29,816 nucleotides of DNA from a virus (lineage: Duplodnaviria; Caudoviricetes). Position 1 is the stretch's first letter; every line of letters begins with the position of its first letter. The translations under genes were made by a program, and so were the position numbers. The stretch covers positions 1 to 29,816 of the IMG/VR virus record IMGVR_UViG_3300030095_005515. One strand, given 5' to 3'. The notes beneath the pieces are model-generated. The model was not told the DNA's origin. It made no database searches and saw only the letters and a list, made by a program, of their open reading frames with translations. Of this stretch, positions 1-29,816 are shown in pieces.

Positions 1-2
1 CA

Positions 3-41
3 GAGACTCTTAAAACTGCTTTTGAAGATGCGGGGGTATAA
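3..41 (+). CDS. 3' end of an upstream gene truncated by the window edge (…ETLKTAFEDAGV*)
   Basis: Open frame from 3 to TAA at 39-41, overlapping the start of the exonuclease gene as is usual in this operon. Confidence 0.4.
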   Translation, partial: ETLKTAFEDAGV

Positions 42-765
42 TGTAAAAACTGCACTGATAGATGCTGACATAATGATGTATCGTTCAGCGTGGAAGCATG
101 AGGGTGATGATATTGAAAGTGCTTATGAAAGTATTGATGCTATGTTTGACCATATATTTGTTATGACAAAGTGTTCAAGTTACATAGGGTTTTTAACGGG
201 TAAAGGAAATTTTAGAAAAGATGTAGCTAAAACTAAACCTTACAAAGGAAATAGAAAAGATATGGTTATCCCTGAGCATTTAGACGCTGTAAGGGATTAC
301 CTTATAGAACAATGGAAGTGTGATGTTGTAGAGGGTTTAGAGGCTGATGATGCTTTAGGTATTTGTCAAACAGAAATGAAAGATACTTGTATATGTAGTA
401 TTGATAAAGATTTACTTCAAATAGAGGGGTTGCACTACAATTGGAATAAATCTGAGTTTACTGAAGTTTCAGAAAATGACGCTTGGTTTAAGCTTTATCA
501 ACAAACATTATCAGGAGATAGTACTGACAATATTGTGGGTATACCTAGAGTTGGAGAAAAGACTGCTAAAAAAATACTAGCAGAATGTTACTCGCCTCAA
601 GAAGCCTCAATAGCTACTATAAATGCTTACGGTAATTATTACAAAGACGATAATCATCTTACTATGTATCAAGAAAATTTTGACTTAGTTAAAATATGTA
701 CTTCTTTAAGTGATTCAAGGATAAAGGAAACCTTTACTATACCACAAATAAATTATATATTTTAA
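28..765 (+). CDS. 5'-3' exonuclease / flap endonuclease (T7 gp6-like, PIN fold + H3TH)
   Basis: LIDAD N-terminus, NFRK..YKGNR, LEADDALG, SIDKDLLQI, GDSTDNIVGIPRVGEKTAKKIL (H3TH). ATG at 28 preferred over TTG at 22. Confidence 0.92.
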   Translation: MRGYNVKTALIDADIMMYRSAWKHEGDDIESAYESIDAMFDHIFVMTKCSSYIGFLTGKGNFRKDVAKTKPYKGNRKDMVIPEHLDAVRDYLIEQWKCDVVEGLEADDALGICQTEMKDTCICSIDKDLLQIEGLHYNWNKSEFTEVSENDAWFKLYQQTLSGDSTDNIVGIPRVGEKTAKKILAECYSPQEASIATINAYGNYYKDDNHLTMYQENFDLVKICTSLSDSRIKETFTIPQINYIF

Positions 766-766
766 A

Positions 767-1018
767 ATGGACGAAAAAGAATTGAGAAAAGAGATTATGA
801 AACAACTTACTCAAACAAATGACTCTTGTCTTTTGGTTTTAGGTAATTTTATAAGCTCTGAAGCTATGGATATTGAATTTGCAGTAACGGCATCCGATGA
901 AGAATTATACGTGATGTTCTGTGAGTTATTTAGAAATGAAACAATTAGAGATGAGGCTAGAAAGGCTGTACTCTTCTCTGATTATGGAAAAACAAACGAC
1001 AGCCTAAACATTAATTAA
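767..1018 (+). CDS. hypothetical protein
   Basis: 83-aa ORF packed in the operon, A-rich start context. Confidence 0.75.
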   Translation: MDEKELRKEIMKQLTQTNDSCLLVLGNFISSEAMDIEFAVTASDEELYVMFCELFRNETIRDEARKAVLFSDYGKTNDSLNIN

Positions 1019-1024
1019 TTTATT

Positions 1025-1360
1025 ATGCAGAACTCAATTAAAGGGACTTTAGTTAAAGTCTTAGAAAAAGAAACGGGAACAACTAAAGAAGGTAAAGAAT
1101 GGAGCAAGAAAGCTTTTATCGTAAAAACAGAAGACAAATTCCCGAAAGAGGTTTGCTTTACTCTGTTCGGAGAAAAAGTAAGCCTTTTAGATTCTCACTC
1201 GATTGGAAGTCAAGTAGAGGTTCACTACAATCTTTCTTCAAGAGAGTTTAAAGGAAAATACTATCACAATATTGACGCTTGGAAGATTGATTCTGAAACA
1301 GCGACATCTACACAATCTGAATGGAAATCCGCTAAGGAGACTTCAGATTTACCTTTCTAG
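1025..1360 (+). CDS. ssb: DUF3127-type OB-fold single-stranded DNA-binding protein (Bacteroidota type)
   Basis: GKEWSK..F, DKFPKEVCFTLFGEK, SREFKGKYYHNIDAWKI and a C-terminal DLPF tail. Confidence 0.88.
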   Translation: MQNSIKGTLVKVLEKETGTTKEGKEWSKKAFIVKTEDKFPKEVCFTLFGEKVSLLDSHSIGSQVEVHYNLSSREFKGKYYHNIDAWKIDSETATSTQSEWKSAKETSDLPF

Positions 1361-1391
1361 TTATATCATAATTAGGGTTATTTATTAAATT

Positions 1392-1415
1392 GTAAGGGGG
1401 ATTCGTCCCCTTTAC
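1392..1415 (+). terminator. 10-bp hairpin with TTCG tetraloop (terminator or processing site)
   Basis: GTAAGGGGGA-TTCG-TCCCCTTTAC just after the SSB stop; only a weak U-tract. Confidence 0.65.
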
Positions 1416-1437
1416 TTAACCAATAAACTTTTTTAAA

Positions 1438-1653
1438 ATGAATAAAAAAATATCACAAAGCGAAATAAATAAGAGAATAAAACAAGTAACTGCAGAAGCT
1501 GAGTTTAGATTTAAATGTTTAGAGCTGGCTACTCCTTTCTCTAAAAAAATTAGTGAATTAATTGAAAACGCTACAAGCATTTATAATTATGCTTTTCATA
1601 TAAATCCTGAAGCACTTAAAAAAGCTAAAGAAAATGCAGATAGTTCTAAGTAA
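1438..1653 (+). CDS. hypothetical protein
   Basis: 71-aa ORF, TTAAAATG start context, overlaps the next gene. Confidence 0.7.
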   Translation: MNKKISQSEINKRIKQVTAEAEFRFKCLELATPFSKKISELIENATSIYNYAFHINPEALKKAKENADSSK

Positions 1654-2056
1654 AGACCAAGAGTTAGACTACGCTATTCAGTTTGTTTCTGATTTAATCG
1701 GGGTGTCTCCAATAGATATAATGGGTAAGACTAGAGTTAGGGATGCGGTAATTTCTCGGCACTTTCTAAGATACTACTTAAAGAATAAATGCTTTTTTAC
1801 TTTTTCTGAGATAGGTAGAATGACGGGGTGTAATCACGCTACTGTTATACACTCTGTAAAATATGTAGAAGAAAACGCTCCATACGATAGACTTTACTCC
1901 TTATATAAGGATAGTTTAGATAAAGGAATATTAAAAACAAACTCAGATATAAGAGTTAGTATTAGTAGAATACTAAATACTAGAAGGTCTAACGAATTTA
2001 AATGTAACGCATTAATATCATTATTAAATGAAAGAATTGAGAGTTCAAACGAATAG
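1634..2056 (+). CDS. stand-alone DnaA C-terminal (domain IV) helix-turn-helix protein
   Basis: DIMGKTRVRDAVISRH…FSEIGRMTGCNHATVIHSVK matches the Bac_DnaA_C signature; no AAA+ domain. Confidence 0.85.
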   Translation: MQIVLSKDQELDYAIQFVSDLIGVSPIDIMGKTRVRDAVISRHFLRYYLKNKCFFTFSEIGRMTGCNHATVIHSVKYVEENAPYDRLYSLYKDSLDKGILKTNSDIRVSISRILNTRRSNEFKCNALISLLNERIESSNE

Positions 2057-2288
2057 GGGGTGTTCTAGGCCTGTGGTGGCTGTTTGCCTTGACGAAAAAG
2101 CAAAGGAGTTATTTATGCAGGCTATATACTTTACAAGCGTTAGAAGTTGCGCAAAGTATTTAAACAGAAACCCCGCTGCAGTAACTAAAGTTTGTCAAGG
2201 AGCTTGGCACACTTGTAATAGCCATAAAGTATATTACGAAGAAGATTATGAAAAAAAATTCGGTAAACCTGTAAAGGTGGATTGGTAA
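2028..2288 (+). CDS. NUMOD1/IENR1-like small DNA-binding protein
   Basis: RPVVA…YFTSVRSCAKYLNRNPAAVTKVCQG..HTC..HKVYY resembles the NUMOD1 HTH module. Confidence 0.6.
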   Translation: MKELRVQTNRGCSRPVVAVCLDEKAKELFMQAIYFTSVRSCAKYLNRNPAAVTKVCQGAWHTCNSHKVYYEEDYEKKFGKPVKVDW

Positions 2289-2300
2289 ATAAAAAAAACT

Positions 2301-2951
2301 ATGAACAGAGATTTTAAGGGAATATGGATACCTAAAGAGATTTGGGAATCCAAAGAAATATCTATGCAAGAAAAAGTTTTCTTAGCTGAAATACACAGCT
2401 TAGATAATGAAAAAGGATGCATAGCAAGTAATGCTTATTTTGCTGAGTTCTTTCAGTTAAGTAAATCTAGCGTTAGTAGGGTTATATCTTCATTAGCTAA
2501 AAAAGAATTTATAAAGGTTTATTTAGTATATAAAGATAATAAGGAGGTTGATAAAAGAATTATAAGGTGCTGTAAGTATGGTAAAAAAGAAATAAAGACA
2601 GTAAAAAAGGAAGTTGTCAAATCATCTTATAATAGATTACCTGATGGGTTTGCTTTTAAAGTTATTGAGCACTTAAATGAGAAAGCTAATAGAAGATTTA
2701 GGGTTGGTTTACCTATAAGAAAATTAATAAACTCTAGGTTTAGTGAGGGTCATAATTTAGATGACTTTAAGCACGTTATAAACGTTAAGTCCTCTCAGTG
2801 GATAGGTACGGACTTTGAAAAGTTTTTAAGACCCTCTACGTTGTTTAACGCAACTAAGTTTCAAGAGTATTTAGCTGAGAAACCATCAGTTTCGAAAGCT
2901 AATAAAACAGAAATTATTACTAAATCTCAGATAGGTTTTTACGATGTATAA
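2301..2951 (+). CDS. phage replication initiator / replisome organizer (N-terminal wHTH, conserved phage C-terminal domain)
   Basis: FKGIWIPKEIW…EKVFLAEIHSLD..GCIASNAYFAEFF.LSKSSVSRVISSL; C-terminal VIEHLNEKA…FKHVI..K..QW…FLRPSTLF..KFQEYL; lies directly upstream of the helicase. Confidence 0.85.
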   Translation: MNRDFKGIWIPKEIWESKEISMQEKVFLAEIHSLDNEKGCIASNAYFAEFFQLSKSSVSRVISSLAKKEFIKVYLVYKDNKEVDKRIIRCCKYGKKEIKTVKKEVVKSSYNRLPDGFAFKVIEHLNEKANRRFRVGLPIRKLINSRFSEGHNLDDFKHVINVKSSQWIGTDFEKFLRPSTLFNATKFQEYLAEKPSVSKANKTEIITKSQIGFYDV

Positions 2952-3879
2952 GGTAAGTGATAAGAATGATATAAAACAATATGCGGGAAACATATTTAGG
3001 AATGGATTACCTAAAGGTGTTACTACGGGAATACCTAACTTAGACCCTCACTATAAATATAGGAAGGGTGAATTAGATGTTATCATGGGTTTAGCAAATA
3101 TAGGAAAAACAACTACGATGTTTTATTTGATGTTAAACGCATCTATGAGGTATGGTTGGAAGTGGTTATGCTATTGCCCTGAGAACGAACCTGTAGGTGA
3201 TATGATTTCTGATATTGCAGAAATGTTTGTAGGAAAAAGCGCAGATAAAGATAGGTCTGATAGAATGAGCGCTAGCGAGTTTAGTAATGCTATTGATTGG
3301 GTTTTAGAACATTTCACTATCATCACCTTTACCGAGCAACCATCCGCTACTCAAGTATTAGATGCTTTTGAAGAGCAGATGGAAGTTGTTAAGTATGATG
3401 GATGCTTAATAGACCCTTTAAATGATTTAAGGGTTGAAAATGGTTTCAGTAAGTATGACTACTATTATAATATGTTGTCAAACATTAGGAGATTTAAACA
3501 AAAACACAACGTAAAATTTATACTTACTACTCATGCGGGAACAACTGCGGCTAGAAGAAAAGATGACTCGAATAGAGTTCCAGCACCAAGTATGTATGAT
3601 GTTGAATTTGGCGGGATGTTTGCGAACAGAACCGACAATTTTATAGTAATACATAGACACTTAAATAGTGAGCAGTGGGATACAACTGAATTACACGTAA
3701 GAAAGATTAAGTTCCAAAAGTTAGTAGGCTTGCCGACTCAAGAGGATAGACCCGTGTTTTTGAAATATTCACCTAAAAGTTGTAGATTTACATATCTAAA
3801 AAACAGTAATGGAGGATTTTTTGAAGACCCGTTGTCTGAAATAAAAATAGATAAACCAAGCGAAATTTTAAATTTTTAA
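2944..3879 (+). CDS. SF4 (DnaB/T7 gp4/Twinkle-like) replicative helicase, no primase domain
   Basis: GVTTGIPNLD, RKGELDVIMGLANIGKTT (Walker A), CLIDP (Walker B), LTTH, SMYDVEFGGMFANRTD, VRKIKF. Confidence 0.88.
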   Translation: MYKVSDKNDIKQYAGNIFRNGLPKGVTTGIPNLDPHYKYRKGELDVIMGLANIGKTTTMFYLMLNASMRYGWKWLCYCPENEPVGDMISDIAEMFVGKSADKDRSDRMSASEFSNAIDWVLEHFTIITFTEQPSATQVLDAFEEQMEVVKYDGCLIDPLNDLRVENGFSKYDYYYNMLSNIRRFKQKHNVKFILTTHAGTTAARRKDDSNRVPAPSMYDVEFGGMFANRTDNFIVIHRHLNSEQWDTTELHVRKIKFQKLVGLPTQEDRPVFLKYSPKSCRFTYLKNSNGGFFEDPLSEIKIDKPSEILNF

Positions 3880-3887
3880 TTGAGGTG

Positions 3888-3929
3888 ATGGGGAGTTTTA
3901 AAAGATTTGGTCGTCTGAGCTCCCCACAT
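3888..3929 (+). promoter_or_regulatory. intergenic stem-loop after the helicase gene
   Basis: GGGGAGTT pairs with AGCTCCCC; inner AGAT/GTCT stem encloses a TTGGTC loop. Confidence 0.5.
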
Positions 3930-3946
3930 TTCTTAAAACAAGGGTT

Positions 3947-4135
3947 ATGGGAAGATTAAAAACATTTTTAATACAAGAGCAAATGCGAATTAGTGGTAAT
4001 TGGAGAGAAAAAGATAGTTTAGAGTATTTAGCTTGGAGAAAAAGTATAGAAGAAAAAGAACAAATTTATTATGAAGGAAAAGGAAAAGTCTCAAGAGGAA
4101 GTAAACAAAGAGGTGGCAAGAAGACAATGGGATAA
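3947..4135 (+). CDS. hypothetical protein
   Basis: 62-aa ORF with ATG just after the intergenic hairpin. Confidence 0.55.
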   Translation: MGRLKTFLIQEQMRISGNWREKDSLEYLAWRKSIEEKEQIYYEGKGKVSRGSKQRGGKKTMG

Positions 4136-4220
4136 TTGGATTACAGACTCAAAAAAAGAAGAAGAAGAAACACAATTCGATGAATATGGAAATAGCGGAA
4201 ATGGCAATGAAGACTCTTAG
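4071..4220 (+). CDS. small acidic hypothetical protein (49 aa, not in the ORF track)
   Basis: ATTTATTATG start; translates MKEKEKSQEEVNKEVARRQWDNWITDSKKEEEETQFDEYGNSGNGNEDS*; bridges the gap between neighbouring ORFs. Confidence 0.6.
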   Translation: MKEKEKSQEEVNKEVARRQWDNWITDSKKEEEETQFDEYGNSGNGNEDS

Positions 4221-4527
4221 AGAGTCTCAAACAACATCAGAAGAAAATAAATTTATGAAAGCATACTCTACTATGCTTATAGAGGTTGAAAGAATGAATA
4301 CAGAGTTGATAAATAACGCAAGCAGAGTAAGTAACGATGTTTACGCTAAAAAAGAAAAAAGAATTGAAGACTTAAGGGAGTGTTTAGTTTTATTTAATCA
4401 ATCATTCTTTAAAATGATGTACTATAAACAAGAAATGGTTACTTGGAAAACAAAAGCTTTGGATAAGGAACTTGAGTTTGTTAACTTTGTAACTAAATCA
4501 TTAAATAGTGAGTCAAATAGAAGATAA
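4180..4527 (+). CDS. hypothetical helical/coiled-coil protein
   Basis: 115-aa ORF; the true start may be a slightly later ATG. Confidence 0.7.
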   Translation: MNMEIAEMAMKTLRESQTTSEENKFMKAYSTMLIEVERMNTELINNASRVSNDVYAKKEKRIEDLRECLVLFNQSFFKMMYYKQEMVTWKTKALDKELEFVNFVTKSLNSESNRR

Positions 4528-4834
4528 GGTTGTATTAAAGATTATACAGAGGGCTAACAAAGGTTTTCACAAATATGGAACAACCATGGAGAGAAGTGAT
4601 TTAAGTCGATTAGATTGGCTTATTCACGCTCAAGAAGAGGCTATGGACTTATCTGTTTATCTTCAAAAACTTATAGATGAAGAAGAAGAGAAAAAGCACA
4701 ACCAGGAGTGCTGCAGTGAAAGCAGGATTCCGAAGTGGACTAGAACATCGAGTATGGAAGAATTTAAAACAAAGACATGTGACGGGATGTGCTTACGAAA
4801 CCCTGAAGGTCGATTATGTGATTCCTGCGACTAA
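4508..4834 (+). CDS. MazG-like all-alpha nucleotide pyrophosphohydrolase-family protein
   Basis: GTG start; RA.KG..KYGTTMERSDLS..DWL.HAQEEAMDL.VYL with an EExxD motif. Confidence 0.6.
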   Translation: MSQIEDKVVLKIIQRANKGFHKYGTTMERSDLSRLDWLIHAQEEAMDLSVYLQKLIDEEEEKKHNQECCSESRIPKWTRTSSMEEFKTKTCDGMCLRNPEGRLCDSCD

Positions 4835-5093
4835 TCATACTTATACACCCGATATAATTCTTCCTAACGGAATAGTGATAGAAGTTAAAGGTAGGTTAGT
4901 TAAAGCTGATAGAGATAAGCATTTACTTATTAAAGAACAGCATCCTGAACTTGATATAAGGTTTCTTTTTCAAAGCGCAAACAACAAGATAAGAAAGGGA
5001 AGTAAGACAACTTACGCTCATTGGTGTGATAAAAATGACATACTGTGGTGCGAAAAAATCATTCCTGATGCTTGGTTAAAGAAAATTAAGTAG
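4677..5093 (+). CDS. T7 endonuclease I-like Holliday junction resolvase
   Basis: FRSGLE, YTPDIILPNGIVIEVKGRL (PD-(D/E)xK), DRDKHLLIKEQHPELDIRFLFQ, KGSKTTYAHWC. Confidence 0.93.
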   Translation: MKKKRKSTTRSAAVKAGFRSGLEHRVWKNLKQRHVTGCAYETLKVDYVIPATNHTYTPDIILPNGIVIEVKGRLVKADRDKHLLIKEQHPELDIRFLFQSANNKIRKGSKTTYAHWCDKNDILWCEKIIPDAWLKKIK

Positions 5094-5101
5094 TATATTT
5101 G
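5072..5101 (+). promoter_or_regulatory. Bacteroidota sigma-A type promoter (for the candidate sRNA)
   Basis: TTG (5072-5074), 19-nt spacer, TATATTTG (5094-5101), matching TTG-N19-21-TAnnTTTG. Confidence 0.7.
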
Positions 5102-5102
5102 A

Positions 5103-5177
5103 ATATTCCCTGTTTATCTCTGCATAGTTTGTTTGGTAAGAGACGAGTAGCCCCTTTGTAGGGGTTACTTTTTTTTT
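5103..5177 (+). ncRNA. candidate trans-acting antisense small RNA against the replication initiator start region
   Basis: ~70-nt non-coding unit between a consensus promoter and a strong terminator; 5103-5134 is complementary to 2292-2325 in blocks of 9+7+8+3 nt. Confidence 0.65.
5146..5177 (+). terminator. intrinsic terminator
   Basis: AGTAGCCCCT-TTGT-AGGGGTTACT 10-bp stem running into a 9-T tract (5169-5177). Confidence 0.85.
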
Positions 5178-5186
5178 GTATATTTG
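5155..5186 (+). promoter_or_regulatory. Bacteroidota-type promoter for the phosphoesterase gene
   Basis: TTTG (5155-5158), 20-nt spacer, TATATTTG (5179-5186); ATG at 5194. Confidence 0.65.
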
Positions 5187-5193
5187 TGTCGTT

Positions 5194-5916
5194 ATGGAAA
5201 AACAGTACAGGCCTAGACTATCTGAATTTGAATGGGATTTAATAAAAAAAGCTAGGCAATCTACAGGAAACGTTCTAATTGTAGGTGATATTCACGAACC
5301 ATTTTGCATTGACGGGTATCTTGAGTTTTGTTTAACTCAGTTTAGAAAACACAGGTGTTCAGAAGTTGTGTTTATTGGTGACGTAATTGATTCTCACTAT
5401 TCGTCATTTCACACATCAGACCCTGATGGATATGGGGCAGGAGACGAACTAGAAAGAGCTATTGATAAAATAAAACAATGGCATAAGTTCTTCCCTATAG
5501 CTAAGGTTTGTATAGGTAATCACGACGCAATAGTCAGAAGAAAAGCTTTTGATGCGGGGATTTCCTCTAAATGGATTAGAGATTTTGATGAAGTTTTAGG
5601 TGTTCAAGGATGGGACTTTAAAGAGCATCACAAAATAAACGATGTTTTGTATGTTCACGGAACAGGAACTTCAGGTAGAAATGCCGCAGCAAATAAATCA
5701 CTACAATTTAACTGCAATGTAATTCAAGGGCACATACACACAGAAGCTTCTGTAATTTATAATGGTCAATATTGGGGAATGCAAGTGGGTTGCGGTGTAG
5801 ATAGGAAGAGTTACGCTATGGCTTACTCAAAGCACTTTGCTAAGTCTTACAAACTATCTTGCGGGGTTGTTTTAAATAATGGTAAAATGCCTATTATAAT
5901 TCCGTTTACCTCTTAA
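5194..5916 (+). CDS. calcineurin-like metallophosphoesterase
   Basis: GDIHEP, GDVID, GNHD, HG and GHIH motifs; ATG 5194 preferred over TTG 5176, which lies in the terminator/promoter. Confidence 0.9.
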   Translation: MEKQYRPRLSEFEWDLIKKARQSTGNVLIVGDIHEPFCIDGYLEFCLTQFRKHRCSEVVFIGDVIDSHYSSFHTSDPDGYGAGDELERAIDKIKQWHKFFPIAKVCIGNHDAIVRRKAFDAGISSKWIRDFDEVLGVQGWDFKEHHKINDVLYVHGTGTSGRNAAANKSLQFNCNVIQGHIHTEASVIYNGQYWGMQVGCGVDRKSYAMAYSKHFAKSYKLSCGVVLNNGKMPIIIPFTS

Positions 5917-6289
5917 TCTTTTCTATAGAACGACCAGCAAAATAAGCTCCGTAAACTGTTATTAATAAGGTTTGATATATTGGCTTATAAGCTTCTTGAA
6001 TTTCAAATCCACCCATGTTTCCGTCAAATATAGAAAGTATTACAAATATAGCAGTTAGAAACACGCAGATAAGTGGTCTTATGTTTTTGCTTAACCAATT
6101 ATCAGCCTTCATATCAGCCTCCCATCTACGAGTTACTTGTTCTTGAGCATTTGATTCAGCCTCAATTAACACTTCTTCCATAGCTTGTTTAGCAGCTAAT
6201 CTTTCTTCGTCAGAAGTAGATAAATTATCTATTACGTTTCCAACTTTTTCTATAACATTTCCACTAAGGAATTTAAGTAATTTACTCAT
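5906..6289 (-). CDS. putative holin (3TM/GTA-holin-like)
   Basis: VIDNL.TSDEERL, RWEADM..DNWLSKNIRPL followed by two hydrophobic segments, YF.GRS.EK; adjacent to the lysin. Confidence 0.75.
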   Translation of the reverse strand: MSKLLKFLSGNVIEKVGNVIDNLSTSDEERLAAKQAMEEVLIEAESNAQEQVTRRWEADMKADNWLSKNIRPLICVFLTAIFVILSIFDGNMGGFEIQEAYKPIYQTLLITVYGAYFAGRSIEKIKR

Positions 6290-6687
6290 ATTATGTTTAA
6301 ATAAAATGTTTCAGGAAGGGCTTTTAATAAGTCCTTCATTGTTTTTCTAGAACTAGTAACATCTAATTCTCCGTCTGAATTTATATCTGAATATTTTCTA
6401 CCTACGGCAACGCAACCTCTTAGTTGTGTGTGGTAGTTTGCTTGATGTATAAGTATGTAGCTTCTATTTTCAACATCATTAATTAAAAAATGTTCACCGT
6501 ACTTTTCAGATGTTCTTCTAGTAACCAAATACTCACCAAAAGGAATACAAGATATATTTTGCTTATTATCATTCCAAGACAGCTCTAAGGTTTTACATTG
6601 ATAAACCTCTTTAAGCTCATCGTGTATAGTAAGCTTTCCTAAAGTTTCTTTTCCTGTATCCATAAGCCTATTAAGAACTACTTTCAT
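6286..6687 (-). CDS. DUF5675-family putative endolysin (L,D-transpeptidase-like)
   Basis: TLGKL, CKTLELSW.DN…SCIP.GEY, V.NRSYILIH.AN…LRGCVAVG, SR.TM..L. Confidence 0.8.
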   Translation of the reverse strand: MKVVLNRLMDTGKETLGKLTIHDELKEVYQCKTLELSWNDNKQNISCIPFGEYLVTRRTSEKYGEHFLINDVENRSYILIHQANYHTQLRGCVAVGRKYSDINSDGELDVTSSRKTMKDLLKALPETFYLNII

Positions 6688-6998
6688 TTTATATTTTTAA
6701 GTCTTTCGTTTTCTTTCTCTAAGAACTCAACTTTAACTTTAAGTTCTGAAACTTGAGCAGTAAGGTCTAAAACAGTATCTCTTAACTCATCTTTTTCATC
6801 TGATGCTTTAGCTAAAAGAGACTCTAAATTTCTAACTCTATTTTTTAAGTCGTCACGATATTGCATTCCATCATCATTTTTAACGTCTTCATTTTTTTGT
6901 TCTGCCCTGAGCTTCATTCTAGCTTCTAAGTATTTCCAAATAGACGCACTACCTAAAACACCTATTACAGTGATTATTATTTGAATATAATCTTGCAT
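6684..6998 (-). CDS. membrane-anchored coiled-coil protein (holin- or spanin-like lysis accessory)
   Basis: N-terminal TM segment (IIITVIGVLGSASIW) followed by a long heptad coiled coil; in the lysis cassette. Confidence 0.65.
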   Translation of the reverse strand: MQDYIQIIITVIGVLGSASIWKYLEARMKLRAEQKNEDVKNDDGMQYRDDLKNRVRNLESLLAKASDEKDELRDTVLDLTAQVSELKVKVEFLEKENERLKNIK

Positions 6999-7360
6999 TA
7001 CAGCTCTTTTTTTATCTTTTCATTTACTATTCTAAAAGTATTCCACAAGGCAAAAAGAAAAATTATAATCCACTCTATTCTAGAACCATTTAAAAGGCCT
7101 GATAAGTATAAGTTTACGCAAGTCGTTGAAGAAATAATGGTAGCTATTTGAACAGCGTAAAATCTAAGCCTTAGACAATTAGAGAAAACGGCATATAATT
7201 GATAAACTCCTGACAAAATAGCTATAATTATTAAGGGTATATTTAAAGCGTTAAACTCCACACATATAGTTGCGGGTAATAAAAATATATGACAAACACC
7301 TATTAATATTTCGCTAGGCTCTCCGTCAGAATAAATTAATATTTGTTTTAACCTATTCAT
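6998..7360 (-). CDS. multi-pass membrane protein
   Basis: About four hydrophobic segments in 120 aa; stop/start overlap with the next gene. Confidence 0.7.
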   Translation of the reverse strand: MNRLKQILIYSDGEPSEILIGVCHIFLLPATICVEFNALNIPLIIIAILSGVYQLYAVFSNCLRLRFYAVQIATIISSTTCVNLYLSGLLNGSRIEWIIIFLFALWNTFRIVNEKIKKEL

Positions 7361-7392
7361 TATTTTGCTTTTCTGACTTTTTTAGCTGCCAT
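7360..7392 (-). CDS. 10-aa basic mini-ORF (MAAKKVRKAK)
   Basis: AAAAATG start overlaps the end of 7382-7537; its TAA overlaps the ATG at 7360 (TAATG). Confidence 0.35.
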   Translation of the reverse strand: MAAKKVRKAK

Positions 7393-7537
7393 TTTTGTGT
7401 TTTGTTTGAACTTCAAATTCAGCAGTTAAACTAGCTCCTTTGTGAGGCACAAATTTTCCTGAATGTTTCATTAATTTATAACTACTTCCACTTTTCATCC
7501 AATGATGACCCGCAGGTGCTTTTATTTTTTTTTTCAT
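7382..7537 (-). CDS. small basic protein (51 aa, not in the ORF track)
   Basis: MKKKIKAPAGHHWMKSGSSYKLMKHSGKFVPHKGASLTAEFEVQTKHKNGS*; starts 3 nt after the upstream stop. Confidence 0.8.
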   Translation of the reverse strand: MKKKIKAPAGHHWMKSGSSYKLMKHSGKFVPHKGASLTAEFEVQTKHKNGS

Positions 7538-7540
7538 ACT

Positions 7541-7831
7541 TTACCACTTTACTTTATCTGCCCAATAAGCAGCAGACATCTTACCTTTAGCTATATTTTT
7601 TTTGTGCCTAGCCTTGAATGAGGCTCTTTTCTTTTTCATCTTTTCAGATTCACCTTTTTTAGGTTTACCTGCAGTTTTAGCTCCTTGCTCTCCAAACCTA
7701 ATAGTTTTTATTTTATCACCATCTTTAGCTACAACAACATGCGATTTTTTAGGGTGACTAGGAGTTCGTTTAGGTTTATTATAACCTGAAACACCTGCTC
7801 TTTCTAGTCTTGAGTCTTTTTTTTTAACCAT
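7541..7831 (-). CDS. small Lys/Arg-rich protein of a type recurrent in aquatic phages
   Basis: YNKPKRTP.HPKKSHVVVAK.G..IK.IRFG.QG…R.SFKARH…SAAYWADKVKW. Confidence 0.8.
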   Translation of the reverse strand: MVKKKDSRLERAGVSGYNKPKRTPSHPKKSHVVVAKDGDKIKTIRFGEQGAKTAGKPKKGESEKMKKKRASFKARHKKNIAKGKMSAAYWADKVKW

Positions 7832-8586
7832 TACGATGCAGTATAATTAGTTGAACGCTTACTATAAGATATATTCCAAGAAACTTTAACAAAGTCAGTT
7901 CCTCCCGTATGAGAGCTAGCTTTTACAAATAAAAATATTTTTTTACCTCTAGCTATTTTAGACCCTGCAACAGACTCTACAGCAAAATCGTAACCTGTAC
8001 TTACTACAGCGCAATTTACTGTTTTTTGACCTATAAAAGTAGCGTTTTGAAGAGATGCGTTTGTTCCGTCATCTTGGTCTGCGTAAAAAGCTATTATATC
8101 TACATTGCCAGCCTGACTAGAATTAAGCACAGTGCCTGATATTTTAACGTCAAAAACTTCAAAGGGAACTTCTATCCCTAAGTGAGAATATTGGCCTAAT
8201 ATAGATGGTGACACTGTATTGCTAAGTGATACTGTAGTAAATTGAGTCCACGCAAAGTAAGCCCAACCATAAGTACCACTACCGTAATACCATCTATCTG
8301 CAGCAGTTGCCCCTACTCTAAAAGAACCCGCAGCTAAAGAACCAAATGTTTTATCATCAGCTATTACTTCTACGGACTTTACTAACGTATGTAAAAAAGC
8401 ACGAACATTTTCTGCTTTAATACCGCCTTTTACATTAGTCTTAAAATTATCTTCAATAAAGTGAAGTAAGTTATCTCTATCAAATTGTTCATTTGCAGTT
8501 ACAGCAGCAGAATCATTACTCCTACCTTGACCTGTAAACTTAGTATTATAATTTGAAGCTTCATTTGTGTAATTAGGTGTAGCCAT
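7831..8586 (-). CDS. putative virion structural protein (helical N-terminus, beta-rich C-terminal domain)
   Basis: 251 aa, Ser/Thr/Gly-rich, follows the head-tail adaptor. Confidence 0.6.
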   Translation of the reverse strand: MATPNYTNEASNYNTKFTGQGRSNDSAAVTANEQFDRDNLLHFIEDNFKTNVKGGIKAENVRAFLHTLVKSVEVIADDKTFGSLAAGSFRVGATAADRWYYGSGTYGWAYFAWTQFTTVSLSNTVSPSILGQYSHLGIEVPFEVFDVKISGTVLNSSQAGNVDIIAFYADQDDGTNASLQNATFIGQKTVNCAVVSTGYDFAVESVAGSKIARGKKIFLFVKASSHTGGTDFVKVSWNISYSKRSTNYTAS

Positions 8587-8596
8587 AGTTTATTTA

Positions 8597-9202
8597 TTAA
8601 TCGTAGTAACCCTCTTTTTTATTTCTTCCTTTTGAGCTTTTGTGTCTACTAGTTTTATTTCCATAAGCTAATATACCACCTAACCTAGTAACGTTATCTC
8701 CATTTAAATGCATATCGTTTTCTCCACTTTCATAGTCTGAATAAACACCAACATTGTCATCGTCATCTAACCAATCCATCATATCTTTTTTAAGTATTTC
8801 AGCTTTTCTAAAAGTATCTTCTTTTAATACAGCTAACTCAAAAGTATCTACGGGGTCACTAAAATCATCATCATTTGTTACTACACCTGAAGATGTTGTA
8901 TTGTATTGCATGTCATTTAAAACCTCGTATTTAACGTAAAAAGCTAAACAAGGTTTTATGTAGTTATTTAAGAGTGTAGTTTCGCTAGAGTTCAAAACAC
9001 TACCCGAGCCTGTGGTTTTCTTTTTTCTAAGTTCACCCCAAAAAAAGTCACCTAAATGAGGTTTTAAGTGGGTTAACTCAGTTATAAGTACTACGTTGTC
9101 ATCTATTATACTAGAATCCATATTAGAGTTGCTCATGGCTTTAGAAACAACTTCTGCCGCAGTAATTAAATTATCATATTGTCTATAATCAGTTTTAGGC
9201 AT
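8597..9202 (-). CDS. putative head-tail adaptor
   Basis: Directly after the portal; HLKPHLG..FW.EL, LLNNYIKPCLAFYV.YE, TT.SGV pattern. Confidence 0.7.
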   Translation of the reverse strand: MPKTDYRQYDNLITAAEVVSKAMSNSNMDSSIIDDNVVLITELTHLKPHLGDFFWGELRKKKTTGSGSVLNSSETTLLNNYIKPCLAFYVKYEVLNDMQYNTTSSGVVTNDDDFSDPVDTFELAVLKEDTFRKAEILKKDMMDWLDDDDNVGVYSDYESGENDMHLNGDNVTRLGGILAYGNKTSRHKSSKGRNKKEGYYD

Positions 9203-10475
9203 TTTGACTAGAATTTACATTTGATAAATAAACATCATCTAAATCAGGTCTTTCTTCTAAACCAATCAAACTTCTAAGTTCATTAATGTCTGCTATTTGT
9301 TTAATATCAATGTCAGCAGCAAATCCTATAGGGGATTCAAATTGAACCTCTAAAGATGAAGAGTCTAACATTAAAACTTTACCTAAAGCATCACGCATAG
9401 GTTTAAAAACTTGCTCTATTGTATCTTGTATAACAGTTCTCATAACCAAATCATAAGATATTCTAATCTCACTACCTGTGTTATTCATCTTGCCACTAGA
9501 AACAATACCTGAAAGAGCAGGTTGCCATCTGTGGGCTGTAACAATATTATTTCTAGTAAGTTCTTGATACTCCATAAAACTACCGTCTTTATCATCTTTT
9601 AAGATTTGAACATTAGCACCTCCACCACCTGCTCCATCCTTAACAAGGAATAATATTTTACCGTTGTTCCCTTCTCCTGTAAGTTTGTCTTGAGCTAAAG
9701 ATATTAATTCTTCAGCTTCATCATCACTCATAGAGCCTTCTATTTCTACAATAGCAGAAGGCATAAATCCGTTTTCAAATTTAGAGCGATTATATTTTTG
9801 TATTAAATAATCTATTTCTATAGAGCCACTTTCTGCAGCAGCTATATAATCAGGAATACCATATCTTTGAAATCCACTTTCATAATCCTTAAACATCAAA
9901 ACAGACCTTCCGTTTTTAAAATTAGGAAACATAGGTAGTTTTCTAACTTCTTTATCTTTTATGTCGTAATGAGCCCAATCAGGATTTATATATACAGAGT
10001 CCATGTTTTTACCGACACGAACCATGGTCGCATCAATATGATACATGTTGAACCCTCCTTCATATTCGACAAATTCTATATATGAGTTTCCAAATGTGTA
10101 AAAGTCGTCTACAACTAATCTAAATAGATTTCTTAAAGACTGACCTGAAGGATTAACTTCCCTTATGTAGTCTTGTAATGTTGCGTTTACTGTAGTTATT
10201 TTACTACCCGCTGTGTAAGTTGCTTTTTGAGACAGTATAGCTCTGTGAGTGCTAGATTTTCTTTTTAATTCAGCAAGATATTGAGGAAATAAATTATCCT
10301 CTCCAAATTTATAATATTCTTTAGACGTAATATTATGTTGCCTTTCTTTTATATCAGGCATAGGAGATAGGTTTACTACATCAAACCTAAGTCTTCCTGT
10401 TGCTTTTTTATTGATAGTGTTAACAGTAGAGCTAGCTACAAACCTACCTTTTGAGTCTCTTTTTCTTTCTGCCAC
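9195..10475 (-). CDS. portal protein
   Basis: GTG start; FGEDNLFPQYL, S.THRAI, D…FGNSY.E, YG.PDY.A, FENGFMPS, GEGNNGK, IV.AH, INELRSLIGL. Confidence 0.88.
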   Translation of the reverse strand: MAERKRDSKGRFVASSTVNTINKKATGRLRFDVVNLSPMPDIKERQHNITSKEYYKFGEDNLFPQYLAELKRKSSTHRAILSQKATYTAGSKITTVNATLQDYIREVNPSGQSLRNLFRLVVDDFYTFGNSYIEFVEYEGGFNMYHIDATMVRVGKNMDSVYINPDWAHYDIKDKEVRKLPMFPNFKNGRSVLMFKDYESGFQRYGIPDYIAAAESGSIEIDYLIQKYNRSKFENGFMPSAIVEIEGSMSDDEAEELISLAQDKLTGEGNNGKILFLVKDGAGGGGANVQILKDDKDGSFMEYQELTRNNIVTAHRWQPALSGIVSSGKMNNTGSEIRISYDLVMRTVIQDTIEQVFKPMRDALGKVLMLDSSSLEVQFESPIGFAADIDIKQIADINELRSLIGLEERPDLDDVYLSNVNSSQNA

Positions 10476-10498
10476 AACTTATAAGTATAACGATTTTA

Positions 10499-10510
10499 CA
10501 AATATAATAA
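10499..10510 (-). promoter_or_regulatory. promoter -7 element upstream of the portal gene
   Basis: TTATTATATTTG on the - strand, identical to the 12-mer upstream of the protease gene. Confidence 0.65.
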
Positions 10511-10541
10511 AAAATAAAGGGCTACTCCCGTAGTTTCACCC
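10508..10541 (-). terminator. possible intrinsic terminator after the tail-tube genes
   Basis: - strand GGG-TGAAA-CTAC-GGGA-GTAG-CCC followed by TTTATTTTTT. Confidence 0.5.
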
Positions 10542-10553
10542 AATATTAATATA

Positions 10554-11171
10554 TTAAGATGCTGATATTTGTCTAGGAATCTCTCCTTGAACTGCAGTAA
10601 GTTTTACTGTAGCCCCAACATCGTCAGTCATTGTTGAGCCTGAAGACATTTCTACAGACTCTAAGAATAAAGCAAATTGAGATGTTAAGTGGTCTGTTCC
10701 ACTAACAGCAGTTTTATCACCTAAAACATTATCCCATCCTACAAGAACCTCTGTTAAAGAACCTCCCCCTGTATTAGTTTTTCCAGATTGCAATTTTACT
10801 GTACCCATAAGACCCTTACCAACTAAAGCTTGTAGGCCACCTAAAGTAGTTGCGTTTATCTCAGGTATAAAACCTTCTATAGAGCAAGTGTGTAAAGCTA
10901 AGCCATTTTCTTGAGATGTAGAGACGGTAAATGTAGATTGCTCAGGTGCAAAACGATATGTAACTACACCTGTAGGGTAATTGCCTGCAACTAAAACAAT
11001 GTCATGAGTGCTGTCTATAGCTGTGCCTAACTCCAATGAATTAGTTGCGCTAACAGCTGTAGGAGTATAAACTTGCTCCCATAATTTAATAGAGTGAACT
11101 CCACCTACTAAATGTTTTTTAGATTGAAGCGATGTGTACCAAGCTGTACTATTTAAACCAATTAAAGCCAT
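10554..11171 (-). CDS. tail tube-like structural protein, paralog 2
   Basis: GGVHSI…IEGFIP…LVGW…SSGSTMTDDVGATVKLTAVQ; shares motifs with 11200-11718. Confidence 0.65.
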   Translation of the reverse strand: MALIGLNSTAWYTSLQSKKHLVGGVHSIKLWEQVYTPTAVSATNSLELGTAIDSTHDIVLVAGNYPTGVVTYRFAPEQSTFTVSTSQENGLALHTCSIEGFIPEINATTLGGLQALVGKGLMGTVKLQSGKTNTGGGSLTEVLVGWDNVLGDKTAVSGTDHLTSQFALFLESVEMSSGSTMTDDVGATVKLTAVQGEIPRQISAS

Positions 11172-11186
11172 TTTATTTTCTTTTTA
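11163..11186. repeat. 24-bp direct repeat, copy 1
   Basis: TAAAGCCATTTTATTTTCTTTTTA, identical to 11710-11733; spans the start codon. Confidence 0.9.
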
Positions 11187-11199
11187 TTTTAATATTTTA

Positions 11200-11718
11200 T
11201 TAGAATGTAGCAGGAGGAGCAGGTTGAATGCAAGTAAAAGTTGCAGTAGCCCCATTTTCATCAGACAACCCAGAGCCTGAATTAAGAACAAAAGAAGTTA
11301 ACTCTAAAGGATGGTCACATTCAGATGAGCTGTTAGATGTTATAGCGTTCCAACCAACTAAATAATTAGTCCCCTCCCATGTATAAACCTTAGCAACTAA
11401 AGTTTCTTGTACAAGTTTCTGAAGCGCGTCTAATTCACTAGATGTAATATTAGGTATATATCCTTCAATTACAATTTCGTAAGTGTATAAACCCTTACCT
11501 CTATCATTAGATGATGTTGCCTGAATGCTTGCGCTTTCTTTTTTAAACTGAATTTTCTTAATATCACCTGCCGCAGCTAATGTGCTAGTAGTAGCAACAT
11601 TATTAGCTCCTATAAAAAAGTTCTGCCCACCCGCTGAGTAAGCTGCAATTTCTATTGATTTTACACCACCTTTTGCGAAGTGGTCATTTCCTCCAACTAG
11701 TATTTGTGCTAAAGCCAT
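11200..11718 (-). CDS. tail tube-like structural protein, paralog 1
   Basis: GGVKSI…IEGYIP…LVGW…NSGSGLSDENGATATFTCIQ; directly after the major capsid gene. Confidence 0.68.
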   Translation of the reverse strand: MALAQILVGGNDHFAKGGVKSIEIAAYSAGGQNFFIGANNVATTSTLAAAGDIKKIQFKKESASIQATSSNDRGKGLYTYEIVIEGYIPNITSSELDALQKLVQETLVAKVYTWEGTNYLVGWNAITSNSSSECDHPLELTSFVLNSGSGLSDENGATATFTCIQPAPPATF

Positions 11719-11733
11719 TTTATTTTCTTTTTA
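11710..11733. repeat. 24-bp direct repeat, copy 2
   Basis: Identical to 11163-11186. Confidence 0.9.
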
Positions 11734-11739
11734 AAAGTT

Positions 11740-11778
11740 AAAAAAAAGGGAGAGGAGAAAGAACCCCAACTCCCTTTT
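11740..11778 (-). terminator. intrinsic terminator after the major capsid gene
   Basis: - strand AAAAGGGAG…CTCCCTTTTTTTT. Confidence 0.8.
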
Positions 11779-11798
11779 ATATTAATCATTATACTATA

Positions 11799-12866
11799 TT
11801 ATGCGTGAATCGCAGTTACAGCTAATTTAGAGTCCATTAACTGAGTACCACAAGCATATCCAAATCGCATTCTGTAAGCCTTTTGGTCTAAAGAATACCA
11901 ATTTTCAACTGAAGCACCTTGGAAATCAGAACCTACAGCTATTGCTCCGTCAGCAATAAGAGCTATACGACCTGCAGAATCAGCAGCAGAAGCACCAACA
12001 ATTAAAGCGTGGTCATTAGCAATGTGAGAATCCCAATCTCTACGAACTACCATAGGAATACCTGCAAAGCTTAAGTTAGCAGGAGTACCATCTTGTAAGT
12101 AGATGAAAGACTCAGAAATGTTTTGAGCACGTAAGTACTTCATGTAAGCATTAGCGATAACTCCTGAAACATACATTGTTTTAGGAAGTTCTGTTAACTC
12201 AGGGGTTGCAGCATCTACAACAGCTTCAAGGATTGCAACAACTTCAGCTCCTGTGTAAACACCTGAGTTAGCTAGTGTACAACCTGCATTAGTAGGTGAG
12301 TCAGCAGAAACACCAACAACTAATTTTTGATCTCCAGCTAAACCGTCTTTAAGAACCTCAAAGATTCCGTCGTAAACATCGTAATCTGCGTTACGACCTG
12401 TTCCATCTGCGTCAGTTCCGTCAGCAGTTGCGTTTAAGTTTGCAAACCATAATTGTCTGTGGAAGTCACGCTTCACAGCTTGCATCATGATGTTAGCCAT
12501 GATTTCTTTAATCACAGTTCCGTCAATATTATTTTTTGCAGTACCTAATTTTAAAGCTTGAGCTTTTACTGTAGCAAAAAACGCATTTGCTTTTTGTTCC
12601 ATTTCAGCTTCAAGGTTTCCAACCACTAAAGTCTTTTGAGTGTAAGAAGATGTTTCAGCATCAGCAGAAAAAGCATCACCTGCATTTGCATTTGTAATGT
12701 ATTCAGCAGACTGAAAGTGGTCTAATTTCATACTTGATTTTACGTCAGGATAAAGCGTAAATTTACTCAAGTATGAGTCATCTCCTAAAAACAAAGGAGA
12801 TAAGAAATACTTCTCCACCTCTTCTTGATGGTATCCTGTAATTGATGTACTAATAGCGTTAGCCAT
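11799..12866 (-). CDS. major capsid protein (HK97 fold)
   Basis: 355 aa, directly after the protease/scaffold gene and followed by a terminator; YD..DGIF..L, LSFAGIPMVV, WYS.DQKAYRMR. Confidence 0.85.
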   Translation of the reverse strand: MANAISTSITGYHQEEVEKYFLSPLFLGDDSYLSKFTLYPDVKSSMKLDHFQSAEYITNANAGDAFSADAETSSYTQKTLVVGNLEAEMEQKANAFFATVKAQALKLGTAKNNIDGTVIKEIMANIMMQAVKRDFHRQLWFANLNATADGTDADGTGRNADYDVYDGIFEVLKDGLAGDQKLVVGVSADSPTNAGCTLANSGVYTGAEVVAILEAVVDAATPELTELPKTMYVSGVIANAYMKYLRAQNISESFIYLQDGTPANLSFAGIPMVVRRDWDSHIANDHALIVGASAADSAGRIALIADGAIAVGSDFQGASVENWYSLDQKAYRMRFGYACGTQLMDSKLAVTAIHA

Positions 12867-12889
12867 AATTTTCTTTTTTTAAATTACTA

Positions 12890-13927
12890 TTATTTATTAA
12901 AAATTTGATTTGCTAGTGAGTCCCAAGCATCAGGCTGTTTGGTTTTTTCAACTAATTTAGGCTCATTTTCAGCTAATGTAACTGAAGGCGTAGCCTCTAA
13001 CTTTGAAATACGCTGAGCCATAGTTTCAAACTGAGTCTTAAAATCTTCTTTAGACTCGTTAGCTTTTTCTTTTTCAGCGCTAAGTTTTTGAGATAAAGAA
13101 TCTCTTTCGTCAGTTAGGCTATTAATTTTAGCTTCTAACTCTTCAATACTTACTTTAGGCTGTTCTTCTTTAGCTTCTGTTTGAACTTGCTCTTGTTGAG
13201 CTTCAGCTTCAGTTTTACCTACAATTAGGTTTTTGATTTCTGTAAACCAATTTTTCATAGTTACTTCATCCATTTGATTCTCTGTTTTTAAAAGTTCGTT
13301 TCCGAACGTGGTTAATATTTCTTCTGCAGTTTTATTTTCAAATACTGTAATATCGTATTTAGCTACAATTTCTACTTTACCTGAAACAGAATCAACAAAG
13401 CCCATTTCTTTAGCTTCATCAGCACTTAACCAAGTTTCTGAATCTAGCATGTAAGAAATTTTTTCTTCATCTAACCCTGTTCGCTTAGAATACACCTTAA
13501 GCATTGTGCTTTCAACTTTTTCTAATGCGTTTATTTGTTTGCGCATTTGAGACTTGTTTCCAAACACATTACTCATAGGTGAATGTATCATAAATAAGCT
13601 GTTAGAGGTCATCTCTATAGTGTCAGCAGCTAAAGCTATAACCGTAGCCATTGAGGCAGCTAAACCTTCTATTTTAGCCGTCACCTTTCCTGTATAGTTC
13701 TTTAGTGCAGTGTAAATAGCTTGACCCTCGAACACATCTCCACCCGTACTGTTAATGTGAAGAATAATATCTTTACCCCCTAAATCTTTTAAGTCTTGTA
13801 AAAAACTTTTCGCAGTAATTCCGTGAACACCAATCTCGTCATATATAAATATATCCGTAGACTTTCCTTTCTTTGCCTCTATCGGATTAATAGCGTACCA
13901 CGATTTATTTTGATAAATACTTTCCAT
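12890..13927 (-). CDS. ClpP-type prohead maturation protease with C-terminal scaffold-like coiled coil
   Basis: IYDEIG..GITA, INSTGGDVFEG, EGLAASMA (catalytic Ser), FMIHSP (His), ETWLSADEA.EMGFVD; acidic coiled-coil tail. Confidence 0.92.
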   Translation of the reverse strand: MESIYQNKSWYAINPIEAKKGKSTDIFIYDEIGVHGITAKSFLQDLKDLGGKDIILHINSTGGDVFEGQAIYTALKNYTGKVTAKIEGLAASMATVIALAADTIEMTSNSLFMIHSPMSNVFGNKSQMRKQINALEKVESTMLKVYSKRTGLDEEKISYMLDSETWLSADEAKEMGFVDSVSGKVEIVAKYDITVFENKTAEEILTTFGNELLKTENQMDEVTMKNWFTEIKNLIVGKTEAEAQQEQVQTEAKEEQPKVSIEELEAKINSLTDERDSLSQKLSAEKEKANESKEDFKTQFETMAQRISKLEATPSVTLAENEPKLVEKTKQPDAWDSLANQIFNK

Positions 13928-13935
13928 ACTATTTG

Positions 13936-13947
13936 CAAATATAATAA
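13936..13947 (-). promoter_or_regulatory. promoter -7 element upstream of the protease/capsid operon
   Basis: TTATTATATTTG(CA) on the - strand, ending 8 nt before the ATG. Confidence 0.7.
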
Positions 13948-13977
13948 TTAATTACTATTTACTGTTGACAGTGCTCG

Positions 13978-14250
13978 TCATTTTGTTTTCATATAATCAT
14001 AAACAATTCTTTGAGCTTGTCTAACAGAGATTTCATATTTTTCAGATATATCTAAAAATATATTTTTTATAAGCTCTGTGTTCTTTTTTTTTAAAGCCTC
14101 ATTAAAGTAACTTCTTATAAGGTAGTTTCTAACAGAAGAAACACTTAACATATTTTCTTTAAATAAAACATCTAACACATCTTTAGATTTTAATCCATGT
14201 ATATTTTCTATCTTTTCTGATAACTCAATTTTCATTTTAGAATTTTGCAT
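13978..14250 (-). CDS. small HTH protein (Mor-like putative transcriptional regulator)
   Basis: C-terminal IFLDISEKYEISVRQAQRIVY helix-turn-helix. Confidence 0.6.
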   Translation of the reverse strand: MQNSKMKIELSEKIENIHGLKSKDVLDVLFKENMLSVSSVRNYLIRSYFNEALKKKNTELIKNIFLDISEKYEISVRQAQRIVYDYMKTK

Positions 14251-17230
14251 TTTTTTCTATCATATTAACTCTGTTTTGAGTTTTATTTAAAGTTTCTACA
14301 GGAAGAACAACATTTGTGTTTCTTGCTATTACACTTCCTAAAGCTTCGTAATCTATTATAGAGTTTGTACTAATGTTAGGACTACTAAAAGAAGTTCCGC
14401 CACCCACTTGATTTATTGCGCTTAAAGCTCCACCAAACATAGCTGTGCTTCTTTTATTTATAACAGCCTCTCCGCCTTCTAGCTCTACAACTCTACCACC
14501 CGCATTAAACTTTTCACCTCCTTGATTATGAGGTCTACCGTGAACCAATCCACCTTTAGCGAATTGCTGAGATTGTATTGATGATACGTTTGTAGCATAT
14601 CTAGCAATAGCTAACGCTGATAATACCTTATATTGAGCTATACTTGCTCCCCCGAAAGTAAATGCTGCAGCAGGGTTTGCCGCAGCTTGAACAGCGATGT
14701 TAACAAGCTCTTGAGTAAAGTTTATTTTAGCTAATTTTAACTCATTTTGTTTCCTTTTTTCAAAAGATTCTTTTTCTAGTTTTTCTTTTTCAGCGGCAGC
14801 CTGTCTTTGATTAATTAAACCATCTTCTTGTTCTTGTTGTAAAAGCTCTTGCCTTCTACTCATTTGTGTTTCAAAATTATCTATTTCTCTTTTAAGAGCT
14901 TCTTCTCTAGCATTAGCAATTATTTCTATAGCTTGCTTAGTTCCATCTACAATATCTTTATTGTTCTTTTTAGTAAAACTATTACTTTCTTTTGCTAATC
15001 TAACCTCTAGATTTGCTCGTTTTTTTAAAAGTTTAGTTCTTTCGTCTTCAGTTTTACCATGTATAACTAATAAAGTGTCAACGTGTAGTATTTCTCTTTC
15101 AATTTCTTGAATATTAAACTCTTTAGCAGTTAAAGCTCTAGTTTTAGATTGCTCTATTGATGCATTAGTGCTTGCTTCGAAAAACTCTTCTTCAAGTATT
15201 CTTCTTTTTTTAACAAAACTTTCTGAGTTAGTATTTCTTATCTCTAACTCTTTAGCATTTCTTTGAGTTATTAATTTATCTATTTTTGTTTGTATAGAAA
15301 CTCTTAAGCTTTCATTAACAATTTCTTTGCCTTTATATTCTTGCAACAACTCTTGTTCCCTTTTTAATTTAGCCTCAATAATTGCAAGGTCTGTTACAGC
15401 TCTAATCTTACCATCAGTAGAATCTTTTTCATTTAACTCTTTTATATCTTCAGATAAATCTATCCTACCTTGACGTTCAATTTTATTAAATTCCATAGAG
15501 AGGTCTGCCCTTCTATCTTTTTCGTCTTCATCAAGCTTCTCTAGTCTATCATTTTCAGCTTCTATTTTTTTGTTGTGAGCTACAAACTCATCAAAAATAG
15601 CTTTCAACTCTTTATCTTGAGATTTAAAAAATGTATTACCCTGCTCAGTTGTTTGTTCTAACTTAGGAACTAAAGTAAGTAGGGAATCAAATTGCTTTTG
15701 CTGTTCAGAAGTTAAAGCTGAGCCTTCAGCTATTTTTTCTCTTATCAACTTTACATCACTAATACCGTTTTTTATAGCTTTTCTAGTATCTTTATCTGAT
15801 TGTATTTTTCTTCTTATTCGTATTTTGTCTAGAGTTTCTTGTTTAGATTCTTCTCCAAGAAATAGTTTCTCAAAAAATGATAATTCTTCTGCGGCTAATA
15901 TATCTAAAAACGAAGTAGCATCTTCTACAAATCCTTGAAAAAACTCTGAATCACCTATAGAAACTTTTAGTAACTCGTAAGAAGCTTTCAACTTATCTAT
16001 AGCTATTTGGCTTGAATCCATGTTTTCCTCTAAAGCTTTTTGAGTATTGGCAGCTCTAAGGGTTTCGTCTTGATTTTCCTCTAAAATTCTGTTGTAATCC
16101 TCAGCATTCTCACCAGCTAAAGAAAATATAGCAGTTAAACCACGAACATTACCAAACATCTGCTCTATTGCTCTAGGGTTTTCTTTAAAAACTTTATTTA
16201 ATCTTCTAAGGGTTTCAGTAAATCCTACTGATTTCATTTGAGCCGCACCAATAGGTATTCCGTATTCTATAAATAAATCTCTAGATTCAGCAGCAGGCTT
16301 TTGCATTTGAGATATTGCAGCACGCAATGCTGTTACTGTTTTAGCGGCATCTAAACCTGAACGAGTTGTAACTGCAATCGCAGAACCTAACTCCTCTAAA
16401 GAGATTCCTGAGGCAGCAGCAAAAGGGACTACAACCCCTAACGATTTAGATAGCTCTTCAACCGTGGTAACACCAAACTTTTGAGTTGTAAATAATATGT
16501 CTGAAACTTTAGATGCCTCAGAGGCTTCTAACCCATAAGCGTTTAAAACTGTAGTCAATCCCATTGTTGCTGACTTCAAGTTTGTAACACCCGCAACTGC
16601 TAACTTAGATGCCTCATTTAAAAACTTAATAGACTCACCTCCTGATACACCTGCAGAAACAGCGTTAAACATAGCTGTATTTACATCTTTCAAAGCAAAA
16701 CCATAATCTTTAGATAGCTGTATAGAGCCTGCAAATAAATCACCTCTAAAAAGACCTGTGTCTTCAACACTCATTAGTGTTGTAACATTTTTAACGCCTC
16801 TTTCAAATTCAGCAAAAGATTTTACGCTTTCAGAAATAAAAGATGTCAACCTCCTAACAACAGCTACAGTTGCAGTAATAGCTGTAGCCATTTTTGCAAA
16901 ATTCTTTACACTATCTAGAGCTCCTTTATTGCTTTTAGATAAAGTAGAGTTATTTGTTTTTTGAGCAGAGGTGTTTTCTTTTGTAGCTTTAGTAACTTTT
17001 TTTAATGCAGCCTCTTGAAGTTTTAAAGCATTTTTTTTACTTTGAATAACTTCTTTAAGCTTTCCTATTTGCTTTCTACTAGCGGCATCAACTCCGTTGT
17101 TTTTTTCAGTTTGCTTTAACTTATCCCTAAGCTTTTTATTTAACTGAGCTAATTCAGCTGTAAGTTTTCCAACTTGGTCTCTACCTTCTATGCCAAATTT
17201 AATTATGTATTCATCTTGTGCTTTTGCCAT
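14237..17230 (-). CDS. tail tape measure protein (TP901-family core)
   Basis: ASKVSDILF.TQK.GVTTVEEL, AAASGISLEELGSAIAV; long charged helical region; C-terminal FAKGGLVHG..H.QGG…ELEGGEAVINK. Confidence 0.92.
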   Translation of the reverse strand: MAKAQDEYIIKFGIEGRDQVGKLTAELAQLNKKLRDKLKQTEKNNGVDAASRKQIGKLKEVIQSKKNALKLQEAALKKVTKATKENTSAQKTNNSTLSKSNKGALDSVKNFAKMATAITATVAVVRRLTSFISESVKSFAEFERGVKNVTTLMSVEDTGLFRGDLFAGSIQLSKDYGFALKDVNTAMFNAVSAGVSGGESIKFLNEASKLAVAGVTNLKSATMGLTTVLNAYGLEASEASKVSDILFTTQKFGVTTVEELSKSLGVVVPFAAASGISLEELGSAIAVTTRSGLDAAKTVTALRAAISQMQKPAAESRDLFIEYGIPIGAAQMKSVGFTETLRRLNKVFKENPRAIEQMFGNVRGLTAIFSLAGENAEDYNRILEENQDETLRAANTQKALEENMDSSQIAIDKLKASYELLKVSIGDSEFFQGFVEDATSFLDILAAEELSFFEKLFLGEESKQETLDKIRIRRKIQSDKDTRKAIKNGISDVKLIREKIAEGSALTSEQQKQFDSLLTLVPKLEQTTEQGNTFFKSQDKELKAIFDEFVAHNKKIEAENDRLEKLDEDEKDRRADLSMEFNKIERQGRIDLSEDIKELNEKDSTDGKIRAVTDLAIIEAKLKREQELLQEYKGKEIVNESLRVSIQTKIDKLITQRNAKELEIRNTNSESFVKKRRILEEEFFEASTNASIEQSKTRALTAKEFNIQEIEREILHVDTLLVIHGKTEDERTKLLKKRANLEVRLAKESNSFTKKNNKDIVDGTKQAIEIIANAREEALKREIDNFETQMSRRQELLQQEQEDGLINQRQAAAEKEKLEKESFEKRKQNELKLAKINFTQELVNIAVQAAANPAAAFTFGGASIAQYKVLSALAIARYATNVSSIQSQQFAKGGLVHGRPHNQGGEKFNAGGRVVELEGGEAVINKRSTAMFGGALSAINQVGGGTSFSSPNISTNSIIDYEALGSVIARNTNVVLPVETLNKTQNRVNMIEKNAKF

Positions 17231-17233
17231 TTC

Positions 17234-20200
17234 TTATAGTATTTCGTGGTTAGTTCCCGTTCTAGTAACTAGCAACAATTCAACTTCTGTAGGCTCACCT
17301 GAGAAGTTAAAATCTTTTATTTTATTTATTATGTATAATTCTTTATCTATTTTTATAAGTTGTCTAAAGTTTAGACTTCTAATATCCTCCACTGTTAAGT
17401 ATATTTCAGCAGTAATAATTTTATCTCTCATCATAAGCATATCAATAAGGCTTTGATGATATTCATTAAATAATCCGTTTTCAGACCCTGAAGAACCATT
17501 TACATCTGAAAATATCGCACTAGGAGTGTTTGGTTCAAAAGGAAAATAAGAACCTACTTCTAAATAAGCGGGATGAGCGGTCTCTACACATCTAAATAAG
17601 CCTTCTCCTGCATTAACAAAATTAGAATTATCCGCAATAAAAAACTCTTCTAAAGAGTAGTGTATACATGGTATTTGATTAGATATGTTATTATTAAAAT
17701 CTAAAGAAGAATTTATGTAGCTAAAAGTTTTGTCTGTGTATTTAGTTCCTTTTAAAAGACAAAGCTTATACTCATGAGAGTTATTTGATTCAGGTTTTTG
17801 CTCAGGTATAGTAGGCTCTAAAGTAGAGTCAGAATCACCCCATATTCTAGGAATCCAAATAGGCTTTGTTACTAAATTATCTGTTTCGGCTGTAAGCTCA
17901 GAAGAATAAGGATTTCCACTATTTGTTCTAGATATAAATTTAGCGTTACCCATTTTTAAAGCTGAAAATATGTCTAAAGAAACCCCTTGAGTTTCATCAC
18001 TTAAAGAAGCAGGATTAGATAAACCATTTAAAGATAGGTAAATCTTTTTGTCACCAAAACTAATAGATGAATCACCTTGATAACCATTGCTTACAGAATA
18101 GTCTGATGAATCCTCTTTCATAGCATAAACTAAATCAGTATTTATAATTTCATTATTAGATATTTTTGTTATCAAGGCTTTTTCTGTGAAATCCTTAAAT
18201 GAAAAAGCTGAACCTGTAAAGTCGTAAAACATACTAAAAGGTTCTACTGTAACTTCTTTAGTTAAATTATTTGCAGTCCAATTTAAATTAAATATTTTTG
18301 TTAACTCAGATATAAAATCTATAGCTTTTACATCGGGTAAAACCTCTAAGTAACTTACTTTAGGCTTTGCTTCACTAGTGTATACTGAATAGTATCTACC
18401 TCCCATTGGGGCTACACCCTTAGATACTTGAAGACTTAAGTCTAATTCATTTACTTGAAACCCGCAATTAAAAACATAATCTTGACCCTGAAGACTAACA
18501 GAAAGACCTCTAGTTCCCATTAAAACAACTATGTTGTATTTTTTGCCAACTTCTAAATATTGACTTCTACTTATAGAAACTCTAGTGTTTTCGTAGTCTG
18601 TATTAAAAAGCTCTACTGAGTTTTCATCAAACAAATCAAAAGTATTAAATGCAAATCCATTATTTGATAAATATATGTCATCATTAGCAAACTGTGAGTC
18701 AACTAAAATTACAGTTATAAATGTTTTTTGAAATTCATCACCACCTTCACCAAATCCTTGAGTTCCAACAGCTTGAGTTAACGTAAAGTTTATAGCTGCA
18801 CTTAAGTCGTAGTAATCAGACTTATTAACCTGTATAATAGATTTGCTTTGGCCTAAATTATTTCCTTTTAATTTATATTTGCTAGAAGCAGGATTATCAC
18901 CTAAAAATTCAACACCACCCAAAATCGTTGTTAAGCTAATATCTTCATATGAATGAAAGCTACCCTTATCTTGATTAACAACATTGCAATTTATAAAAGC
19001 CCAATCTAAATAATAAGAACGAGGAAAAGTTTGTAATTCAAACCCTAAAAACAAAGAGCTTGGAACATAAGGTCTAGGGTTTTGTTCACTACCTTTAAGC
19101 GCTGAAAACTGAGATACACCTTGATTTGCCCCTACAAATAAGTTGGGGTCAAAAGATATATTTAAAGCTGTATTTTGAATAAAAAAATCAGGCTTATTCA
19201 TTGATGGAGCTATACCTAAAAGCCTGTCTTTAAAAGAGCCGAACTCAAGTGAAAAATCATCATTATACTCGTTGTTTTCATTAAAAAATTTACTAACCAA
19301 GGAATATCCTATTTGTTTAAATATACTCTCAAGAACCATTTTAAGAGAAAAAGCAGCCTTTATATTTCCCCAACCAACATTTACAGCATCAGGATTTTCT
19401 GAATCTCTAGCCTTCCACTTACCATTATCAATAAGAGGAAAACATATTTCATCATTTAAACTTGGCTCTAACGCACCTTCAAGTATCGTTGAAGAAGATA
19501 TTTCGTATTGTTTAGAAGGTAAAGTTTTTAATTCCATTTCTTTTAATGGCTCTACCCAATCAGCATTACCTGAAATTAAATTAGTTTCTAATTCATAAGC
19601 TCCATTTTCATCTAGTGAAGAATTTAAAAGATTTGCTATACCTGAAAAAACCTCCATACCGTCTGCTTTAAGTAAGAACTTTATAGGTTTTATATTAAGG
19701 TAGTTAGCTGTCGCAGAGTATTTAGTAGATAAAGCCTGTAGCTCATTTTGGAAATTAAAAGCTAATTTATTTTTAGCTGTAGCAGGTAAAGTAATTGTTT
19801 TTGAAAATGAAGAGCTAGATGATTCTAAATCTCTATAATCTTTAATAGACGCATTAAATGAGACGTCAAAATCATTAAATAAATCTAAAGTTATATCCTC
19901 TTTTCCATCTGTAGGTTCTTCAAACCTAGCCGTTAGCTTTAAACTATTTATGTACGCATCTAAAGTATCCCCTGCGCTAACTGTTTTTAAAGTTACAGTT
20001 ATTAAGGCTGTAGTAAAGTTAGAAGGTAAGTCATTAGGTATATTGTTTACTGTTATATTTGTAGGCGAAGATAAAGAAGTTGTAGTTATTGATGTTGTGT
20101 TTTCTGAACCTAAAAATCCTTGTGTAATATCTATTTGAGAGCCTGATGATAGATAACCTGAAACAACTTGTAATGTTACAGACGAAGCGCCTGCAATCTG

Positions 20201-22840
20201 ATTTGTGTCTATTGCTACAACAAAAGAAATACTAGCAACACCCGCTGAAAGAGCTAAAGTTTGAACATTTACATTCTTAACCCTCATAGCGCTATCATAA
20301 GCGCCAACATAAGGAACGAAAACGTTACTGCTATTAATATTTCCTTTTCTTTCAATAAATATTTGATTTCCTACATGTTGAGCAGTTACCTTAATATAAT
20401 CTATTATAGAATCTAGACCTGTCAAAGCAGAACCCTTTTCAGCTGCGGTTTGAGTTCTAATTCTTAAACGAGAACCTTGCGCTATAATAGTTCCTGAAGA
20501 TGTTCCTGCAGAAGATATTTCTAAAGCTGGAGTATCTTCACCGAAATCAACCATTAAACTATCACCGCCCGAAAGAGAGTCAACTTTATAATCAATTAAC
20601 ACTTCATTACCTATTTGGCTTTCAGGAATTTCTTCTCTTTGAACAGCCTCAGGAGCTTTTACTCCATTAGCAGGGTTGTATTTAAATCTTACCCTATTTT
20701 CACCTGAAGCATTCTGTGTTATAAACGAGTCTTTTGAATCAAAAAATTCAATTTTTTTTATATTTAATTTAGAAGAAACCCACATATCTCCAAAGGTAGA
20801 ATCAGCAAACATATGCAAATCACTAGAGCCTACTTCTAAGCGCATTCTAATGGTTGTAAAGTCGGATGTGTAAAATCCATCAGAATCAATCAAATCAGGA
20901 TTGTTTAATAAGTGAATATTCTTTGTTTGACCTCGTTTTAATTGAGATTCTTCTTGTGAAAAAGTTCCGTCCGATTTATGAAAAGGTTGTATAAAATTTT
21001 CAACATCACTTTTAATATCTGATAATAAAAATTCTGAATCATTATAATAGACTTGCTCGTAATAAGGGGAAGAAGATTGATGTTTAGTGTAAGATATTGT
21101 GCGTTTTCTTAAATTAGAAGTTGTAACAACTATAGGAGCGTCACAAATTAATCCATGCGCAGTAAGAAACCCATCGCTATTATCAGGGCTCATTTGATGC
21201 ACCTCATCTAAATTATCATCCCTTACATAATTTACATTTTGATGTATAATCGCGTATGTTGATTGTGAAAACCTAACATAGTTTATTCTAATAAATGAAC
21301 CTGATGGCGTATTTTGATTAAGTTTTACTTCTAAAGATATTCTATCAAGAGCCTTATGAGTATTAAATGTAAAATGAGTTATTTCTTCAGGGCTTGATGG
21401 ACTGACAGGGTTTATAGTTACCTCATCCATTAAAGGTTCTACAATAATATCGTTATTACCTAAAGCGTAAACATTAACTTTAGCGCCATTATTACAGGAC
21501 TCAACATTAAAAGAAACATGATATGTTGTTGATTTTTTTAATGTTTTTTTAACCCTAGCCACACTAAAAGGTCGGTTGTCATTAAAAAAATTACCTCCAA
21601 AAAACAATTTTTTATGTGATGTAGTTGTTTCAGCTCTTACAGGAGCTTCTACAGTGTCTTGATTAAAAGCTTGAGAATATATAGCTTCTTTTGGATGCCA
21701 CTTACCATCTTGAGTTCCTGTTATGTTTGAGTTTGAATCAACGTTATAAAGAACTGATGTAGCTTGAATATCATCGTAATCACCGCCTACACTAGATGTG
21801 CCGTCAGTATAACAGCCTATTAATTGTTGAGGAGTAGTAGAACTAATAGAATTAAGTGTTAATTCTAACTCTACAACCTTACCAATAGTGTGGCTTTGAA
21901 ATATATTCTCAAGACTTATAATAGTCGAAGGTAAAGGGTAATCTACAGTTATATTAGTTTGTGGGTATTTAGGAAAATTAGAAGACGGTATATTTGAATA
22001 CTTTTTTGTACCTAAAAGTAATTCAGAGTTTTCATTAATAAAATTGTAAAAATTATTATCAGCGGCATTAAAATTCCAAACTAAAACATTATAATGAGTA
22101 TATGGATTATCAAGAATTTTAATTACTCTGGCCGAGTCACCAACAGTAACACTTAAAGAATGGGATTGGTCAGCAGGGGCAAGCATTATATTTTGACTTC
22201 TTAAAGAACCATAATTTAGTCTTTGATTATGTTTTAACGCAAAAGTACTAGCGGTATAAAGCGGAAATAAATAAGGCTCATCCATTCTGTTAATTATTTG
22301 AGATGGATGAACACTTGAAGCGTTACTTATATATCTAGGACTAAAAACTAAACCAACTCTTTCTGCGTTAACATTTTGTGAGTTTTTTCTACCATAAACA
22401 GTTAAGTCAGGCATTGTGTAGTGACCACCTTCTGTGTAGTAAGCAAAAGAAGGTGTGGTGTCATATTCTATTTCTTGCGCACCCGAACTATCCAAACCAT
22501 CATTGGCTATAGTAAACATGTTAAAATCCCACCCTTGAGCAACTATAAAAGAATCTCTAACATCATAAAGCGCCTCTAAAAAAGGATTTACATATATATC
22601 ACTAAATCCTTCATTAAAGTTTTCGTTATGCAATTGTAAAGAACTGTTGTAACCCGCTATAGGAATTGCTTGAAGAACATTAGATTCAACGCTCCAAAAT
22701 TGAGGCAACATCATGTTATAGAGTGGATTATAAAACCAATCATGTAAATCTTGATTATTAATTGGAACGTCATAATTCCTTAATTCTGTACCTAAGGCCG
22801 CACCGTTTCCTATTATTAATTCAAATATATTAACCGCCAT
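17234..22840 (-). CDS. large tail tip/hub protein with a ~980-aa N-terminal extension
   Basis: 1868 aa; LDLF..FDVSFN.SI.D..D…SSFSKTITLPAT.KN near aa 980; LPDVKAIDFI..L.KIFNL; C-terminal YLT..DI..LNF…I.ID..LY.INKI.DF. Confidence 0.75.
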   Translation of the reverse strand: MAVNIFELIIGNGAALGTELRNYDVPINNQDLHDWFYNPLYNMMLPQFWSVESNVLQAIPIAGYNSSLQLHNENFNEGFSDIYVNPFLEALYDVRDSFIVAQGWDFNMFTIANDGLDSSGAQEIEYDTTPSFAYYTEGGHYTMPDLTVYGRKNSQNVNAERVGLVFSPRYISNASSVHPSQIINRMDEPYLFPLYTASTFALKHNQRLNYGSLRSQNIMLAPADQSHSLSVTVGDSARVIKILDNPYTHYNVLVWNFNAADNNFYNFINENSELLLGTKKYSNIPSSNFPKYPQTNITVDYPLPSTIISLENIFQSHTIGKVVELELTLNSISSTTPQQLIGCYTDGTSSVGGDYDDIQATSVLYNVDSNSNITGTQDGKWHPKEAIYSQAFNQDTVEAPVRAETTTSHKKLFFGGNFFNDNRPFSVARVKKTLKKSTTYHVSFNVESCNNGAKVNVYALGNNDIIVEPLMDEVTINPVSPSSPEEITHFTFNTHKALDRISLEVKLNQNTPSGSFIRINYVRFSQSTYAIIHQNVNYVRDDNLDEVHQMSPDNSDGFLTAHGLICDAPIVVTTSNLRKRTISYTKHQSSSPYYEQVYYNDSEFLLSDIKSDVENFIQPFHKSDGTFSQEESQLKRGQTKNIHLLNNPDLIDSDGFYTSDFTTIRMRLEVGSSDLHMFADSTFGDMWVSSKLNIKKIEFFDSKDSFITQNASGENRVRFKYNPANGVKAPEAVQREEIPESQIGNEVLIDYKVDSLSGGDSLMVDFGEDTPALEISSAGTSSGTIIAQGSRLRIRTQTAAEKGSALTGLDSIIDYIKVTAQHVGNQIFIERKGNINSSNVFVPYVGAYDSAMRVKNVNVQTLALSAGVASISFVVAIDTNQIAGASSVTLQVVSGYLSSGSQIDITQGFLGSENTTSITTTSLSSPTNITVNNIPNDLPSNFTTALITVTLKTVSAGDTLDAYINSLKLTARFEEPTDGKEDITLDLFNDFDVSFNASIKDYRDLESSSSSFSKTITLPATAKNKLAFNFQNELQALSTKYSATANYLNIKPIKFLLKADGMEVFSGIANLLNSSLDENGAYELETNLISGNADWVEPLKEMELKTLPSKQYEISSSTILEGALEPSLNDEICFPLIDNGKWKARDSENPDAVNVGWGNIKAAFSLKMVLESIFKQIGYSLVSKFFNENNEYNDDFSLEFGSFKDRLLGIAPSMNKPDFFIQNTALNISFDPNLFVGANQGVSQFSALKGSEQNPRPYVPSSLFLGFELQTFPRSYYLDWAFINCNVVNQDKGSFHSYEDISLTTILGGVEFLGDNPASSKYKLKGNNLGQSKSIIQVNKSDYYDLSAAINFTLTQAVGTQGFGEGGDEFQKTFITVILVDSQFANDDIYLSNNGFAFNTFDLFDENSVELFNTDYENTRVSISRSQYLEVGKKYNIVVLMGTRGLSVSLQGQDYVFNCGFQVNELDLSLQVSKGVAPMGGRYYSVYTSEAKPKVSYLEVLPDVKAIDFISELTKIFNLNWTANNLTKEVTVEPFSMFYDFTGSAFSFKDFTEKALITKISNNEIINTDLVYAMKEDSSDYSVSNGYQGDSSISFGDKKIYLSLNGLSNPASLSDETQGVSLDIFSALKMGNAKFISRTNSGNPYSSELTAETDNLVTKPIWIPRIWGDSDSTLEPTIPEQKPESNNSHEYKLCLLKGTKYTDKTFSYINSSLDFNNNISNQIPCIHYSLEEFFIADNSNFVNAGEGLFRCVETAHPAYLEVGSYFPFEPNTPSAIFSDVNGSSGSENGLFNEYHQSLIDMLMMRDKIITAEIYLTVEDIRSLNFRQLIKIDKELYIINKIKDFNFSGEPTEVELLLVTRTGTNHEIL

Positions 22841-22844
22841 AATG

Positions 22845-24206
22845 TTATTGTTTTACTGTGTGAACATCTTTAACAAAAGATATTGTAAATTTCTCTACAT
22901 TTCTTCTATCTTGAGGTAAAGGTGTCGTGTCTGCATCTGTAATAATTATCGGAACGTAATTAGGCGTTTGGTCAGCACCAATCTCCATTAAAAAAGCGTT
23001 AGTACTTCGATACATTTCAGAAAGCCACTCTGAAGCTTCTTGATTAACAACAGTACTTAAAGTGTATACAACATCGGTTCTACCTCTAGAAACTCCAAAC
23101 TTAGAAGAATCCCTTTTAGTGTAATCTTTGAAACCTGTTTTATATATGCTTTTAGAGTGAGTGTGAGAGACACCTAAATTTGATTCAAAGGTATAAAAGT
23201 CTAAGCAATTATAATCATTTACAAAGTAAATTACGTAGTGTTCAACATCTCTAAATGAAGAGTTTATTAATAAAGAACCATTTATTAATTCAAATTTAAG
23301 TTTTTTTGTTTCATTTGAACTTTCTTTAAGGTATACATCCACATTACCGCCCCTCATGTTAATAATATTAGTAGATGCTAAATTTGCAGTTAAATAAGCA
23401 TCAGCTACTGATAAATTTACTGTTTTTATTAATTTATCAGAACTTGCTATAAAGTCTCCTGTCAATAAATTTCCTGCAACAATAGAAGTCCCTGAATTAT
23501 TTACATAATCAGCTACAACTTGAAAGTCTCCACCTAAGTTTTCACAAAAAACACTCAAAGATAGTGCTGCACTTGTAGGTATGGTTCTTCTTAAATTTGA
23601 AGGGCAGTTACTTAAAAACTTACCAAAACTTTTATCTGACAAGTTAGAGCCCAATCTCCATCCTGAAGCTTTGAAGGTACGAGACAATGTGTTACTAAAT
23701 TTATTCAAATTAACTTCATCATCAGGTATTTCTATATCGCAAAAGAATAGTGTTGCCGAAGAGGTTGCTATTGCCGTGTCATCTGAATTATACTCTAAAA
23801 CTCCATTAATATTTATAAACCAATTTTTAGCTTTAACTCTGTACTCTGCTAATAAAGGAAAATCATTCTTTCTACTTATACCTGTAGCGCCATTAGAAGT
23901 GCCGTAAAGACTAAAATCTATATCTTTTTTTATACCGCTTTTAAGTATAGAAGATATATCAAAAGTAAAGGTTGGGGCTGCTTCAGTACTATCTGAATCT
24001 CTACCTTGAACTAAAGAGTCGCCTTTTTTTACAAAAACAAATGCCCCGTCAATTTTTTCTTTAACCTCTACATCTATTTGTACTAAAACAGGAACAACAG
24101 CTCCTGCGCCTTTTGCGTATTTTATAAGTAAAGGTCTATTACAAGTTTCTATTACTTTTGTAGAGTGACTTGAAACGCCTTCTGTTATTGATATATTTTG
24201 AGCCAT
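22845..24206 (-). CDS. putative distal tail / baseplate protein
   Basis: C-terminal IYFVNDYNCLDFYTF…YTLST…WLSEMYRS..AF pattern; precedes the large tail protein. Confidence 0.62.
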   Translation of the reverse strand: MAQNISITEGVSSHSTKVIETCNRPLLIKYAKGAGAVVPVLVQIDVEVKEKIDGAFVFVKKGDSLVQGRDSDSTEAAPTFTFDISSILKSGIKKDIDFSLYGTSNGATGISRKNDFPLLAEYRVKAKNWFININGVLEYNSDDTAIATSSATLFFCDIEIPDDEVNLNKFSNTLSRTFKASGWRLGSNLSDKSFGKFLSNCPSNLRRTIPTSAALSLSVFCENLGGDFQVVADYVNNSGTSIVAGNLLTGDFIASSDKLIKTVNLSVADAYLTANLASTNIINMRGGNVDVYLKESSNETKKLKFELINGSLLINSSFRDVEHYVIYFVNDYNCLDFYTFESNLGVSHTHSKSIYKTGFKDYTKRDSSKFGVSRGRTDVVYTLSTVVNQEASEWLSEMYRSTNAFLMEIGADQTPNYVPIIITDADTTPLPQDRRNVEKFTISFVKDVHTVKQ

Positions 24207-24216
24207 TTTATTTTAT

Positions 24217-24801
24217 TTAAAAAAATGTTTGATTAACACTTTGACCGTCAGACTTAGTAGGTCTCATGAAGCTTAAACTTTCTTGAACCATATTTTGAAC
24301 CCCAACTAAAAGGTCTTTTCTAGCTTTTTTTCTTAACCTTATTTTTTCTTCTTCCCAAATAACATCGAGCCAGCCAACTGTACCTTTGTAAAAAGAACTT
24401 TCAGGATTAAAATTTGAAAATCCATTTTTTTGAATACCTCTAGCTATTCTATAGGCAGCTTGCTCTCGACTCGCAAACCTTCCCGACTTAGTTCTGTAAG
24501 GTTTTATATTTCTATCTTTCATCCACTTAACTATAGCGTCTATTGAAGGCATTCTTTTTGGGTGAATATTTTTATTTAAAAAACCCCCATACCCCTTAAA
24601 AGATACTTCAAAAGAGGTAATCATTTTTTTTGAATCACTAAGAACATTTAACCTACTTTTTATGCTATTTATAAGTTCACCTGTAGATATGTTATTTCTT
24701 TTAATTAAAGAGTTTCTTAATTTAGTTGTAAAAGAACCTGAGTAAGCTCCTATTTTTCTTCTCATCTTTTGATAAGACATTAATTTAGATGGTTGAGGCA
24801 T
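24217..24801 (-). CDS. putative tail completion/neck protein (HK97 gp10-like)
   Basis: Basic; STGELINSI, YG.F, MPSIDAI.KW…R.I, AY.IARGI.K.G. Confidence 0.65.
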   Translation of the reverse strand: MPQPSKLMSYQKMRRKIGAYSGSFTTKLRNSLIKRNNISTGELINSIKSRLNVLSDSKKMITSFEVSFKGYGGFLNKNIHPKRMPSIDAIVKWMKDRNIKPYRTKSGRFASREQAAYRIARGIQKNGFSNFNPESSFYKGTVGWLDVIWEEEKIRLRKKARKDLLVGVQNMVQESLSFMRPTKSDGQSVNQTFF

Positions 24802-24812
24802 AATAATTTTGT

Positions 24813-25997
24813 TTATATATTATCTAAATCGCCAAATACATGCTCTATTTGATTTGAAGTCAAAGCCCCATCGTAAATAGCAAAATTCTTTAATGAGCCA
24901 ACAAATCCTTTTTGAGCACTAGTTAGACTAATTACTCTTCTAGCTCCTAAAATTAAATCCATATTACTTATAGCGGTATCTCTTGACCCTGACACCTCTA
25001 TTTCAGAAGATTCAGTTTTAATAATAGTTTTAGTATTTGATTGGTCATTAACTATAGCTATGTTTTTAACAGATTTTGCAGAACCGTAAGGAAATAAATT
25101 TAATCCACTTGATACGTTAGTTACTATTGATTCACCTGATTTTTTTCTAACAATGTTAACCTCACCTATATTACCACCTGCGTTTACAATTGAAACAGCG
25201 TAAAACTCTGAATTTAAAGTTCCATCATCAAAAGAAAATAAAGTAGGTTGTTCATTTAATGACTCATTGCTTATATATAAAGACATTATTATTGTAAAAT
25301 TAAATCCTGAAGTAGATACATTATTAACTTTTAAGCACTCTTCATTTGTTGTGTCATTTGGATTTGAAAAGTTAATTAAGTTGTTACTAAAAGTGGGAAC
25401 ATTATTTATATTAAAACTTTTTAAATTTGCAAAATTTGAAGGATTTTGAATAGGAGACCAATCTATAGATGAAGATGTTGCCGTGACATATTCACTTTCA
25501 AAAGTAGTATAAAACGCCCTTAAACCCTCAGTAAGCGAAAGTTTTATTTCTGAAGGAGGGTATCCTATTTTAGAAGGAGTTAAAAGTTTAAACCTAAACC
25601 TAACGCCTGTGGCTAAATCATTACCTAATTTAGAAACCCTTTCAATTTCTAGAGAATCTTCTTCAACTATATATATACCGCCTCTTTGAATTATAACTTC
25701 ATCTGAAAGCTTAGAAAATAAATCTACGCATTCATCATATATTTTTAAAGACTCATAATCAGAATTTGCTTTTGAATCTAATTTTAATATAAGAAGAACC
25801 ATTTCATATTCTTCATAAGCTCTGTTAATATCTGAAATTGATGAGTTAGGTATAGAAGATATACAAACAGGGTAGCTTATATTTTTAAGTTTATTAACCT
25901 CACTTTCATTTAACATATAAAACTCATTTAAACCGCTAACATTAGATATTGCGGTATTAAAATCGTTGTGCAAGTCTTGTATTCCTTTGTAACTCAT
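24813..25997 (-). CDS. putative tail terminator-like protein fused to a LamG/concanavalin A-like domain
   Basis: N-terminal ~140 aa (ISYPV, GVRFRFKL) is terminator-like; C-terminal LILGAR…FVGSLKNFAIYDGALTSNQIEHV matches the end of a LamG domain. Confidence 0.62.
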   Translation of the reverse strand: MSYKGIQDLHNDFNTAISNVSGLNEFYMLNESEVNKLKNISYPVCISSIPNSSISDINRAYEEYEMVLLILKLDSKANSDYESLKIYDECVDLFSKLSDEVIIQRGGIYIVEEDSLEIERVSKLGNDLATGVRFRFKLLTPSKIGYPPSEIKLSLTEGLRAFYTTFESEYVTATSSSIDWSPIQNPSNFANLKSFNINNVPTFSNNLINFSNPNDTTNEECLKVNNVSTSGFNFTIIMSLYISNESLNEQPTLFSFDDGTLNSEFYAVSIVNAGGNIGEVNIVRKKSGESIVTNVSSGLNLFPYGSAKSVKNIAIVNDQSNTKTIIKTESSEIEVSGSRDTAISNMDLILGARRVISLTSAQKGFVGSLKNFAIYDGALTSNQIEHVFGDLDNI

Positions 25998-26281
25998 TTT
26001 TTATATTGTTTATTTATTTCCTCTGTTATTTGATTTTCATAATTAGCTTTTGACGCCAAAAAAGAAAGATATTGAAAAACTTCTCCTGTATTAGTATGTA
26101 AAACACTATTAATCGGAGTCTTGTCGTTTGAATTAAATACTCCACACTCTGCCAATTCATATAACGTTTTAATCCAACCAAATTGCTCAAAGTTCTTTTG
26201 ATAAATGGCTTTTTCATTTCCTTTTGCCCTTCCAAGTACTTTAGGTATGCTAGACTGTAAATTTTCAGCTTCTTTGACAAA
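25994..26281 (-). CDS. -1 frameshift extension of the tail assembly chaperone (gpT-like part)
   Basis: The -1 frame stays open after the T9 run; FGWIKTLYELA…INSVL…VFQYLSF; its stop overlaps the next ATG (ATGA). Confidence 0.72.
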   Translation of the reverse strand, partial: FVKEAENLQSSIPKVLGRAKGNEKAIYQKNFEQFGWIKTLYELAECGVFNSNDKTPINSVLHTNTGEVFQYLSFLASKANYENQITEEINKQYKK

Positions 26282-26820
26282 AAAAAAGAGAAATCTAAAG
26301 CTGTAGTAGCTGGTATTTGTTTGAACTCTTGAGCCAACTTGTCTCTCTCCTTCCCATCCCATTCTTTACCGTAGTCCACTGTGTGAGCTAATTGATGAGC
26401 TAAATAAATTAAAGAGTTTTTATCACTATGACTTGATATAAATTCAGATTGAACAGCCTCTAAATATTGTCCATATTTAGTGTTTAACCTCAATGTTTTA
26501 GGTAAATCATATATTCTTCCTTTAAACTCAAAATAAGATATTTCTTTCGGCTTTCTTTCTTCATTTAAAAATGAAAGCTGCTCATTATACTCATATATAA
26601 AAGCTGTAGGCATTTCTAGCAACTCTTCTTTAGGCACTCCTGAAAATATACTACAAACCTTTAACTTAAACTCCAACTCTTTAGCTAAATATTCATCATC
26701 ATTTTTACTTTCATTTTTATCTACAAAGTCTTTTAATTCACAACAAGCTTTGTGATAATTAGAAAGCTGTTCTAAAGTTGTAGCCTCTAAACTTCTTGGT
26801 ATTTTCATCTCTTTTTTCAT
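26026..26820 (-). CDS. tail assembly chaperone (gpG-like)
   Basis: IPRSL..TTLEQ, F.FKG..Y, YGQYLE, DFSFFL at a slippery T9 run. Confidence 0.7.
   Translation of the reverse strand: MKKEMKIPRSLEATTLEQLSNYHKACCELKDFVDKNESKNDDEYLAKELEFKLKVCSIFSGVPKEELLEMPTAFIYEYNEQLSFLNEERKPKEISYFEFKGRIYDLPKTLRLNTKYGQYLEAVQSEFISSHSDKNSLIYLAHQLAHTVDYGKEWDGKERDKLAQEFKQIPATTALDFSFFLSKKLKIYSLAYLKYLEGQKEMKKPFIKRTLSNLVGLKRYMNWQSVEYLIQTTRLRLIVFYILIQEKFFNIFLFWRQKLIMKIK
26279..26287 (-). promoter_or_regulatory. programmed -1 frameshift slippery site
   Basis: TCT TTT TTT TTG on the - strand contains the in-frame heptamer T TTT TTT. Confidence 0.72.
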
Positions 26821-26824
26821 CCGT

Positions 26825-28288
26825 TTATCTAAATGCTGATATTCGCTTTCCTTTTCCGTACATATCTAAAGCCATTTGCAAACAGTCTACCATATCGTCA
26901 TGTTTTGCGTTAGGAAATTGAGAGCATTGTGATAAAAAATTATCATTCCACATACCCTCTAGTATGTTTACTCTTCTAGCTTCAATAACGCTAACAACGT
27001 CAGTAACTCTTGCTACCTTATCTTTTGCAGGCGGCTTAGCCTCTATTACGTTTAGTTTAGTATTTCTTCTTAATGTTTGAACTATAGACTTACCACTAGC
27101 TTTTGGCTCTACATATATTCTAGACCTTCTATCGTAACCGTTTCTAAAACAAAAATCCGATATATATTTTATTAGCTCAGGAAATTCTAAATATTTTTCC
27201 TCAACACATTTTATGTAAAATTCACCTTCATATTCTGAATAACATAATAAAGCTGAAGGGTCGTTATTTTCTTTTGATGTGTAGGCGGGGTCTATAACAA
27301 AATTCCAAGTCATAAAAGCTTCTTCGTCAAAATTGCGCTCCACATTAAACCACTCCTTTTTTATTATACCACCATCAGCAGGTGCAGGTTGCTGTTGTAG
27401 TTGGCCTGCATATTCATAACTACCTAACTGATATTTATAGTCTTGTAGTATTTTTCTAGAAAATCTTGTATCCCAAAACAATTCGTTTTTATAGAATTTA
27501 AGGAGTCCTTTAGGACTCAAAATATTTGAGTTTTCTGCAGGAATACATATGTGTTTATAAGAGTCAGGATTATTTCTTAATAAAAACCCGCTCAAGTCAT
27601 CTTCGTGCAATCTTTGCATAATTATGATTCTAACGCCCGTTCTAGGGTTATCTAAACGAGAATATAACGTAGTGTTATACCAATCATTAGCGTGAGTTCT
27701 TTCAGCTTGTGACGCAGCTTGTTTTGGGCTTATAGGGTCGTCAACTATTATTATAGATGCACCCGCACCTGTAACTGTACCTCCTACAGATGTGGCTCTT
27801 CGATTACCTGTGTGGTTGTTTACATAGTGATGTTTAGTGTTTTGGTCGGGCTTTATAGCAAATAAGTCACCCCAATTCTCTTGAAACCACTCACTTTGTA
27901 TAACATCCCTTGACTTTGCACTATGCTCAACACTTAATGAAGCAGAATATGATGCTGTTATGAATCGCATCTTAGGGTCTTTAATCCAACACCAAACGGG
28001 AAACAAAATAGTACACATTAGTGATTTTGAAGCCCTAAAAGGTACGTTTATGATTAAATCTTCTGTTTTAGGTTTGTCATCTATAATTCTTTCAGCTTCT
28101 TTTTGTAAAAGTTGGCAAATATACTTGTGATGCCAATTTACGTCTAACTCTACTGCAGGCTCAACAACTTTAAATGCTTCTTTAAAAAATTCAAAGTAAG
28201 ACATCTCGCAAAGCTTTCTTTTTAAAGCCTTTTTCATTGAGTCACTTAATTGCTCTTGCTGAATAGTATCTTTAGATTTTCTACCCAT
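26825..28288 (-). CDS. terL: terminase large subunit
   Basis: NWHH..IC, LIINVPFRASKS (Walker A variant), VTG.GA..IIVDDP (Walker B), IIIMQRLHEDDL, GQLQQ.P, DPAY, IYVE.KASG, FPNAKHDDMVD. Confidence 0.96.
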   Translation of the reverse strand: MGRKSKDTIQQEQLSDSMKKALKRKLCEMSYFEFFKEAFKVVEPAVELDVNWHHKYICQLLQKEAERIIDDKPKTEDLIINVPFRASKSLMCTILFPVWCWIKDPKMRFITASYSASLSVEHSAKSRDVIQSEWFQENWGDLFAIKPDQNTKHHYVNNHTGNRRATSVGGTVTGAGASIIIVDDPISPKQAASQAERTHANDWYNTTLYSRLDNPRTGVRIIIMQRLHEDDLSGFLLRNNPDSYKHICIPAENSNILSPKGLLKFYKNELFWDTRFSRKILQDYKYQLGSYEYAGQLQQQPAPADGGIIKKEWFNVERNFDEEAFMTWNFVIDPAYTSKENNDPSALLCYSEYEGEFYIKCVEEKYLEFPELIKYISDFCFRNGYDRRSRIYVEPKASGKSIVQTLRRNTKLNVIEAKPPAKDKVARVTDVVSVIEARRVNILEGMWNDNFLSQCSQFPNAKHDDMVDCLQMALDMYGKGKRISAFR

Positions 28289-28545
28289 TATGCTTCTACA
28301 ACAAATCTAGTGTTACTAGAGACATGTGTTATTGTTAATTTAGCGGGAACTCTACCTGAAGCTGCTGTATACCCGAAGGTAAATCCTTCAACTAAGTTAG
28401 CTAAATCAGATAAATCATTAACGTCATCTCTTAAATCCTCAATTACATCATCTATTTCAAACTCCCTACTACTAGAAGAAGGTCTAGTACCTATAACTCT
28501 GCTAAACTTAGCGTCACTTGTTTTTTCTCTTCGTGATACTGCCAT
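28288..28545 (-). CDS. hypothetical protein with a short coiled coil
   Basis: 85 aa between TerS and TerL; stop overlaps the TerL start. Confidence 0.7.
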   Translation of the reverse strand: MAVSRREKTSDAKFSRVIGTRPSSSSREFEIDDVIEDLRDDVNDLSDLANLVEGFTFGYTAASGRVPAKLTITHVSSNTRFVVEA

Positions 28546-28547
28546 AA

Positions 28548-28919
28548 TTATAAATCTTCAAAGTCTACATCCTCAACACTTCCCTCAGATTCTCCTAACA
28601 TTTTTTTTAGGTCTGTAGCTGTAGTGTCTTGGCTTAAATTAATTTCTATTTTGTGTGTTTTTTCATCATTTATCTGTGCCGCTAATAATTTTGGAGTAAC
28701 GTAAGGTAGTAGCTTAACGATACAATCTATGTATTCTTTAGCACTTTTTTCTCTAACTTCAGCTAAGGCACTTTTTATTTCTAAGGTGCTACCTTTTAAA
28801 GCAAAAGCTAATGTTTCTCTAGTAACTTTTGTTATTTTATTACCTTCTCCCTTTTTTCTCCCTGAAGGATTCCCGCTTTGACCTTTATTCCACTTAGTAT
28901 TTTTTTTTGGTTGAGCCAT
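28548..28919 (-). CDS. terS: putative terminase small subunit (DUF5681-like N-terminus)
   Basis: KWNKGQSGNPSGRKKG..NK motif and KLLPYVTPKL; upstream of TerL. Confidence 0.7.
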   Translation of the reverse strand: MAQPKKNTKWNKGQSGNPSGRKKGEGNKITKVTRETLAFALKGSTLEIKSALAEVREKSAKEYIDCIVKLLPYVTPKLLAAQINDEKTHKIEINLSQDTTATDLKKMLGESEGSVEDVDFEDL

Positions 28920-28924
28920 AAGCC

Positions 28925-29122
28925 TTAGTCTTTTTTGTTACCTTCTTTATTGTTTTCTTTTTTGGCATTTTTTTTAGGTTTAGGCGCTTCTTCTTCTTTT
29001 TTTACTTGAGGAGTTTCTGAGTAACCTCTTTTTTTGTAACACTCGTAAATTTCTTCATTCGGAGCAAATCTAATCTCACCGAGCGAGCTATACATGTTAC
29101 AAGGTTTAAATTCTTTTTTCAT
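28925..29122 (-). CDS. hypothetical protein with a Lys-rich tail
   Basis: 65-aa ORF packed in the operon. Confidence 0.65.
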   Translation of the reverse strand: MKKEFKPCNMYSSLGEIRFAPNEEIYECYKKRGYSETPQVKKEEEAPKPKKNAKKENNKEGNKKD

Positions 29123-29131
29123 AATATTTTT

Positions 29132-29431
29132 TTATTTTTTATTTTTTCTTGAACCTGCTTTACCTTTGTTTCTTGCTCTATTTGTAGAGGCCTTTTCTTT
29201 AACTAATTTTCCTTTTTTAGTGTGTGACATATCCATTCCGTCACCATTTCCGTAAGTGCCAGCTTTTCTGTTTGCTTTATTTAGTTCTGAACGATACTTT
29301 TTAGCTTTTTTAGTGCTGTTGTATTTTTTTTGATACTCAGCCTTTTTCTCTCTAGCCTTAGGGTTAGACGCATAGTACTTTGCGCTTTTACTTTTACCTG
29401 TACTTTTACCTGCCAATGAGTTTCTAGCCAT
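29132..29431 (-). CDS. basic protein with a minimal HNH-like motif
   Basis: Start reassigned to ATG 29431 because the promoter lies at 29449-29456; GDGMDMSH…LV.E..S.NRARN. Confidence 0.65.
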   Translation of the reverse strand: MARNSLAGKSTGKSKSAKYYASNPKAREKKAEYQKKYNSTKKAKKYRSELNKANRKAGTYGNGDGMDMSHTKKGKLVKEKASTNRARNKGKAGSRKNKK

Positions 29432-29448
29432 AATATTTTGTTTATTTG

Positions 29449-29460
29449 CAAATGTAGTAA
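29449..29460 (-). promoter_or_regulatory. promoter -7 element at the head of the packaging/tail operon
   Basis: TTACTACATTTG(CA) on the - strand, ending 17 nt before ATG 29431. Confidence 0.65.
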
Positions 29461-29477
29461 AAAAATTCATTAAAGCC

Positions 29478-29508
29478 TTGACTTTCTCCCTAAAAAATTA
29501 TAACTTCG
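29478..29508 (+). promoter_or_regulatory. divergent Bacteroidota-like promoter
   Basis: TTG (29478-29480), 20 nt, TAACTTCG (one mismatch to TAnnTTTG). Confidence 0.45.
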
Positions 29509-29816
29509 CCTGCAGTTATTTGCGTAGTGCAAACGAAGCTTATCCAAAAACAAGGGCGCACTGTATTCTTTTTTTAAATCACCTCTGACAATACCCCCCT
29601 ATCATTTTTAAGTATACCCCTTAACCTCAACACTATTGGGTGTTTCATAATTTATGTGTGGTGTATAAAAACAATATCCCAAAATTTGACGGTTTCGGTT
29701 CTATACAAAATATATTTTACAAATGCAAGTTTTTTGCCGTGTATTTTTGAAAGTGTTGAGAGTGGGAGGATTTGAAATAGTATGCACGCATAATAAGAAA
29801 TGTGTTGTTTTCTCAA

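Follow-up and report, generated by a model that had tools for sequence, protein, structure and literature searches.

Positions 5072-5177 of virus record IMGVR_UViG_3300030095_005515 probably encode a small antisense RNA which is directed in trans against the translation start of the phage's own replication initiator and would likely brake initiator translation. Taken more broadly, as an RNA antisense to phage start regions of some breadth, the assignment appears very probable. The idea of a trans-encoded, imperfectly pairing RNA was put forward in an earlier note on this DNA; it is sustained by the conservation of the unit, the top rank of the initiator start and covariation at position -1, and has been amended with respect to the internal fold, the number of pairs and the possibility of weaker additional targets. 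Throughout, the window denotes the whole stretch analysed (29.8 kb; 29,816 nt, 33% G+C).

Early and replication genes occupy the plus strand of the window up to position 5916, and the head, tail and lysis genes are located on the minus strand. TAnnTTTG promoter boxes point to a Bacteroidota host. The relevant features are the following:

2292-2325, plus strand: translation-start region of the initiator gene (ATG at 2301), the predicted target
2301-2951, plus strand: replication initiation protein gene, 216 aa (phrog_428, E 2e-37; PF09524, Phg_2220_C; PF13730, HTH_36)
2944-3879, plus strand: DnaB-like helicase gene, the start of which overlaps the end of the initiator gene by 8 bases
4677-5093, plus strand: endonuclease I gene, directly upstream of the RNA unit (PF05367, E 3e-51)
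5072-5074, plus strand: TTG, predicted as the -33 element of a sigma-A promoter of Bacteroidota type; lies within the last part of the endonuclease gene and is followed by a 19-nt spacer
5094-5101, plus strand: -7 box TATATTTG of the same predicted promoter
5105-5175, plus strand: predicted small RNA of ~70 nt, with inferred ends
5105-5111, plus strand: open 5' seed, predicted to pair with initiator codons 6-8 (2317-2323)
5112-5115, plus strand: predicted internal loop versus the initiator
5116-5122, plus strand: central block, predicted to pair with 2306-2312 (codons 2-4)
5123-5134, plus strand: anti-AUG block, predicted to pair with 2292-2303; base 5126 is opposite position -1 and covaries with it
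5146-5177, plus strand: predicted intrinsic terminator (hairpin 5146-5169, T9 to 5177)
5179-5186, plus strand: second promoter box TATATTTG (TTG at 20 nt), predicted to drive the metallophosphoesterase gene separately
5194-5916, plus strand: metallophosphoesterase gene, the downstream neighbour of the RNA unit

The names given earlier to the initiator and endonuclease I are borne out by these family matches. Two genes ahead of the initiator, the phage gene at 1634-2056 encodes a DnaA C-terminal helix-turn-helix domain (PF08299, E 5.5e-12), and no direct-repeat iterons were evident in the initiator region. Completeness is 97-100% in five relatives that are 35.7-37.7 kb long, four of them with direct terminal repeats, and neither a tyrosine integrase nor a serine resolvase was found in these complete or near-complete genomes (0/5 for each). 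One complete relative (G001) encodes an early gene product similar to the M20/M42 peptidase family (L255 2178-3239) and, at its end (L255 position 58, minus strand), carries a full TTG-21-TAnnTTTG promoter facing the early genes and followed by a U-rich stretch. In the search for cultured relatives, the initiator matched 360 phage records, all at less than 60% identity, with no Bacteroidota phage among the best 30 of the 360, and a helicase search of genome contigs returned no prophage or host copies.

The TTG, the 19-nt spacer, the TATATTTG box, the hairpin, the T9 run, the pairing blocks and the 2292-2325 target all lie exactly where the earlier note had placed them. Among 29 distinct promoter-side variants, the TTG with its 19-nt spacer is present in 27 and the -7 box conforms to TAnnTTTG in 25, the other four ending in A. 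Given that the TAnnTTTG box is described at -12 to -5 relative to +1 in Flavobacterium psychrophilum (PMC9723704), the +1 of the predicted RNA should be at ~5105-5106. At the other end of the unit, 95% of the cells of the terminator are paired in the alignment, and its covariation score exceeds those of 500/500 shuffles and of all slid controls. The second promoter box, which is found at the same place in most relatives, even where another gene is inserted, follows the terminator, so that the metallophosphoesterase gene would need no read-through. For the unit to be the 5' leader of that gene was ruled out, because the gene has a promoter box of its own and the unit persists behind an inserted gene. 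The branch represented by G004 has a DNA methyltransferase gene inserted between the RNA unit and the metallophosphoesterase gene (L262 8726-9865).

The consensus fold of the aligned units consists of the terminator alone. An internal stem pairing TCTCTGC with 5136-5143, which had been proposed earlier, proved to be lineage-specific: the TCTCT/AGAGA stem is formed in 8 of 20 single folds, whereas a separate hairpin behind the anti-AUG stretch, with a loop that often reads UUGGUU, is formed in nine. Likewise, the anti-AUG stretch had been thought to be exposed mainly in a U-rich loop; in the window, the part predicted to be open is instead the 5' end, with an unpaired probability of about 0.8-0.9 over the first 8 bases. 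The other strand of each unit (window 5103-5145; also L046, L166, L204 and L207) resembles an A-rich translation start with a tiny ORF, which is probably a mere mirror of a start region. A functional mini-ORF on the minus strand (M-Q-R-stop in the window) appears unlikely, given that there is no synonymous codon change, the length is variable and the signals point to the plus strand. Two metatranscriptome runs labelled as marine metagenomes, searched as contigs, yielded short scattered matches over positions 1-8000 and none over the unit, with no indication of the phage being present in these runs.

Relatives were collected in six scans of viral contigs and one scan of metagenome contigs. Behind the endonuclease gene, the unit is found in a close group and in two deeper branches (L046/G004 and L166/G005), with model R1 scores of 99-110 bits in the close group, 78 bits in G004 and 43.5 bits in G005; from promoter to terminator, it is kept in an alignment of 19 rows. 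The non-coding antisense blocks are nearly invariant, whereas the flanking proteins are 70-94% identical. In the central block, six positions are paired in 18/18 RNA-target pairs, G-U allowed, and the A at 5116 in 14/18, values to be read with the fact that the alignment pattern fixes this block. The central 9 bases are identical in the close group and the G004 group despite the differing spacing of the target, and in the G004 branch the RNA carries CAUAUC facing a GAUAUG start. The internal loop varies in both sequence and length (a 4-6 nt segment including the closing A), and the distance between RNA and target ranges from 2.7 to 4.5 kb (2.8 kb in the window). No such unit was seen, as judged by eye, behind the endonuclease homologues of other phage groups (L050-L115). 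A pattern search also gave 27 matches in genomes of bacteria and archaea; none exceeded 19.1 bits with model R1, and we regard them as fortuitous. Judged by this sequence conservation, the unit is a real, conserved feature.

The predicted RNA and the initiator start share pairing blocks of 9+7+8+3 over 2292-2325, interrupted by a 4x4 loop, a 2-nt bulge in the target and one mismatch. All 27 pairs originally counted are present in the DNA; the pairs at 5103-5104 are probably outside the RNA, which, with the +1 expected at 5105 or 5106, would leave a duplex of about 25 pairs. Position 5103 is also the least kept of its block among the relatives (9/18 paired). Of all non-self duplexes in the window, both strands included, the best is that between the 5' half of the unit and 2292-2325 (-30.1 kcal/mol, the next being -23.8). 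A ranking against other gene starts and shuffled controls, as had been proposed, placed the initiator first among 37 gene starts (-33.8, the next being -24.1), and 2 of 1000 dinucleotide shuffles reached -33.8 against any start. Counted from the predicted +1 at 5105, the duplex amounts to -27.7, a value matched against any of 35 starts by 0 of 1610 real 32-nt control windows. The complementarity in the window exceeds chance.

For the relatives, scanning whole stretches for duplexes with long queries gave too much noise, and a cofolding score in which self-structure carries a penalty was used instead. Twenty distinct loci hold both sites, with 7-44 starts each; they are related rather than independent. 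By this score, the initiator start ranks first in 13 of the 20 loci and among the top three in all of them. Furthermore, when 685 ORFs from 18 genomes or large loci were compared as 44 families, each present in at least five, the initiator family was the best (mean z -2.45, worst -1.57; next family -1.36). At the whole-genome level, the initiator ranks 1/50 in the window, 2/72 in G001, the top place there being taken by an ORF on the strand opposite the unit itself, 2/62 in G002, 4/62 in G003, 4/67 in G004 and 23/62 in G005. The latter is the most distant homologue, and pairing with its initiator is weak. RNAs pair better with their own targets than with swapped ones (residual -2.0 kcal/mol with p 0.0001 when all 20 rows are taken, and -0.9 with p 0.016 for the 18 close rows), both values being inflated by kinship.

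Covariation of the RNA with the 5' end of the initiator gene, another prediction of the earlier note, is evident as a three-state pattern at position -1; it is confined to this one column, and several changes elsewhere are uncompensated. We compared 18 distinct RNA-target pairs located on single contigs and a 19th that joins L126 (target) and L048 (RNA), which overlap with 98.7% identity over 628 nt. Position -1 is paired in 18 of the 19 (A-U in 10, U-A in six, G-C and U-G in one each), with one mismatch. Of 83 variable initiator columns, no other fits the RNA column opposite -1 so well, and among 8632 control pairs of endonuclease and initiator columns, a single one does as well. However, 210 of the 8632 reach 18 paired with two pair types only, so that much weight rests on the G-C row, which is the joined two-contig pair. 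On the helicase, initiator and flanking-gene trees, the RNA base opposite -1 changes three times and the target base five to seven times, and on the helicase tree, every RNA change coincides with a complementary target change. Since the deep branches of the trees are poorly supported, we count two to three independent covariation events. The mismatch belongs to the L006/L007 lineage, which is sister to the window in the flanking-gene tree and not in the initiator tree, suggesting that these genomes are mosaic as a result of recent exchange or recombination.

Where the target varies, the variable bases are in the bulge or keep a G-U pair, as at +11 (10/18) and +6 (4/18). Uncompensated breaks occur at +18 (5/18, in register), +12 (4/18), -2 (3/18) and -5 (6/18). 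Codon usage was examined in 25 initiators, thinned at 95% from 36 distinct sequences and counted without the pattern that fixes AGA. Codon 3 is AGA in 25/25, whereas at five other conserved Arg sites the commonest codon accounts for 0.52-0.76; ATA occupies codon 8 in 24/25, and codon 7 (Gly) is either GGA or GGG. Synonymous variation is 0.24 in the first ten codons versus 0.42 in the rest of the gene. The start of the helicase gene is equally fixed (0.22), although it overlaps the end of the initiator gene; three other gene starts are not fixed (0.41-0.48), a further start yielded only one codon, and for another three the rows were too few. Among the 18 pairs, codons 6 and 7 read AAG GGA in 13, AAA GGG in three and AAA GGA in two, so that the GGG run survives in 16/18. 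In L177 and L179, the RNA retains CCC opposite a target with only GG, which indicates that something else constrains the RNA. In many close relatives, although not in the window, the last codons of the upstream gene contain GGGAGG about 8-14 bases before the initiator ATG (L002 7987-7993), a Shine-Dalgarno-like motif in a host group said to rarely use one.

A similar unit is present in a more distant phage group, in which the helicase is about 58% identical and the initiator is a different, short protein (phrog_270, E 4e-8). It was found via weak model hits (best 24.7 bits, E 0.04) and may or may not be homologous to the unit of the window. This predicted promoter-to-terminator unit of ~70-78 nt is located about 400 nt after the helicase gene in 22 of the 23 distinct loci printed (for instance, L203 7361-7445, L204 4682-4766 and L207 from 7403, as well as most other loci of L202-L229). 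It is U-rich, contains one to three copies of UUGGUU, often in a 5' hairpin loop, and mirrors the AACCA-rich leaders of many early genes. Its own initiator ranks 1-7 of 17-34 starts in the 17 loci scored, showing no initiator specificity; its top five matches are on the early strand in 17/17 loci, where most ORFs are on that strand.

The breadth of targeting bears on whether the RNA could be a general brake on early-gene translation, mirroring the A-rich start region shared by Flavobacteriia-type genes, with the initiator being one of several comparable targets. Such an RNA would account for the loop bases GUU being largely retained, and the UUGGUU unit of the distant group, which pairs with many early leaders, would be its counterpart. 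Positions 5105-5114, that is, the seed and 5112-5114, also mirror, in relatives, the stretch from -12 to -3 of certain other early genes. Mirrors of the 5' 9-mer of the RNA, with one mismatch allowed, fall within start regions in 13 of 83 cases, compared with 4.2% expected, six of them at -11 or -12, and recur ahead of a single conserved early gene outside the window, which carries a promoter box of its own; the p value of this enrichment is nevertheless too small, given that the seed was selected with the matches already known, that start regions are rich in A and that the motif might be of Shine-Dalgarno type. In addition, the best scores in the two deeper branches belong to other genes, namely, an early gene for a 624-aa protein of no known family in G004 (L261 17603-19474), the start of which forms 12 contiguous pairs with the 5' end of the RNA, and a 54-aa gene in G005. 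Against this stand the close group, in which the initiator family is well clear of all others, and the covariation with the initiator, and we consider a general brake unlikely. Other early genes may nonetheless be weaker targets of the 5' seed. The candidate second target is a conserved early gene of ~200 aa (phrog_7838; L255 4689-4721 and homologues), which is located upstream of the first base of the window; it has a promoter box of its own, and its short leader is a mirror of either the 5' seed or the central block.

Three further alternatives appear less probable. It is very unlikely that 5072-5177 is only the terminator and spacer of the early operon, its mirror of the initiator start being left over from an ancient inverted duplication or being a DNA-binding site that occurs repeatedly, without any pairing between RNAs in the cell. 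The unit does lie at the end of the early gene run, and the uncompensated target changes would be expected of a relic, but its antisense blocks are far more constant than the flanking proteins, the promoter is kept directly ahead of them, the -1 column covaries across 2.7-4.5 kb, and the G-U pairs kept at +11 and +6 fit RNA pairing rather than DNA identity. More doubtful still is genuine pairing within one long early mRNA, or via a piece cut from its 3' end, resembling the CI RNA of P4, which is described as processed from the transcript it controls (PMC4825925). Target and antisense stretch share a strand and a gene run, with no terminator-like site detected on the plus strand between them; however, relatives retain a complete -33/-7 promoter just ahead of the antisense stretch, the pairing fades at the predicted +1 and the distance to the target is variable. 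Least probable of all appears a host mRNA as the main target, with the match to the initiator being secondary. The described trans-acting phage sRNAs PreS and VpdS often target host mRNAs (PMC12197685, 10.1101/2024.10.31.621285), and the identity of the central 9 bases in groups that differ in target spacing would agree with a shared host target, but the covariation tracks the phage's own initiator.

We thus favour a trans-encoded antisense RNA against the initiator start. To judge by sequence signals and conservation, the unit has its own promoter and terminator and does not overlap the target locus, as is characteristic of trans-encoded base-pairing sRNAs, and its predicted complementarity to the target mRNA is imperfect, specific and conserved, albeit weak in G005. 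Host sigma-A RNA polymerase would start near 5105 and produce an RNA of ~70 nt, the open 5' seed of which would first bind initiator codons 6-8; pairing would then extend over codons 2-4, the AUG and the A-rich positions -1 to -5. The resulting duplex would keep the 30S subunit off the initiator start, as GibS does in Bacteroides. Helicase output may drop too, by translational coupling, because the helicase start overlaps the last 8 bases of the initiator gene, and a few other early-gene leaders would be likely, weaker targets of the 5' seed. Should this mechanism hold, the chances are about even that it serves to brake or time replication initiation in a dose-dependent manner while phage templates build up; this is favoured since a constitutive promoter would make the level of the RNA track the number of templates, as in plasmids. 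Copy control in a carrier state and exclusion of related phages would share the rest.

RNA control of a replication initiator is textbook biology in plasmids, where the RNA is a perfect counter-transcript, and CopA/CopT is one such rep antisense system. RNAII of pMV158 and the RNAI species of pT181 and pSK41 are described as counter-transcribed from the rep leader, fully complementary to it and limiting initiator synthesis (PMC5703833). The unit of the window resembles these plasmid RNAs in being a small RNA predicted to limit the synthesis of a replication initiator, yet it is not a counter-transcript, being located on the same strand as its target, 2.8 kb off, and pairing with a loop, a bulge and a mismatch. 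The earlier note had not recognized the RNA as a described family, and Rfam agrees, with 0 matches for the window at gathering score; once E values of up to 5 are allowed, five hits far below threshold appear (GcvB, rimP, sbrA, Hrs13 and ST7-AS2), mostly driven by the terminator.

Among phage RNAs, c4 of P1 and P7 is described as acting in trans, with ~70-77 nt that pair around the ribosome-binding site of a phage mRNA and block its translation (PMC12197685, PMC8546580). The likeness extends to phage encoding, similar size, action in trans and pairing with a start region predicted to block translation. A phage RNA working in trans is thus no novelty as such, c4 having been described in this way (PMC8546580). 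By contrast, c4 is reported to be a processed RNA of the immI operon which hits antirepressor mRNA through loops (PMC12197685, PMC8546580), whereas the unit of the window has its own predicted promoter and terminator, is 2.8 kb downstream of its target and aims at the initiator. Nor does it belong with c4 or CI by family or context: no Rfam model matches, its neighbours are endonuclease I and metallophosphoesterase genes, and there is neither an immunity operon nor an antirepressor target. The promoter located directly upstream of the antisense stretch argues for a primary transcript rather than a cut precursor. The CI RNA of P4 is described as keeping phage replication genes off by imperfect pairing, with premature transcription termination in lysogens (PMC4825925); unlike CI, which is processed from a regulated transcript, the present RNA has the start codon as its predicted site, and no integrase was found in any of the five relatives. 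PreS of lambda and VpdS of VP882, reported as trans-encoded phage sRNAs tied to DNA replication (10.1101/2024.10.31.621285, PMC12197685), differ in being described as Hfq-dependent, acting mostly on host targets and promoting replication. Outside phages, GibS of Bacteroides thetaiotaomicron, a member of a phylum described as having no obvious Hfq, is a 145-nt RNA whose long open 5' seed masks the start codon in mRNAs without a Shine-Dalgarno sequence (PMC7366714). The Bacteroidota-type character, the open 5' seed and the predicted cover of a start codon are shared with it; GibS, however, is chromosomal, longer and directed at metabolic targets, and no sequence link between the two was found (no Rfam hit). 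In the mainly open-access literature searched, part of a 2025 phage sRNA review included, there was no separately encoded, imperfectly pairing phage RNA against the phage's own initiator; the part of the supplement to PMC10690425 that was searched holds no match in its candidate list, the remainder of which may include the unit.

If the RNA is real, the natural allele pairs at -1 are ready compensatory controls, and it would provide Flavobacteriia, in which most mRNAs have no Shine-Dalgarno sequence, with a compact repressor that can be tested. A bolder and decidedly tentative extension is that 'anti-start' RNAs, encoded by promoter-to-terminator units and shutting down early translation, form a widespread class among marine Bacteroidota phages that do not integrate. 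Here, a general mirror of A-rich leaders might have been specialised into an initiator lock, that is, plasmid-style dose control exerted from a separate locus, with the covarying bases possibly setting exclusion among relatives. More immediately, if real, the RNA would mean that small phages in which no integrase is detected could time or cap their replication with 70 bases.
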